A stretch of 64,000 nucleotides of DNA from a virus. Lineage: Duplodnaviria; Caudoviricetes. The translations under genes and the position numbers were made by a program. The stretch lies in the IMG/VR virus record IMGVR_UViG_3300028833_000077; one strand, written 5' to 3'. Shown here one piece after another: positions 1 to 64,000 of the stretch; positions within the stretch are counted from its first letter, which is position 1, and the number at the start of each line of letters is the position of its first letter. The notes beneath the pieces are model-generated. The model made no database searches. It was not told where the DNA came from and was given only the letters and a program-made list of their open reading frames with translations.

Positions 1-993
1 AATGTGAATGGTGTGGCTGTCGAGAACTCCTTCAAGGAAGGTGATACAGGCCGTTCACAAGGCATCATGGCAGGTAGCATGAACAATGCCTCCAGTGGTG
101 TAATAGATGCCTCTCTGGGCAATGAGATACAGCAGTACATATCACTGCTTGAGTGGATATCCACCAAGATAGGTGAGCTTGCAGGCATCTCCAAGCAGAG
201 GCTGGGACAGGTGTCCAACCGTGAGACTGTAGGAGGTGTGGAGAGGGCTACACTGCAGTCATCCCATTCCACTGAGTGGCTGTTCTTCACCCATGAGAGT
301 GTGAAGAAGAGAGTACTGGAGTGTTTCCTTGAGACAGCCAAGATAGCCCTCAAGGGCAGGAAGAAGAAGTTTGAGTTCATCCTTGAGGATGGCTCCAGAC
401 AGATTGAGGAGATTGATGGCGATGAGTTTGCAGAGTGTGACTATGGTCTTGTGGTTGACAATTCCAGTGGGGCGCAGGAACTCAACCAGAAGCTTGACAT
501 GCTTGGTCAGGCAGCACTCCAGAATCAGGCACTTGACTTCTCTACCATCATGAAGATATACACCACCAAGTCACTGTCGGAGAAGCAGAGGATGGTGGAG
601 GCTAATGAGAAGAGGCTCAGGGAGATGCAGCAGCAACAGCAGCAACAGCAACTCCAGATGCAACAGCAGCAGTTACAGCAGCAGGCAGCCATGGAGCAGG
701 CCAGGTTGCAGCAAGAACTGCTCATGCACAGGGAGAAGCTGGAGAACAATATCCTCGTGGCCCAGATAAATGGAGAGGCCGAAAATATTCGCATGTCCCT
801 AATGAACCATGACAATGCAGAAGCCAATGCTCTTGAGAGGGAGAAGATGGCCGAGGAGGCAAGGCAGTTTGATGCACAGCTGGAGACCAATCAGAAGCAG
901 TTTGCTGACAAGCTTGCATTGGATAGGCAGAAGCAGAAGGATGATGCCAGACTGAAGGAGAAGCAGATTGCCAAGAGTGGTTCAGGCAAATAA
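1..993 (+). CDS. Portal protein, C-terminal part (5' truncated by window edge)
   Basis: Open from base 1; QRLGQVSNRETVGGVERATLQSSH..EWLF..H segment resembles crAss-like portals; Q-rich coiled-coil tail. Confidence 0.8.
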   Translation, partial: NVNGVAVENSFKEGDTGRSQGIMAGSMNNASSGVIDASLGNEIQQYISLLEWISTKIGELAGISKQRLGQVSNRETVGGVERATLQSSHSTEWLFFTHESVKKRVLECFLETAKIALKGRKKKFEFILEDGSRQIEEIDGDEFAECDYGLVVDNSSGAQELNQKLDMLGQAALQNQALDFSTIMKIYTTKSLSEKQRMVEANEKRLREMQQQQQQQQLQMQQQQLQQQAAMEQARLQQELLMHREKLENNILVAQINGEAENIRMSLMNHDNAEANALEREKMAEEARQFDAQLETNQKQFADKLALDRQKQKDDARLKEKQIAKSGSGK

Positions 994-1002
994 CCTGACT
1001 GC

Positions 1003-1063
1003 TTATCAGGCATTAGTAAAACCATAAGAGTAGGGGACGATTGGACTGGAATAGGTACATTTG
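1003..1063 (+). promoter_or_regulatory. Bacteroidota-type promoter (TACATTTG 1056-1063) with phased upstream TTA elements
   Basis: Intergenic TAnnTTTG box; TTAT/TTAG/ATAA at -53/-43/-32. Confidence 0.65.
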
Positions 1064-1078
1064 CAAAAAATAACTTAT

Positions 1079-1987
1079 ATGGAACATAAAGGAAATTGCA
1101 TGGGCAGTGGCAAACTGATAGGCAAGCCTGATAAGAAGTTGGGTCTTGTCATCAGGGATGGTGCCATTACTACCCATACCATAGCAGACAGGGCAGTCAC
1201 CCCAGACAAGCTCTCAGGAGATGTTGTCAGCAGGGTCATCTACCCGATAGTGGAGAATGTGAGGAGAGACCTCCAGCAGCAGATAAGCTCACTCAATGCC
1301 CATGGAGTGGCAGTCAGTGACTCATTCGGCCCTTCTCCTTGTATAGGTATCTCACAGAGGGCACTGTCAGAGGTATTCCTCTGGCTGTGTGGACATGTCA
1401 GTGAACTATCAGGCAAGGACATACTGGATGTCAGGTTTGAGGTTAGTCCCTCATTCTCTTCAGAGCCTCAGGCTGAGATTACAGTGACATTGGTTCCTCC
1501 CATCAGCAAGATTGGCAGGATAGCACTCTTCATCAATGATGAGCCTGTGGATACAGAACCTGTGGCAGAGAACTACTCATTCACCACCACCATCAACAGG
1601 ACATCCAATGTGAAGGTGGAATATGACTACTTTGGCAAGAGGTTCATCAAGCAGAAGATGGTCCGCATTGGAGACCTCCCTGTGGACATGTGGTCTTATG
1701 CAGGCTCTGGTGAGGATTATCAGGATGTATATCGTCATAGGGAGTACCTGCTTGACTATGAGGGACTGACAGGCATCGAGGGCATTACCATAGCAAAGTG
1801 GGGAGACCGTATCCTGATTGTCATGGACAATGACATCCATGAGAATGTGGAGGACATCACCATGAGTGGATTCAAGATTCCATTCGATGTAGACACTGAG
1901 ACACTGGAGGGGTATGCCATCTATACCTCAAAGAAGCAGTACATTGATGGCACATGGCCCATTGAAATCAGCATGAGGGCTGCATAG
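1079..1987 (+). CDS. Putative virion structural/fibre-associated protein
   Basis: The track's TTG start (1061) lies inside the promoter box, so ATG 1079 (or 1100) is preferred; GAITTHTIADRAVTPDKL fibre-type repeat. Confidence 0.55.
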   Translation: MEHKGNCMGSGKLIGKPDKKLGLVIRDGAITTHTIADRAVTPDKLSGDVVSRVIYPIVENVRRDLQQQISSLNAHGVAVSDSFGPSPCIGISQRALSEVFLWLCGHVSELSGKDILDVRFEVSPSFSSEPQAEITVTLVPPISKIGRIALFINDEPVDTEPVAENYSFTTTINRTSNVKVEYDYFGKRFIKQKMVRIGDLPVDMWSYAGSGEDYQDVYRHREYLLDYEGLTGIEGITIAKWGDRILIVMDNDIHENVEDITMSGFKIPFDVDTETLEGYAIYTSKKQYIDGTWPIEISMRAA

Positions 1988-2031
1988 AAAGAGCTATAAC
2001 CGAAAAAATATAATAAAGGAGAAATATAATT

Positions 2032-2487
2032 ATGGCACACGGACAAGTAACAGTACCAGTACCTGGTGAGCTCATGAGCACAGCAACTGACGGCAGGGTT
2101 GTCAGTGCAGAAGGTGTGTATGACTACAACCAGCAGAAATCCCAGGAGCAGATCAACCAAGAGGTTGCAGCTGCCATCCATCAGGGAGGCGGTGGGGGCT
2201 CCATCTCAGGAGATGCCTACACCAAGAGTGAGAGTGACAGCAAGTTTGCAACCAAGGCTGAGATGAACACAACATCAGAGACTGTAAGGAGTCTCTCAAA
2301 CAATGTCAACAGCATCTCAGGCAGCGTGAACAATCTTACAGGCAATGTGAGCACACTCTACAGTAATGTGAACTCACTGACAGAAAGGGTTCAGGAGATT
2401 GTAGACAGCATTGACAGTGGCTCAGGAGTCATTGTAGAGCCAGTAGATACAGCAGATGACAGTTGGAACAATTTTAATTTGAGATAA
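2032..2487 (+). CDS. Small coiled-coil fibre/adaptor protein
   Basis: Heptad repeats (LSNNVNS ISGSVNN LTGNVST LYSNVNS LTERVQE); C-terminal EPVDTADDSWNNFNLR; stop is 1 nt before the DGR target ATG. Confidence 0.55.
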   Translation: MAHGQVTVPVPGELMSTATDGRVVSAEGVYDYNQQKSQEQINQEVAAAIHQGGGGGSISGDAYTKSESDSKFATKAEMNTTSETVRSLSNNVNSISGSVNNLTGNVSTLYSNVNSLTERVQEIVDSIDSGSGVIVEPVDTADDSWNNFNLR

Positions 2488-2488
2488 T

Positions 2489-4129
2489 ATGAGCAATGTA
2501 ATTACAAAGGAATGGATGGATGCCCATGATGCAGTGGTTCAGGGCAAGCTCCAGCCTCTAGCAGATGCAGCAGTGGTAAAGACCCTTTCGTCTGCTCCTA
2601 CAGAGGCAACATTGACCTATATGATAGGTACGGAAACACATAATTTCAAGATTGGTGACGAGGCTAGGGTAGCAGACAGTGCTTCTGGTACAGGCTATGT
2701 CTACTACAAGCTGTATGACATCAACAATGGTGCAGCTGTATGGAATAAGCTTGGCAGTGAAAGCAGTGGTGCACTCTTGGCAGCTATCAGGATAAGCCTT
2801 CAAGCTATTGTCAACGGCAATGTGACGGATGGTACAGACCTTAATGGTGTCGCGGTGTCAGTACAGAATGTGACAGACAATGTGTCTGCTGGTGTCAAGG
2901 CATGGGCAGGCAATGAGCTAGTGTTTGACAACCTTGCTCCCATGAAGCAGTATACAGTATCAGTAGCTGCTGTCAGTGGGTATGATACTCCTTCAAGCTA
3001 TACTATCAATAGTCTAGATCTCGGACAGACAGCTTCTCATACTTTCCAGTATACAGCAGACGGATATACTGTGTCCATCACCTCCAATCAAGGGGCTACA
3101 GATGCAGGAATATCTTCTGGTCGGCTGATATATAATGGCACGAGCTATGCCAATGAGGGCTCCTTTAAAGTTCCTACAGACACAAATGTGACCGCTAGTG
3201 AACTGAGTGCATCTGCCTTGACGGGCTATGCATCAGCTATTACTGTGAACAATAAGACCATCTCGCTTGTATACTCTACTGAGATTCTTACGGTAACCAT
3301 TACAAAGAGTGAGGGAGATGGTGACATTTCAAGCATGAATGTTACAGTAAAGGATTCAAACAATACGGTCTTAGGCACCTTATCCGACGGACAGACCTTG
3401 AAGATAGCCACAGGCACATCCTATACAGCAACAGCATCGGAGGCACCCGAAGGATACAAGACTCCTGCAGCCCAGACGGCAAGTGCCTCCCAGACGGCAA
3501 GGACTATGAGCTTTGAATACACAGTAAAACCAGATGGGATAGACATGGGTAATGGTGTGCTTTGGGCTACCAGTAATCTGACTAAGGAAGCTAACGGAAC
3601 TTATAAGTTAGCAGATAATCCTTGGGACTATGGAGCATACTTCTCATGGGGAGATACGGAAGGACATGATGTAGCAGGCCAGAATGAGGGCTATGATTTC
3701 TCTAATAGCAACTATAATAATGGTGCCTCAGGTAGTGGCCATAATCTGACTGCAAGTTTCAGTTCAGGTAATGTTACATATGATGCAGCAAGGGCCAAGC
3801 TTGGTGATTCATGGAGAATACCTACTAAGGACGAGTGTAATTGGCTGCTGAATCCCAGCAACTGCACGAATGAGTGGGTAACCAACTATGAGGGCAGCAG
3901 TGTTGCAGGTAGGCTGTTTACGAGTAAGGTGAATGGGAATAAGCTCTTCTTCCCAGCTGCAGGTTACTACTATGGTACTTCTCTCAGCCTTAGTGGTACC
4001 AATGGTTACTATTGGTCAACTGAGTTCAACAATAGTTCTAATGCCTATTGCATGAGCTTCTATAGTTCTAATTGCGACATGAACGGTAACTACAGGTACT
4101 GTGGTCACTGTGTTCGTCCTGTTCAGTAA
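2489..4129 (+). CDS. DGR target protein: N-terminal attachment and Ig-like repeats, C-terminal CLec-fold (Fib_succ_major/DUF1566-like) variable domain; likely receptor-binding or adhesion fibre
   Basis: IDMG..VLWATSNL, YFSWG, WRIPTKDE, LFFPAAG, GYYWS, C-terminal VRPV motifs; VR occupies the 3' end. Confidence 0.88.
   Translation: MSNVITKEWMDAHDAVVQGKLQPLADAAVVKTLSSAPTEATLTYMIGTETHNFKIGDEARVADSASGTGYVYYKLYDINNGAAVWNKLGSESSGALLAAIRISLQAIVNGNVTDGTDLNGVAVSVQNVTDNVSAGVKAWAGNELVFDNLAPMKQYTVSVAAVSGYDTPSSYTINSLDLGQTASHTFQYTADGYTVSITSNQGATDAGISSGRLIYNGTSYANEGSFKVPTDTNVTASELSASALTGYASAITVNNKTISLVYSTEILTVTITKSEGDGDISSMNVTVKDSNNTVLGTLSDGQTLKIATGTSYTATASEAPEGYKTPAAQTASASQTARTMSFEYTVKPDGIDMGNGVLWATSNLTKEANGTYKLADNPWDYGAYFSWGDTEGHDVAGQNEGYDFSNSNYNNGASGSGHNLTASFSSGNVTYDAARAKLGDSWRIPTKDECNWLLNPSNCTNEWVTNYEGSSVAGRLFTSKVNGNKLFFPAAGYYYGTSLSLSGTNGYYWSTEFNNSSNAYCMSFYSSNCDMNGNYRYCGHCVRPVQ
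3958..4123 (+). repeat. DGR variable repeat (VR)
   Basis: Ungapped 166-bp match to 4970-5135 with 18 mismatches, all opposite A in TR. Confidence 0.97.
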
Positions 4130-4156
4130 CTTGTCTACCAGAAGAACAAAAGTACT

Positions 4157-4220
4157 CAGACTCTCTTGTCCCTGTCACCGAAGCCCTTCCAAGGGCTGAG
4201 AGAAGGGGACGGAGAGGCTG
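4157..4220 (+). other. Nested stem-loop downstream of VR (DGR target-recognition hairpin candidate)
   Basis: Inner AGCCCT-TCCA-AGGGCT (4182-4197) inside imperfect outer stem CAGACTCTCTTGTCCC / GGGACGGAGAGGCTG. Confidence 0.65.
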
Positions 4221-4241
4221 GATTTAAAAAGATAATATTGT

Positions 4242-4817
4242 ATGGGTAAAATATCTGAAATCATCAGCATAGAAACTCAAAGAGAGGATCTTGCTGCCAT
4301 GCAAAAAATTCATTTGTGGAAAGAGGGCAGCTTCTTTAGAGCCTACAATTGGAGTGCTTGGCTTATTGTAAATTACTGCTATACTGAAGAGATAAGGAAC
4401 AAGCAGGTGGATCGTAAGCCCCTCAGCGTTACCAAGAGACGCTTTAAGAGTGGGGACTCTACTTACTGTCAGATTGGGTTTCCTGTCAGTTCCCTGAAGA
4501 AATTCATGCCCTCAGTCAGTCTGTTTAATCCTATAGATGACAATCATACAGAGGCTACTTTGGATTTGCAGGAAGCATGGGCTGACCAGACGATAGATAC
4601 ACTAAAAGCATCTTATAAAGCTTGGGAGGATAGCTTGGAGATTGAAGACAAGCCACAGAAGACAAATGATAGGGAGACAGATGTCTTCAGCTCTTCTCCT
4701 TTAAGGATAATGCAGATAGTATCTCAGATATTGAGCTACCCTATAGAAAGGAAGTCCCCTATAGAGAATACAGAGTTTATCAGCAGACTGAAACAACAAC
4801 TGGCTGCTGTGTTTTAA
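4242..4817 (+). CDS. DGR accessory protein, MutS N-terminal-like (MSL type)
   Basis: IHLWKEGSFFRAYNWSAW resembles MutS domain I (GxFyExY..dA); occupies the avd position between VR and TR. Confidence 0.7.
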   Translation: MGKISEIISIETQREDLAAMQKIHLWKEGSFFRAYNWSAWLIVNYCYTEEIRNKQVDRKPLSVTKRRFKSGDSTYCQIGFPVSSLKKFMPSVSLFNPIDDNHTEATLDLQEAWADQTIDTLKASYKAWEDSLEIEDKPQKTNDRETDVFSSSPLRIMQIVSQILSYPIERKSPIENTEFISRLKQQLAAVF

Positions 4818-4969
4818 TATTTTTTGAATAAAGCAGGCTGTAGTAGCAGATATCGGACAAGTTCACAGGCTGACCGTCCTGCATCTGTCAGGTGTGGGAA
4901 AAACAAAGTACACTTGATGGTTTTGCATTTGGCAATCCCTTCTTTTAGTCATATTAGGTGTCAGTCGGT

Positions 4970-5135
4970 TGCAGGTAACTACAATGGAACTTCTCTCAAC
5001 AATAGTGGTACCAATGGTAACTATTGGTCAACTGAGTTCAACAATAGTTCTAATGCCTATTACATGAACTTCAATAGTTCTAATTGCAACATGAACAATA
5101 ACAACAGGAACTATGGTAACAGTGTTCGTCCTGTT
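4970..5135 (+). ncRNA. DGR template repeat (TR)
   Basis: AAC/AAT-rich copy of VR directly upstream of RT. Confidence 0.95.
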
Positions 5136-5178
5136 TTAGCACTTATCTGATGTCTTGCCTCGGCTATAAAAGAACGAC

Positions 5179-6393
5179 ATGACATTTCATTTAACAAAAG
5201 ACCAGTTGAAGAAAGACTTGTATGTTGCTTACTATGATGCACGAAAACACAAGTCCCATAAGCCTTATGTCAAATATTTTGAAGCAGACCTTACCACAGA
5301 ATTAGATACACTCTGCAATGAACTGTGGAACAGGACTTATACAGCCCAGCCCTCAAAGTGCTTTATAATAGACTATCCTAAAAAACGGGAAGTATTTGCA
5401 GCCCGTTTCCGTGATAGAATTGTACACCATCTCTTATTCAATTACATCCATGCTATGCTGGAAAGGACTTTTATTAGGGACAGTTATAGCTGTATCAAGG
5501 GCAGAGGCACCCATGACGGTATAAGAAGACTCTATAAGCACATTAAGCAGGAAAGCCAGAATTATACAGTACCCTGTTATATCATGAAACTAGACATACG
5601 GGGATATTTTATGCACATTAACCGTAGTAAGCTTTTGCAGATAGCCCTCAAATCTTTAAGAGAGATGGGTGAACATAAAATCGGGAAGACAGGCTATAAC
5701 GGACAGGTATTTGGTAAAGGCATACTGTGGAAAGAAGCTGTTGATATGGGCTTTGTCAGCTGGCTGACAGAAAAGATTATCATGCTAAATCCTAAGACCT
5801 GGTGTGAGATGGCTGGCAGCATAGAGGACTGGAAAGGCTTGGATAGGAGTAAAAGTCTCTTTTACACAAAGGAGGGCTGCGGACTTCCTATTGGCAATTT
5901 AACAAGCCAACTGTTCAGTAATGTCTATCTGAATGTCTTGGATCAGTTTATGAAAAGAGTACTCAAGTGCCGGCATTACGGAAGGTATGTGGATGACTTT
6001 TATATTGTGAATTGTGATAGGAAATGGCTGCTTGGGCTGGTTGGAAGGATTGAGAATTTTCTTGCAGATAATCTTGAATTGAAGCTACACAGAGGCAAAC
6101 TTATACTACGTAGTGTACAGACAGGTATAGAGTTCTTGGGTGCTTTTTTAAAGCCATACAGGAAGTATTTTGCCAACAGTTCTCTTAGACGGGTATGCCA
6201 GAGACTTTCAGAAATCAGACATAGTGATGCGGAGACTTCTTGGAGAACCGTAAATTCCTATCTTGGAATCATGGGCCATTATTCTACCTTCTACTTAAGG
6301 TGGAGGCTGTTCATGAGGTGTTGCTATCTTAGAATAGCACCAATAGAAGTAGGCTCATCCAAGATGTTAAGACCATATTGTATAAATGTTTAA
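5179..6393 (+). CDS. DGR reverse transcriptase
   Basis: PKKREVFAARFRDRIVHH, KLDIRGYF, GLPIGNLTSQLFSNVYL, RYVDDF, GIEFLG motifs. Confidence 0.96.
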   Translation: MTFHLTKDQLKKDLYVAYYDARKHKSHKPYVKYFEADLTTELDTLCNELWNRTYTAQPSKCFIIDYPKKREVFAARFRDRIVHHLLFNYIHAMLERTFIRDSYSCIKGRGTHDGIRRLYKHIKQESQNYTVPCYIMKLDIRGYFMHINRSKLLQIALKSLREMGEHKIGKTGYNGQVFGKGILWKEAVDMGFVSWLTEKIIMLNPKTWCEMAGSIEDWKGLDRSKSLFYTKEGCGLPIGNLTSQLFSNVYLNVLDQFMKRVLKCRHYGRYVDDFYIVNCDRKWLLGLVGRIENFLADNLELKLHRGKLILRSVQTGIEFLGAFLKPYRKYFANSSLRRVCQRLSEIRHSDAETSWRTVNSYLGIMGHYSTFYLRWRLFMRCCYLRIAPIEVGSSKMLRPYCINV

Positions 6394-6403
6394 TTTTTTA
6401 ATT

Positions 6404-6928
6404 ATGAGTAAAATTTTTGGAAACATTTCGTATTATTCTCCAGTTAAGGAGGATGTGAGCAGAATCGTAATCAGCTATGATTTTGCTGAAGTGGGAGATG
6501 GTGAGAATGCCACTTGGCATGAGATTGCCTTCTACAAGAGACTTAATCCAAAACCAAGTCTCCAGCAAATCAAGGCAGCTGTCATTGCAGACATTGATAG
6601 TCAGACTGATGCAAGGATTCTCAGTGGCTTTGTTTGGGAGCCTGCCAGTGGCGGAGATTCCATACCTGTATGGCTTTCTCTTGAGAACCAGTTCAATTTC
6701 AAGTCAGCCTATGACTTGGCTGTTCAGAAGCAGGGTGCAACACTGCCTGTCACCTTTAAGATGGGTGAGGATAGTGAAGGTACCCCAGTGTATCATACCT
6801 TTGAGACTATGGAGGATGCAGATGACTTCTACCTCAAGGCAGTTGGCTACATCAACCAGTGCTTGAACGAAGGTTGGGTCAGAAAGGATTCCATTGACTG
6901 GTCTGTCTATGAGCAGGTGTTAGAATAG
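6404..6928 (+). CDS. Hypothetical phage protein (DUF4376-like, possible fibre assembly helper)
   Basis: VWLSLENQFNF..AYDLA...LPVTFK pattern; ATG 6404 preferred over the overlapping 6386. Confidence 0.5.
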   Translation: MSKIFGNISYYSPVKEDVSRIVISYDFAEVGDGENATWHEIAFYKRLNPKPSLQQIKAAVIADIDSQTDARILSGFVWEPASGGDSIPVWLSLENQFNFKSAYDLAVQKQGATLPVTFKMGEDSEGTPVYHTFETMEDADDFYLKAVGYINQCLNEGWVRKDSIDWSVYEQVLE

Positions 6929-6949
6929 GATTCCTTCAAACTATAGTTT

Positions 6950-6986
6950 AAACAAGGGTATGTCTAAATGGGCATACCCTTGTTTT
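6950..6986 (+). terminator. Intrinsic terminator closing the DGR unit
   Basis: AAACAAGGGTATGTCT-AAAT-GGGCATACCCTTGTTT stem followed by T-rich tail. Confidence 0.8.
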
Positions 6987-7013
6987 GGTTATGTTTTGTA
7001 CATATAAGTAATT

Positions 7014-7082
7014 GATAAACAGTTGTTTATCCGTTTTTCTGGCATTGTTTTCCTCCTATCATTATTCTCCTTACCTTTGCAG
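7014..7082 (+). promoter_or_regulatory. Promoter (TACCTTTGCAG at 7072) with CTGGCATTGTTT at -33 and upstream palindrome
   Basis: GATAAAC-AGTT-GTTTATC palindrome 7014-7031; architecture shared with 8602-8665. Confidence 0.7.
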
Positions 7083-7102
7083 TGTATTAAATTTATATTA
7101 CA

Positions 7103-7441
7103 ATGGAATCATTAGAACAATTGAAGAAGGAGCAGTATGAGGCCAAGGCAAAGCTTCATGAACTGCTGGAGACAATCAACAGTGAGGAGTACTACACCCT
7201 CACACCGTCAGAGAGGAACCTCATCAACCAGAGGAGAATGGCTCTTGAGATGTATGTAAATGCACTGTCAAGGAGTGTATATGACCATGACAGCTACTCA
7301 TTTGATGCATCAGGTGCACTATGGCCTTTGCTGATGTCAGGTGTGTTTTCAAATATGAATACTGCACCGTCCAGTGTGGATGCACTCAAGAAGGCATTGG
7401 ATGAAAAGGACTTTGAGGATGAATCAGGACATGATGATTAA
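7103..7441 (+). CDS. Hypothetical helical protein (crAss001_48-like)
   Basis: LEQLKKEQYEAKAKLHELLETINSEEYYTL..ERNLINQRRMALEMY helical-hairpin pattern. Confidence 0.5.
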   Translation: MESLEQLKKEQYEAKAKLHELLETINSEEYYTLTPSERNLINQRRMALEMYVNALSRSVYDHDSYSFDASGALWPLLMSGVFSNMNTAPSSVDALKKALDEKDFEDESGHDD

Positions 7442-7553
7442 CCAGCTTGCACACATTACAGGCAAGTCTAGGAAGGAGGTCATAACTGCCCTCAAGCAGA
7501 TGAGCAGCATGCCTGATGTCAAGAAGATGTTGAAGTATGTCAGAAAGGGATGA
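7431..7553 (+). CDS. Small 40-aa ORF absent from the ORF track (MMINQLAHITGKSRKEVITALKQMSSMPDVKKMLKYVRKG)
   Basis: Fills the gap between neighbours and overlaps both ends; phage-like codon usage. Confidence 0.5.
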   Translation: MMINQLAHITGKSRKEVITALKQMSSMPDVKKMLKYVRKG

Positions 7554-7740
7554 GGCATGGTTGCTTGACCATATGGACCAGTTGTTGCAGTTGGTGTTTG
7601 AGAACAACCGCATGCTGATTGACCTGTGCCATGTGGTCAACATACACCTTGCTAATCATGACAAGGAGAATGAGGATGACTTTGGCAGGAATGTACTGGC
7701 TAACATTGTATCCTCAACCATAGGGTTTAACAGGCCTTAG
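7537..7740 (+). CDS. Hypothetical protein
   Basis: 67-aa ORF in operon context. Confidence 0.6.
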   Translation: MSERDEAWLLDHMDQLLQLVFENNRMLIDLCHVVNIHLANHDKENEDDFGRNVLANIVSSTIGFNRP

Positions 7741-7787
7741 TGTTTTCCTTAACCCTGATGTACTCTGAGTAGTATACTATATCTTTG
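7727..7787 (+). promoter_or_regulatory. Promoter (TATCTTTG at 7780) with phased TTA elements
   Basis: TTAA/TTAG/TTAA at -53/-43/-31. Confidence 0.65.
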
Positions 7788-7807
7788 TAGCATAAAAGAA
7801 GAGTAGT

Positions 7808-8095
7808 ATGTTTGATTTCAAGAAACTGATTATCAAGTACCTCAAGGACATCATCCGAAGGTTGGAGGATGATGACTGTGAGATTACTGACACTGAGGCA
7901 ATGGACATCCTCAAAATCATCAACCATAGGCCCATGAGTAAGGCAAAGGCATGTGAATACCTCAACATGTCAAGGAGCAAGTTTGATGAACTTGTCAGGA
8001 GCAATGCTCTACCAAAAGGCAGGAAACGTGTGGGCTTTAAGGAGCTCGTATGGTTTGAGGATGAGTTGGAAGCACTAACATTAAAAAAGAGATAG
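7808..8095 (+). CDS. AlpA/excisionase-like HTH DNA-binding protein
   Basis: MSKAKACEYLNMSRSKFDELVRSNALPKG..W pattern. Confidence 0.7.
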   Translation: MFDFKKLIIKYLKDIIRRLEDDDCEITDTEAMDILKIINHRPMSKAKACEYLNMSRSKFDELVRSNALPKGRKRVGFKELVWFEDELEALTLKKR

Positions 8096-8096
8096 T

Positions 8097-8222
8097 ATGG
8101 CAACAAGAAAGACTAAAAGGGGAGGCTCTATGGCAGTCAAGGCTGGTTATACCAAAAACAAAAGACGGTATAGCTGTGGTGGAAAACTCTATAAATGTGG
8201 AGGCAAGCTCAAGAGTAAGTAA
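8097..8222 (+). CDS. Small basic 41-aa peptide with two YxCGGKL motifs (absent from the ORF track)
   Basis: MATRKTKRGGSMAVKAGYTKNKRRYSCGGKLYKCGGKLKSK; ATG 1 nt after the upstream stop. Confidence 0.6.
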   Translation: MATRKTKRGGSMAVKAGYTKNKRRYSCGGKLYKCGGKLKSK

Positions 8223-8574
8223 GAGGCGCGTTGTCAGTACCAAAAGGTATTTGAGAGTGTTGCCCATGATAATGGCAGGATTGTATCTAACCAATACAGT
8301 CCTGTCATCTTTTGATATTGACTACCGCATCTTTTCCTATATTGCACATATATTGTCATGGTGGCTAATCCTGAAATCTTCCTATCTGTTTGGTTTCTGC
8401 TCCTACCATCGCATGTTTTTATGGTATGTCATAGTCAATGATGCTATCAACATAGTAGACTATGAGTTTACATTGCCTATAAATGACCGAGAATTTCTTG
8501 CATTACACATCATCATAGCAGGTATATTCCTGTTTCTGGTATTGTATTTCCGTCTGAAATGCAGTAACAGGTAA
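8176..8574 (+). CDS. Small multi-pass membrane protein
   Basis: About 4 hydrophobic segments; F.FC.YHRM motif; exact start uncertain. Confidence 0.65.
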   Translation: MVENSINVEASSRVSKRRVVSTKRYLRVLPMIMAGLYLTNTVLSSFDIDYRIFSYIAHILSWWLILKSSYLFGFCSYHRMFLWYVIVNDAINIVDYEFTLPINDREFLALHIIIAGIFLFLVLYFRLKCSNR

Positions 8575-8601
8575 CATCTTTCTTCTTCATTTCCTTCATT
8601 T

Positions 8602-8665
8602 ACAGCAGGTTATGTGACTTGCTGGCATTGTTTCATAAGCCCTGTTAAACCCACTACCTTTGCAG
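8602..8665 (+). promoter_or_regulatory. Promoter (TACCTTTGCAG at 8655) sharing architecture with the 7072 promoter
   Basis: ACAG -53, TTAT -45, CTGGCATTGTTT -33, identical spacing to the 7072 promoter. Confidence 0.7.
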
Positions 8666-8719
8666 CATCAACGTTGATGAAAGGTAACTTAGTGTTTAAC
8701 AGTTTAAATTTTAAGAACA

Positions 8720-9673
8720 ATGTCAAATAATGAAGGTGTTTATGTTTTTCCAGATGCAATGACAAAGTCATCTGGTATTGACCCTGGCCTTTTAGCGCTT
8801 CTTAACAATGGAGGTGGCTTCGGCAACAATGGCTACTGGATTTGGATCCTCTTCATGTGGATGATTTGGGGAGGTAATGGTAATTGGGGTAATGGTATGG
8901 GAGGTAATGGACTGCTCTCCAATCAGTTATTCAATACTGAAGGCCGTGATATGCTGCTTCAGGCTATCAATGGCAGGGCTGATGCTCTTGGACAGCTGGC
9001 TCAGATTACCCATACCTCTGTAGAGACTGTGAAGGATGGTATCTTTGCTCTCCAGAATGCAATCAACCAGACTTCCAATCAGGTAGGTATGAGTGGTCTC
9101 CAGACCATCAATGCCATTCAGGCAGGTGATGCTAACATTGCACAGCAAATATGTTCCTGCTGCTGTGAAAACCGTCTGGCTATTGCCAATCAGACCAATG
9201 CTATCCAGGCATCAATGGCTGCTAATCATGCTGCTGCTACTCTTCAGGCTGCCAATAACCAAGCTGCTGCACAGCTTCAGATGGCTAATATTGAGAGTGC
9301 AGACCAGCTTGCCGTATGTAAACAGACCAACACTCTTGCTACTCAGGCAGACCGCAATACCAATACTATCGTAAAGGCTATTGCAGACCAGAATGCCATG
9401 ATCGTAGATCAGTTCTGCCAGCTTAAGGAGCGTGAGTTGCAGTCTAAGATTGACACTCAGGGTGATATCATCACTCAGCTCAGAGGCCAGATTTCAAATG
9501 ATGCCCAGTCTATGGCTTTCAACAAGGCTATCTCAGCTTTGGATGACAAGATTGATGCCATTGCTGCCAAGCAGCCTGCAACAACTCCTGTAATTTACCC
9601 GAATCTGACAGCCGTCAATGCTACACCTTGGATGGGTAACTACTGGGGAGGTGGCCAGAGCTACTGGGGCTAA
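8720..9673 (+). CDS. Gly/Trp-rich membrane-anchored coiled-coil protein with CCC motif, unknown function
   Basis: GGGFGNNGYWIWILFMWMIWGGNGNWG then Q/A/N-rich heptads, CSCCCENR. Confidence 0.75.
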   Translation: MSNNEGVYVFPDAMTKSSGIDPGLLALLNNGGGFGNNGYWIWILFMWMIWGGNGNWGNGMGGNGLLSNQLFNTEGRDMLLQAINGRADALGQLAQITHTSVETVKDGIFALQNAINQTSNQVGMSGLQTINAIQAGDANIAQQICSCCCENRLAIANQTNAIQASMAANHAAATLQAANNQAAAQLQMANIESADQLAVCKQTNTLATQADRNTNTIVKAIADQNAMIVDQFCQLKERELQSKIDTQGDIITQLRGQISNDAQSMAFNKAISALDDKIDAIAAKQPATTPVIYPNLTAVNATPWMGNYWGGGQSYWG

Positions 9674-9692
9674 TACTGAAAGGAGGTAAACT

Positions 9693-10115
9693 ATGGCAGT
9701 TTTTCCGTATCAGTATATTAATGTTCGTGGAATCCCCACTATCAAGACCCAGACAGTAGTGGTGTCAGATTCAGCTGTGACTTTCAAGTTTGCACCTGAC
9801 TTTGACGGTAGGCCCTTCAGAGGATTGATTCTGGTCTACATATCAGAGGCCATTCCTACAGGAACTACCACCACTCTGCCAGTGCAGTTCTCCATGGCAG
9901 GCACTACCAGTACAGTGACTTTCGCTGGAGGTACTGGTGTCACAGTGGCTGACCTGCCTGGTGTAGGTATCTATCTGGTGTACTTTGACAGATGGGCTGA
10001 CACTCTGCAGCTGATTGGCAATGCACCTGCGGCTGCAGCAGTACAGACAACCTCTGACACCACTGGAGGTGAGGATTCAAACAATTCAATGAGAACCGTA
10101 AAAAAGAGTAATTAA
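9693..10115 (+). CDS. Hypothetical beta-rich protein
   Basis: 140-aa ORF preceded by AAGGAGGT. Confidence 0.7.
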   Translation: MAVFPYQYINVRGIPTIKTQTVVVSDSAVTFKFAPDFDGRPFRGLILVYISEAIPTGTTTTLPVQFSMAGTTSTVTFAGGTGVTVADLPGVGIYLVYFDRWADTLQLIGNAPAAAAVQTTSDTTGGEDSNNSMRTVKKSN

Positions 10116-10117
10116 CC

Positions 10118-10609
10118 ATGTTTTCAAACTTAAGCAAAGGCAGTGTCCTCTACGGTCTGGACACTAATGGGGATATGAAGTACTTCACAGCCCCGATAGA
10201 GAGTGTGACAATCCCTTATCCCAAGTACAAGAACAGCACCTATGGGCAGATGCCTGAGATGGTCATGGATATAGTGGCCATAGTCAACGGTGAGAGGAAG
10301 GAGTACAAGCAGGTACCCAGTACCACCACAGTGGCTGACTTCAGTCCTATGACCTTCATATTGGCTGACAACAAGGATTCACTGGTGAACCATATCAAAC
10401 AGTTGAGACAGACCAGCCAGGATGTGCTCAACAGTGTTCCTGAACATGAGGCACGCATACCCAAGTTGGACAGGATACTGGGGGAGATAGACCCCGGTAC
10501 AGCCAATGACAATGCTGTCAAGGAACTGAAGGGTCAGGTAGAGTCCATGCAGAGCCAGATGCAGGAGATGCTTGCCTTGCTTAGGCAGAAAGCACCAAAC
10601 ACCGTTTAA
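10118..10609 (+). CDS. Hypothetical protein with C-terminal coiled coil
   Basis: Tightly coupled ORF in operon. Confidence 0.7.
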   Translation: MFSNLSKGSVLYGLDTNGDMKYFTAPIESVTIPYPKYKNSTYGQMPEMVMDIVAIVNGERKEYKQVPSTTTVADFSPMTFILADNKDSLVNHIKQLRQTSQDVLNSVPEHEARIPKLDRILGEIDPGTANDNAVKELKGQVESMQSQMQEMLALLRQKAPNTV

Positions 10610-10612
10610 GCT

Positions 10613-10825
10613 ATGATGGTAATTAAGTTCAGAAGCAGTGAGGATCACAGTGACCTCATGCACAAGGTAAAGAAGATGCGCAAGTTCACTGAGGAGCTTG
10701 AGGACATTCTCAACGACTGTTATGAAGATGAGCCTGAGTACAGGGGAAGCTATCGCAGGGAGTATGATGAGGATAACCTGAGGTCAAGGATGAGTGGCCG
10801 ATATGGTTATCGTGGCATGAGGTAA
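10613..10825 (+). CDS. Small hypothetical protein
   Basis: 70-aa coupled ORF, R/Y/G-rich tail. Confidence 0.65.
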   Translation: MMVIKFRSSEDHSDLMHKVKKMRKFTEELEDILNDCYEDEPEYRGSYRREYDEDNLRSRMSGRYGYRGMR

Positions 10826-10835
10826 GTCTAACCAT

Positions 10836-10864
10836 GGGGCAGTCACTGTTGGCTGTCCCTTTAT
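10836..10864 (+). terminator. Intergenic hairpin / weak terminator
   Basis: GGGGCAGTCA-CTGT-TGGCTGTCCC then TTTAT. Confidence 0.5.
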
Positions 10865-10877
10865 ACCTATTATATAT

Positions 10878-11294
10878 ATGTACCATACAAGAACTGGAAG
10901 CTACGATGAGATTCCTGAGGGAATGAAGCGATACATCAACAACTATGGCTGCCACTTCAACAAGAAGCTGTGTGATTTTGCCACATCAAGGATGTACAAG
11001 GAGGTGAATGGCAAGAAGCAGTACATCACTCCTTATACCAAGGAACAGACTGATGCGCTGTTGAAGCAGTATAATGTCCAAGTGGAGAGGAACACTTTGT
11101 ATGATGGTTGCTACGTTATTAACATGGGAAAGGCCGACTACTTTGGTAGTTCCATTCCTAATGAGCAGTGTCTTGCCAAGTATGTGAAGGATGTGCTGGA
11201 TGATGCAGATGCAGATGATGGGTACGTGTTTAACTCATTTTATGCAAAATGCATGTTCTGCAATGTCCCTATTGACTGGGAGGAATATATTTGA
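10878..11294 (+). CDS. Hypothetical phage protein
   Basis: 138-aa ORF; YG.HFNKKLC.FA, NM.KADY, PIDWEE motifs. Confidence 0.7.
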   Translation: MYHTRTGSYDEIPEGMKRYINNYGCHFNKKLCDFATSRMYKEVNGKKQYITPYTKEQTDALLKQYNVQVERNTLYDGCYVINMGKADYFGSSIPNEQCLAKYVKDVLDDADADDGYVFNSFYAKCMFCNVPIDWEEYI

Positions 11295-11325
11295 AAAGGA
11301 GGGGGTTAAATAACCCCCTCTTTAT
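11294..11325. terminator. Bidirectional terminator between convergent genes
   Basis: GAGGGGGTTA / TAACCCCCTC perfect inverted repeat with A- and T-rich flanks. Confidence 0.75.
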
Positions 11326-12127
11326 ATACAAATCTATACTTTCTTGGATTTAGAGATTTAATTTTTCTACAAATGTTACTAGTAGATGTATTAAAACTTT
11401 GTGCAGCTTCTAAAACTGAATCCCATTCAGCTATGAGATTTCCGTTTAAATCATACTGCTGTACAGCCTTGATTCTGGTATCTCTTCTTTTGTTGTATTG
11501 TATATTATCGACCCGGCTACTAGTCCAAATAAACCCTCCTGCTGATAAAGTATTGTCATCTAGAACTTCACATATATGACTCGCTCCAGTCTGTCTTTCA
11601 GCTTCCTCCATAGAGAAATACTCCCCAAGATATTTTCCGTCCAGAGTGTATTGGTAAACCGTTTTAGGAGCACTTGCCCCATTAGTGATTTTTCTTTTTT
11701 CAAGACTTTTCTTTACTGCCTCTTTTGTGTAAACACTCTCATTACAATGTTGCCGTGTCAATATATTGTTTGCATTTTCTTTATGAGTTACCCAACGCAA
11801 GTTTTCTATTCTATAATCTTGTGTATTAGTATTAATATGGTCGACTTCTGGTTTATTATACGGGTTTGGGATAAATGCGATTGCCATCAATCTATGAATA
11901 TAAGTTGTCCTCGCTTTTCCATTTTTATACAGCCTAACATAAGGGTACCCTCTAGATGCCCTGTATTTATGCAAGATAATCTCTTTAATGGTTTCTGGCT
12001 CTTGATTATCTATTATCTGTCTAACGTTTCCAAAATTAGATATATAATACTCAAAATCATATCCCACAATCGGTTTCCAGATTTCAATGCCAGCATCTGT
12101 AAGCTGCAACAATTCTTCATATGTCAT
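11306..12127 (-). CDS. Free-standing NUMOD4-HNH homing endonuclease with NUMOD1-like repeats
   Basis: EIWKPIVGY..Y.ISNFGNVR; IHRLMA.AFIPNP..KPEVDHIN....DYRIENLRWVT..EN; VYQYTLDG and VQQYDLNG repeats; AT-rich, antisense to the operon. Confidence 0.9.
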   Translation of the reverse strand: MTYEELLQLTDAGIEIWKPIVGYDFEYYISNFGNVRQIIDNQEPETIKEIILHKYRASRGYPYVRLYKNGKARTTYIHRLMAIAFIPNPYNKPEVDHINTNTQDYRIENLRWVTHKENANNILTRQHCNESVYTKEAVKKSLEKRKITNGASAPKTVYQYTLDGKYLGEYFSMEEAERQTGASHICEVLDDNTLSAGGFIWTSSRVDNIQYNKRRDTRIKAVQQYDLNGNLIAEWDSVLEAAQSFNTSTSNICRKIKSLNPRKYRFVYKEGVI

Positions 12128-12228
12128 TATTCTGTCAACTATATAAAACTAATTCAACAATTAAAGAGAGGAGAGAGGGTGTTAACTTCCCCTTTGTCAG
12201 TTGGTAGCTGCTCCAACCTATCTTGGTA

Positions 12229-12236
12229 CAAAAGTA
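12229..12236 (-). promoter_or_regulatory. Promoter -7 box for the HNH gene (TACTTTTG on minus strand)
   Basis: CAAAAGTA on plus strand about 100 nt upstream of the HNH start. Confidence 0.55.
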
Positions 12237-12286
12237 CTAAATTTTACTTTAATCCGCAAATTTTAAGCATTAAAAATCAATAAATT

Positions 12287-12688
12287 ATGATAAAACAGAC
12301 ATTTGATGTAGAACACTACTGGAGAGTTGTCATCCTCTATGATTGGGATGGCAACTTTCTTTATGATGCCGTCCATGAGTTGCATGATGCAGGATTCACC
12401 AGAGAGTTTGTAGGACAGGTAATGACAGTTATGTTCCTCAGGCTTGCAAAAGCAGTGACATGCAGCAACACCAGAGACCACATCAGTGTAGTGATATTTA
12501 ACCATCATGATACAGTGGAGGACTACATCAGTTCAATAGTCCATGAGGCAGAGCATGTCAAGCAGGCCATGCTGGATGCCTATGATGTAGAGGATGCAGG
12601 GGAGCCTCCTGCCTATACCATTGGTTACTTGGTGATGAGGATGTATGAGGTATTCAAGGAGTTAACCTGTCCTTGTAGTCCTGCTTAG
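12287..12688 (+). CDS. Small HExxH (zincin-like) protein
   Basis: SIVHEAEHVKQ...GEPPAY motif. Confidence 0.6.
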   Translation: MIKQTFDVEHYWRVVILYDWDGNFLYDAVHELHDAGFTREFVGQVMTVMFLRLAKAVTCSNTRDHISVVIFNHHDTVEDYISSIVHEAEHVKQAMLDAYDVEDAGEPPAYTIGYLVMRMYEVFKELTCPCSPA

Positions 12689-12735
12689 GGCTGTCCTTAA
12701 CTTCTTGTCTGTCTGGTTGGTACATTCTATCTTTG
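12675..12735 (+). promoter_or_regulatory. Promoter (TATCTTTG at 12728) with phased TTA elements
   Basis: GTAG/TTAG/TTAA at -53/-43/-31. Confidence 0.65.
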
Positions 12736-12762
12736 CAGCATAATCTTAAAAACTTTAGACAC

Positions 12763-13605
12763 ATGAATGTACCAAGTTATAGTGCCCTGCAAGACAGGGA
12801 AAGAAGGATCAGGACTCTTCAGGAATTGTGTGAGGTTGTAGGCAAGCTGGAGAAGGAGCTGCATCCCAAGAATGTATCGGAACTCAATAATGATGCAGGA
12901 TACATCAATTCCCATGATAATGCCATTGTAGAACTGAACCAGCAGGTGTATACCCTCAAGAAGTCATTGGGTGACCTTGGAGGCAGTGCTGTCTTTGAGA
13001 TGCCTGACTATCTGGGCCACTCCTTCAATGCCCTCATGGGAAACAATGGGACAGTCAAGCTCTCTGAGGATGTATCCACAGGAAGATTCGGACCTGGCAT
13101 CTTGGCCAGCAATAAGGTCACTCTCGACATTAATGGTCACTCCCTCATCTTCCCCAGCCTCTCTTCCAGTCAAGCAGGCATCATGGCAAGGGGGACCCAG
13201 GAGATAATCATCAAGGGCAAGGGTACCATTGACTCTGGTACAGGCATGGCAGTGATGTGCAATGGTAAGGGTGCGGTCATTAACCTGACAGGTTCCACTA
13301 CAGTGTATACAGCCAACAGGCCCGGTGCAGAACTCATCTATTGCTATCAGGGAACCATCAACATCACCAATGGCACCTTCAGGAACAGTGCATCCCCATA
13401 TCTGCTCAACTGCTATGATGCCAACTACAAGAATGGTACTGCACAGATCATTGTGACTGGTGGAAAGTTCTATGACTTTGACCCCAGCAACTGTATATCA
13501 GAGGGAATCCCAACAAGCTTTGTGCCTGAAGGATATGTAGTCACCAGTGCTATTGTCGTGGAGGATGAGGAGCAACACACTGTCTATACTGTGAAGAAGG
13601 CTTGA
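12763..13605 (+). CDS. Putative fibre-like protein with beta-helix-type C-terminal domain
   Basis: KNVSELNNDAGYI fibre motif; INITNGTF and IIVTGGKF repeats; ATG 12763 preferred over the TTG in the promoter box. Confidence 0.55.
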   Translation: MNVPSYSALQDRERRIRTLQELCEVVGKLEKELHPKNVSELNNDAGYINSHDNAIVELNQQVYTLKKSLGDLGGSAVFEMPDYLGHSFNALMGNNGTVKLSEDVSTGRFGPGILASNKVTLDINGHSLIFPSLSSSQAGIMARGTQEIIIKGKGTIDSGTGMAVMCNGKGAVINLTGSTTVYTANRPGAELIYCYQGTINITNGTFRNSASPYLLNCYDANYKNGTAQIIVTGGKFYDFDPSNCISEGIPTSFVPEGYVVTSAIVVEDEEQHTVYTVKKA

Positions 13606-13631
13606 GGCAATAAGGAGGAGTAGAGGTTTTT

Positions 13632-16600
13632 ATGGAGAACATAAGATGGAACAAGTGCCAGACTCCACTGGAGGAGCTCTGTTGCACTGTAGAGGATAAG
13701 GTAATCAGATTTCAAGATACACCAAAGGAAGTTCAGGAGAATTTCTGGGATTTCATCAACAATGTGCCCTTCATCAGATGGATGATTTCCCCTGACAGGC
13801 CATTGGTGTCTGAGCTCCCAAGGGATGAGCAGGGTAGGGCAATCATTGATGTGACCAAGCCGCCTATACTGGAGGATACGGAGTTCTTCAGGCAAATGGC
13901 TTTCAAGTGGCAAGAAGTAAGACAGTATACCTCATTAAGGCCAAATAGGAATCCTCAGAGTGACTTTGGCAAATGGCTTCTTGAAGAGAGGAAGAGGAGT
14001 TGGGATGGACTGGTGAATCCCAACACAGGCATGTGGATAACTGGAGACCAGTACTTCTTCCTGAACTACTGCCCCATTCAGCTTATCAGGAAGGATGAGA
14101 CTGGCAAGAACAACCGTGTCATAGACTTTCCTGATTTTTGGGATGGCCACTTCCTGATTTATCATTACCTACAGAAGGCCAGACAGTCTGGGCATCATGC
14201 AGCAGAGCTTGCATCGCGTGGTAAAGGTAAGGCACACCCCTATAGCCAGACAGTAATGACTCCTGATGGACAGAAACTGTGGCGAGACATCAAGGTAGGG
14301 GACCTCCTGTATGATGAGAGGGGTGGAACCACTAGAGTGATTGTCATTCCTTTTGATGATGTAGCACCAGTCTATGAGCTTACTCTTGCAGATGGCAGAA
14401 AGGTCAGGTGCTCTGAAGGGCATCTTTGGAATGTGTACTGGCATGGATGGAGCAACAATGAGATAGTCACTATAGACACAGCCAAGGTACGTGACAAATA
14501 TGTAACCAGTAGGAAGATATGTCCCAGGAACCCAAAGGGTATAGAGTACCATATGAGCATTCCTGCTTGTGACGAGGTTGAGATGCCCTACAGAGAAGTC
14601 CCTATTGACCCATATACATTAGGAGTACTCTTGGGAGATGGAAGCTTCAGGTCACAAACTGCCAAGAACTATGCCAGACTTACCAAGACCGTAGAGGATT
14701 GGGAGGAAATGAAGGACCATATTCCATATGACTGGGAGAGGGTAAACAAGGGTAGAGATATAATCATCCGTTCAGAAGGTATAGTGGCTATACTACAAGA
14801 GCTTGGCCTTTGGGGAAAGTTGTCTACAGAGAAGCATATACCAGAGTGCTACATCAACAACTCCATACATGTCAGGAAAGAGCTCCTCCGTGGATTGATG
14901 GATACTGATGGAAGTATGCATGAGGCAAGGATTGAGCTGGACTTGAGTTCCTATCAGCTCATCCAAGATATCATCAGGATATGCCAGTCTTTGGGATATA
15001 GCTACAGGCTCCACAGTAGGGTGGGAAAATACAAATCCAATGGAGTGACTCATGTGTGCAATACTTCATACAGGTTGAAAATCTACACACAGAAGATAAG
15101 AGGCTACTTGTCCAGGAAGAATGCCATGCTTGATGCTAGAAGCAAAAGCAACTATGCTAACAGTAAGATACGAGGCATAAAGATAATCAATGTCGAATAT
15201 GTGGGTACAGAAAGATGCAAGTGTGTCACTGTGGACAATCCTACCCACCTTTATCTGATAGGTGACTATATTGTTACCCACAACTCATACTGTGGTGCAG
15301 AGCTGCTGACAAAGAGATTCCTTTTTGGAGAGAGTACCCTTGTCAGGAAAAAGGTGCAGTGTGTGGTGACAGCAGCGGATAGGAAGTATATCTATGGTGC
15401 CAACCAGATACTCAATATGTTCTGCAGCAATGTTGACTTTATTGCAGCCAACACTCAATTCCCGTCAAGCAGGCTTGTAGACTCTGCACAGTCACTGACT
15501 TGGGTGTCTGGCTACAAAGACAAGACTGGTGTAAGAAAGGGTTCTGGAAACAGTCTTATGGGTATTACCTCAGGAGATGACCAGTCCAAGTTGAATGGTT
15601 CCCGTGGTGTGCTGTACCTAATTGAGGAGGCAGGTATCTTCAAGAACCTCATGAGCCTGTACCAGATGATACGGCCATCAGTGGAGGATGGTACCTCTGT
15701 CTATGGGCAGATATTTGCATATGGCACCAGTGGTGATGATATGTCTGACTTTACATCCCTTCAGGAGATTATGTACAACCCGAGAGGTTACAATATGCAC
15801 CCACTGCCTAATGTGTATGACAAAGAGGGACAGGGCAGGCCAGAGTTCACCTTCTTCTATCCAGCATACATGAACCGTTCGGGGTGTATGGACAAGGATG
15901 GTAACTCAGATATTACAAAAGCATTACTTGAGATATTGATGGATAGGTACAATGTCAAGTACAATTCTACTGACATCAATGCCATCACCAAACGTGTGTC
16001 CCAGTATCCCATCACCCCTCAAGAGGCCATTATCAGGTCACATGGCAGCATCTTCCCAGTCACTGAACTCAATGAGAGACTGAACCAAATAGACAACAAT
16101 CCCAATGAATATGATGATGTCTATGTTGGCAATCTGGTGATGAATTCCAAGGATGGCAGTGTAGAGTTCAAGCCTACTTCAGACCAACCTATCAGGGAAT
16201 TTCCAACCAAGGACAATAAAGTGGTGGGTGCAATAGAGATATACTGTATGCCACAGAAGGGGCCTGACGGCAAGATTCCTCCTGGGAGATATATTGCAGG
16301 TGCCGACCCATTCATCAATGATACCGCCAATACCATGTCATTGGGTTCCTTCTTGATGCTGGACACATGGACAGACACACTGGTTATGGAATATACAGGA
16401 AGACCTATGTTTGCTGATGACTATTATGAGATATGTAGGTTGGCTTGTTTGTTCTACAATGCCACAGTACTCTTTGAGGCAAACAAAAAAGGTTACTTCC
16501 CATACTTCACCCAGAAGAACAGCTCACATCTGCTGGCTGATACTCCCGAGTACCTGCTAGACAAACAGCTCATCAAGGGCTTGGGATACGGCAATACTAG

Positions 16601-16994
16601 GAAAGGTGTAACCACTACAGTACCCATCAAGAACTATGGCTTTGGACTCATTAGGGACTGGCTGCTGAAACCTGTTGTGAAGATTGTCAAGAATGAGCAG
16701 GGAGAGGATGAAGAGATAACCATATCCAATCTATACAACATCAGGAACAGGGCTTTGTTGAAGGAGCTGATACTGTATAACCCACAAATCAATGTAGACC
16801 GTATCATGGCTTTGGTGATGCTGATGATATACAGAGAGGAGAAGATGGCCTTATTCCAAGGCAACTTGAAGCAGGAATTACAACTCTCTGAGATGGAGGC
16901 AGCTGAATATTGGGATAAGAACTATCCTGGGAAGAAGGATGTGTATGGCAGTAAAAAGTTTGACAGCTATTCCTGGGATAAGGGCAATTTCTAA
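13632..16994 (+). CDS. terL: Terminase large subunit (intein-containing)
   Basis: Walker A RGKGK|S split by intein, Walker B YLIEEAG, YGTSG coupling motif, nuclease YIAGADP...FEANK...DRIMAL. Confidence 0.92.
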   Translation: MENIRWNKCQTPLEELCCTVEDKVIRFQDTPKEVQENFWDFINNVPFIRWMISPDRPLVSELPRDEQGRAIIDVTKPPILEDTEFFRQMAFKWQEVRQYTSLRPNRNPQSDFGKWLLEERKRSWDGLVNPNTGMWITGDQYFFLNYCPIQLIRKDETGKNNRVIDFPDFWDGHFLIYHYLQKARQSGHHAAELASRGKGKAHPYSQTVMTPDGQKLWRDIKVGDLLYDERGGTTRVIVIPFDDVAPVYELTLADGRKVRCSEGHLWNVYWHGWSNNEIVTIDTAKVRDKYVTSRKICPRNPKGIEYHMSIPACDEVEMPYREVPIDPYTLGVLLGDGSFRSQTAKNYARLTKTVEDWEEMKDHIPYDWERVNKGRDIIIRSEGIVAILQELGLWGKLSTEKHIPECYINNSIHVRKELLRGLMDTDGSMHEARIELDLSSYQLIQDIIRICQSLGYSYRLHSRVGKYKSNGVTHVCNTSYRLKIYTQKIRGYLSRKNAMLDARSKSNYANSKIRGIKIINVEYVGTERCKCVTVDNPTHLYLIGDYIVTHNSYCGAELLTKRFLFGESTLVRKKVQCVVTAADRKYIYGANQILNMFCSNVDFIAANTQFPSSRLVDSAQSLTWVSGYKDKTGVRKGSGNSLMGITSGDDQSKLNGSRGVLYLIEEAGIFKNLMSLYQMIRPSVEDGTSVYGQIFAYGTSGDDMSDFTSLQEIMYNPRGYNMHPLPNVYDKEGQGRPEFTFFYPAYMNRSGCMDKDGNSDITKALLEILMDRYNVKYNSTDINAITKRVSQYPITPQEAIIRSHGSIFPVTELNERLNQIDNNPNEYDDVYVGNLVMNSKDGSVEFKPTSDQPIREFPTKDNKVVGAIEIYCMPQKGPDGKIPPGRYIAGADPFINDTANTMSLGSFLMLDTWTDTLVMEYTGRPMFADDYYEICRLACLFYNATVLFEANKKGYFPYFTQKNSSHLLADTPEYLLDKQLIKGLGYGNTRKGVTTTVPIKNYGFGLIRDWLLKPVVKIVKNEQGEDEEITISNLYNIRNRALLKELILYNPQINVDRIMALVMLMIYREEKMALFQGNLKQELQLSEMEAAEYWDKNYPGKKDVYGSKKFDSYSWDKGNF
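14232..15284 (+). mobile_element. 351-aa LAGLIDADG intein, Ala1 start, class-3 (WCT) signature
   Basis: AHPY...CSEGHLW...LGVLLGDGS...LLRGLMDTDG...CKCVTVD...IVTHN|S; removal restores RGKGKS. Confidence 0.92.
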
Positions 16995-17002
16995 TCAGCT
17001 TA

Positions 17003-17064
17003 CTAATAGCCACTTAAGGAAGTGTTAAGCTTTCAAGGCAGGACACCTTATTTATGTATTTTTG
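17003..17064 (+). promoter_or_regulatory. Promoter (TATTTTTG at 17057) for the capsid operon
   Basis: CTAA/TTAA/TTAA at -54/-43/-32. Confidence 0.65.
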
Positions 17065-17100
17065 CAGACAGAAGATAGTAGAAACCAAAAGAGAAGTAAA

Positions 17101-18306
17101 ATGGAAGGTTTAGATTTCAACAACATCCTTAGTGCTGGAGAGGTGGACACATTGTTCCAAGAGCCTGAGGATACTACTGAGGAGGAGACCTCAGCAGAGA
17201 AGGGGAGTAAAGCCCCCGATGAACATGGTGATACAGGAAACAAGACTACTGAGACTGATTCAGGTGAGCTCTTTGGAGGCTTTGAAGAGGAGCCGGAGAA
17301 GAAGGGGGATAAGGAACCTGAGCAGTCAGAGAGCGTAGGTAGTGGAAAAGAAACAGAAGGTGAGGGAGATTCCTCCACTGATGGCAGTGGCGGCTCTTCT
17401 CCAAATGAAAACCTCTACTCTTCCATGGCCGACGCTCTGGCAGAGGATGGAGTCTTCCCAAACCTTGATGAAGAGACCGTAAGGAATGCTACTGATGCAG
17501 AGTCCCTCAGCGACCTGTTTGAGCAGGAGGTTCTTGCAAGACTGGATGACAAGACAAGACGTGTGGCAAAGGCCTTGGAGAATGGCATAGAGCCCACTGA
17601 TGTCAGAAAGTATGAGAACACCTTGGACTTCATCCACTCCATCAAGGAGTCGGATCTCAATGAGGAGAGTGAGAAGGGAGAGCAGCTCAGGCGCAACCTC
17701 ATCTATCAGGACTACATCAACAAGGGCTATTCAGCAGAGAGGGCTCAGAAGCTCACCCAGCGTTCCCTTGACAATGGCACTGATGTGGAGGATGCAAAGG
17801 ATGCACTTCAAGGCAATCTGGAGTTCTTCCAGAAAGCCTATGACAATCTCCTTCAGGAGGCTGAGCAAGAGGCTCAGGCGGCCAAGGTGGAGAGGAAGAA
17901 GCAGACTGAGAAGCTCAAGGACGGCATCATGAAGGACAAGTCGGTGATGGGTGATATGGATATCTCCCTTGACATGAGGAGGAAGACATTCGACAACATC
18001 ACCAAGCCTGTCTACAGAGATCCTGAGACTGGCGAGTATCTCACAGCACTCCAGAAGTATGAGTCTGAGCATAGGGCTGACTTCCTCAAGTATGCAGGTC
18101 TCTTCTATACCCTGACCAATGGATTCAAGGACTTCAAGTCCTTCACCAAGGGACAGGTCAAGACGGAAGTAAGGAAAGGTCTGAGAGAGCTGGAGGCCAA
18201 GCTCAGTAATACAAAGAGGAGTTCTGACGGCAGTCTTAAGATGGTATCTACTGTAAAGGATGATCCCGAGTCCTACTTTGGAGATGGCTTCAGGCTTGAC
18301 ATTTAA
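17101..18306 (+). CDS. Acidic scaffold-like protein upstream of the major capsid gene
   Basis: Very acidic low-complexity N-half, helical C-half; typical crAss-like position; ATG 17101 preferred. Confidence 0.65.
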   Translation: MEGLDFNNILSAGEVDTLFQEPEDTTEEETSAEKGSKAPDEHGDTGNKTTETDSGELFGGFEEEPEKKGDKEPEQSESVGSGKETEGEGDSSTDGSGGSSPNENLYSSMADALAEDGVFPNLDEETVRNATDAESLSDLFEQEVLARLDDKTRRVAKALENGIEPTDVRKYENTLDFIHSIKESDLNEESEKGEQLRRNLIYQDYINKGYSAERAQKLTQRSLDNGTDVEDAKDALQGNLEFFQKAYDNLLQEAEQEAQAAKVERKKQTEKLKDGIMKDKSVMGDMDISLDMRRKTFDNITKPVYRDPETGEYLTALQKYESEHRADFLKYAGLFYTLTNGFKDFKSFTKGQVKTEVRKGLRELEAKLSNTKRSSDGSLKMVSTVKDDPESYFGDGFRLDI

Positions 18307-18359
18307 AGACTTTTCCATCAGATTTGGAAAGTAGTTTTTAATGTTAAAATAGAAGTGAA

Positions 18360-19749
18360 ATGGCTGGTAAATTAGGTAAATTTCAAAAGCAGACATTTAG
18401 TTATTGGAAAGGCGATACATTGAAGAAGCACCACATGGGTGCCCTCTTCCTTCGTAAGCCTCAGATGGCAACTGACCTGATGGTTCAGCTGCTTGCCTGG
18501 CATAAAGGTAAGACACTGAACACATTCCTGTCACAGTTCCCCACAAAGACTTTTGACACGGATGATGAGTACACATGGCAGATCATTGGCAGTGCCCGTA
18601 GGAACTATGCACTGGTAGAGGCAAGGGACATTGATGGTAATGTCATTGATGAGAACTACCCCAACAATGTTGGTATTGGTGGTGAGCCATTCTACCTGGT
18701 GTTCAAGGAGGACTGGATTGGTGACTCCGAGATTGTGGTTGGTGAACTCAATGAGCTCTATCCCATGAGGCACCTTGAGGGCCATGGCCGCAATGAAGGC
18801 TCAAACACCGTGTACAGGGTTTCAGCCTGGGGTTCTGTCCGTGGTGGTATTCCTGTAGAGGAACTGCTTCCTGGCAAGAGGTTCTCAGTTGAGTATGCAC
18901 CTGTTGAGGGTGAGCTGTCTCGTAAGGCAGGTACCGTAAGGTTCTCTAGCCCCATCAGCATGCGTAATGAGTTCTCTCACATCCGTATCCACACCAAGGT
19001 ATCTGGTGCCCTCCTGAATGACAAGGTGGCATTTGGTGTACCTGTAGTCCGTGAGACTCCCAATGGAGGTAAGAAGGATGTGGTGGACATGTGGATGCAT
19101 GAGGTTCAGTGGCAGCTGGAGCAGCAGTGGGATGAGTACAAGAACTACATCCTTGCATTTGGCCGTAGCAACAGGGATGCCAATGGTGAGTACCATGACT
19201 TTGGTAAGTCAGGTGAGGCCATCCGCACTGGTGCAGGTTTGTATGAGCAGATGGAGTATGGTAACACAGACTTCTACAACACCTTCTCACTGAAGAGGTT
19301 GATGGAGAACATCTACAACATCAGCCGTGCAAACCTTGACTTCAATCAGCGTAACTTCATCATCAAGACTGGTGAGATGGGTGCTATCCAGTTCTCTAAG
19401 GCAGCTATGACTGAAGGTTCAGGTTGGAGTCCTATCACTTATGAGTACAGTGCCTCTGAGCTGGGCATCATGTCTCCCACCACAAGCAAGATGACTCCTC
19501 ATGGAGGCGCATTCAAGATGGTTGCTCCTCAGGTGACTGAGTTCATTGCTCCTAACGGTGCATATGTGAAGATTGATGTTGACAGCTACTATGATGATCC
19601 TGTCCGCAACAAGATTCAGCATCCTCTTGGAGGTCCTGCCATGTCTTACCGTTATGACATCTTTGACATTGGTACCATGGATCAGCCCAACATCTTCAAG
19701 TGTGCTGTCAAGGGTCAGGAAGGTGACTTTACGAGTTATGAGTGGGGAT
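18360..19749 (+). CDS. Major capsid protein, exon 1 (spliced product 512 aa)
   Basis: crAss-like MCP motifs (MRNEFS.IR, AIRTGAGL.EQ, YDDPVRNK..HP.GG.A.SYRYDI); strongly biased codons; interrupted after W-G. Confidence 0.9.
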
Positions 19750-20578
19750 TAGCGGCCTAGAGTGGCCTTTACGACATTTCTGAGTTCCCACCCTTCCTCA
19801 GGAACAGAATAAGGAAAATAAACGAGGTTAATTGCTGGAAGTTCCTTAGAGCTTCAAAAGGTTTTTACAAGGTTTCAAACATTTAAATATGGAAACAGAA
19901 GAGATTTGGAAAAGCTTACCCGAGTATGTTGGCATAGAGGTTAGCAACTTAGGCAGAGTAAGAAAGAACACAAGAAAACATCATAACGATGTAATCAGTG
20001 AGTTCTGTAAAGATAGAGATGGTTACTGTAGATGCACAGTATTCCTTCCAGACGGGAGAAAGACTTCAGCACCAGTACACAGGTTAGTAGCAAAAGCGTT
20101 CATTGACAATCCTGATAATAAGACCTGTGTAAACCATAAGGATAATGATAGGACAAACAATAGAGTTGAGAATCTAGAATGGGTGACACCAAAGGAAAAT
20201 GTCAGACATTCATTCTTGCATGGTAACAGAAAGGTACATAAGGAGGTTCCCACTAATACAGTGCTGACAGACTTCCAAGTGTTCCAAATAGACAAACTGA
20301 GAACCATATACTCAGTCAGTCAGATAGCCAAGCTGTTCAATATCAAATATACCACTCTAAAGAACATCATAAGAAAAGTAAAAACCAGAAGATTGGATAA
20401 CCAGCAGCCAAGCATATATCAAGATATATATGAAGGTTCAACGACTATCCCGGAAGGGAGTAAGGCTTAAGTAAGTCTGAAATGCCTCGCCTGCACAGAG
20501 TGCAGTGAAGATATAGTCTGAACTTCCATGAAAGTGGAAGAGAGTACATGGAAACGATGTATTCGCAACACATAAATG
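19750..20578 (+). mobile_element. Group I intron (829 nt) in the major capsid gene
   Basis: 5' exon ends in U and intron ends in G; core elements AATTGCTGGAA, AACCAGCAGCC, GTTCAACGACTA, AAGATATAGTCT; IGS 19776-19790 pairs with both exons. Confidence 0.92.
19889..20470 (+). CDS. Intron-encoded NUMOD4-HNH homing endonuclease
   Basis: EEIWKSL..VSNLGRVR; VHRLVAKAFI.NP..K.CVNHKD.DR.NNRVENLEWVT..EN; 3' end overlaps the ribozyme core. Confidence 0.9.
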   Translation: METEEIWKSLPEYVGIEVSNLGRVRKNTRKHHNDVISEFCKDRDGYCRCTVFLPDGRKTSAPVHRLVAKAFIDNPDNKTCVNHKDNDRTNNRVENLEWVTPKENVRHSFLHGNRKVHKEVPTNTVLTDFQVFQIDKLRTIYSVSQIAKLFNIKYTTLKNIIRKVKTRRLDNQQPSIYQDIYEGSTTIPEGSKA

Positions 20579-20727
20579 TCAGAAATCCATTTACAGGACA
20601 AATGGGCAATCCTAACATGAGTCACGATGAAGACTCCGCAACAATCCATAAGTTTACAACAACTGGTGTTTGCGTGTTAGACCCAACCAGAACGATGAGT
20701 TTCATCCCCAGTATCTTACAGGGATAG
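20579..20727 (+). CDS. Major capsid protein, exon 2 (absent from the ORF track)
   Basis: Encodes (F)RNPFTGQMGNPNMSHDEDSATIHKFTTTGVCVLDPTRTMSFIPSILQG*, in frame after splicing. Confidence 0.9.
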
Positions 20728-20735
20728 TAGAGGAA

Positions 20736-20782
20736 AAAGGAGATGGAGTGAGAGGAGTAACATCCTCTCCTCCAAAGCCTTT
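20736..20782 (+). terminator. Hairpin after the MCP gene
   Basis: GGAGTGAGAGGA / TCCTCTCCTCC stem with AAAGG/CCTTT closure. Confidence 0.55.
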
Positions 20783-20820
20783 AAAACAAACAGTAGACAA
20801 CTTTTAAGGAGAAGAAATAA

Positions 20821-21849
20821 ATGAGTAAGAGTAGAGTAGAAAAAGAAGAAGGTCAGATGGAATTGGATAACTTCACAATTGACACTACACCACAGCCAAG
20901 GGTCATACAGCCCAATCCGCAGTATGAGCCTGAGTACACCCCGAAGGCACCTGTCTTACAGGAGGAGCCTCAGGAGCTGGTCAACTGTCTCAGGAATGAG
21001 AGGGTTGAGGTGAAGTTCATTCCTAAGGAGAGTGGTCTTGTAACAGATCCCAACCATGTCCTGTCTGGCGGTATGTCAGAGAATGCCACAAGGAGCTATG
21101 TAGTTCCCAAGTTGGCTTCTACTGGTATGTACAAGAATGTCCTCACCAATGATGAGATGGCATATCTTGAGTATGTGATGGGCCTTGAGAAGGGCACCCT
21201 AAGTGTCTATAGGAGACGCGACAACTTCTGGGATGACAGCAATCCCAATGGTATAGGCAGGGTGACTCTCCACAAAAGAGGCAACTATCTTGATCTGAGT
21301 ACCCCATCGGACTACATCAAGTACAAGATACTGCTGGCCAACAAGAACTACATCTGTCCCTCTGTGAAGGAACTGGAGGAGAAGCCAAAGGCAACCTACC
21401 AGTATGTGATTGTATCAGAGGCAGCAGAGATGAAGAGTAACCTCAGCAAGGGTGATGCAACCATTGAGTGCTACACTGAGTATGGTGCCATCCGTAATGA
21501 TGCAGACAGGCTGAGGACCATTGTGGAACTGATGGAGAAGAGACCTACTGCCCCTAAGGTGAAGCTTGACTACCTCCAAGGCAAGGTCATGGAGTACATC
21601 CAGACAGACCCAAGGAAGACACTGAGGCTGCTTACAGACCCGCTTCTTCCTGCCAAGGTACTCATCAAGCTTGGTACTGAGAAGGGCATCTTAAGCTGGA
21701 GGAACAATCTCTATTACCTCCGTCAGGACAACAGTCCACTGTGTGAGATGGGTGAGGAGTCAACTCTCAACAATGCTGCAAGGTTCATCAGCAGTCCCAA
21801 GCACAGTGAGATAAAGTACCTCATAGAGGCAAAACTTAAAGAAGAATAA
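20821..21849 (+). CDS. Conserved crAss-like protein downstream of MCP
   Basis: NFWD...LDLS.P.DYIKYKILLAN pattern; synteny. Confidence 0.65.
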   Translation: MSKSRVEKEEGQMELDNFTIDTTPQPRVIQPNPQYEPEYTPKAPVLQEEPQELVNCLRNERVEVKFIPKESGLVTDPNHVLSGGMSENATRSYVVPKLASTGMYKNVLTNDEMAYLEYVMGLEKGTLSVYRRRDNFWDDSNPNGIGRVTLHKRGNYLDLSTPSDYIKYKILLANKNYICPSVKELEEKPKATYQYVIVSEAAEMKSNLSKGDATIECYTEYGAIRNDADRLRTIVELMEKRPTAPKVKLDYLQGKVMEYIQTDPRKTLRLLTDPLLPAKVLIKLGTEKGILSWRNNLYYLRQDNSPLCEMGEESTLNNAARFISSPKHSEIKYLIEAKLKEE

Positions 21850-21855
21850 TCAATC

Positions 21856-21883
21856 AGGTGGGGGAGTAATCCCCTGCCTATTT
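21856..21883 (+). terminator. Intergenic hairpin/terminator
   Basis: AGGTGGGGGA-GTAA-TCCCCTGCCT then ATTT. Confidence 0.6.
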
Positions 21884-21904
21884 AAAAGATAGGAGACAGT
21901 AAGA

Positions 21905-22657
21905 ATGGATTCCCAAGAGTGGCTTGACAGGTTCGACCTGCTTTACAATAACGTTACATCCAATCAGGCCCCTGGACTGACAGTCTGGGAGATAAGTGTA
22001 TTCTGCACCAAGGCTCAGGATGAGATTCTAAAGAATTACTTTCTTCCTCAGAGCAATCCCAAGCAGGCAGGCTATGATGACAATCAGAAGAGGCAGATAG
22101 ACTTCTCGTCTCTTACTGTGGCAGCAGAGATAACTAAGGGTGAACCTCCTCTATTTGATAAAAGGACTAATACGCAGAGTATTACTCTTCCTGAGGATAT
22201 AATGGTGATTATCAATGAGATGACTAATGTCCTCAGGAATGGTGCTATAGTTCCTTTGGTGACTGTCCCCATTAAGTATGATGAGTATGCAAGGCGAATG
22301 AGCAAGCCTTTCAAGCGTCCTGTAAAGAATCAGGCATGGAGACTTATTATCCATGATACAAAGAATAAGGCAGACCTGATTATAGGACCTAGTGATGTCT
22401 TCAAATCCTATGACATTAGATACGTCAAACAGCCAAAGCCCATCATTCTTGACAACCTTGATGGACTGACTATCAATGGCTATGAGTTTGATGGTCCTGG
22501 TGCTACTGGTTCCAAGAGAGCAAAAGGATGTGAGCTTGACCCTATGCTTCATGAGGAGATTCTCCAGAGGGCTGTAGAGCTTGCCAAAGTAGCATGGACG
22601 GCTACTGGCAATGACAACATCCAGGCTGTCATCCAAGCAGGCCAGAGGAGTGAATAA
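21905..22657 (+). CDS. Tail ring / head-tail connector protein (paralog 1)
   Basis: EIS.F.TKAQ, RQIDFSSL, YVKQP.PIIL..L, CELDP.LHEEILQRAV. Confidence 0.7.
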   Translation: MDSQEWLDRFDLLYNNVTSNQAPGLTVWEISVFCTKAQDEILKNYFLPQSNPKQAGYDDNQKRQIDFSSLTVAAEITKGEPPLFDKRTNTQSITLPEDIMVIINEMTNVLRNGAIVPLVTVPIKYDEYARRMSKPFKRPVKNQAWRLIIHDTKNKADLIIGPSDVFKSYDIRYVKQPKPIILDNLDGLTINGYEFDGPGATGSKRAKGCELDPMLHEEILQRAVELAKVAWTATGNDNIQAVIQAGQRSE

Positions 22658-22689
22658 TATTGTTTAATTAAATACTAGGAGGATAATAA

Positions 22690-23526
22690 ATGACCATTTC
22701 GGAATTTTCTGACAGCTTCGATTCATTGCTCAATAGTTATGCATCACAAGCTATGTTCGGTAAGGAAGCCTCTCAGAACGAGATAGTCCTTGACGAATAT
22801 GAGAAGTCTGTCATTCTGACTCAGTCTCAGGATATTGTCGTCAAGAGCCTTTTCAGTGAGAAGACCAACAGTGTGGGTGAGGGCTTTGATGACTCCACCA
22901 GAAGGCAGATAGACTTCAGTTCCCTCATCACTACGGCTGACCTTAAGAGGGCAGATGACCAATCATCAGTCTATGATGACAGGGGTATCCTCTACCTGAT
23001 GCCTCTTAGGAGTGACAGTGAGGATGCCATCAATGTGTTTGACTACACCTATGATGAGACATTCCATCCGACAGGCAAGGGTACACCTATTACTGATGTG
23101 TTGTTCATCTTGAATGAGAAGCTGATTACTTCCTGCAATGGACTGAGGAAGACCTATGTGGTCATTCCCATCAACTATAAGGAGTATGACAGAATCATGT
23201 CAAAACCTTATGCCCAGCCTCTCAAGAAGCAGGCATGGAGACTCCTTCAGAACAATGCCAGAGGGTTTGACCTGAAGACAGAGCTCATTCCCAGATGGAA
23301 CCTTGTAGGAGGTGAGACCATTCAGGCATACAGGATCAGGTATATCAGGAGACCTTATCCCATCATCCTTACGGACCTGCCAGACGGTCTTAACATTGAT
23401 GGATTCACGAAGGCTAAGGAGTGTGAGTTGAACCCCATTCTCCATCCTGAGATTGTCCAGAAGGCAGTGGAGATAGCAGCCAGCACAAGAGGTCTTGTAA
23501 GGCCTTCAGAGAGACAGCAGTCATAA
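22690..23526 (+). CDS. Tail ring protein (paralog 2)
   Basis: EYEKS..LTQSQ, RQIDFSSL, YIRRP.PIIL.DL, CELNP.LH.EIVQKAV. Confidence 0.7.
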   Translation: MTISEFSDSFDSLLNSYASQAMFGKEASQNEIVLDEYEKSVILTQSQDIVVKSLFSEKTNSVGEGFDDSTRRQIDFSSLITTADLKRADDQSSVYDDRGILYLMPLRSDSEDAINVFDYTYDETFHPTGKGTPITDVLFILNEKLITSCNGLRKTYVVIPINYKEYDRIMSKPYAQPLKKQAWRLLQNNARGFDLKTELIPRWNLVGGETIQAYRIRYIRRPYPIILTDLPDGLNIDGFTKAKECELNPILHPEIVQKAVEIAASTRGLVRPSERQQS

Positions 23527-23549
23527 ACTAATAATAGGAGGGCAGCAAA

Positions 23550-24272
23550 TTGAGTATTGATGAAATGAGTGATGGGTTCTCTACCCTTGTGAATTCGTAC
23601 CACAGGTTCAAGGATTTTGACCGTCAGGAGATACTCGACAGCATTGAGTTTGATGAGTATGAGAAATCACTCTACCTGACCAAGTCCCAAGATGACCTTG
23701 TGCTTGCTCTCTATACAGGCAAGAATACCTTTGGTGATACCTTTGAGGGTACTGAGGAGATGCGCAGGCACCTTTCCAGTGTAGTCAAGGAGGCAAGACT
23801 TGAGCCTATAGTCACTTCCAATGGTATGCCTCTTGGCATGGAGAGCAGCTCAAAGTTCTTCACACTGCCTGATGACTTGTGGTTCATCACCTATGAGTGT
23901 GCAGCCATTGCAGATACCAGCTGTGAGAGCCTGATTAATCAGGATGTATTGCCAGTCAAGCAGGATGAGTACCACAAGATAAAGAGGGATCCCTTCAGAG
24001 GTGCCAATGGCAGGAGGGTGCTGAGGCTTGACCTTGCAGACAATGTGATAGAGCTTGTCTCCAAGACACCAGTAGCCAGCTACTACATCAGGTACATCAA
24101 GCTGCTGAGTCCCATCATCCTTGAGGATCTGCCTCCTGGGCTGACCATTCGCCACAAGAGTGAGAGGACTCCCTGTGAACTCCATGAGGGATTGCATGAG
24201 AAGATACTGGAGCATGCAGTAATGCTTGCTCTTCAGAGTAAAGGATACAACACAAAAAATGAGAATAAGTAA
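23550..24272 (+). CDS. Tail ring protein (paralog 3), TTG start
   Basis: EYEKSLYLTKSQ, YIK...PIILEDL, CELHE.LHEKILEHAV. Confidence 0.7.
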   Translation: MSIDEMSDGFSTLVNSYHRFKDFDRQEILDSIEFDEYEKSLYLTKSQDDLVLALYTGKNTFGDTFEGTEEMRRHLSSVVKEARLEPIVTSNGMPLGMESSSKFFTLPDDLWFITYECAAIADTSCESLINQDVLPVKQDEYHKIKRDPFRGANGRRVLRLDLADNVIELVSKTPVASYYIRYIKLLSPIILEDLPPGLTIRHKSERTPCELHEGLHEKILEHAVMLALQSKGYNTKNENK

Positions 24273-24326
24273 CGCTGATGGTATGCCATGACCTGATGCT
24301 ATGTTTAATTTAATTGATTTACACTT

Positions 24327-25286
24327 ATGGCAGTTTATTCAACCAACCAGAACAGACATTTGTTTGTAGCCAAGTCCTACAAGGCAACTGTTGATGAAAC
24401 CTCCGATGTAGGTACAATAGGTGGTGTCAAGGTGGTAGACGGAGGTCTTGACAAGGAATTGTACTTTATGTATCGTGGTGTTGATGGCATCATGAAGAGT
24501 GATAGGATTCAGCTGAAGAACTTCAACTATGCGAAGGCCATTGCAGCTGGGGATCTCCAGATTCCCATGAAGAGGGTTGAGGTAACACTTGACTCTGAGG
24601 TGAATGGTGGCAATCCTGTTGCTTCACAGGACTACATCCTGAGGATTGAGTTCCGCAACTGGTGTGGTGCTGGTGATGATGTTCGCTACTTCAAGGACGG
24701 TGCAGTTCATGCCACATCAGCAACTACTCCTGCAGAGTTCTACAAGTGCATGAAGCAGTCACTGGACAATGCATTCTCCCGTGAGCCCTATGCCACAAGG
24801 GATTCCAATCCTTATCTGGCATTCATCCTTGACGATGAGGACAACCCCACCAAGCTGATTATCGAGGAGAAGCCCCAGCCTTGGGTGCTCGGTACAGAGC
24901 AGCAGGAGAGGGTTTACTTTGAGGTACAGCCCACGACCATCTACACTGCAGGTGATGACTTCATCTGGGGTAAGGCAGAGGTTGTTGCTCCTGTGACCAA
25001 GATTGGCAACGGCAAGCAGATTGCAGACCTTGAGTGGTTCTGCATGGGTGAGCGTGGTGACCAGTACAGGATGAAAGGATGGCCTAACTACATTGCCACT
25101 GCCTATCTGGTAGATCCCTCCAAGGAGTACAATGTGCTGGAACTGCACTTTGCCTTCACTGATGAGGGTGTAAGCAGCTACCGCAGTGAGAAGGACATCA
25201 CCATTGTGTCTGATGATGCCTCAGTGCTCAACAGTCTCATCGGTGCCATCAACACTGCTGCAGGCGTTAATATTGGGACTCTCTAA
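24327..25286 (+). CDS. Probable auxiliary capsid (decoration) protein
   Basis: MAVYSTNQNRHLFV...IADLEWFCMGERGDQYR; synteny after ring genes; MCP-like codon bias. Confidence 0.6.
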   Translation: MAVYSTNQNRHLFVAKSYKATVDETSDVGTIGGVKVVDGGLDKELYFMYRGVDGIMKSDRIQLKNFNYAKAIAAGDLQIPMKRVEVTLDSEVNGGNPVASQDYILRIEFRNWCGAGDDVRYFKDGAVHATSATTPAEFYKCMKQSLDNAFSREPYATRDSNPYLAFILDDEDNPTKLIIEEKPQPWVLGTEQQERVYFEVQPTTIYTAGDDFIWGKAEVVAPVTKIGNGKQIADLEWFCMGERGDQYRMKGWPNYIATAYLVDPSKEYNVLELHFAFTDEGVSSYRSEKDITIVSDDASVLNSLIGAINTAAGVNIGTL

Positions 25287-25291
25287 CTGAC

Positions 25292-25323
25292 AGGGGGAGG
25301 GAAACTCCTTCCCCCTTCATTTA
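25292..25323 (+). terminator. Intrinsic terminator
   Basis: GGGGGAGGGA...TCCTTCCCCC stem then TTCATTT. Confidence 0.6.
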
Positions 25324-25345
25324 TTAACAGTCAAACACACATAGA

Positions 25346-25693
25346 ATGCGAGTAATCAACTATATAGTACTATCCCCTACAGAGCCTTCCCAGACAGATG
25401 TCTTGTGGGTCAAGCCTATGGGAGGAGGTGTAGTGTTCTATCTGTTTGATGGAACGTGGAAGCCACTGAAGGTTGTTGACAGCAAGGGTACTCCCAATAC
25501 AAGTGATGACACCATATGGGAAGGTGGCAGCAGTGGTGGAGGACAGCTTGGTCCCAACACAGTAGGCTCTGAGGAAATCATCAATGGAAGTGTGGGGCTC
25601 CAGGACCTCAACAAGGAGGTTACTGACAGGCTTGAGCATTCCTATGATGATGACAATGAAGCATTGTATCTTGACGGAACAAAACCACAATAA
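25346..25693 (+). CDS. Small putative head/tail fibre-associated protein
   Basis: SPTEP....LWVKP..G...FDG.WK; NTVGSEEIINGSV repeat motif. Confidence 0.5.
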   Translation: MRVINYIVLSPTEPSQTDVLWVKPMGGGVVFYLFDGTWKPLKVVDSKGTPNTSDDTIWEGGSSGGGQLGPNTVGSEEIINGSVGLQDLNKEVTDRLEHSYDDDNEALYLDGTKPQ

Positions 25694-25696
25694 TAT

Positions 25697-25927
25697 ATGG
25701 CAAAGACATCATTGCAGGACTATGAGTTCCTCCAGTGTGAGGATGGACTTTACTTCGGTAGGGCACTGAAGAATGGGTGCATCTCAAAGGATGCCCGTAA
25801 GCTCACTGAAGGAGAAATGGTGCAGATTCTCTCTGAGTTTGTGCAGGACTACTGTCTGAGGAATCAGAAGCCTCTCATACTGGAGAGGAATGGCAAGCCC
25901 TTCATAGAGGCCTATATAATCGTCTAG
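25697..25927 (+). CDS. Hypothetical protein
   Basis: 76-aa coupled ORF. Confidence 0.6.
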   Translation: MAKTSLQDYEFLQCEDGLYFGRALKNGCISKDARKLTEGEMVQILSEFVQDYCLRNQKPLILERNGKPFIEAYIIV

Positions 25928-25981
25928 TATAATCTAAGGATAACATTCTTTTATTTTTTAACCATTTAATTTTTTACTATT

Positions 25982-26941
25982 ATGGCAGATAAGAAGTACA
26001 TTAGTAAGATTGTCAAGGGTTCAGATACCCTGTTTATCAAGGATGCCGAGGCCCAGCAGGACATTCTGGACATCAAGTCGTCAATCACTGGTGCCATGCA
26101 CTATGCTGGTATCACCACTACTGCTTTGGCAGAGGGTAGTACCACCAACCCCATCGTCATTGGTGGTGAGAACTATACCGCCAAGTCTGGTGATGTGGCC
26201 ATCTATGGTGAGCTTGAGTTTGTCTTCAATGGCACCAAGTGGCAGGAGTTCGGTTCTACTGGTTCACTGAAGGCCCTTGCTTTCAAGGACAGTGCCAGTG
26301 GCTCATTCACACCTGCTGGTACCAATGCACCCTCTGCTGTGACCTTCACTGGTCAGGCAAGCTCTGCATTCGTTACTGGTTACAATAATGATGCTGTTGC
26401 TCCCAGCAAGGCAGCTGACACCTTTGATGCAGGTTCACTCCCCAGCTTCACTGAGGGAACTTTCACTGCAGCTTCTCTTGGCGAGGGCTTCTACACTCCT
26501 GGTACAGCTCCCTCATTTGTTGAAGGTGCTTTCTCTCAGGGTACGCTCCCCTCACTGGGTGAGGCTACAACCAGCAACTTCGCTACTGAAGGTGAGGTTT
26601 CCACCTACACTGAGGCTACTGAGACCCTGACTCTGGCTGCTGCCGGCACATCTGCTGCTGTTACAGCTCAGGGTGCATTCTCTGCTGGTTCACTGCCCTC
26701 TAAGGCTGCTGACACATGGAACGCAGGTTCTATGGCTGCTATTGACACTACCAAGTTCAATGGTGGTTCCAAGGCTGCCGATACTTGGAGTGCAGGTTCT
26801 CTGCCCAGCTATACCGAGGGTGCATTCAGTGCAGGTTCTGCTGCTACTCTGGCTACTGCCAATGCTGTTACGGCTGTTGGTACTGCCGAGGCTGCTGCCC
26901 AGGTATTCTCTGGTACCACAGACACCATTACTGTGGAATAG
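25982..26941 (+). CDS. Putative fibre protein with (F/W)xAG(S/T)LPS repeats
   Basis: Repeats FDAGSLPS, FSQGTLPS, FSAGSLPS, WSAGSLPS and KAADT; strong codon bias. Confidence 0.65.
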   Translation: MADKKYISKIVKGSDTLFIKDAEAQQDILDIKSSITGAMHYAGITTTALAEGSTTNPIVIGGENYTAKSGDVAIYGELEFVFNGTKWQEFGSTGSLKALAFKDSASGSFTPAGTNAPSAVTFTGQASSAFVTGYNNDAVAPSKAADTFDAGSLPSFTEGTFTAASLGEGFYTPGTAPSFVEGAFSQGTLPSLGEATTSNFATEGEVSTYTEATETLTLAAAGTSAAVTAQGAFSAGSLPSKAADTWNAGSMAAIDTTKFNGGSKAADTWSAGSLPSYTEGAFSAGSAATLATANAVTAVGTAEAAAQVFSGTTDTITVE

Positions 26942-26957
26942 TCAGTATCGTATTAGG

Positions 26958-26995
26958 AAAGGGAGGGGTGCAAAAATCCTCCCTCTCCCTTTTTT
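26958..26995 (+). terminator. Intrinsic terminator
   Basis: AAAGGGAGGGG...CCCTCTCCCTTT then T-run. Confidence 0.75.
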
Positions 26996-27026
26996 CATTT
27001 CTTAGTATTATAAACAGCAGAGGATT

Positions 27027-27809
27027 ATGGCCGATAACAATAGGAAATACATTTCAATCATAAACAAGGGAGGCGATGACATCTATATCAAGGATGTGGA
27101 GGCCAGAGAAGCCATCTCTCAGATAAGTGGCACTGGCAAGGCAGACAAGGTCACAGGTGCCACAGCAGGAGACTACGCAGCCCTTGACTCCAGTGGTAAT
27201 CTTACAGACAGTGGGTACAGTCCCAGTGACCATCCCACATTCACAGAGACAGCCTCACAGGTATCAGCATTGGATGCAACCCTTGTCACTGATGCACTCA
27301 GGAAGACCGCACAGACACTGACATCAGCCGAGAAGGCACAGGTGAGGACCAATCTCGGACTGGACTCCCTTTATCTCAGTACCAATGCGGCAAGCTCCTT
27401 TGTCAGTACAGGCCAGCAGACACTCACTTCAGCTGAGTTGGCTCAGATAAGGACTAACCTCGGGCTGGATTCAGTATATCTTCCACAGTCAGCAGCTGAT
27501 GATTATCTCCTCAAGGGACAGCAGACATTGACATCTGCTGAGATTGCCCAGATAAAGGAGAACCTTGGTCTTGACAGTTCCTACTTGAAGACAGGCACAC
27601 AGAACCTCTCCTCAGTGCAGAAGGCTCAGGTGAAGGCCAACCTTGACATCACTGATGCACAGCTTGCAGGAAATGCCACAGGACCCATCATTGCCCAGAG
27701 CAATACAAGCTACACTACTGCACAGGTCAGGAATATAGTCCTTTCCACCAGTGAGCCCACAAGCTCAGATGGCAACAATGGAGATATCTGGATTGTTTAT
27801 GAAGCATAA
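27027..27809 (+). CDS. Putative fibre protein with 4 QTLTSAE.AQ...NLG repeats
   Basis: Four copies of Q.L.S.(E/Q).AQ(V/I)..NL; N-terminus paralogous to the 25982 protein; C-terminal P....G.NGDIW motif. Confidence 0.65.
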   Translation: MADNNRKYISIINKGGDDIYIKDVEAREAISQISGTGKADKVTGATAGDYAALDSSGNLTDSGYSPSDHPTFTETASQVSALDATLVTDALRKTAQTLTSAEKAQVRTNLGLDSLYLSTNAASSFVSTGQQTLTSAELAQIRTNLGLDSVYLPQSAADDYLLKGQQTLTSAEIAQIKENLGLDSSYLKTGTQNLSSVQKAQVKANLDITDAQLAGNATGPIIAQSNTSYTTAQVRNIVLSTSEPTSSDGNNGDIWIVYEA

Positions 27810-27814
27810 CCACT

Positions 27815-28882
27815 ATGGCAACATACGATTTGACATCCAGCATACCAACCAAGATAGCAGCAGGTGACATCCTCAACTGCCCATACTCAGGTACATATAA
27901 GACCGTTACCCTTCCAAAAGGAACCTATAAGCTTGAGTGCTGGGGTGCAGAGGGAGGAAAGGGCCCTGATGGGAGTGGTAATGCCCAAAGTACTTATAAA
28001 GATGGAGGACTTGGTGGTTACTCTGTTGGTACAATAGCTCTTACAGATAGACAAACAACAGTATATTGTTATGTGGGTGGAGCAGGTACAGGTGCTTCTG
28101 GCAAGACAGCTACAGGGTGTGCAGGTGGCTATAACGGAGGGGGGAATGGAGGAAACCTTGCTTATACAAGTTCTGCGACAAATGGAGGTGGCGGAGGAGG
28201 TGCCTCAGATATTAGAATAGAAAATAATGATCTTACTTATAGGGTGATTGTTGCAGGAGGTGGTGGAGGAGCATCTTGGGTGTCTAGCCCCTCATCTCAT
28301 TATGGAGGATATGGTGGAGGTACAACTGGAGGCAATGCTATTAACGCGTCTGGTTCTGCTGTTGTAGCAACAGGAGGAACTCAGACTTCTGGTGGTACTG
28401 GTGGATATATTTCTTCATATAGTGCTGGTAACCCTGGAAGTTTTGGGCAAGGAGGTAATGGTGCTTCCAACTCTTCATCTGCTATCAACTCTGGAGCTGG
28501 AGGTGGAGGAGGCTGGTATGGAGGTGGAGGCGGAGGCCAAATAACCTCTGGAAATCAAGCTCATGCAGGAGGAGGTTCTGGTTATGTCCATGCTGGCACA
28601 AACTCTGCATCTTCTCTTGGTTCTAAGTATATACTTGCCGATGCTTCTACTACAGCAGGAAATGCATCCATGCCTTCCACATCAGGTTCTACTGAGACAG
28701 GCCATTCAGGCAATGGTTATGTGAGGATAACAGTCATCTCTGTAGACTCTGGTCTTCCCATGAAGATGAAGATAGGAGGAGATATAGTGGATGCCTCTTC
28801 AGGATACGTGAAGGTTGGAGGCAGTTGGAAGGAAATTAGCAGCATCCTTGTCAAGAAGGACGGGGAGTGGATTAGTAACTGA
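27815..28882 (+). CDS. Glycine-rich domain protein (PF12810-like), putative fibre tip
   Basis: GTYKLECWGAEGG, GGGGGASDIR, VIVAGGGGG, GGGGGWYGG, GNGYVRIT. Confidence 0.75.
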   Translation: MATYDLTSSIPTKIAAGDILNCPYSGTYKTVTLPKGTYKLECWGAEGGKGPDGSGNAQSTYKDGGLGGYSVGTIALTDRQTTVYCYVGGAGTGASGKTATGCAGGYNGGGNGGNLAYTSSATNGGGGGGASDIRIENNDLTYRVIVAGGGGGASWVSSPSSHYGGYGGGTTGGNAINASGSAVVATGGTQTSGGTGGYISSYSAGNPGSFGQGGNGASNSSSAINSGAGGGGGWYGGGGGGQITSGNQAHAGGGSGYVHAGTNSASSLGSKYILADASTTAGNASMPSTSGSTETGHSGNGYVRITVISVDSGLPMKMKIGGDIVDASSGYVKVGGSWKEISSILVKKDGEWISN

Positions 28883-28896
28883 TTAAACATTTGATT

Positions 28897-29274
28897 ATGG
28901 CAAAGACAGTAACATTACAGCATACAGCCAATGACGAGGCACTCTATCCCATCACTCTCCCTGAGAATGTGATAGACTCCAATGGCAACAACATACTTGA
29001 ACTAATGGCTGAAAGGCATGAGTACTATGTGCCTACACTGCTGTCAGTCCCCTCAAGCAGCACTCTCACCTACACCAAGGATGGAGTGGCTGTGGAGTTT
29101 GAGACTGGTGATTTCTGCAGGGTGGCCAGCAACAGTGCATCAGGCTATGACTTCTACCAGCTGCATGGCATTGTGACAAATAATGGTGTGACCACTGCAT
29201 CATGGGTTCTTATTGGAGAGCCTGAGCCTGTGTCTACGGCAGGTTCTGCATGGTCATCATTCAACTTGAGATAA
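28897..29274 (+). CDS. Small adaptor-like protein sharing modules with the DGR target and the 2032 protein
   Basis: TL.S.P...TLTY...F..GD..RV.....GY..Y.L matches the DGR target N-terminus; ends EPVSTAGSAWSSFNLR. Confidence 0.6.
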   Translation: MAKTVTLQHTANDEALYPITLPENVIDSNGNNILELMAERHEYYVPTLLSVPSSSTLTYTKDGVAVEFETGDFCRVASNSASGYDFYQLHGIVTNNGVTTASWVLIGEPEPVSTAGSAWSSFNLR

Positions 29275-29292
29275 CTTCAAAGCATATAGGCT

Positions 29293-29955
29293 ATGAGTGT
29301 GATATTCAACCAATTGAGGATTTCTGATGATGGCAAGAGGATGTACATCAATGCACATGTCAATGGTGCAGAGTATTTTGATGACATCTATCTTGACAGG
29401 ATTACCATCATGACTGCCGACAAGGTCTCTGAGACCAATCCCAATATGCCTACGTCACAGTATATCTATACCAAGACCATTGAGGGACTGGAGAAAAGGA
29501 TTGACCTTGTGTTGACGGCTGAGGACTTCATAAAGACCTGGGAGACAGAACCTGATGCCATGAAGTTCAAGGCATCCGACATGTCAACCACACTGTTCTT
29601 CATATATATAAAGGTGAAGGGTACTCCAGACCAGTGCACTCCATGCAGGCTTGACGAGGAAGTGACTGTAGGTGTTACCTTTGATGAGTCACTGCTCTAC
29701 CAGAGGGTCATGGACTACACCAAGTCACTGTCAGACACTTGTCAGGTACCCAATGGGTTCACTGACTTCATCCTCCTTTGGAATGCCTTCAAGGCTTCCA
29801 TAGAGACTGAGCATTTCATCCCTGCCATCAAGTTCTACAACATGCTGTTTGGCAACTATGACGAGAGGTACTCCCGTGATGGCAGCCACAGTCCATTTGG
29901 AGGCATGGGCATGGGAAGGACAAAACCAGCAAAACCCTGCAACTGTCATGGATGA
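29293..29955 (+). CDS. Conserved crAss-like structural protein
   Basis: MSVIFNQLRI..DGK...I; P..F.DFIL..AF; C-terminal CNCHG. Confidence 0.6.
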   Translation: MSVIFNQLRISDDGKRMYINAHVNGAEYFDDIYLDRITIMTADKVSETNPNMPTSQYIYTKTIEGLEKRIDLVLTAEDFIKTWETEPDAMKFKASDMSTTLFFIYIKVKGTPDQCTPCRLDEEVTVGVTFDESLLYQRVMDYTKSLSDTCQVPNGFTDFILLWNAFKASIETEHFIPAIKFYNMLFGNYDERYSRDGSHSPFGGMGMGRTKPAKPCNCHG

Positions 29956-30454
29956 GATGATCTTTGAGGGAGTGACCTCCTACTACAATGCCTTGGAGAA
30001 GCTGGGGTATATGAGCTATGGCAATATGCAGAGGCTCCTGATACTCATCTTCTATAGGGACTTTGTGTACAATGACTATAGGGCCAATCTCTCCAAGGAG
30101 GACTACTACACCATCGAGAAGGCCCTTGACTGCCTGTATGGCACAACATGTTTAATACCTTATCCAGATTATTTGAAAATGGGAAAATTACATTTAGGCG
30201 AGGTTACTGAGATAGCAGAGAGGCTCAGGAACATTGAGAACACTGACGTAATGAAGCTGATGGAAGGCACTGAAGGTTGTGGTGACATATCACTGGTGGT
30301 ATGTGGTGACGAGCCTGAGGAGAAGCCTGAGCACCATCACCACCATCATCATGAGCCATTATGGCCAGAGCCATATCCTGACTTTCCTGAGGAGCCATGC
30401 AGGCCAGTACCACCCAAGCCGAAGAAGAAGAGAAAGAAGCATGTCTGTAAGTAG
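29948..30454 (+). CDS. Conserved crAss-like protein with His/Pro/Lys-rich tail
   Basis: ATG 29948 overlaps the upstream gene end; YYNAL.KLGY, L.CLYGTTCLIPYP; tail HHHHHHH...KPKKKRKK. Confidence 0.65.
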   Translation: MDEMIFEGVTSYYNALEKLGYMSYGNMQRLLILIFYRDFVYNDYRANLSKEDYYTIEKALDCLYGTTCLIPYPDYLKMGKLHLGEVTEIAERLRNIENTDVMKLMEGTEGCGDISLVVCGDEPEEKPEHHHHHHHEPLWPEPYPDFPEEPCRPVPPKPKKKRKKHVCK

Positions 30455-30472
30455 GCATGATAAAGGATTTAC

Positions 30473-30533
30473 TTAATCGAGTAAACAGTTTCATTAATCT
30501 GGCTCAGAGGAAGGCAGGAATGTCGTACCTTTG
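30473..30533 (+). promoter_or_regulatory. Promoter (TACCTTTG at 30526)
   Basis: TTAA at -53 and -32. Confidence 0.6.
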
Positions 30534-30552
30534 AGCCATAATTCAATCAGGT

Positions 30553-31263
30553 ATGACAGCAAGGGAAATCGTTTATAGTATCCTAAATTTATCCAAGGTA
30601 TCTTCCAGTGATGACAGCTGGGTGACGGAGGACTTGGTGTTCTTTCTCTGCAAGAAGTACCGCAGCTTCCTCATCAAGAAGGAGAAGGATAAGGAGAAGG
30701 CACAGTCTGAGTCTGTGGAAACATCTGAGTATCAGCAGATTTGCCTTGACTTGGAGAAGGTTCCTGCCATTGATGGAGACCCTTGTACTGGAGGATATTA
30801 CCTCAGGAGTGTACAAGAAGTCCCTTCCATCCTTGAGGGCACTGCACCCCAGGTATACCCGGCAGACTTCTACCAAGGCATCAACATATCATTCGTACCC
30901 AAGGAGAGGATGAGGTTCGTAGGTACTAACAAGTTCCTTCAGAACATCATATATGTTTCACTTGGAGCAGATAAGCACATCTATCTTAACAGCAGCAATC
31001 CCCAGTTCTTCTATCTGAGGCAGCTAAGGATGAATGCAGCCTTTGAGGACATTGAGAAGGCAGCAGACCTCTTGTGCGATGATGAGTGCAACTGTACTGC
31101 ATGTGACTGGATGGACATGGAGTTCCCCATGAGGGAGCACCTTGTTCCTGTCATGATAGAACTGGTGGTCAAGGATTTACTTGGGGTAAAATATCAAGCA
31201 ATTGATTACAAGAATTCGGCAAGTGATGACTTGTCCCAGCATCAGCCAACTAAGGAGGGTTAA
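30553..31263 (+). CDS. Tail ring / connector protein
   Basis: YQQICLDLEKV, R.RFVG.NKFL.NIIY; synteny before IHF-like and tail tubular genes. Confidence 0.6.
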   Translation: MTAREIVYSILNLSKVSSSDDSWVTEDLVFFLCKKYRSFLIKKEKDKEKAQSESVETSEYQQICLDLEKVPAIDGDPCTGGYYLRSVQEVPSILEGTAPQVYPADFYQGINISFVPKERMRFVGTNKFLQNIIYVSLGADKHIYLNSSNPQFFYLRQLRMNAAFEDIEKAADLLCDDECNCTACDWMDMEFPMREHLVPVMIELVVKDLLGVKYQAIDYKNSASDDLSQHQPTKEG

Positions 31264-31265
31264 TC

Positions 31266-31811
31266 ATGGAGCAGACATTTGAGGAATTCAGGAACAGTAT
31301 CGTCAACCACAAGAAGAGGAAGTTTCAAATCACCAACTCCATCGGTGTATATGACACGTATAAGATGATGAGGAAGGCTGGCTGGCTCAGTATAGGAAGA
31401 CCTGTCAAGGAGAAGGAGTTCTATGCCATCATCAGAGGCATCAACAACTACCTTGCAGATGAGTTGGCCATGGGTAGGGAGCTGGTGTTCCCAGCCAATA
31501 TGGGAAGGTTGGAACTCAGGAAGTCCGAGGTGGGTGTAAGCATTGTCAAGGATAAGCTGAAGATTACATATCCTGTAGACTGGAAGGAAACCTACAAGCT
31601 GTGGTATGAGGATCCTGAGGCCATGCGTGACAAGGTGCTCATGAGGAGGGAGTCTCCTTATATCTACAAGATAAGGTATGACTCCTATGATGCCACCTTT
31701 GAGAACAAGTGCTTTTACCAGTTCAAGGTGAACTCCTTCGTCAAGAAGGCTCTATCGGACAATATCAAGGCAGGCAAGGTTGATACACCTTGGTTTACAC
31801 CATTAAGATGA
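31266..31811 (+). CDS. IHF/HU-like protein of crAss-like phages
   Basis: LA.G.EL.FP.NMG.LELRK segment; PVDWK.T..LW; synteny. Confidence 0.65.
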   Translation: MEQTFEEFRNSIVNHKKRKFQITNSIGVYDTYKMMRKAGWLSIGRPVKEKEFYAIIRGINNYLADELAMGRELVFPANMGRLELRKSEVGVSIVKDKLKITYPVDWKETYKLWYEDPEAMRDKVLMRRESPYIYKIRYDSYDATFENKCFYQFKVNSFVKKALSDNIKAGKVDTPWFTPLR

Positions 31812-31818
31812 TAAGACT

Positions 31819-32580
31819 ATGGTAACTGAGATACAATACACAAGTATAAAGAGAGTGCTGGATGACCTGTTGGAGCATCCATTGCTTTCAGACCTGACAC
31901 TGGAGCAGGCAGTCAGACATACATTGAGGTTCCTCTCACTGCACGGCTATCCTGAGTTCTACAAGGACAACACGGCTGATGTGGAGATACATGACTTCAG
32001 GGGACTGCTGCCATGTGACCTCATCAGTATCATTCAGGTGAGGGACAAGGATTCCCATATCTGCCTAAGAGCCATGACGGACAGTTTCAACCTAGGATTG
32101 AGGGAGCACCATGTTCCTGAGAGGCACTACCATCCTAACACAGGAGACATCCATAATGCCTACATACCTCATCCCCATCATCACCATGGAGAGATGACCT
32201 TCAAGACCCAAGGGAGAGTCATATACACCTCTTTCCCTGAAGGTGTTGTAGAGATTGCCTACAAGGGCATACCAGTGGATGAGGATGGCTTCCCACTGTT
32301 GATAGACAATGAGACTTATCTTGCTTGTCTGGAAGCCTACATCAAGAAGCAGGTGTTCACAGTGAAGTTTGATACAGGAAAGCTTGCTGCCCCCATACTG
32401 CAGAATGCCCAGAGAGACTATGCATTGCTTGCTGCCAATCTACAAACTGAGCTCACAACACCCTCGGTGAATCAAGCCGAGGCATACAGTAGAATGATGA
32501 CACACCTGATACCAAGGGTGAGGGAGTTTGATAATTCTTTCCGTGATGTAGGCAGTCGTGAATATTTAAAAAGGCACTAG
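31819..32580 (+). CDS. Tail tubular / ring protein (P22 gp4-like role)
   Basis: I.DFRGLLPCDL, TFKTQG..IYTSF.EG.VEIAY..IPVDEDGFPL. Confidence 0.7.
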   Translation: MVTEIQYTSIKRVLDDLLEHPLLSDLTLEQAVRHTLRFLSLHGYPEFYKDNTADVEIHDFRGLLPCDLISIIQVRDKDSHICLRAMTDSFNLGLREHHVPERHYHPNTGDIHNAYIPHPHHHHGEMTFKTQGRVIYTSFPEGVVEIAYKGIPVDEDGFPLLIDNETYLACLEAYIKKQVFTVKFDTGKLAAPILQNAQRDYALLAANLQTELTTPSVNQAEAYSRMMTHLIPRVREFDNSFRDVGSREYLKRH

Positions 32581-32581
32581 C

Positions 32582-33736
32582 ATGGATAGATATACAGTAT
32601 ATAAGCATACTTCTCCCACCAATAAAGTATATATTGGTATTACAAAGAATAAAAAAGCTAGAAACAGGTGGAAGTATGGTCATGGCTATAAGCATAATGC
32701 ATATTTTTACAATGCTATTAAAAAGTACGGATGGAACAATATCAAACACGAAATACTGGCTACTAACCTTACCTTAGAAGAAGCCTCTATTATGGAAAAA
32801 GAGCTTATTGCTCTATATAAAAATAAAGGTGTTTGTTATAATATAGCTGAGGGAGGTACTGATGGAAATACTCAAAAGAGGACTGAGGAAGAAAAACAGC
32901 ATCTTAGTGACTACTTCAAAGAGTATTGGAAAACTCATGAAAATCCTTTCAAAGGCAAACATCATAAAGAAGACAGTTTAGCTGTAATGAGAGAAAAAAA
33001 CAAAAAGCGTTGGAAGGATAACTATGCTAAGATGTATGCGCAGGTAATTGTAAAAGTGAGAATTGGAGTATTTAATATCCTAACACACGAATATCAAGAG
33101 TTTGCATCAGAAAAGGAAGCAGCAGAAAGCTATGGGATAAGCGAAACTACATTTAGAAGGCATGTTAACAATGGTAGTATCTACAAAAATTTTATTTTTA
33201 TTCCTATAGATACTCTATCTTTTGAGGAAGCTCTTATTAAAGCATATAATAGAGAAAAAATGAATATCCATTGTGGAGGGCAAGAGATTGCAGTAGTGCA
33301 ATTAACTTTGGATGGTCAATATGTAGCGACTTATCCTTCCATTAAACAGGCTGCTATAGAAACAGGTTTGGATGATACTGGAATAGGTGAGTCATGTAGA
33401 GGTAATAGAAAACAATCATCTGGTTATTTTTGGATGTTTGAGTCTAAATACTTACATTATAAGGAAGAAGGAAAGCTTGAGTCAGAAATAAAAAAGATGA
33501 AGGAGGATTTAAATAAGCGCAAAGAAATACATGGTACTTATATTTTACAGTCAACAGTAGAGAATATACCTGTAGAAGTCTATATAAGTGGTAAGAGTAT
33601 TACAAGGAAACATGGATTTGATAGTAGTACTATCAGTAAATGCTGCAGGGGAATATTCCATAAAATGTATGGTTATAAATGGGAATACATAACAAAAGAA
33701 GAGTATGAAAAATTTAAGACTATCTTGGCAGCATAA
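32582..33736 (+). CDS. Free-standing GIY-YIG homing endonuclease with NUMOD3/NUMOD1-like repeats
   Basis: YTVYKHTSP.NKVYIGIT...RW; E..LI..Y....YN; NPFKGKHH; I..CC.G......GY.W repeats; very AT-rich. Confidence 0.88.
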   Translation: MDRYTVYKHTSPTNKVYIGITKNKKARNRWKYGHGYKHNAYFYNAIKKYGWNNIKHEILATNLTLEEASIMEKELIALYKNKGVCYNIAEGGTDGNTQKRTEEEKQHLSDYFKEYWKTHENPFKGKHHKEDSLAVMREKNKKRWKDNYAKMYAQVIVKVRIGVFNILTHEYQEFASEKEAAESYGISETTFRRHVNNGSIYKNFIFIPIDTLSFEEALIKAYNREKMNIHCGGQEIAVVQLTLDGQYVATYPSIKQAAIETGLDDTGIGESCRGNRKQSSGYFWMFESKYLHYKEEGKLESEIKKMKEDLNKRKEIHGTYILQSTVENIPVEVYISGKSITRKHGFDSSTISKCCRGIFHKMYGYKWEYITKEEYEKFKTILAA

Positions 33737-33773
33737 AGTATCTGAGGAAGCATTGATGCTTACCAGAATTACT

Positions 33774-33833
33774 ATAAGTGCCTTAGTAAAAGGCTTAACC
33801 TCCTCAGTCTGAGGAATTAAATGAATAACTTTG
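33774..33833 (+). promoter_or_regulatory. Promoter (TAACTTTG at 33826) with phased TTA elements and internal palindrome
   Basis: ATAA/TTAG/TTAA at -52/-43/-31; TCCTCAG-T-CTGAGGA at 33801-33815. Confidence 0.6.
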
Positions 33834-33867
33834 TTGCTGAAATTGATAACTGATAAAAATAGATAAT

Positions 33868-35547
33868 ATGAGTACGACAACAAGTGACCTCTTGAACAGA
33901 GCCAATATAATCAAGAATGAGACTCTTGAGGGCAAGAACTCTGCTGTACGTGTGGGCAGTCTGTTTTGGGACATTATCTCAAAGATGGAAGGCAACACCA
34001 GCAAGCTCTCAACCCTTGAGGAACTCATCAACTCAGGTGGTTCAAGATACAGCAATGTGAGGGTGACTCCAGTGTATACGAATGGTGTCTTGATTGCTAC
34101 CATCAGGGTAGGTGTTCAGGACTATGCCATCTATGCACCAGGCAAGGGTGGCTCTGGTAGTGATTCTGATTCAGATGGCTATGATGACAGGGAACTCCGC
34201 AGGGAGATTGACTTGATTAAATCCAATCTTGACAATATCCTTGAGAGGGAGAAAGCAGGCATCAAGGATATGGTTGAAGAAATCCTTGCTGGCAAGAACT
34301 TCATCAGTGGCTGGCAGGCAGGATGGTATGAAACACTCAAGAGCTACCTTATCTCTGTAGGCGTCCTTGGAGCTGACGGAGTAAGCAAAGGCTGGGCATA
34401 CCTTGATACCAAATACAACGACCTTGAGGCAGCAGTTAATAGCCTCAGGAGAATCGGTGAGGACAATCAAGGTCTTTATGAGACTCTGCAGTCACAGTTG
34501 AATCTTTTCATCCAGAATGAATTTGGTGAATTGAGTACTGCTGTTGGAGAGCTTAAAACAAGATACGCATTGACTGCTGATGATAAGACTGTATTGAAGT
34601 GGTTGACTGCCCAGCTTAGGGTTCAGGCAGGTGCGAATGGCTCACTTGCACAGCTGTTTGCTACTGCTAGTGACAAGGCTCGTTTGCAGGATGCTTTGGC
34701 ACTTCTTGAGGCCAGAGTGGATGATATAGAAGGAAACTATGTGTCTACAGCTCGTCTTATTGCTCAAGTAAGGAATGAGATAGATGGTCGTATCAGTACT
34801 GGCGGTCTTATTACAACTGCTTCTCTTGATAGGGCAGTCACAACTCTCTTTGCTGAGAGTGGAGACAATACATCCAGTGCAAGGGCTGCAATAGACCTGA
34901 TAGTTGAGAATGGTATTTCCAGCATTGTGGAAAGGGCTGACATTATACAGGCTATAGCTAACAGGATTGTGATTGACGGCTCACAGATAGACATTACAGC
35001 TGACCAGATCAATGCTGCAATGGAAAGTCTTAGGGTTAAAGTATCGGACATCATTATTGGAGATGGTAAAAGACAGGGTTCTGACTATTATGACCGTATG
35101 TTAATACATACCTACAAGGAGCCAGGTAGTGATAAGATTCTTGGCATGGAGCTTCTGTTTGGTAATTTCCAAATAAACAATGCAGGAGATGTTACTATGT
35201 CTAAGCCCGGTCTTAGGTGCAGATTTAACTACTACTACTTGGATGCTCCCAAGATTGTTTCTAGCCAAATCATGCTTCCAACCCAGAACCTAAACGGTCC
35301 TTCCTATCTGGATTTCAATAAAGATAGTGTTATCAGGTGGTTTAATACTGTAGGAAATCCAGAGACAAATCAGACTGGAGACGAGTATGGCATTGATGCA
35401 AATGGCAACATGGGAACCAATGAGACTGATGGTGCTGTATTAACTGATAAGAGTACAGTAGGCAATAGTGCCAATGGTTATATTACCTTTGAGGGAGATA
35501 CCATTGTCATACATGGTAACCTCAAAATAAATGATAGAACCATATAA
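33868..35547 (+). CDS. Putative tail fibre/spike protein
   Basis: IKNET..GKNSA.RVG N-terminus, long coiled coil, I.A..I.I beta-repeat C-half. Confidence 0.55.
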   Translation: MSTTTSDLLNRANIIKNETLEGKNSAVRVGSLFWDIISKMEGNTSKLSTLEELINSGGSRYSNVRVTPVYTNGVLIATIRVGVQDYAIYAPGKGGSGSDSDSDGYDDRELRREIDLIKSNLDNILEREKAGIKDMVEEILAGKNFISGWQAGWYETLKSYLISVGVLGADGVSKGWAYLDTKYNDLEAAVNSLRRIGEDNQGLYETLQSQLNLFIQNEFGELSTAVGELKTRYALTADDKTVLKWLTAQLRVQAGANGSLAQLFATASDKARLQDALALLEARVDDIEGNYVSTARLIAQVRNEIDGRISTGGLITTASLDRAVTTLFAESGDNTSSARAAIDLIVENGISSIVERADIIQAIANRIVIDGSQIDITADQINAAMESLRVKVSDIIIGDGKRQGSDYYDRMLIHTYKEPGSDKILGMELLFGNFQINNAGDVTMSKPGLRCRFNYYYLDAPKIVSSQIMLPTQNLNGPSYLDFNKDSVIRWFNTVGNPETNQTGDEYGIDANGNMGTNETDGAVLTDKSTVGNSANGYITFEGDTIVIHGNLKINDRTI

Positions 35548-35575
35548 TCAAAGCTATATAAAGGAAGAGTAGAGT

Positions 35576-36025
35576 ATGAAGAAGAATGTAAGGACAGAAG
35601 TGATTTCAAATGCCTACGAGCTTATAGGCAGTGCAGACTACAAGAGCTTATCAGATAAGGACAAGATTGCCCTCTGGAAGATTTCCAGACTGATGAAGCC
35701 CATAGCAGTCAAGTTCCTTGGGGACAAGAGTGATGCCATCAAGAGCTTCATCACTCCAGAGTTTGCAGAGGCATTCAAGAAGTTCCAAGGATTCAAGACA
35801 TCAGGTGAAAACCTTGAGAGTGAGGAATACAAGGAATGTGCCCAGACAGTGTTGAAGGCCAACCAGCTGATGGAGGCTGCCTTGGGAGAACTGGCAGACA
35901 AGGAGGTTGAGGTTGAGTTTGAGCCACTCAGTGAAGGTGCTGTAAGCTCATTGCTGTTAGGTAATAACTGGCCTCTTGCAAAGGCAGAGTTCCTTGAGTG
36001 GATGATTGAAGATAGTGATCTCTAA
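35576..36025 (+). CDS. Hypothetical helical protein (possible fibre chaperone)
   Basis: 149-aa ORF after the fibre gene. Confidence 0.55.
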   Translation: MKKNVRTEVISNAYELIGSADYKSLSDKDKIALWKISRLMKPIAVKFLGDKSDAIKSFITPEFAEAFKKFQGFKTSGENLESEEYKECAQTVLKANQLMEAALGELADKEVEVEFEPLSEGAVSSLLLGNNWPLAKAEFLEWMIEDSDL

Positions 36026-36042
36026 TACTTGCGCACAGGATG

Positions 36043-36088
36043 GGAGGGAATCTGCATGACTGACAGGTGATGTAGGTTTCCTCTTTTT
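36043..36088 (+). terminator. Intrinsic terminator
   Basis: GAGGGAATCTGCAT / ATGTAGGTTTCCTC stem then TTTTT. Confidence 0.6.
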
Positions 36089-36112
36089 AATCAGAATCAA
36101 AACATTACGACA

Positions 36113-38173
36113 ATGGAGATAAATGGAAAGACCCTAATACTGGAACCAGGTGAGGAACTGACCATCAAGGTCAGGGCCAATCAGCCTATGCCAGAACCTG
36201 AAGTACCTGAACAGCCTGAAGACCCTTCAGGAGCAATCAGCTTCCCTGACCTCATCGAGGAGTTCAACCTTGTGTTGGAGAAATATGGCTTCAATGCAGT
36301 GTTTGAAGGTACTGAGACTTGGGTATACCTCAAGGAGATGTATGATGCAGCTCTGGATGAATGGAACACCAATGCCCATGACTTCCTCAGTGAAAAGACA
36401 TATCCTGAGGTGTATGACTATCATGGAGACAATGACAGCTATGAGAAGAACTTCCTCACACTGAATGCCATGACCTCATGGCTGATGGCTATGTGCCTTA
36501 CTGAGATTGTACCTCTCTACAGTGAGTCTTACAACTCACAGACAGCATTGTTCCGCGAGGCATTTGACTTGGGCGGAGGAATAACAGTCGCACTCTATGA
36601 TGAGTATACAGTCAAGGGAGACCCCATGATTGCAAGGCTAGCAGCAGGATGTGTGTATGCCACTATCAGGGGTACTAAGACATTCAGCTACATTGACCTC
36701 TTGAGAGAAGAGCTTGGTGGGTTGCCCATCAGTGGTTCCTCATGGGAGGACTTGGGATACACCAATACCATGCTGACAGATGACTTGGGTAGAAGAGGCT
36801 ATATGATGCAGAATCTGGGATACCTTGTCAACACTCAGGTATTCCTTCCCAATGCTCCAGGCCCAAGAATTGAAGGTACTACAGTGTGTGAGCTGGCACA
36901 GCCTTGGGAGGATGGGCAGCCTTCATGGCAGTATCATCTTGCTACTGGCAACTACTTGGCTGATGAAGCCATCAACAGGCATATGGTAGACCATTGGAAC
37001 ATGATGGCACAGACTCCATTGTCAGAGTGGAACAGCTACTCTGATGAGAAGAAGGACAGGCTCATCAATGCGGCAGCCACAGTTACCTGTACCTATAATT
37101 ATATGTTCGGTACACCTAAGCCTGTAATCCTTGTGCTTGAGAACAACAGACTTCCTGTTGTTGATGGCTATCCAAGGTATGTGTTTGAGGAGGATGCTGA
37201 CAGCAACCTTGTCATTGACGGACCATTCTCTGACTTGGCAGGAATATACAGATACAATGCAGATGGGAATGAAACCACTGAGGAGATGTTCCTCAAGACA
37301 GTGCTTGACATAGCAGACAACTGCAGGTTCCCAACCCAGGATCCTAACTACGGAAGATGCAGACCTGGTTGCAGACCTACTAGGGAAGGTGGAGAGCTCG
37401 GCAGTACACATGGTGCTGCGGAGAATGAGATATACAACATCTCCATTGCCTCCATTGTAGCTGACAATGATGCCCAAAGGGATAAGATTGCAGGTGAGGA
37501 TGGATGGGCAGCAGACTCTCCAAGGAGCTATGTGTCTGGCCATTCAGCACAAATCATCACCATGGCACTCATGCTGGGGCAGATGTCACCAGACAAGATG
37601 CAGTACTACATGAGGAGGGCCTATGAGTACTCAGTCAATAGGAGCATTGCAAGGTTCCATTGGAACAGTGACTGTATCCTTGGAAGGCTCTACGGTACCA
37701 TGATATTGCCCATACTCAATGCCATGGAGGGACTTCATGATGGATATGAGGCAACCAAGAGAGCTGTTGTGAATGGTGTCCAAGGAGATGTCAAGTTCAA
37801 GCTTACCATAGAGAATACCACTCCCAATGATATAACCCTTGATGGGGATATGGTGTTTGTGCTTGCCAACCCTGACAAGAAGGGCAACTATTATGGATGG
37901 GAAGGTGCATACAACAGGACAGGACACATCAGATTCTGCTCTTCTGCTGTCACCATTCCTGCTGGAGGCTCCAAGGTGTTCAGTGTGGATGCCACTAACT
38001 CAGAGATTGCCTTGAGAGGCAGGAACTGTCTTGTCCCTGACTTGCTCCCAGTGGCAGACAGGCCAAGGAATATATTGCTGTATGTAGACGGCAACTCAGA
38101 GGCTGTGTTGGCAGACAACATGGATCCAGACATTGTGTTTGAGGATGGAGGTAACTATAAGCTGACCATATAA
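36113..38173 (+). CDS. PAP2-superfamily (class A acid phosphatase-like) protein with degenerate N-terminal repeat and C-terminal beta-sandwich
   Basis: Motifs RCRP, SYVSGHS (37526-37546), NRSIARFHWNSD (37637-37672). Confidence 0.8.
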   Translation: MEINGKTLILEPGEELTIKVRANQPMPEPEVPEQPEDPSGAISFPDLIEEFNLVLEKYGFNAVFEGTETWVYLKEMYDAALDEWNTNAHDFLSEKTYPEVYDYHGDNDSYEKNFLTLNAMTSWLMAMCLTEIVPLYSESYNSQTALFREAFDLGGGITVALYDEYTVKGDPMIARLAAGCVYATIRGTKTFSYIDLLREELGGLPISGSSWEDLGYTNTMLTDDLGRRGYMMQNLGYLVNTQVFLPNAPGPRIEGTTVCELAQPWEDGQPSWQYHLATGNYLADEAINRHMVDHWNMMAQTPLSEWNSYSDEKKDRLINAAATVTCTYNYMFGTPKPVILVLENNRLPVVDGYPRYVFEEDADSNLVIDGPFSDLAGIYRYNADGNETTEEMFLKTVLDIADNCRFPTQDPNYGRCRPGCRPTREGGELGSTHGAAENEIYNISIASIVADNDAQRDKIAGEDGWAADSPRSYVSGHSAQIITMALMLGQMSPDKMQYYMRRAYEYSVNRSIARFHWNSDCILGRLYGTMILPILNAMEGLHDGYEATKRAVVNGVQGDVKFKLTIENTTPNDITLDGDMVFVLANPDKKGNYYGWEGAYNRTGHIRFCSSAVTIPAGGSKVFSVDATNSEIALRGRNCLVPDLLPVADRPRNILLYVDGNSEAVLADNMDPDIVFEDGGNYKLTI

Positions 38174-38187
38174 TTTTTAAAGACGGT

Positions 38188-41100
38188 ATGAAGAAGCAGG
38201 TTGGATTCAAGACCAAGGGAATGAATAGGGACATGAGTGTCTCTGCATTCAATCAGGAGTTTGCCTTTGAGAACATGAACCTCAGGCTCTCCACCAATGA
38301 AGGCAACACTCTCATGAGCTGGGTGAATGAGAAGGGCACAAGTCCCATCACCATTTCCAGAGGCATAGTGGGAGTGGAGAATTTCATCAATGGGTGTGTG
38401 GTAGGCACTGCTGTACTCAATCATTTCCTTATACTGTTTCTGACGAAGTGTTGGGATGAGGGCACCAAGGACTATTATGACTCCATCGTAAGGCTTAAGT
38501 ATGAGGGGACGGACAAGAACAGCATGGTAGCCAAGGTGTTGTACAGTGGTCTTGAGAAGGGCAATCTGGGTTTCATGGTGGAACATCCTCTTGAGACCCT
38601 TGTGTCCTTTGAGAGTGACCATATCCAGAAGGTGTACTGGACAGACGGCATCAACCAGCCTAGGCTCATCAACATTGCCCCAGAGAATGATGGGCACATA
38701 GGCAGATACACCAACACTTCCTTTGACTTTATACCGACCCTACAGCTGAATGAGGACATCCATGTAAAGAAGATACTTGGCGGAGGGGGAATGTTCGCAC
38801 CTGGTGTCATCCAGTATGCCTTCACCTATTATAATAGATATGGGCAGGAATCCAATATATTCTATACTACACCACTGTACTATATCTCTTATGCTGATAG
38901 GGGAGCCTCTCCTGAGGACAAGGTGGACAATGTGTTCAGGATTACTGTAGACAAGCCAGACAGCAACTTCGACTACCTGAGGATATACTCCATCCAGAGG
39001 ACAAGCATCAACAGCACTCCAATGTGCAAGAGGATTCAGGACATTGAGGTGGCTGAAGAACCTAAGAGCGTCAGCTTCACGGATACTGGAACAGCAGGTG
39101 ATTCCATAGATCCTACAGAACTTCTCTACAAGGGGGGACATGGTATTCTTGTAGGCACTATGGAGCAGAAGGATGGAACACTGTTCATGGGAGACATTGT
39201 CACACCTAGCATCAAACATCCTAAGGCAGGGGTCAGCTTGGAGACATCCACAAGGACATTCTATCCCAATGTAGTGTCTACCGACAGCTATGAGTATGCT
39301 AATCAGCTTACCTCATATAAAGATGCCACCAAAGAGGAGAGTGTTCCATGTGCAGGCTTCAAGAAAGGCAACTTCTATAGATGTGGTGTGCAGTTCCAGG
39401 ATGAGCATGGTAGGTGGAGTGATCCTGTATTCCTTGAGAATGTGGAGATAGACATCTCGCCTGAGGCTGTCACCAATGTCAAGGAGGAACCTGAGGGAAC
39501 CTATGACTTTGAACTACGTGAAGTCATCATAGCCAACAACAGCCAGTATCCTCTTGTAATCTCCAACATAGCCAAGTTCGCATTGGTTGGCAAGGATGGG
39601 AAGTTCGTGTTTACAGTGAAATTGGGAAACTTTGACTCTCGCACTATAGAGTCAGGTATGCAGGATGTGTATAACAAGGCAGTCATACTGGATGCCAAGA
39701 AGTACAGTGGCCTCAAGTTCTGCACAAAGGATGAGTACACCAAACTAGGCATGGAGAGCAATGTGTCACTCAAGGCCTATGGTTCCAAGAGAGGATATGT
39801 CCTTACACCCATTACAGCAGGAACTGCCATCAACAGCAGTTCTACCTACACGATTGAATGTACGGAATCATTTGATCCTGCACCTCAGGAAGTGCCGTTT
39901 GATGAGGACTTGGATGGACTGTTGATGTACTTCAATCCTATACTGAAGGCAGCAGGCACCAAAGAAATCACCAATACAGCCACTCCATTGACTTATGCCT
40001 ATCTTAAGGCGGCCTATGACTTGGCAGACACTGAATGGAGCAGTAATGCCCACTCGTTCTTCAGTGCAACAACATATCCTGAGATATACAACGGCAGTGA
40101 CTATCGTGGGACCAATGACACCTATGAAAAGAATGGTACAAGCCAGTTGGCCATGCAGTCTTGGCTGGTAGCCATGTGCCTGTCTGAATTGGCACCTACT
40201 TCAGGAACCAATACCAACACACAGACGGAATTGTTCAAGAAGGCCTATAATTTGATTGATGGCTCTGGTGATGGGAAGAAAGTTCCCCTCTATGGAGGTT
40301 ACACCTTGAAGGGAGACCCTATGATTGCCAGATATGCTGCAGGAGCCATATATGCCCTCAACAGGGCACCCAAGAGTTTCTCCGACATGCAGCAGATGAG
40401 GACTGAGCTCTGGGGAGACAATGCAGATCATTCCATCAATGCCAGTGACTGGTCAGGACTGGAATATTCACCTGACAACTACAAGTTGTCCATGGAGAAT
40501 CTCGGCTATCTTGTCAACACTGATGCTTTCCTGCCAGGGGCATTCGGGCCTTGGGCATCAGGAGAGTTCTACAGTAGCTTCCCCTATGGACAGTCTTCAG
40601 ACCAGTACTACAACAGTCCTACAGAGGCAGGTAGGTTCTGGGAAGCCAATAACTACAAGGTGGATGTCAATATAGACAATACCATTACAGATACCCTGAA
40701 TGGTTATATAGCATATTCTCCTGATGGCAATGGGGGCTATACCTTTGCAGGAAATAAGGAGAAGCTCCAGAGGCTTTTTGAGTCTGCTGTCATAGGAAGG
40801 GCCACTGACTTTGTGTTCTTCGGTAGGAAAAGACTGAAGTACACTAATACTATAGCAGCTACATTGGTAGGACATAATGTGTCACTGCATCGTTTCAGTG
40901 AAACTGATGATAGTATTGCCGATAGTAATGTCTATGAATATACAGGCCCATTCTATTCTGAGCAGCTTCAGGACTATCTGTTCAGCAACCAGGGAACCTA
41001 TACGGCTACAGCTGAAGGCAGTAGCATCACTCAGGAGCTGACTTTCTATGAGAGGAAATCTCCCATGCTGTTCTTGGATGTTGTCAAGGACATTGCCGAC

Positions 41101-44100
41101 AATGGAAGGTATCCCTCACATTCAGCTTATAAGAGAATCAGGCCTTGCGGCAGTAACCAAGGAGGAGAGACCAGGGCGCAGAACCAGACAGATGCTCTTG
41201 GTGGATTCGAGTGTGGCAGCCTTACTTCCCTCTTTGCAGACACCAGGGACCAGGCAGATGCTTGGGGTGCAGGCCTTGAGCAAGATGACTTCCCCGGTGA
41301 TAGCTATGGAAAGTCCTATCCTTCAGGACACAGCTCCCAGGTATGGGCATTGGCTATGTATCTTGGACAGATGAAGCCCTCCAGCATTACTGAGTACATG
41401 AGGAATGCATACAGGTTCTCGGTGAACAGGACTATAGCAAGGGCGCATTGGAATTCTGATGTCATGTATGGCAGGATGTTTGGTACGATGGTGCTTCCCA
41501 TCATTAATGCCATGAGTGGCCTCCAGTCGGATTATGCATCCTTCAAAAGTGCCATGGGAGAAGGTGGAGGTGATGTGCCGTCAGGTGATGTCAGTGTCAA
41601 TATTGTCATTGACAACCAAACAGGAGCTGATGCCTGTATTACAGGCGAACTCAGGATATATGTGGAAGATGGTACTGGTGGGTATGTCGGAATGAACATG
41701 CATACACCAAAGTTCATCTCAGGTAATGACACTTACTATATTCCCCAAGGAAGGACAGAGTACTCAAGTCTTGCCTGTTCGGTCAATGGTGACTCTGTCT
41801 CTGCCAGCAGTTTTGTTGGAAACAGCATGAGCAGCCTTAGGAGTCCTATAGTGTATGGTTTTGATGGACAGAACCACCACAGTACTTTGTTTGCCGTTGA
41901 CATGCTGTCAGGTACATTCAGCAATGATGGTACCTATATACTTGTACTTAGGCAGGGAGAGGCATATGGCAATATGGTATGTACTACAAGCAGAACACTC
42001 AGTAAAGGTATGCTTAAGGCTCCAACCCCAGCTGCTACCAGGAGTGGGGAAGATGCAGATGCCCCAGTGGAGACCATTGAAGTAATAGAATCTCCAAAGG
42101 CGGATATGACAGTCACTGTTCCAACCATAAAAGGCCTCATTACCAGTGAGGAGGCTAAGAGGCTGTATAGAGAAGAAGGATACAGGAAAGTCAGGGCTGT
42201 AGTGGTCTACCCAGACATGCAGAACAGGAAGGTCATCTGCCAAGGTGTAGCCTGTCCTACACTGTATACTCTCAACAATAGAGGTGAGGGAAGCTCTGAT
42301 GAATTGCAGACCAAAAGCATATATGCACAATCCTCATGGTTCTTCAGGCCTAGATACTCTAATACAAAATACAGTGAGGACACCAATGTTCCTGCCAGTG
42401 CCCCTGGTGACTATATTGGGTACATGAATGCTGGAAGTTCCTCTACTTTGGCAGTAATATCGGGTCCCGTATGGACTATAACTGTCGATGGAGTACAAGG
42501 TTGTAATCCAACCTACATCAAGAGAACTGAGGTTCAAGGTTCATTCAATCCAGGGAACAAGTTCAAAGTGGAGTGGAGGACACTTACCTACCATGTGCCT
42601 GACATTGTGTTTGATGACAGCATGCTTGCCTTTGACTATGGCTCTGGTGGTCTGGATGCCTATCAGGTGGGTAATGTCTCCTTTGTGAGGACCCTCTCCG
42701 ACATAGACATACGGACAGAGACTCCAACCATCAGTAAGAATGCCTCTGGATTCATCAAGAAGTCCTTTGTCAGGGGTGATGCATCAGGCATCATAGCAGG
42801 GTTGTTCTACGAGGACTATGCTGTCAATGACAGTACAGGCGAGAAGGAGGAGAAGTTCAAGCCTTTTGTATCCCAGAGTGTTCCCATGAAGTGGATGGTC
42901 TATCCTTGGAATAGGACAGGTTCCCTCAACAACGATATTTCCAGACCTGCTGGATACGGTGTGCAGACAGCTGTACTCAAGCAGAAGATCATATCCAATC
43001 TCAGGGTGACCAACTCTGTCTTTGAATTCGAAGGGGATAAGTCATCCCTTGGATTCAAGGCACAGCTGTTCTACAGTAATGAGCCTGAGATAATAAAGCT
43101 TGACTTGAAGGACAGCAAGGGCTCCAACATCTATATGGGCAACATAGACACCATGCTTATTCCAGATGAGCCTGATGGCCTGTACTTCTCCATATGCAAA
43201 GACCCTGACGATGAATATGCCCCTACTCCTCAGTTTACTGACAAGGTATATTGGAAGACTTTTGCCAAGAACAATAAGACAGGTGAAACGAGTGACAAGG
43301 GTGCTTGGTATTTTGGAGGGGATTCATGGGAACGGATGGACACTTGTTTTGGTCAGGACCTCGGTGATGAGTATACAGATACTGTATTAAGCAAAGGACA
43401 GGTAAGGATGAAGTATAAGTCCACTCCGCATCTGGTGCTTACTGGAAGCAGCAGTCTTGCCACATACAATACGGAAGGGTGCCTCCCCATATTGGAGCTC
43501 AGAAGAAACATTGAGAGAGCCAAGGCCTTCGGTGGGAACTCCAAGGACATCCTGCATGAACAGCTATGGATTCCTTGCGGAGAGCCTGTCAGGCTTTGGG
43601 AAGGCCCTCAGGACGAACCTGCATTCAAGGATGTGGAGTTTGAATATTCTTGGGGTGATACCTACTATCAGAGGTGGGATTGCCTGAAGACCTATGCCTT
43701 CACTCCTGAGGACATCAATCAGGTGGTGGAGATAGGCTCCTTCATGCTTGAGACCTATGTCAACATTGACGGTAGGTATGATAGGAACAGAGGACAGTTG
43801 AGCAATCTCTATATGTCACCTCAGAACTTCAACCTACTCAACCCAGTGTATTCCCAGTTGAACAACTTCTTCACCTACAGGATACAGGATGATGAGTTCT
43901 ACAAGCTAAAGAAATACCCCAATCAGATAACATGGTCAAAGACGAAGACCTCAGGTGCTGATGTTGACATGTGGACCAATGTGACACTGGCATCAATCCT
44001 TGAGCTTGATGGTGACAAGGGTACTGTCAGGAAGCTCATTAGGTTTAACAACTATCTGTTCTCCTTCCAGGATATGGGTATATCCCAGATTCTCTACAAT

Positions 44101-45150
44101 GACAATGTGCAGATCAATGCAGCCGATGGGGTGCCCATTGAGATAGCCAACTCTGGAAAGGTACAGGGTAAGGATTATAAGAGTGACACCATTGGATGCA
44201 GCAACAAATGGAGTCTGGTCAAGACACCTTCGGGCATCTACTTCATGGATTCCGTCAATAAGGGGATATTCATGTTCAATGGGCAAGTGAATAACCTGTC
44301 AGGCTCTTTAGGCATGAATACATGGTGCAAGGAGAATATCCCAGACAGCTCTGTCGATTGGACTCCCTATGACTACTTGATTAAAAATGATGATACTGAG
44401 ATATTTGTAAATGGGTTCCAGAACTTTGTCGCATACTATGACAAGTTGAATCAGGATATACTGTTCATCAACAAGCAGACAGCTTTGGCATTCTCAGAGA
44501 GACTGGGTACATTCACATCATTCTATGACTATGGAGAGACCTCGTATCTCTGCAACTTGCAGGATACAGGACTGTGGCTCAAGGTTGGTACAGAGGAGAA
44601 GGAGGGTGTGGATACTAAGCCGCATGTGGAATATACTACTGCTCTTTGGAAGCATCAGGGCGGAGAGTACTGCAAGTTCTTTGGAGAAAGTAAGTCTTAC
44701 TGGATGACACTAGTAGGCAATCCTGAGCCTCAGTTTGACAAGATATTCACTAACTTGGAGTTCAGGGCAAGTGTAGATGGTGATGGTGAGTTGAATCGTT
44801 ATACAGGCAAGTTCACCCCTGCACTCCCCTTTGACTCCTTGGAGACATGGAATGAGTACCAGCATGGTATTGCGAATCTTGCAAATATGAGAGGCCATGA
44901 CCAGTTCAGGCATCATACTACTGACAACAATGGTACTCTCAAGAGGAAGTTCAGGATATGGAGGTGTGACATTCCTAGAGACAATGCAGAACTCAATACT
45001 GATGCTGCATTGGGCATCTTCAGGAAGACCAAGCCACGCAGGCTGGACAGGATGAGGAACCCTTGGCTGTACCTCAAGCTTCAGAAGGATGCAGCAGATA
45101 CCATGCCCAGAACTGAAATACACGACATTGTAGTATCATATTTCCTATAG
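38188..45150 (+). CDS. Tail stabilization / muzzle protein (P22 gp10-like role) with a large inserted PAP2 module
   Basis: GMNRD.S, AFENMNLR, KVYWTDG.NQPR, GDTYYQRWDCLKT, ET.VNIDGRYD, RKFRIWR..IPRD..RMRNPW flank an insert carrying SYPSGHS and RTIARAHWNSD. Confidence 0.85.
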   Translation: MKKQVGFKTKGMNRDMSVSAFNQEFAFENMNLRLSTNEGNTLMSWVNEKGTSPITISRGIVGVENFINGCVVGTAVLNHFLILFLTKCWDEGTKDYYDSIVRLKYEGTDKNSMVAKVLYSGLEKGNLGFMVEHPLETLVSFESDHIQKVYWTDGINQPRLINIAPENDGHIGRYTNTSFDFIPTLQLNEDIHVKKILGGGGMFAPGVIQYAFTYYNRYGQESNIFYTTPLYYISYADRGASPEDKVDNVFRITVDKPDSNFDYLRIYSIQRTSINSTPMCKRIQDIEVAEEPKSVSFTDTGTAGDSIDPTELLYKGGHGILVGTMEQKDGTLFMGDIVTPSIKHPKAGVSLETSTRTFYPNVVSTDSYEYANQLTSYKDATKEESVPCAGFKKGNFYRCGVQFQDEHGRWSDPVFLENVEIDISPEAVTNVKEEPEGTYDFELREVIIANNSQYPLVISNIAKFALVGKDGKFVFTVKLGNFDSRTIESGMQDVYNKAVILDAKKYSGLKFCTKDEYTKLGMESNVSLKAYGSKRGYVLTPITAGTAINSSSTYTIECTESFDPAPQEVPFDEDLDGLLMYFNPILKAAGTKEITNTATPLTYAYLKAAYDLADTEWSSNAHSFFSATTYPEIYNGSDYRGTNDTYEKNGTSQLAMQSWLVAMCLSELAPTSGTNTNTQTELFKKAYNLIDGSGDGKKVPLYGGYTLKGDPMIARYAAGAIYALNRAPKSFSDMQQMRTELWGDNADHSINASDWSGLEYSPDNYKLSMENLGYLVNTDAFLPGAFGPWASGEFYSSFPYGQSSDQYYNSPTEAGRFWEANNYKVDVNIDNTITDTLNGYIAYSPDGNGGYTFAGNKEKLQRLFESAVIGRATDFVFFGRKRLKYTNTIAATLVGHNVSLHRFSETDDSIADSNVYEYTGPFYSEQLQDYLFSNQGTYTATAEGSSITQELTFYERKSPMLFLDVVKDIADNGRYPSHSAYKRIRPCGSNQGGETRAQNQTDALGGFECGSLTSLFADTRDQADAWGAGLEQDDFPGDSYGKSYPSGHSSQVWALAMYLGQMKPSSITEYMRNAYRFSVNRTIARAHWNSDVMYGRMFGTMVLPIINAMSGLQSDYASFKSAMGEGGGDVPSGDVSVNIVIDNQTGADACITGELRIYVEDGTGGYVGMNMHTPKFISGNDTYYIPQGRTEYSSLACSVNGDSVSASSFVGNSMSSLRSPIVYGFDGQNHHSTLFAVDMLSGTFSNDGTYILVLRQGEAYGNMVCTTSRTLSKGMLKAPTPAATRSGEDADAPVETIEVIESPKADMTVTVPTIKGLITSEEAKRLYREEGYRKVRAVVVYPDMQNRKVICQGVACPTLYTLNNRGEGSSDELQTKSIYAQSSWFFRPRYSNTKYSEDTNVPASAPGDYIGYMNAGSSSTLAVISGPVWTITVDGVQGCNPTYIKRTEVQGSFNPGNKFKVEWRTLTYHVPDIVFDDSMLAFDYGSGGLDAYQVGNVSFVRTLSDIDIRTETPTISKNASGFIKKSFVRGDASGIIAGLFYEDYAVNDSTGEKEEKFKPFVSQSVPMKWMVYPWNRTGSLNNDISRPAGYGVQTAVLKQKIISNLRVTNSVFEFEGDKSSLGFKAQLFYSNEPEIIKLDLKDSKGSNIYMGNIDTMLIPDEPDGLYFSICKDPDDEYAPTPQFTDKVYWKTFAKNNKTGETSDKGAWYFGGDSWERMDTCFGQDLGDEYTDTVLSKGQVRMKYKSTPHLVLTGSSSLATYNTEGCLPILELRRNIERAKAFGGNSKDILHEQLWIPCGEPVRLWEGPQDEPAFKDVEFEYSWGDTYYQRWDCLKTYAFTPEDINQVVEIGSFMLETYVNIDGRYDRNRGQLSNLYMSPQNFNLLNPVYSQLNNFFTYRIQDDEFYKLKKYPNQITWSKTKTSGADVDMWTNVTLASILELDGDKGTVRKLIRFNNYLFSFQDMGISQILYNDNVQINAADGVPIEIANSGKVQGKDYKSDTIGCSNKWSLVKTPSGIYFMDSVNKGIFMFNGQVNNLSGSLGMNTWCKENIPDSSVDWTPYDYLIKNDDTEIFVNGFQNFVAYYDKLNQDILFINKQTALAFSERLGTFTSFYDYGETSYLCNLQDTGLWLKVGTEEKEGVDTKPHVEYTTALWKHQGGEYCKFFGESKSYWMTLVGNPEPQFDKIFTNLEFRASVDGDGELNRYTGKFTPALPFDSLETWNEYQHGIANLANMRGHDQFRHHTTDNNGTLKRKFRIWRCDIPRDNAELNTDAALGIFRKTKPRRLDRMRNPWLYLKLQKDAADTMPRTEIHDIVVSYFL
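39898..41560 (+). other. PAP2-like module inside the muzzle gene, paralog of 36113-38173 (boundaries approximate)
   Basis: Shared blocks TYPE.Y..Y.G.ND.YEKN, SWL.AMCL.E..P, KGDPMIAR.AAG, M.NLGYLVNT..FLP, DIADN.R.P, SY.SGHS, SVNR.IAR.HWNSD. Confidence 0.85.
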
Positions 45151-45154
45151 ACCT

Positions 45155-45622
45155 ATGAAGACATTGACTGTAGCAGCAACCTTGATAGCCTTGGCCTCAG
45201 TGCTTGTGTGGAGAATCATCTACAAGAGGATGCCAAAGTCCTTGAGTCAGATGGTGAAGGCATCTCCCAAGTGGGAGTACATCTTTGCAGGTGTTCTTGC
45301 AGTGTATGGCATCACCACATGGCTGTCCTGCATAGACAGGCTCCCTGAGAATCTACAGTGGCTGTTGTGGCTTACTGAGGTGGGACTGGCCATAGTGGCA
45401 GTAACTCCCATCACCAACAAGGACAGTGAGGAAATACATCTTACTGGGGCACTCATGTCTGCCATAAGCATCAATACACTTGCATTGCTGTTATGCCCAT
45501 ATGTACTGCTTACATGGACAGGATACCTCATATACACTTTCCTGACTGATTGCTTGCATAAGAAGCTGGTGGCAGAGATTGTCTGTGGTATCATCCTGAC
45601 CTTGGTAGTGCTGCTTGCGTAG
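45155..45622 (+). CDS. Multi-pass membrane protein
   Basis: About 5-6 hydrophobic segments, PKSLS motif. Confidence 0.65.
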   Translation: MKTLTVAATLIALASVLVWRIIYKRMPKSLSQMVKASPKWEYIFAGVLAVYGITTWLSCIDRLPENLQWLLWLTEVGLAIVAVTPITNKDSEEIHLTGALMSAISINTLALLLCPYVLLTWTGYLIYTFLTDCLHKKLVAEIVCGIILTLVVLLA

Positions 45623-45660
45623 AAGTTTGGTGATTCTTTTTATATTAGTTGATTTGTTGT

Positions 45661-45695
45661 GGGTAGGGGAATCTTAAGGATTTCCTTACCTTTTT
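45661..45695 (+). terminator. Intrinsic terminator
   Basis: GGTAGGGGAATC / GATTTCCTTACC stem then TTTTT. Confidence 0.75.
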
Positions 45696-45746
45696 ATATT
45701 ATGGCCATTAAGCATACAGACTTTCTAAACCATTTACTTACCTTTG
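45686..45746 (+). promoter_or_regulatory. Promoter (TACCTTTG at 45739) for cargo-protein genes
   Basis: TTAC at -53 and TTAA at -31. Confidence 0.6.
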
Positions 45747-45766
45747 CAATAAAATAGTTCTTAGGA

Positions 45767-46813
45767 ATGAAAGACGGTAGAGTACAGGTAGTTACCAAAT
45801 ACAATATGGCAGCCTTCCTCCCCAAGGAGGATGACTATGAGGAAAGTGTGTTCACTTCTCCAGTCAAGGAAGAGAGGCCTTCCCATGAGGGTAAGGTGAG
45901 GACAGTCAACAAGTTCAACAAGGCTGCCTTCATGCCGAAGGATGAGAACCTGTTTAAGTTTGGGGGTGGAGGTGACTTTTTCAAGCATCAGAACGGAGGA
46001 ACTTATGGAGGTACTTCCATGATGACGGCAGATAATACATTTAATGTACCCTTGCCGGGAGGCAGCACTTTTACTTTTAGTAGTGCAAATTATCAAAAGC
46101 CTGTATTGACAGACTCTTCTGGGTATACAAAGCAACTTGGCGGTGCAGGTGAAGTAATAAAGAGTACTCAAAATGCTCCATCATCAGGTTCCAATGGGTT
46201 CTTTGGTAAAGGAGGAGCAGGTACTGCAGCTGCTGGTGCATTATTGGGAGTGGCAAGCAGCATAGGACAGTCAGAGACCAATAAGAGGGGATTGTTTGAT
46301 GTAATGGATCCTGTACATCAGCTTGCAGGTGGAAGGGAATCTGCTGTAGGTAATGCCTTGGGAGATGCAGGTGTAGGAGTATTCCAAGCAGGTGTGTCTA
46401 CTGGTAATCCTTGGATTATGGCAGCAGGTGCTGGACTGAAGGTCATTGGAGGTCTTACTAATGCAGCATTTGGTATTAAAGAAGATAAGGAGAAGAAGGC
46501 TGCTGCTGATGCAAGCATAGCATCCAACCAGAACTTCATGTCCAATGCAGAATCATTTGATGACATCAAGGGACCTGCATCTGCCACTGCTACCGATGTG
46601 TATGAAGGAGGTTGGTTCTCTGGAGGTAAGGCAGACAGGAAGAATGCAGAACTTGCAAGGAGGATGGCCAATGCCTATTCATGGGCAGACAGGAGCATTC
46701 TGAATAATGTGCAGAACCTTCAGGATGACCAAGTTGAAAACTTCTTGAGGAACTACTCTGCATTCGGAGGATACCTCACAAGACCTAAGAGAAAAAGGAA
46801 AGTAAAAAGATAA
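45767..46813 (+). CDS. Putative ejected (cargo) protein with Gly/Ala-rich hydrophobic helices
   Basis: AAAGALLGVASSIG, PWIMAAGAGLKVIGGLTNAAFG; tandem N-terminal repeat; C-terminal AFGG plus basic tail. Confidence 0.55.
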   Translation: MKDGRVQVVTKYNMAAFLPKEDDYEESVFTSPVKEERPSHEGKVRTVNKFNKAAFMPKDENLFKFGGGGDFFKHQNGGTYGGTSMMTADNTFNVPLPGGSTFTFSSANYQKPVLTDSSGYTKQLGGAGEVIKSTQNAPSSGSNGFFGKGGAGTAAAGALLGVASSIGQSETNKRGLFDVMDPVHQLAGGRESAVGNALGDAGVGVFQAGVSTGNPWIMAAGAGLKVIGGLTNAAFGIKEDKEKKAAADASIASNQNFMSNAESFDDIKGPASATATDVYEGGWFSGGKADRKNAELARRMANAYSWADRSILNNVQNLQDDQVENFLRNYSAFGGYLTRPKRKRKVKR

Positions 46814-46818
46814 GATAT

Positions 46819-49194
46819 ATGAGTGCAATAGACTACGCTAATAGCCAGGACTGGCTTGCCTATCTGAATGGCAAGAAGAAGACCCAGGACAAGATACCTA
46901 CCACCAATGTGTTTGGAGGGTTTCCATTCTCAGCACCTTCCTTTGCTGCTGGTGGCAAGATGAAGAGAAAGAAGAGGGGCAAGATGGCTGAGAACAGACT
47001 CATTGAGGAGCCTGGTATGCCACTGTTTGCCTATGGTGGAAGTCTCAAGACAGCCAGTACTCCTACGGTAGAGCCTGTTGGAGTGTTCGACAATGGCAAG
47101 GATACACTGTTTGCCTTAGGAGGAGTACTCCAGAGTCATGGCTCTGACTGGGGCGATGGTGCCACCCACATTGATGCTGGAGGCTCCCATGAGGAAAATG
47201 TAAATGATGGTGTACAGATGGGTGTTGACCAGAACGGGGTGCCCAACTTGGTCGAGGAAGGCGAGGTGGTTTTTAATGAATATGTCTATTCCAGAAGGAT
47301 ACATCTCGATGAAGAGGCAAAGAAGATGCTCCATATTTCCAAGAATAGGGACATCACCTATGCTGATATGGCCAAGAAGCTTGAGAAGGAGTCTGAGGAA
47401 AGGCCTAACGACCCCATCAGTGCTGCTGCCTTGAAAGCCCAGATGCAGGATTTGGCAGACCAACAGGAGAGACAGAAGCAGGAGATGGAGGCTGAGAGGG
47501 CTGAGGAGGCATTCAATGCCCTTAGTGATGAAGAGAAGGTTGCACTCATGCAGCAGGCAGCAGAACAGGAACAGATGGCTCAGGAGCAGGCTATGGCAGA
47601 AGAGCAGGCAATGCAACAGCCTTCACCTGAGGAGATGGCTGCTATGGAGCAACAGGCTGCTATGGATCAGCAGATGTCTCCTGAGGAAGCAGCTATGATG
47701 CAGCAGCAGATAGCAGCTCAAGGAGGCCCTTCCTTTGAGGAGATGCAGGCAAACGTGTCTGCCTTGGGAGGAGTATTGTCAAGAGCTGGTGAGGATAAGA
47801 ACATTCTTGCCCTTGCAGGTCCGATCAGCAAGAAGACCAACCGCAGACTGCTCCGACATTATGATGAAGATTGGTTCTATCAGCAGGCTAAGGCTCTTGG
47901 TATGGACGATGAGTGGATTGAGGAAAATATGAGGAAGAGCTTTAAGTTCGATCCTGACAATGCTGAGGCAAACATGAATGCCTTTAATAATATCTATAGG
48001 AGGTTCCAGGAGGATAGGGCGCGCAGGACTTATAGGGAAGGACAAAGGAAGTCCAAGGCCAATGAACTCTTTGATGCCAATAAGGGGCTCTATAGGATGT
48101 CGGATGATGGAAAGATTCTTTATAAGGCCAAGATAAACAGTGCCAACAGGAAGGGCTGGATCAACAAGGACTATACTGGAGACATGGTGGATGACCTTAT
48201 TCCTGGATTCCTGACTGATGAAGAGTATAACAAGAAGAGAGCTCTTTGGGAAGCAGAGACAGACAAGGATAAGAAGGCCGCATTGCTTGCAGAACTGGAA
48301 AGCTATAAGCCTATAGACCAGAAGATGGGAGACAGGATGATAGGCTATAACGGGCAAGTCATCTGGGGAGACCCTGAGTTGGATAAGGACGGTAACCCCC
48401 TGACCAAGGAAGGGCTGCTTGATTCCTTTACCTATGATGATGGATTCAAATGGGATGAGAAAGATGTCAATACACTTGATTATCCTGCAGAAATGGAAAC
48501 CAGCAATATCTCAAAGCTTAGGTATGCACCTTTGGCATTCAACGGCTTAGGACTGCTTTATAATGCGTTGACTCCTGCAGACTACAGTAGGGCGGGGGCA
48601 GTGACCAATATAGGTTCTGGAGGTGTCCCATCACTGGTACACCCTGACTATAGAGGCAACTATGCCACATATATTCCTGTAGACCCATGGCTGCAGAAGG
48701 CACCTTTGATTGCACAGGCAAACAGTGTGGCAAGGGGTATCAGGAATAGTGGTGTAAACCAAGGGGCTATGATAGCAGGCCAATTAGGACTTGACTATAA
48801 TACCAATAATGCCTTGGGTCAGGCTGATGCGGCAGCACAACTCCAGAATTTTGACAGGAGGATGAAGGTGCTTGATGTCAACAACAACTTGGACAAGACC
48901 TACATGGCTTTGGATATGGAGGCCCAGAAGGCCAATCAGAATGCTCTGCTACATGCTGGGGATAATGCAAACAGATATAGGTTTGCTGGACTGTCGATGA
49001 TGGAGGATATTGACAGGAACAAGAGTAATGCGATAAGCCTCAATGCTACGAATCTGGCTGAATCTGCAAGGAAGATTGGAGAAGAGGGCTATGATATGGA
49101 TAGGCTTAAGTGGCTTAACAGGGCTGGTGTCTTGAAGGGAAGTTATTGGAGAGGAAAATATGGAGGACAACTCAGTAAGAAAGGAGGTAGATAA
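46819..49194 (+). CDS. Putative cargo protein (crAss-like cargo protein 1 type)
   Basis: GGSHEEN..DGVQMGVD..G.PNLVEEGEV, EERPNDPIS, LRYAP; several FAxGG motifs; position after muzzle. Confidence 0.65.
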   Translation: MSAIDYANSQDWLAYLNGKKKTQDKIPTTNVFGGFPFSAPSFAAGGKMKRKKRGKMAENRLIEEPGMPLFAYGGSLKTASTPTVEPVGVFDNGKDTLFALGGVLQSHGSDWGDGATHIDAGGSHEENVNDGVQMGVDQNGVPNLVEEGEVVFNEYVYSRRIHLDEEAKKMLHISKNRDITYADMAKKLEKESEERPNDPISAAALKAQMQDLADQQERQKQEMEAERAEEAFNALSDEEKVALMQQAAEQEQMAQEQAMAEEQAMQQPSPEEMAAMEQQAAMDQQMSPEEAAMMQQQIAAQGGPSFEEMQANVSALGGVLSRAGEDKNILALAGPISKKTNRRLLRHYDEDWFYQQAKALGMDDEWIEENMRKSFKFDPDNAEANMNAFNNIYRRFQEDRARRTYREGQRKSKANELFDANKGLYRMSDDGKILYKAKINSANRKGWINKDYTGDMVDDLIPGFLTDEEYNKKRALWEAETDKDKKAALLAELESYKPIDQKMGDRMIGYNGQVIWGDPELDKDGNPLTKEGLLDSFTYDDGFKWDEKDVNTLDYPAEMETSNISKLRYAPLAFNGLGLLYNALTPADYSRAGAVTNIGSGGVPSLVHPDYRGNYATYIPVDPWLQKAPLIAQANSVARGIRNSGVNQGAMIAGQLGLDYNTNNALGQADAAAQLQNFDRRMKVLDVNNNLDKTYMALDMEAQKANQNALLHAGDNANRYRFAGLSMMEDIDRNKSNAISLNATNLAESARKIGEEGYDMDRLKWLNRAGVLKGSYWRGKYGGQLSKKGGR

Positions 49195-50999
49195 TGCCGA
49201 ACTATAGTTTAGTAGCGAATACCCAGTTTCAGAATAGGAGCTTTGATGATTTGTTGAAGCCCTTGGCAATGTACACCCAAGAGTACAATGCCTTGGAGGA
49301 TGCACTTGGTGAACTTGACACCAAAGCAAGTATATGGGAAGGGATGGCCAATGAAGAGTCAGACCCTATAGCATATGCACAGTATAAGAGGTATGCAGAT
49401 GATCTGAGGAGTCAGGCTGCATCCTTGGCACAAACAGGTCTTAATCCATTGTCAAGGAAGAGTATGCTCAATCTCAAGAGAAGATATGCTGCTGAGATTG
49501 CGCCTATTGAGCAGGCCTATGCCAATAGGAAGATTCAGGCTGATGAGCAGAGAAAGGCCCTTCTTCAGAATCCCACCTTGTTACTCTCAAGGAGGGCGGA
49601 TGTTACATCATTGGATGACTATCTCAAGAATCCTCAGTTAGGGTATGAGTCCTACAGTGGTGCCCTTCTCACCCAGCAGGTAGGGACTGCTGCTGCCCAA
49701 ATAGCCAAGTCACTTAGAGAGTATGGAAATGGGAAGGCTCTTGATGGTTTTACAAAGACATGGCTCCAAGAGCATGGCTACACAGCAGAGGAGGTATGGC
49801 AGGCCATTCATAATCCTGATAGTCCCAAGAGTTCCAGAATACTCAACTCCATGGTGGATAATGTCATGGCCGATTCTGGTATTCCACAGTGGGCAGACAG
49901 AGGGACTCTTAACCAGGCATATAATTATGCAAGACAGGGATTATGGCAGGCAGTAGGACAGACGCAGATACAAACATACACTGATGAGGCTGCCAAGTTG
50001 GAGGCTGATTTTAGAAACAAAAAGGAACTTGCACGTATGGCTGCTGAAGCGGCTGCAAACAGTATGCCTGAAGTAGCTGCAGATTATCAGACCAGACCTG
50101 TAAGAACTTCCACAGAAATGGTTGAGCAAATGAAAGCGAAGGGTGATTGGGATGAATTCAAGAAGTACTTCTACAAGACAGAGAATGGCTTATGGCACAT
50201 GACTTCTGAAGGTAAGAAAAGGTATAAAGCAGCAGCAGATTGGTTCAAGCATTTACCTGAGGATGTTAAGAATGGCAAATTGAAAAATCCCTATGAGACA
50301 CCAGCTGAAGCATTAACTAGGGCTAATCACTTGGATAAGTTTGGTTCTAGGGAAAAACCATTGTATGATGGTAGGGAATTTATGGATTTTGTTGACAAAA
50401 TGGGTATTAGTTCTATGGCTGATAGTAAACCAGGTCCTGAGCAGAGTAGAGTACTTGATACATTTGTGGCAAAAGCCAATGATACATATGACACTAATAC
50501 GGCTACAGAGACTATCCGAAGGATTCATCCTGAAGATTACAAGGATGTAATGGCTGTTGTGAAATCATTGGCAAAAGGAAATGAGCTTACCAATAATGAA
50601 CGAATCAAGGAAGGCAATTCATACAGATTCAGTGAGGCTAAGGATAAGGTCGATATAACCAAACTTAAGGATTCCGACATAGCGTATGCTCAGACAGTGA
50701 CTGGTATACATGGCAACTATCTAGAGGTGAAGATGAATGATGGAACTACTCTCAATATTCCTCAAGCATACATTAATAAGGATCGTTCAGGCCTTATCGA
50801 AGGTTTGAATAACTATGCTGCAGAGCTTGAAAAGGAAAAACAGGCAGGCAAGCAATATGTGGAGGATGCAAACGGGAATATTATTCCGATTAGCCTGGCT
50901 ATTGTAAGGGCTAGAAATAGTGGGCATAAGAACTTCTTATCAAGTTTGGGTGCGGCCAAGATAAAAGAATCAGAGGTAGAAGAGGGATTATATAAGTAA
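49194..50999 (+). CDS. Putative cargo/internal virion protein
   Basis: TAATG coupling; F.D.LKPL.MY, Y...I.PIE.AY. Confidence 0.6.
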   Translation: MPNYSLVANTQFQNRSFDDLLKPLAMYTQEYNALEDALGELDTKASIWEGMANEESDPIAYAQYKRYADDLRSQAASLAQTGLNPLSRKSMLNLKRRYAAEIAPIEQAYANRKIQADEQRKALLQNPTLLLSRRADVTSLDDYLKNPQLGYESYSGALLTQQVGTAAAQIAKSLREYGNGKALDGFTKTWLQEHGYTAEEVWQAIHNPDSPKSSRILNSMVDNVMADSGIPQWADRGTLNQAYNYARQGLWQAVGQTQIQTYTDEAAKLEADFRNKKELARMAAEAAANSMPEVAADYQTRPVRTSTEMVEQMKAKGDWDEFKKYFYKTENGLWHMTSEGKKRYKAAADWFKHLPEDVKNGKLKNPYETPAEALTRANHLDKFGSREKPLYDGREFMDFVDKMGISSMADSKPGPEQSRVLDTFVAKANDTYDTNTATETIRRIHPEDYKDVMAVVKSLAKGNELTNNERIKEGNSYRFSEAKDKVDITKLKDSDIAYAQTVTGIHGNYLEVKMNDGTTLNIPQAYINKDRSGLIEGLNNYAAELEKEKQAGKQYVEDANGNIIPISLAIVRARNSGHKNFLSSLGAAKIKESEVEEGLYK

Positions 51000-51005
51000 A
51001 GGAGT

Positions 51006-54000
51006 ATGGCTACAAAAGCAAAGGATATAACAGAGACAGGCAAGTTTACCGCCAGGGATCTTCAGAAGATGAACCAATTCAATTTGGAGGGAATAGATCC
51101 CAGTCTTATTGCCAAGGAGTCTGATATCAATGAACGGTTGGCAAAGGAAAATCGTATTGGTCCTGCTCAAGGCATTGAGGATTATTATAATAGAGTGGGA
51201 ACTGTTGGGGACTATCTTGAGTCTTCTTCCCTTATTTCCCAAAAAACAAGAACTGGAGACCAGGATTATTGGGGTAGAAGTTCCTTCGATGAAGGTATTG
51301 TTGTAGGAGAACAGGATTGGAACAGACTTGGTGATATCAGAGCTGAGAACCAGCCTTGGTACTCTAAGATTGCCAATGGTGTAGGAAAGGCAGGTGTCTT
51401 AGCTGCAACTACTGCCTTGGAGACAGCAGGCCTTCTTTATGGTTTAGGGCAGGGAATTGCAGATGCTTCCGATGCTGAGGAGGGTGAAGGCTGGCACGCT
51501 TTCCTCCATGGCCTATGGGACAATCCCATCACTAATGCCCTTCAGAAAATCAATGATGCCTCTGAGGACTTCATGCCTAACTACTATACTCAAAGAGAGC
51601 AAGAAGGAGCCTTTGATTTCAATGCCAATTTCCTTGGAGACAAACTTATCAAGAATTTGGGTTTTATGGTAGGAGCTTTCTATGGAGGTATTCCTGCATC
51701 TTCTGCCATTGGTAAATTTGGACAAGCAGCTGTAAAAGGTGCTAGGGAGGCCCAGATGGCAACTCGGCAAGGAATGGCTTCCAGACTTTGGGAGTTGCGA
51801 GGACAGGCTGCCAGAACTGGTGATAATCTTGATGACCTGCTTACCAAAGCGAAGCTTACTGAAGCAGAGAGAGGTGCTGTATTAAAAGAAGGGTTGGATA
51901 AGATAAATGATATCACCAAGGCAACTAGGGCCACTACTATGACAGTGGGTGCAGTAGGTTCTGCCATCAATGAGGGTGCTATTGAAGCCTTGAATAACTC
52001 TAAAGACTGGGCAGAAGGCAGGATTAGGAAGGCCAATGATGAGTATACAGACTCCTTAAGAGAGCTTGACCAAAGCTTTGCAGCCCTTAATGATGAAGGT
52101 GTGGATGATTTTACCAGGTCTGTTGCTCAGGCTGAATATGACAGGAAGAAGCAGGAATTGGATCAGAAACATCAAATGGAGTTAGAGGCTATTGAAAAGG
52201 GTCGAGCTACTATGGGTAATATAGACCTCCTGCAAAACCTTCCCATTCTTATTGCTAGTAATGCCTATGAGCTCGGAAGACTCTATACTAGGGGTTTTGA
52301 CTCTACAAGAAGGGAGCTGGGCAGTTTATGGAATGGTCATAAACTTTCAGGAAATCTTGCCGATGGCAGTCTCAAGAGTGATAAGACTTGGAAGGGAGCA
52401 GTAAGGACAAGCCTTCTAAAAAGCAATGCTGAAGGTATGGAAGAACTTACTCAAAGAATGGCATCCGAAGGTTCTGGTCATGCTGTAGATGCGGCTATTG
52501 ACCGTTACCTGCAGTCAGGCAAAAGTGAGGACTCTAAAGTCAATGTGGATGACTTTATGGCTGGAATGAGCAAGTCTATTGCGGAAAATCTCCAAGACTC
52601 ACAAGCATGGGAAGAGTATATGATTGGTGCCGTCAGTAGTATGGTAGGCATGCCTGTATTCGGTAGCCAGACAAAGAATGCCTATTTGGGAAAGGGAAAA
52701 CCTGTAGGATTGGCTGGAGGCCTCATTGGGAACTACCAGGACTATATGGATATGGGGAAGAAAGAGCATGATATTGCCGAATATCTTAATAATAGAGTTA
52801 AGGATCCTAAGTTCAAGGCATTGTATGACTACCTTAGAAAGAATGATGACTATGATAAGGCTCTTAGAGTAGCATTGGAGAATAAGGATAAGGACTTCTA
52901 TAAGGATTTGGATGCCGAAAAGTTATTTGCTGATATCAATGCTGCAGCTTCTGCAGGCCATCTTGAGGAATTTAAACAGCTTGTGGGATACAATAAGGAT
53001 TATTCAGATGATGAGCTGAAAGACATTGTCAAGCTTACCTCAAGGACAGTTACCGCTGATGACCAAAGGAAGCAGGATGGAGCAAGGAAGTCTGAGCTGG
53101 AAGGAATCCTTCAGGACTGGAGAGATACCAATCTGGAAAACCAAGACGAAGTGGAGGACAAGTTGAATCAGGTGACTTCCCAAATTGGGGAGATCCATGA
53201 GAAATTGTCTCAGAATCCAGACCCAGATACTATCTATACCCTTAATGAAGATCTTGCAAGGCTTAGAACAAAGCAGAATGGTCTGCTTAGGGAAAAGCAG
53301 CAGATTATGGATAGGAACCAAAAGGTAGAACAGACTAATCAGCAAAAACAAGCCATACAGAAGGAACTAGATGATGTAAACAAAAGGCTTCAAGATGACG
53401 AGTCTGGTGCTAAAAAATATGAGGACAGACAGGAAGGCCCCTTTATTGACATAAATGGCCAGATGGATGTAACTAATCCAGACAAGATGCGGGAGGTGCT
53501 TAACCGTAATAGGGAGAATATGCTTAGGGGCATTGATGACTATTTGAAGATAAGGAATGATATAGACATAGAAACAGATGGTAAACTGACGGATGACCAG
53601 ATAAACTTCCTCTCCAACCTAAGATTTAAAATACTGGATTGGGAACATAGGAGTGATGATATGGCGGAGGATCTAGTGAATACATTAGTTCCTGTGCAGC
53701 CTCTTATGGATAAAATCAAGGCTGTTACTGAAGCGGAACTTAAAAAGGCAGAGGAGGCTTTGAAGAAGGCTGAGGAGTCTTTAAAGACTGCATCCGACAA
53801 ACCTGGGGCAGAAAAGAAAGTAGCTACTGCAAAGAAAAATCTCCAAGATGCAAAATTGGCATCAAAGATAAACAATAATCTGGTAAGCCTATTTGAATTG
53901 ATTACTGGAGAGCAGGATGCTACTAGGAAAGAGCAAAAAGCCCTTGATAGGGGATATGGTCGGAATGCTGAGGGCAAGACTTACACGGACCAAAGGGAAG

Positions 54001-57000
54001 GTAAAAGAGGTATTAACTCCGAAGAAGCCCAAGGTATCCTTGCAAATCCCTTGAATACTAAGACTCTAAAGGCTGCCATAAGGGCTCTTGGCTTGGAAAG
54101 TGCCATTACAGATAGACTAGTAAGTAATGTAGACGGCTTGCACAGGATTGCAAGCCTAAAGAAGGAATATAACCAGACTGTTCGAGAGTATTTAGGTGAC
54201 CCTACCTTGATCAATAAAGCCTTTGCCCAATCTGAGGACAGGCTAAATCAAAAGGAGCTGGACAATAAAGCCAAGGATTTAGCGTTAAGAATACAAGGGG
54301 TAAACAATATGACAGAATTGAATCAGGTATTGAAAGAAAGTAATGCCATCAGTCAGAGGGTGACACAAGCAGCCTTACAGAAAGCAAAGCAAGAAGGCAG
54401 TGAGGATATCAAAAACCTTATTAGTGACTTTGAAAAAGGCTCTCAATTCTTCCAAGAGTTTCAGGAACAAGCAAGCCAGCTTTCTCCAGACCTAAATGCT
54501 GCAGTATCAAGTTCTGCTGTCACCTCATGGGAGGAGGCTCTTATGGATAACCTGGATGTATATAACAGATTTGTAGAGCACATGAAGGAAAGTGCAGACT
54601 TATTGGAAAACAGTGGCAATAAAAAAGCAGCGGAGGCTTTAAGGAAAATACTTGAGGATCTTGGAAGTGCCCGGAAAGAGTCTGCTACCAATTCCCATGT
54701 TAAAAACCCTTCCAAGAATACAGAAGAACCTGAGGAGAAAAAGAGTAAGAAGTCTGGGAAGAAAGGCCCAGGAGGTTCCTTCATGAATGCCATGAATGAA
54801 GAGAAAGAGGAAGAGAAGAAAGAGAAACAACAGGTTTCTCCAGAGGCACAGCCTTATATTGACAGGATGAACCATAGCAATAATTCCGAGGAGCTTGACA
54901 ACATTTTCAGTGAAGGTCTAAAGGCAGGTGTTCCTGAGAAAGAGCTGTTTCCAATTTATTCAAAAAGGCAGGCAGAAATCCATAGTAAGAACATGCCAGC
55001 AGATTTTGATTCTCTCAAGAGTTCCATTGTAAGGGAGCTTCAAGATAACGGTCTTAAGAAAACCACAATAGCCTCTCTTTCAAAGTCCTTACGAGACCGT
55101 ATAGATGCTTGGCACTCTGACCCTGCTCATGAGAAGGTTACTGATACACTCATTAGAGAATGGGTACAAAAAGTTCAAGATGATTTCTGGGAGGATCGTT
55201 TCTTTGAAAGGACTGTGGACGATGTGGAAGAAGATTATGAGGAGTGGAAGGAAAACCGTGGAGATGAAATGTCCCAAGAAACCCAAGGCAACTTCAAGAG
55301 TGGCTATCAATCCGAATTTTATTTCTATGATGGCAGTAACCATCCTCTTGACTACGCTGTGCCTTATCCTGGAGAGGATGATCAGCATAAAAGAGTCAGG
55401 AAGATTTTGAAAGATTTTCTTGCCTATCAGTTTGTAGATACTAACTGGCTTGGATACGCCATGAAGGCCTACCCTGATGAGAACATCCCAGTACATTTTC
55501 TCAAGACTACTGAACGTGGTGTAAATGTTCCTAATAGGCCCATCACATTTATGGCAATAGAGCTTACCCCTGCAGTCAGAAGGTCAATTCAGAAATGGGC
55601 TTACAATGAAACTAAAGGCAAGGCAAAAGCCGATATCAGTGAGGGAATCCATCCTGTGGAAATAGGAGGCAAGCAGTATCAGATAATAGGAGTCCTCTCC
55701 ATTAACTCTGATGATGCTGTATCTCCTGAGGTAGCAGATGCATTCGATAGTCTGCAGAAACAGTTGCATGACAGCCTACAGCCTAAGATTACTGAGGAGA
55801 GGGAAAAAGCCAAGAAAGAGGGTAGGGAACCTGAGCCTTTTGTGATGGATGAGTCTTTGAGTTCAGAGATAACCAAGGTCTTTACTGGAAGGCTTGAGAA
55901 GTACAATGATGCAGATGATGCAGGTGATAAGGTCAGCCTATTTACCTTTATGACTTCCCAACAGGATGGCAGAGAAGACAGGAAGACATCCCTTGAATGG
56001 AGAAATGGAATTCCCTTCAGGTTTGGTGTGATCGTCAATAAAGAGCTTAAGACTTCTCATATAGAGGCAGATGAGGTTGTAGAGGCTCCTAATGAAGCAT
56101 GGTGTCATAAGAAAGGTAATAATGGAGCTATTCTTCTATTTGTTCCTAGGGCAGATGGGCATCTTTATCCTTTAAGATGTACCAGACGTTCAGTGGAAGC
56201 ATGGTTGGATTCCGATGATATTGATGGTGTCCATACAGGAGAGAGTCTGATAAAGGATTTACTTGACCCAGATAGTCCTACAAAGAATGCCTACTTGGAA
56301 AGAATCATTGAACTTATCAAGATTCTGACAGATGATAGTGATGCTTATAGTTTCAATGAAAGACTGGATGCAAAATACAGGCTTGCCAAGTTCTTCACCT
56401 TTGGTAGAAAGAATCCTATACAGATAGATGTGTCAACTATGGAGGTTATGCTGCAGTTGGAGGAGGAAGAGCCTATTGCCTTAAACAAAGATAACTTGAT
56501 TGACAATGTAATGTTGTTCTTCAATACTATACGCAATAAGGAAAGAATCAGGTTTACACTTCCTACACCTACTTCTGAGACTACAAGCGGCAGTAATCCA
56601 GACAGTAATTTAGATAGTAGAGACGTGATTATGTCTGGAGTCTTTGAGATAGGTCTAAGAGGCTTCTACAACTTCAATGCCAATGTAATAGTCAAGCCTA
56701 TTAATGGTAATGGTGTGGAAGTAAAGATTAAGACAGCTCCTGAAGAGGGTAGGGGGTTTACTCTAAACCAAGATAGGGGGGAAGATAGAAGTTATACAGT
56801 AAACGGTGTCAAGAAGGATTTCCATATAAGTTATGAGGAAGGTGTGGCTAAAATAACCTATAAGGACGGCACCGAGCCTTCAAATGAGGAGCAGAATATG
56901 GTACTGGCCTTGGAAAACCTTGGTGAAGAAAATAATAAGGAGACCATTATGAACTTTGTCAACAGTATTAAGAAAGAGTTGGGTGCTGGTTGGAACACTG

Positions 57001-58094
57001 CCCAGAAGCAGCTGTTGGCAGATCATTTGTCAGATGCCCTAAATGGTTATTACACTGTATACACTTCTGCTGGGCCCCTTATATATGATTCTAAAGGACA
57101 AGAGCTATTCATGCTAGATAGTGCAAAAGGCCAACAACTTAGAGGTGAACTTAAGGGTAGGGTAATGAATTATCTCCAAATGAACCTGAAGAGCATGATG
57201 GCAGCAGCCCAAAAGAAAGATGACGTTGTAGAAAAGTCCCCTGTGGCTGAATACATGGATAAGGTGGCAGAAGTACTAAAAGAGAAGAGGTTTGGCGGCA
57301 GTAAGACCCTGACCAATAAAGTTGTTGACACTATCGTAGAAGGCCTTGAAGCTATTGATCCTAGTCTTCCGACAAAGGATATTGATGCTGCTATTGATAA
57401 GGTATTTACAGAAGCAGGTTTTGGTAAGCTCTGGAACAATTTCGACCTGTATAACAATTCGATTAATAGGGTTGGTTTAAGAACTGCCATATACCAAAAC
57501 AGAAAGCCTGTTCAAAATGTTGCTGCAACTACTATATCTATCCCTGGTATGGAGGGCAACATAGAGGTCAATGCGGTTGAAGTGGAACGAGGCAACATAA
57601 AAGAAGGAGACCGCATTGCATTTACAGGTCCTGAGGGAGGCATTGTAGCTTCAGGCATTGTCTCTACAGTTGTAGGAAATGATATAGTCATAGATTCCAG
57701 CTATGTTTTGCCTGATGGTGTACACTACTATAAAGTACTCGACAATGTTATGCCTGGGGTTACTCCTGATGGGGCTCCTCAACGTAAGCAGGCTACTAAA
57801 TCTGATGGTGACGAGGGTAAAGGAAGGTTCTTTAAAGATGTTTCCTTGGAGAGTCTTAAGGGAATGAAGGAGTCAGATTCCTTGCTTGGGGTTATTGCGA
57901 AAGGATTGAATGATAGAATTTTAAAAGTTCGCACGATATCTATATTTAATGCTCTCAAACAAATAGATGAGAATTTTGGCATTCAAATGTCTGAGACAGA
58001 CTTAAAGAAAAAAGTTAAGGGTCTTTTAGGCATGAAGAAAGGATGGAATGAAAAACTTAACGAGTTGGTTCAGGTACTTAGTAAATGTCCCTAA
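51006..58094 (+). CDS. Giant putative cargo/internal virion protein (2362 aa)
   Basis: RAENQPW..KI.NG, hydrophobic G/A helices, EGAIEA, EG.EE..Q, long coiled coils; no DxDxD RNAP motif seen. Confidence 0.6.
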   Translation: MATKAKDITETGKFTARDLQKMNQFNLEGIDPSLIAKESDINERLAKENRIGPAQGIEDYYNRVGTVGDYLESSSLISQKTRTGDQDYWGRSSFDEGIVVGEQDWNRLGDIRAENQPWYSKIANGVGKAGVLAATTALETAGLLYGLGQGIADASDAEEGEGWHAFLHGLWDNPITNALQKINDASEDFMPNYYTQREQEGAFDFNANFLGDKLIKNLGFMVGAFYGGIPASSAIGKFGQAAVKGAREAQMATRQGMASRLWELRGQAARTGDNLDDLLTKAKLTEAERGAVLKEGLDKINDITKATRATTMTVGAVGSAINEGAIEALNNSKDWAEGRIRKANDEYTDSLRELDQSFAALNDEGVDDFTRSVAQAEYDRKKQELDQKHQMELEAIEKGRATMGNIDLLQNLPILIASNAYELGRLYTRGFDSTRRELGSLWNGHKLSGNLADGSLKSDKTWKGAVRTSLLKSNAEGMEELTQRMASEGSGHAVDAAIDRYLQSGKSEDSKVNVDDFMAGMSKSIAENLQDSQAWEEYMIGAVSSMVGMPVFGSQTKNAYLGKGKPVGLAGGLIGNYQDYMDMGKKEHDIAEYLNNRVKDPKFKALYDYLRKNDDYDKALRVALENKDKDFYKDLDAEKLFADINAAASAGHLEEFKQLVGYNKDYSDDELKDIVKLTSRTVTADDQRKQDGARKSELEGILQDWRDTNLENQDEVEDKLNQVTSQIGEIHEKLSQNPDPDTIYTLNEDLARLRTKQNGLLREKQQIMDRNQKVEQTNQQKQAIQKELDDVNKRLQDDESGAKKYEDRQEGPFIDINGQMDVTNPDKMREVLNRNRENMLRGIDDYLKIRNDIDIETDGKLTDDQINFLSNLRFKILDWEHRSDDMAEDLVNTLVPVQPLMDKIKAVTEAELKKAEEALKKAEESLKTASDKPGAEKKVATAKKNLQDAKLASKINNNLVSLFELITGEQDATRKEQKALDRGYGRNAEGKTYTDQREGKRGINSEEAQGILANPLNTKTLKAAIRALGLESAITDRLVSNVDGLHRIASLKKEYNQTVREYLGDPTLINKAFAQSEDRLNQKELDNKAKDLALRIQGVNNMTELNQVLKESNAISQRVTQAALQKAKQEGSEDIKNLISDFEKGSQFFQEFQEQASQLSPDLNAAVSSSAVTSWEEALMDNLDVYNRFVEHMKESADLLENSGNKKAAEALRKILEDLGSARKESATNSHVKNPSKNTEEPEEKKSKKSGKKGPGGSFMNAMNEEKEEEKKEKQQVSPEAQPYIDRMNHSNNSEELDNIFSEGLKAGVPEKELFPIYSKRQAEIHSKNMPADFDSLKSSIVRELQDNGLKKTTIASLSKSLRDRIDAWHSDPAHEKVTDTLIREWVQKVQDDFWEDRFFERTVDDVEEDYEEWKENRGDEMSQETQGNFKSGYQSEFYFYDGSNHPLDYAVPYPGEDDQHKRVRKILKDFLAYQFVDTNWLGYAMKAYPDENIPVHFLKTTERGVNVPNRPITFMAIELTPAVRRSIQKWAYNETKGKAKADISEGIHPVEIGGKQYQIIGVLSINSDDAVSPEVADAFDSLQKQLHDSLQPKITEEREKAKKEGREPEPFVMDESLSSEITKVFTGRLEKYNDADDAGDKVSLFTFMTSQQDGREDRKTSLEWRNGIPFRFGVIVNKELKTSHIEADEVVEAPNEAWCHKKGNNGAILLFVPRADGHLYPLRCTRRSVEAWLDSDDIDGVHTGESLIKDLLDPDSPTKNAYLERIIELIKILTDDSDAYSFNERLDAKYRLAKFFTFGRKNPIQIDVSTMEVMLQLEEEEPIALNKDNLIDNVMLFFNTIRNKERIRFTLPTPTSETTSGSNPDSNLDSRDVIMSGVFEIGLRGFYNFNANVIVKPINGNGVEVKIKTAPEEGRGFTLNQDRGEDRSYTVNGVKKDFHISYEEGVAKITYKDGTEPSNEEQNMVLALENLGEENNKETIMNFVNSIKKELGAGWNTAQKQLLADHLSDALNGYYTVYTSAGPLIYDSKGQELFMLDSAKGQQLRGELKGRVMNYLQMNLKSMMAAAQKKDDVVEKSPVAEYMDKVAEVLKEKRFGGSKTLTNKVVDTIVEGLEAIDPSLPTKDIDAAIDKVFTEAGFGKLWNNFDLYNNSINRVGLRTAIYQNRKPVQNVAATTISIPGMEGNIEVNAVEVERGNIKEGDRIAFTGPEGGIVASGIVSTVVGNDIVIDSSYVLPDGVHYYKVLDNVMPGVTPDGAPQRKQATKSDGDEGKGRFFKDVSLESLKGMKESDSLLGVIAKGLNDRILKVRTISIFNALKQIDENFGIQMSETDLKKKVKGLLGMKKGWNEKLNELVQVLSKCP

Positions 58095-58097
58095 TGT

Positions 58098-58137
58098 AAA
58101 AATAAAGGGGAGGCCTAAATGACCTCCCTTATTTCTT
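58098..58137. terminator. Bidirectional terminator between convergent genes
   Basis: AATAAAGGGGAGG / CCTCCCTTATT inverted repeat with A and T flanks. Confidence 0.7.
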
Positions 58138-58975
58138 TCTCTCTATGATAGGCATTGTTGAAGAGTTCCTTGAACTGGTCTTTGCTTTTCGATGCTGCCA
58201 TCAAGGCTGTAACTCCTACAATCTGATTCTTCAAGTGCTGTCTTCCTACTTCTGGAGTAAGTGACTGGTGCAGTTTATGCTTCCAATTACCTCCTTCAGT
58301 CTTGCCTGTCTTCTCCTTAAGAGCTTCCAGAACACCTTCAGGCAGGGCCTTGTATACATATAGGTTGGTAAGCATTCCTACCAGCATGGGCTTGGTACTC
58401 TTTGTGGAGTCATAGTCCAGTCCCCATAGCCTGAACATTTCTTGATAGAAATCATTGCTGAAGGTCAACTGCCACTTGGCTACTTCATCAGAGACATAGG
58501 CTGCCAGTATCTTCTGAAGCTCAGTGCTCTCTCGCATTGCCTGATAGCCAGTAGCTTCGTCTACCAGAGCTGTTATGCCCACTCTGGCAAATGACCTCAT
58601 CAGTATTTCACATTGGTCAGCTACAATCATTTGTCTTTTAGTCAATTTGACTTCCCTTCTTGCTTCTAGGAGTAAGTCACATATATCTGCAAGTAAGTCT
58701 GCTTTATAGGCACTTATTCTTTTATCGCCATCATAACAGCTGATTGGAGAAAAATGGGCGCATCCTAAGTTGTTGGCAATGAATGGTTTAAGCCTGTCAT
58801 TAGATAGAAATCTATCAATTTTTGTGCCGGTCCTTTCATTTTCAGTAATTCGGAGTCCCATCTGCATTCCTCTACTAGACAATACTCTGGTACCGTCTTC
58901 AAGAACATAACAAGGAATGGTTGTTCCTGCAAGGTTCAGTTCACCCTTGCATTTTACTTGATTTGATTTACACAT
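58115..58975 (-). CDS. P63C-domain protein (antirepressor-like regulator)
   Basis: IPCYVLEDGTRVLS, GITALVDEATGYQ, KWQLTF..DFY.E.FRL.G, HKLHQ.LT. Confidence 0.85.
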   Translation of the reverse strand: MCKSNQVKCKGELNLAGTTIPCYVLEDGTRVLSSRGMQMGLRITENERTGTKIDRFLSNDRLKPFIANNLGCAHFSPISCYDGDKRISAYKADLLADICDLLLEARREVKLTKRQMIVADQCEILMRSFARVGITALVDEATGYQAMRESTELQKILAAYVSDEVAKWQLTFSNDFYQEMFRLWGLDYDSTKSTKPMLVGMLTNLYVYKALPEGVLEALKEKTGKTEGGNWKHKLHQSLTPEVGRQHLKNQIVGVTALMAASKSKDQFKELFNNAYHREKEIREVI

Positions 58976-59017
58976 ATTATTAGAATTTATTTATTGATTG
59001 GTATTTAATTATCAACA

Positions 59018-59306
59018 AGACATAGTACGTCCCTAAGAGAATCCTCTGGCTCATTATCCTGAAACTTCCACTGCCCGGTCAATATTCAGCTAACTCGTAG
59101 CTTTTCAGCGCTTGCCCCTAACCCCCGTTTACCCTGTACCTTTCATTTCAACATAGTTTGGTGGGGAACAGTTTTATATTCAGAAAGTTTGTGACCTATC
59201 GGGGCTTGAGCTTTCTATCTCAGGACTATGTGCTGTCCCTACAACCCGACTTCTGAGCCTCTATATATCCACTGGACCTTACTAGGCTGTTCATGGGACT
59301 ATGTCT
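59018..59306 (-). ncRNA. Putative ~290-nt structured RNA in the 5' leader of the P63C gene
   Basis: Ends pair (AGACATAGT..CCC with GGGACTATGTCT); GC-richer than flanks; no long ORF; several small hairpins. Confidence 0.4.
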
Positions 59307-59341
59307 CCCAAGGGTCTAAAGTAACTGGTATAAAAACCAGT

Positions 59342-59476
59342 AAACGAAAAAATTGCAGTCCTAATGTGACGAACAGACTGCAATTATTCCCATTTACTGG
59401 TATAGTTGTCAGGATTTCTCCTGTCAATTTCGGTATGTCTTTGCAGTTATCGTCACTTAACTACGGTGCAAAGGTA
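59342..59476 (-). promoter_or_regulatory. Promoter (TACCTTTG, 59476-59469) plus terminator/antiterminator leader
   Basis: 10-bp stem 59351-59360/59376-59385 with U-tail on minus; 5' leader 59441-59456 complementary to 59366-59383; GAAA-loop hairpin 59404-59429. Confidence 0.6.
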
Positions 59477-59564
59477 CACATTTATATTGAATTGATAGTC
59501 ATTTCGTTAGTTAATAATCATTAAAGTAATGTTCTAAGTCATATTAATATATAGTGGCTGGTAT

Positions 59565-59598
59565 AAAATAAAGAGGACACACTTAATAGTATGCCCTC
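59565..59598 (-). terminator. Terminator after the giant minus-strand gene
   Basis: On minus: GAGGGCATACT-ATTA-AGTGTGTCCTC-TTTATTTT. Confidence 0.7.
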
Positions 59599-59633
59599 CA
59601 ATTCACATTAACACAACTTAAAGCTGTATGGGT

Positions 59634-62600
59634 TTAGTCATCTTTTTCAAACATTGAGAACATGGAGTCATCAAAGTCGATGGCTTTATATATCTGAGGT
59701 AGATATGGAGTTGCTTGGAATGCATCTCTTGAGTACTCTGACCATCCTTGGTACCGCCCTGTCTGCACCTCATCGAATATATTATATATTTCTACCATTT
59801 TTCTCATCCTATCAAACGTGGATACCGCTGCAGCAGGCTGCTGCATAAGAGTGATCAGATTCTTGAAAAACATTGGGCCTGGTACTGATGCCCCTACCTC
59901 AAGGTACATTCTTCTTATTTGATAAAGAGCCATCTTATTGAGCCAGCTCCTGTCATAGTCCTTAACCTTTCCGCCAAGTCTTACAAGGGTAAGCAACATC
60001 ATAAAGAGGGATACCTCTGCACATGCTCTTCTGATGTTTGCCAGTTCATGGGGTCCTAGCTTTCCTTCAATATAAGCCTTGTTGAATTCTGCCTGTCCCT
60101 TAATAATGTCCTTAGAGAGCTGTTGCATGAACTTGTATACAGTTACATAATATCCTTCCCTCCACTGTTCAAGGTCAGCATCATAGTGGGCTCCTGCAAA
60201 TCTTCTCATATAATGGGCAGGCATCCACTGACGGAACTGCATGATAAGTCTGCCCCAGGCTTTCTTATGTATTGCACCTTTGTCATTAACTCCAAAGGCA
60301 CCATTCAAAGAATCATTGACTTTACGGATAACTTTCTTCTTTTTGAATATGTATCTTTGGGTAGCATTGTCACTAAGATTCTTCAACGCTACTGTCTCCT
60401 TCTTAATCCTGCCATTTTCATCTCTTACAGGCTTGCCGTAGTTTGGGTTCTTGCTGAATACCCGCCCTTTATCGTCCTTGTAAGTACCTCCTGAAAGGTC
60501 TATCACATCCTTTTCATAGGCAAGATTCTCCTCTAACTCCAATTTATATATGCCTCTATCATCTTTTACCACCTTAAGAGCATCGTAAAGACTGATTTTT
60601 TCTCCTGCCTTATGCCCATTGGTGTCTTTCGTATACACAAGTTTGGTTGCATTCAGGATGGCCAGCATGGTCTGGCAATGGAGGATATGCTCTCCTGCAT
60701 TCATTCCAATGAACCCTAGAGCATTGTTACCTAGTATTCTTGATAATATATGCTGACTGTGGTGGGTATCCCTCAGACTGTCATAGTAGTCTCCCATAGG
60801 ATCGAACATTTGTATAAGCAGGCTGAGTTTGTTTTTCTTGACGGGTTCTGCTATTTCAGCCATACATCCTGGAAGCAAAGCACCGTATTGCCTTACAGCC
60901 TTTGCATAATCTTGAGCACCGAAGTACTCCCCGCCTGCCGCTTCTATCCACTGTTGTATCTTACCTACAGCTACATTGGATAGAGTAGAGAATAGGTTGA
61001 GGCCAAGCCCAAGAAGGCCTGTATAGTCTTTAATGGCATCAAGGGTCTTGGCATAGTCAATATTGACACCGAAGGCCTCCAGTCCTCCCATATCCTCCTT
61101 CCTTTCTTCATAGATGACTGAATCCACGTAGTCATCTAGTCTGTCTATGGTATTTGTTCCATTGCCTGCTCTTTCCACAAATCCCTTATATATTCTGTCA
61201 AATGCTTGGAATCTAGAATATAGTGGGCCATTTCCCTTATTTTCCCAGAAAGTTCTCTGATCCCTTACATAATCCCTTCCTACTTCAATAATGTCTACTA
61301 CCTCATTCATCTTCTCATAGTTGACAGCCATGGCACTATATGCAGTCATGCATCCTGAGAAGTCGGTTGACAGCATCTTCATATCCTTAAGTCTACGAGT
61401 GTAATAGATGGGCAGTTTCTGTATCCTATGATGGGCGAAGTCTGTATCCACTAAATAGAAGTTCTCCGAAGAGATTCTGCTCAATATTTCTTTGGCACAG
61501 TCTGATGCTACACTACTGAATTTCTCATTACTACTCTTGGCATTCCTCTTGAACAGCTTAATAACCCTTCTGATGTCTCTTGGGTTGATGACAGAATGTA
61601 TATCTTCATCAGTGGCATCTGCCAATGTATTGATAATCTCAACTGCGGCCTTCTGCTCGTTTTCCTCCCTAAGTATAATCTCTTCTATAGTCTTTTGGAA
61701 GTCTTCATTTGTTCCGAATCCTATATCATCAGGCCTTCTACTGAATTTACGAACAAACTGTTCCTTGGTGGCCTTTGCTATGTTCCCAGTGGAATTATCC
61801 AATATACCCTCCACAAAATCCTTGCTGATGTAGATGGCCCTGTATATAGCCTGCCCTCTATGGGGAATCTTACACATCATTTCCTTTTTCAGCTCTATCA
61901 TGGCATTATAGTAGTCCCTTTGTGCAGGAGCAAGCCTTTCTATACGATCAGCATATTTGGAGTATACTGCAGGGTTTGGAACCATTTCATATACAGCCTC
62001 TGGGTATTTCCTCATTGTCTTGCTTAAGTCATTCTTATGGGAGTTGTAATAATCCTCTACTTCCTTATTGATAAAGATTGGTATAAGTCTCTTGTTCCCT
62101 TCCTTATCTATTTTATTCTTCCACTTTTGCAGAGCGGCCCTGTACTTCTCTCCTGTTATTCCTGCATCTCTCAGTTCCTGCTGTTTTGCATACAGTTCTT
62201 GGTTATATGTCTCCCAGTCATAGATACTGATGATTCTTCCTGTGGGAACTTCCTCACTGTCTTTTTCCAACATAAAGTCTGAAGAGAATCCTGCCCTTCT
62301 CAGCTTGTCGTCCTCCATAGAAATCCTTGCATTGATGTCAATCATCTCCATATCCCTGTGATACTGTTGGTTTTTGACAATGGCATCAAACAATGTCAAT
62401 AGTGAGTCGTCTGCATCACTGAGAGCAGACAGCCATCTGTCAACAAGGTTGATATCCTTTTCAGCATGCTCTAGAATCTCTTTAAGAGACATGACTTCAT
62501 TTCTCCTTGAGCCTATTCCACGAACAGTATCCTCTGCATAGACAGTCCTTGATACAGCATAAAGAATATTAAAAGCAGAATCATGGGCGAATTTATTTAG

Positions 62601-63998
62601 CTTGTTTGCCAAGTCTCTGCTTATTTTTGCTTCATCTGCAAGATCTTTTGCAAATTCAGGATCCATGCCAGCAGGCAGATTCTCAGGATCATCGAATGTT
62701 GCAATCTCATCCAACAGTTCTGCATATCCTTCTGTTGCCTCAGTGATGCTTCTGCAGCATTTGGCAATTTCCCTAGCTGTTCTTATCTGGTCAAGACCAT
62801 TCACTTTATCCACCTCTTCTAACTCCTGGGTTCTAGTAGCCAGTTTAACGAACCTTACCTGACAATCCTTTATGAACATCATGATGCTGCTTGCTTGGTC
62901 AGCAATGCTCTCACTCTCTGCAGCATTCCTAATGTCTATATGGCTTTTCGCAGAGTCTGTGGATACTCTGCCTGTCATGGAAGACTGCCTCTCTGACTTG
63001 ATCATTCCTGCATTGAGTGTCAAGGCAGCATTGGCCAGTTTTTCTACGGTGTTGAACTCCTCCTTTATCTTGTAAAGGGTCTTTGCATTGATAATGCTGT
63101 TCTTGTCTACAAGCCTGACTACCTCTCCTGATACTATCATATTATAGATTCCTGCAATGGAATCGTGGGCACGTTCTTGAGCATCCCTATACTTCTTGTT
63201 TGTAATCTGAGAGAAGAATTCCTTAGCCCAATTCCACAGCCTCTGTAGTAGGGTCTGCCCTTTCTGCATAGTTTCAGGCTTTATGGTGCCCTTATTGGTA
63301 ATAAACTGTGCAAGCATTTGTCCTGCGGCTTCCTTCTTAAGCCTCATGGTGTCCCCATTATACTCATTGTAGTAATCTTCATACTTGCCCCCAAGTACTT
63401 CGTGCAGAACATCTTCATCAATAGTTCTAAGGAGTCTCTGTACTAATGGGTTTGTTATTAGCCCCTCTATAATGAGGTGACTGAACTCTTCAGGAAGGGC
63501 CTCTTCGCCAAGCTCTCCTTTTGCGATTTGTATAATCTGCAGCAGACCGTCTGAGAATGTTGCTTCTTCTGGGGCAAACATGCCAGCAAACTTAGGATCA
63601 TTGATGAAGCTTATGTCGAACCCCATAGACCTCAGTAGATTGAGCAGCTGATTATTTAGGGCATTATTAAATGATTGTTGCCTTGCAGCTTCAATGTTTG
63701 GGGCCGTCCTGTTCAACACTTTGATGGTATGCCCGTCTCCTGCCCTTTCCATGATTGCAACATAGTTTTCCTCTTTGGAGTTGAAATCATTGATTTTCTG
63801 GACAGCCTCTTGTTTAGAGAAAGTCTGTCCTTTGAAACCATAGTCTCTTGCTGCCTCTTCAGCACCCTTCTGGTGTTCATATGCATCCTCCAATCCAAGA
63901 GCCTTGATGAGAGAGGGGAAAGTCACTTCCCCTAACTCATCATACTCTACAGTACCTCCGTAGTCCCTCTTGAACTCGGAGGTCTTTGTATAGGCCCA
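59634..63998 (-). CDS. Giant crAss-like protein, 5' truncated by window edge (large polyvalent/cargo type, degenerate zincin motif)
   Basis: Frame stays open to the window end (WAYTKTSEFKRDYGG..YDELGEV); ALPEEFSH where HExxH is expected; GRL.MQFRQWMP..Y.RRF, EGYY.T. Confidence 0.7.
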   Translation of the reverse strand, partial: WAYTKTSEFKRDYGGTVEYDELGEVTFPSLIKALGLEDAYEHQKGAEEAARDYGFKGQTFSKQEAVQKINDFNSKEENYVAIMERAGDGHTIKVLNRTAPNIEAARQQSFNNALNNQLLNLLRSMGFDISFINDPKFAGMFAPEEATFSDGLLQIIQIAKGELGEEALPEEFSHLIIEGLITNPLVQRLLRTIDEDVLHEVLGGKYEDYYNEYNGDTMRLKKEAAGQMLAQFITNKGTIKPETMQKGQTLLQRLWNWAKEFFSQITNKKYRDAQERAHDSIAGIYNMIVSGEVVRLVDKNSIINAKTLYKIKEEFNTVEKLANAALTLNAGMIKSERQSSMTGRVSTDSAKSHIDIRNAAESESIADQASSIMMFIKDCQVRFVKLATRTQELEEVDKVNGLDQIRTAREIAKCCRSITEATEGYAELLDEIATFDDPENLPAGMDPEFAKDLADEAKISRDLANKLNKFAHDSAFNILYAVSRTVYAEDTVRGIGSRRNEVMSLKEILEHAEKDINLVDRWLSALSDADDSLLTLFDAIVKNQQYHRDMEMIDINARISMEDDKLRRAGFSSDFMLEKDSEEVPTGRIISIYDWETYNQELYAKQQELRDAGITGEKYRAALQKWKNKIDKEGNKRLIPIFINKEVEDYYNSHKNDLSKTMRKYPEAVYEMVPNPAVYSKYADRIERLAPAQRDYYNAMIELKKEMMCKIPHRGQAIYRAIYISKDFVEGILDNSTGNIAKATKEQFVRKFSRRPDDIGFGTNEDFQKTIEEIILREENEQKAAVEIINTLADATDEDIHSVINPRDIRRVIKLFKRNAKSSNEKFSSVASDCAKEILSRISSENFYLVDTDFAHHRIQKLPIYYTRRLKDMKMLSTDFSGCMTAYSAMAVNYEKMNEVVDIIEVGRDYVRDQRTFWENKGNGPLYSRFQAFDRIYKGFVERAGNGTNTIDRLDDYVDSVIYEERKEDMGGLEAFGVNIDYAKTLDAIKDYTGLLGLGLNLFSTLSNVAVGKIQQWIEAAGGEYFGAQDYAKAVRQYGALLPGCMAEIAEPVKKNKLSLLIQMFDPMGDYYDSLRDTHHSQHILSRILGNNALGFIGMNAGEHILHCQTMLAILNATKLVYTKDTNGHKAGEKISLYDALKVVKDDRGIYKLELEENLAYEKDVIDLSGGTYKDDKGRVFSKNPNYGKPVRDENGRIKKETVALKNLSDNATQRYIFKKKKVIRKVNDSLNGAFGVNDKGAIHKKAWGRLIMQFRQWMPAHYMRRFAGAHYDADLEQWREGYYVTVYKFMQQLSKDIIKGQAEFNKAYIEGKLGPHELANIRRACAEVSLFMMLLTLVRLGGKVKDYDRSWLNKMALYQIRRMYLEVGASVPGPMFFKNLITLMQQPAAAVSTFDRMRKMVEIYNIFDEVQTGRYQGWSEYSRDAFQATPYLPQIYKAIDFDDSMFSMFEKDD

Positions 63999-64000
63999 CA

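Follow-up and report, generated by a model that had tools for sequence, protein, structure and literature searches.

In a crAss-like phage, the muzzle protein is interrupted in frame by a cassette containing what structure prediction indicates to be a complete class-A acid phosphatase of the PAP2 superfamily. The gene (P0002; 38188–45150, 2320 amino acids) lies in a window of 64,000 nucleotides, the whole stretch of DNA analysed here, and all features described are on its forward strand. Adjoining it upstream is a gene for a free PAP2 protein of 686 amino acids (P0001; 36113–38173). Both reading frames had been proposed, from sequence alone, in an earlier note, and both held as stated. The fusion itself is shown in the assembled sequence. 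We lean towards the view that the graft makes the muzzle a tail-tip enzyme hydrolysing phosphate esters of the host surface; its activity, its substrate, its display on the virion and a role in adsorption or ejection are inferred, as they were in the earlier note. Crassvirales are the dominant gut phages, most of their hosts are uncultured, and the way in which the tail tip makes contact with the cell is not known.

P0002 was assigned as a muzzle gene from the open reading frame call, Pfam, BLASTP and synteny. It matches crAss_MUZ (PF25731; E = 6.7e-264; residues 1321–2132 on the C-terminal side) and crAss_MUZ_C (PF25729; E = 1.7e-12; residues 2159–2265), and Pfam places both of these and PAP2 on this single protein. 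Residues 1–413 align to residues 3–415 of crAss001 gp44 (1371 residues) and residues 1311–2319 to gp44 416–1370, giving full-length homology over gp44 residues 3–1370, the C-terminal domain included. The frame is uninterrupted, and the flanking muzzle homology rejoins at gp44 415/416, within the IG2 domain. The insert comprises about 895 residues (residues ~416–1310; nucleotides ~39433–42117), refining an earlier estimate of about 880 residues at about 39470–42100. On the domain map of Bayfield et al. (2023; PMC10172136), the part preceding it (residues 1–415; 38188–39432; 41% identity to gp44 3–415) consists of the ring-joining domain, the propeller, IG1 and the start of IG2. The part following it (residues 1311–2320; 42118–45147; 34% identity to gp44 416–1370, with Pfam support) holds the remainder of IG2, the crass domain, propeller blades and the C-terminal domain. 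The tail stabilization/muzzle identity claimed for these two parts was thus upheld by Pfam and the gp44 alignment.

The gene neighbourhood is that of a tail module, in the order Ring2, Ring1, ..., muzzle, cargo 1, cargo 2 and an RNA polymerase-like gene: P0002 is preceded by Ring 2 and Ring 1 and followed by cargo 1, cargo 2 and a 2362-residue protein. The last is likely a gp47-type RNA polymerase, an assignment made without a family-library search. GC content is 0.47 and even along the whole muzzle gene. In crassviruses, muzzle length varies through insertions in IG2 and the crass domain, and the muzzle tip has been proposed as the cell-contacting part (PMC10172136). P0002 is, in the assembled sequence, a true Crassvirales muzzle with a lineage-specific domain graft, and by analogy with crAss001 (PMC10172136) it would form a hexameric cap at the tail tip. 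The host of this crAss-like phage is possibly a rumen or gut Prevotella, the genus being no more than a lead.

From its N-terminus, the insert consists of a beta domain, a Pro-rich linker, a helical domain, the class-A acid-phosphatase (PAP2) fold and a beta-sandwich. Beta domain 1 (residues 420–565; 39445–39882), recognised from beta strands modelled with low confidence, is followed by the linker FDPAPQEVPFDE. The helical domain (residues ~570–745; 39895–40422; pLDDT mostly above 90) is the counterpart of the N-terminal helical domain of P0001. The phosphatase fold (residues ~753–1125; 40444–41562) is supported by structure match, PDB sequence matches and invariant alignment columns. The beta-sandwich (residues 1129–1253; 41572–41946), with beta strands in the model, shares its family with the C-terminus of P0001, and a low-complexity linker of low pLDDT (KAPTPAATRSGEDADAPVETIEVIESPKADMTV; residues 1254–1310; 41947–42117) leads back into the muzzle. 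The model is too poor at beta domain 1 and at the linkers to fix the geometry of display. A muzzle fragment from elsewhere (P0183) has, at the corresponding site, both beta domains and no enzyme, its same-position region being 37% identical to beta domain 1; no full-length muzzle other than P0002 was found to have beta domain 1. A relationship that would make beta domain 1 a third such sandwich, beside the two C-terminal ones, was not shown (hhalign probability 13%).

The PAP2-type domain proposed earlier for both the insert and its neighbour held in both, and each of the motifs listed for the two proteins is present. P0002 has YKRIRP, SYPSGHS (residues 1043–1049; 41314–41334) and RTIARAHWNSD (residues 1081–1091; 41428–41460), and P0001 has GRCRP, SYVSGHS and RSIARFHWNSD. 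The Pfam PAP2 score is 34.9 bits for the muzzle (residues 1022–1108) and 27.8 bits for P0001, a narrow pass against the gathering score of 27.2. Structure prediction and structure comparison give both proteins a complete PAP2/class-A acid-phosphatase fold: against Salmonella PhoN (2a96_A) the insert scored Z 16.2 (rmsd 2.7; 210 of 217 residues aligned) and P0001 Z 17.1 (rmsd 2.8; 213 of 217). Three further class-A enzymes reached Z 13.6–15.7, well above the next structural matches. Those were the membrane PAP2 enzymes LpxE and PgpB at about 8.6–10, and vanadium haloperoxidases scored Z 4.7–8.4. The best Foldseek matches of the insert were class-A phosphatases throughout, its PDB sequence matches to these enzymes reached E = 1e-9, and the family profile matched PhoN at E = 7.5e-15. 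The kinship suggested earlier, which ranged from class-A enzymes over LpxE and LpxF to vanadium haloperoxidases, is therefore narrowed, the predicted fold being far closest to the soluble class-A phosphatases.

Conservation of the catalytic residues is shown by alignment. In P0001 the set is R405, R415, R417-P418, S475-G476-H477, R510, H516 and D520, and in the insert R974, R983, R985-P986, S1046-G1047-H1048, R1081, H1087 and D1091. R405, R415, R417, S475, G476, H477, R510, H516 and D520 (P0001 numbering) are invariant in 112/112 complete copies of the module. In motif 2, S-G-H is preceded by Pro in the muzzle copy, whereas P0001 has Val there. Motif 3 is invariant as R510-x5-H516-x3-D520 in P0001 and R1081-x5-H1087-x3-D1091 in P0002, its leading Ser being mostly Asn. 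Motif 1 keeps its R-P, and the Lys of K-x6-R-P is never present at the equivalent position, seven residues upstream, which is occupied by Asp in most members and by His in the muzzle copy. An invariant Arg 11–12 residues upstream (R405/R974) could conceivably replace this Lys, its three-dimensional placement not having been shown.

P0001 begins with a short beta segment and a Pro/Glu-rich linker, continues with a helical domain and the class-A phosphatase fold, and ends in a beta-sandwich (AlphaFold pLDDT 90.2, pTM 0.79). The beta segment of about 20 residues and the linker PEPEVPEQPEDP (residues 1–40; 36113–36232) are disordered in the model. Their pattern is kept across the family, with CPHCG variants or else a beta domain of greater length in their place in some members, and they might serve as a docking peptide, a possibility that rests on inference. 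The helical domain (residues ~41–205; 36233–36727) is likely a degenerate PAP2-like repeat lacking catalytic residues: hhalign of family slices paired residues 118–198 with residues 477–549 (probability 80%, E = 1.4e-5). Comparison of this domain with PDB structures gave no clear match. The phosphatase fold (residues 209–558; 36737–37786), identified by its match to PhoN, contains an inserted beta subdomain. The Fn3/adhesin-like C-terminal sandwich (residues 557–686; 37781–38170) scored 25.3 bits for Pfam fn3_5, under the cut-off, and weakly matched Bacteroides adhesin-like domains (Z 5.2). A family HMM detected this sandwich in P0001 (E = 2e-47) and in P0002 (residues 1129–1253; E = 5e-22), which bears out the C-terminal similarity noted before. 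Against a 94%-identical ortholog (in L005), P0001 has a dN/dS of 0.118. PHROGs held no family for it.

The earlier note had also called P0001 a paralog of the insert. The two PAP2 modules align over 633 residues with 37% identity (E = 5e-92), and the relationship held in a refined form, P0001 being a distant paralog from another subclade and not the source of the insert. A FastTree phylogeny of 113 modules puts the insert and P0001 in different clades, that of the insert having 14 members (local support 98), although long branches leave the exact sister of the insert uncertain; its closest relative, P0096, shares 52% identity. Two other origins were considered and rejected. A recent tandem duplication is ruled out by these separate clades. 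An intein or intron does not fit, the insert being homologous to stand-alone PAP2 proteins and having no Hint-type junctions. For a 457-residue gene of the relative L005, considered as a possible split-off piece of the insert, kinship is limited to the N-terminal beta-sandwich.

The fusion is rare, and this too is shown. No second protein combining a muzzle with PAP2 was found in 5.8 billion protein clusters, 1.84 billion representatives and 50,697 phage records. An insert common to most crAss-like muzzles would have counted against the earlier note; it was missing from all 70 muzzle-bearing INPHARED phage records and from every other muzzle of two very large protein libraries. A megablast search of the 9-kb region against the 50,697 phage records gave no match, and a tblastn search of these records with the insert returned only PhoN-like stretches of about 80 residues, in three of them, so that none contains the enlarged PAP2 module family. 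A scan of IMG/VR with the C-terminal junction peptides gave no match either. The fusion has been seen in one population only: the only other contig fetched with the gene is 100% identical in DNA and hence provides no independent confirmation, JGI 3300031992 containing such an identical contig, and a 91–94% identical relative has a different muzzle allele without the insert. In the literature searched we found no paper on a muzzle–PAP2 fusion, in keeping with the earlier note, which knew of none, nor on PAP2-fold phosphoester hydrolysis by a virion enzyme.

The module is part of a sizeable uncharacterised phage family, often joined to tail-fibre-type domains. At least 60 clusters at 50% identity were present in the library searched, and other members are fused to Big_2, collagen, LRR_5, BACON and Peptidase_S74 domains. 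One protein of 3370 residues has three copies of the module, with catalytic residues intact in all three. The tail-module context is also shown in other phages: the module fills the Ring1-to-muzzle slot on two other crAss-like contigs, and at another locus its gene adjoins a collagen/S74 fibre gene. A cellular relative, a 510-residue PAP2 protein of Prevotella sp. khp7 (L016, 5854–7386), has a lipoprotein-type signal, from which we infer an extracytoplasmic enzyme.

We propose the following mechanism. A complete soluble class-A-type PAP2 enzyme with a beta domain on either side would be nested in an IG2 loop of the muzzle, and because the muzzle is hexameric, six copies would ring the tail tip. 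With the muzzle at the outer membrane, the enzyme would cleave phosphate esters such as those of phosphorylated capsule, LPS or lipid-A-type groups. His1087 would act as the nucleophile, forming a phospho-histidine, with His1048 as general acid and Asp1091 as relay; Arg985, Arg1081 and probably Arg974 would grip the phosphate, and the beta-sandwiches may assist in holding the glycan. P0001, with the same catalytic set and C-terminal sandwich, would probably be a second enzyme docking separately on the virion. Standing against the enzyme model are the non-conserved motif-1 Lys and the absence of data on activity, substrate or virion proteomics.

Among alternatives, the module might be a tail-displayed binder, a lectin for phosphorylated glycans or lipids that fixes host range without turnover. 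The missing motif-1 Lys, the adhesin-like beta-sandwiches flanking the module and its occurrence in fibre-type proteins, which typically serve to bind receptors, speak for this. We consider it unlikely, however, since the two His, every Arg and the relay Asp, which a pure binder could do without, are invariant across the diverged copies, and all three copies in the 3370-residue protein retain the catalytic residues.

Equally doubtful is that the module, in the manner of LpxE or PgpB, acts on lipid-linked phosphate of the outer membrane (lipid A 1-phosphate or undecaprenyl-pyrophosphate-linked glycan) and so loosens the membrane for ejection. It shares superfamily and catalytic motifs with these enzymes, which are its next-best structural matches (Z 8.6–9.9), and the muzzle is the proposed outer-membrane-touching part. 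In contrast, the soluble periplasmic phosphatases match the fold far better (Z 16–17), and a 19-residue Kyte-Doolittle scan for a transmembrane helical core of the LpxE, LpxF or PgpB type found none in either protein, the maximal means being 1.06 for the insert and 1.31 for P0001.

A vanadate-dependent haloperoxidase-type enzyme is very unlikely. The active-site residues are common to both enzyme classes, and the chemistry thus cannot be excluded by computation; the layout of two bundles, one a dead and one a live repeat, recalls vanadium chloroperoxidase. Yet the structural scores of the vanadium enzymes lie far below those of the class-A enzymes, and the PDB gave no sequence match to them, while class-A phosphatases matched at E = 1e-9 to 1e-15. 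Haloperoxidase chemistry requires peroxide, which is scarce in gut or rumen habitats, and this counts further against it. Hardly more credible is that the fusion arose by chimeric assembly or represents a dead-end allele without function from one sample, for although it is a singleton in very large libraries and the only other contig reads identically, two in-frame junctions lie in a 6.9-kb open frame of even GC, muzzle homology restarts exactly where it was interrupted, the insert's own beta-domain scaffold is shared with P0183 at the same site, the catalytic residues are intact, and a PAP2 module only 37% identical to P0001 leaves no room for repeat collapse.

The preferred reading thus remains a tail-tip phosphatase. 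For the view that the whole of this uncharacterised PAP2 family of phages consists of virion enzymes acting at the cell surface, an intact enzyme fused to a muzzle is the strongest argument at sequence level. The fusion points to an undescribed phage route for attacking phosphate groups of the bacterial surface, activity and target being inferred. It suggests a new receptor chemistry and brings phosphoesterases into the set of phage tail enzymes relevant to host-range engineering. A bolder reading, for which the balance falls slightly short, is that these phosphatases form an unrecognised class of virion-borne surface-modifying enzymes, wide among phages of gut and rumen Bacteroidota, carried on fibres in many and on the muzzle here. 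If it were true, phosphate-bearing surface glycans or lipids would be receptors, or barriers removed before ejection.

Compared with known class-A acid phosphatases (Salmonella PhoN, 2A96; Escherichia blattae, 1D2T; Shigella, 8YC1; M2-32, 9HTZ), the phage module is likewise soluble, matches the whole helical fold of about 215 residues (Z 14–17) and has the PSGH-type motif, R-x5-H-x3-D and the motif-1 RP. It differs in having about 130 extra residues within the fold, including the beta subdomain, an added N-terminal helical (probably dead-repeat) domain and C-terminal beta-sandwich, and neither the motif-1 Lys nor a signal peptide; moreover, it is phage-encoded and here embedded within a virion protein. 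The Prevotella sp. khp7 lipoprotein and related Prevotellaceae proteins share the enlarged architecture, a helical domain followed by PAP2 (motifs YGRLRPGC, SYPSGHA and RTIARYHWNSD in the khp7 protein; 32% identity over residues 59–537). The khp7 protein is, however, cellular, has a lipoprotein-type signal peptide (FFVSC) and no C-terminal beta-sandwich, and its gene neighbours encode hydrolases rather than virion proteins. P0002 resembles the crAss001 gp44 muzzle over the full length of the latter (34–41% identity) and in gene neighbourhood, but has 2320 residues against 1371, the surplus of about 895 being the enzyme cassette; no enzymatic insert has been described for any muzzle protein in the literature searched. 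As in tail-associated receptor-modifying enzymes, namely tailspike depolymerases, esterases and endosialidases, an enzyme domain sits on a tail protein that meets the envelope, and other copies of the module are carried by fibre-type proteins that include collagen, Big_2, BACON or Peptidase_S74 domains. Unlike in those systems, the chemistry of P0002 would be PAP2 phosphoester hydrolysis, and its carrier is not a fibre or spike but the gatekeeper of the tail tip.

The 2320-aa muzzle protein P0002 (38188-45150) matched crAss_MUZ (E 6.7e-264) and crAss_MUZ_C in Pfam, with a PAP2 domain in the middle of the protein at 34.9 bits; P0001, the free 686-aa PAP2 protein (36113-38173), scored 27.8 bits (the Pfam PAP2 cut-off is 27.2 bits). 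The earlier note had quoted PAP2 motifs for both proteins, and this held, every motif being present at its assigned position. When aligned with gp44, the 1371-aa muzzle protein of crAss001, P0002 residues 1-413 corresponded to gp44 3-415 and residues 1311-2319 to gp44 416-1370. Since homology stops and resumes at gp44 residues 415/416, the extra ~895 residues of P0002 (aa ~416-1310, nt ~39433-42117) have been inserted cleanly at one point. According to the published domain map, this point falls in the IG2 domain, before the E-F loop; other crassvirus muzzles vary in length via insertions into IG2 and the crass domain, and the muzzle tip has been proposed to touch the cell (PMC10172136).

The window derives from a crAss-like phage, and the genes of this region all lie on the + strand. 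Tail ring 2 (30553-31263) is followed by a 181-aa gene, tail ring 1 (31819-32580), a GIY-YIG/NUMOD homing endonuclease (32582-33736), a 559-aa gene (33868-35547), a 149-aa gene, P0001 and P0002. Two small genes, cargo 1 and cargo 2 come next, and then a 2362-aa ORF that is likely a gp47-type RNA polymerase, an assignment made from position and size alone. The endonuclease gene sits in a low-GC stretch (0.377) and is missing from L005, the contig of a close relative, where ring 1 is directly followed by a 529-aa gene. The 559-aa protein gave a weak, sub-threshold match to the CVNH lectin domain (E 0.0064) and the 149-aa protein a weak Ig-like match; both are conserved in L005.

To characterize the fold, we predicted the structure of P0002 aa 415-1315 from 64 family sequences and compared the model, which is confident for aa ~570-1130, exhaustively with known structures. 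The insert matched Salmonella PhoN with a Z score of 16.2 (rmsd 2.7 Å, 210/217 residues aligned) and three further class-A acid phosphatases with Z 13.6-15.2. The same class-A phosphatases were the best Foldseek matches, and sequence searches of the PDB matched class-A phosphatases only, with E 1e-9 for the insert alone and 7.5e-15 for the family profile. P0001 yielded a better model (pLDDT 90.2), of which aa 209-558 matched PhoN with Z 17.1 and 213/217 residues aligned. P0001 and the insert have a common layout of an N-terminal helical domain, a PAP2 fold with a beta subdomain inside it, and a C-terminal beta-sandwich, the last being recognised by a family HMM in P0001, P0002 and two other phage proteins.

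Among 5.8 billion clusters searched by word index, P0002 was the sole protein joining muzzle and PAP2 domains. The combination was likewise absent from the results of an exhaustive HMMER search against 1.84 billion representatives; the longest matches, scanned against Pfam, contained PAP2 and lacked crAss_MUZ. The insert was present in none of the 70 phage records with a muzzle homolog, and its first beta domain was found in no other full-length muzzle. None of the literature searched linked PAP2 or acid phosphatase to Crassvirales or crAss, and one review goes no further than noting that 'phosphatase domains' have been annotated in certain tail spike subunits (PMC10136315).

Both muzzle flanks in L005, free PAP2 gene included, share 91-94% DNA identity with the window. 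Between them, L005 6787-12468 replaces window 38172 to ~44735 with a different cassette, consisting of a 457-aa gene and a 1576-aa muzzle that is without the insert and only ~50% identical to P0002 at the protein level. The mosaic boundary is sharp, high muzzle identity being limited to the last ~140 codons. Therefore, the muzzle is an exchangeable allele.

When the modules were placed in a tree, the insert clustered with modules that form part of long proteins and with P0096 (52% identical), a free 758-aa protein whose gene immediately follows ring 1 on a different crAss-like contig. The tree separated the insert from neighbouring P0001. At the same site, P0183, a fragmentary muzzle from another sample, carries the first beta domain, a Pro-rich linker and the beta-sandwich with no enzyme. 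Thus, either the enzyme sits between the two beta domains of an insert type that already existed, or it was lost from that type. In free PAP2 proteins, the enzyme is likewise preceded by a Pro-rich linker and followed by this sandwich; because these parts are common to the muzzle insert, we infer that recombination through them is a plausible route for the graft.

The beta-sandwich that ends PAP2 proteins is itself a mobile module: it starts the 457-aa accessory protein beside the L005 muzzle (6787-8160; E 4e-36) and lies within the IG2 insert of P0183 (aa 186-326; E 3e-30). On its 3.5-kb contig (ERZ27257205), the P0183 muzzle was called as three consecutive ORFs of 149, 504 and 407 aa, possibly split by frameshifts, sequencing errors or another genetic code.

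The PAP2 module family comprises ~106 clusters of ~690-aa proteins at 90% identity, with ~60 representatives scoring below 1e-30. All contexts read so far are phage-like: the crAss-like contigs L005 and L009, a 381-kb contig (L004), a phage with a T4-type portal (L008), a TAG-recoded phage on a 130-kb contig (L007) and a tape-measure phage with a diversity-generating retroelement. The T4-type-portal phage encodes a 3370-aa protein (L008 10001-20113) whose three tandem PAP2 modules belong to different subclades when placed in the family tree. The recoded phage encodes a 1448-aa Big_2 and PAP2 protein (L007 10001-14347) that translates only if TAG is Gln, and its gene adjoins a collagen/Peptidase_S74 fibre gene. 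Fusion partners of the module include Big_2, collagen, LRR_5, BACON and Peptidase_S74 domains, which fibres and spikes typically contain. Prevotellaceae yielded cellular relatives, which suggest this group both as the source of the module and as the likely host group. Prevotella sp. khp7 carries a chromosomal 510-aa homolog (L016 5854-7386) with a lipoprotein-type signal (MKKILLFVLPFFFVSC), an Asn/Asp-rich stretch after the Cys, and hydrolase genes as neighbours. An 887-aa family member on a 197-kb Prevotellaceae MAG contig shows gene order like that of a phage contig (L010), so this locus may be a prophage.

On balance, we lean towards a tail-tip phosphoesterase acting on the host envelope, its activity, substrate and display all being inferred. 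Six muzzle-borne copies would stand at the tail tip and attack phosphate groups on the envelope while the phage adsorbs or ejects its genome. The second, free enzyme (P0001) would probably be attached elsewhere on the tail via a short N-terminal segment.

That the module serves for binding only is unlikely. Among its 113 aligned copies, one of them truncated, Arg415, Arg417, Ser475, Gly476, His477, Arg510, His516 and Asp520 (P0001 numbering) are invariant in all 112 complete copies and Arg405 in all 113; the P0002 equivalents are Arg983, Arg985, Ser1046, Gly1047, His1048, Arg1081, His1087, Asp1091 and, for Arg405, Arg974. This conservation does not extend to the motif-1 lysine. The P0001 gene, with dN/dS 0.118 against a 94%-identical ortholog, is under purifying selection. 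A lipid-directed phosphatase is likewise improbable: the insert matched LpxE with Z 8.7 and PgpB with Z 8.6, and neither P0001 nor P0002 has a hydrophobic segment. A haloperoxidase (Z 4.7-7.6 against the vanadium enzymes) is very unlikely, although an active site common to both enzyme classes leaves this chemistry possible. We give similarly little credence to the fusion, single as it is, being a chimera or a dead-end allele; parts of the insert also occur in P0183.

The helical domains preceding the PAP2 folds (36233-36727 in P0001 and 39895-40422 in P0002) resemble the catalytic half without its catalytic residues (hhalign probability 80%, E 1.4e-5). Helical domain and PAP2 fold may together form a dead-plus-live tandem repeat, an arrangement that recalls the two bundles of vanadium chloroperoxidase.
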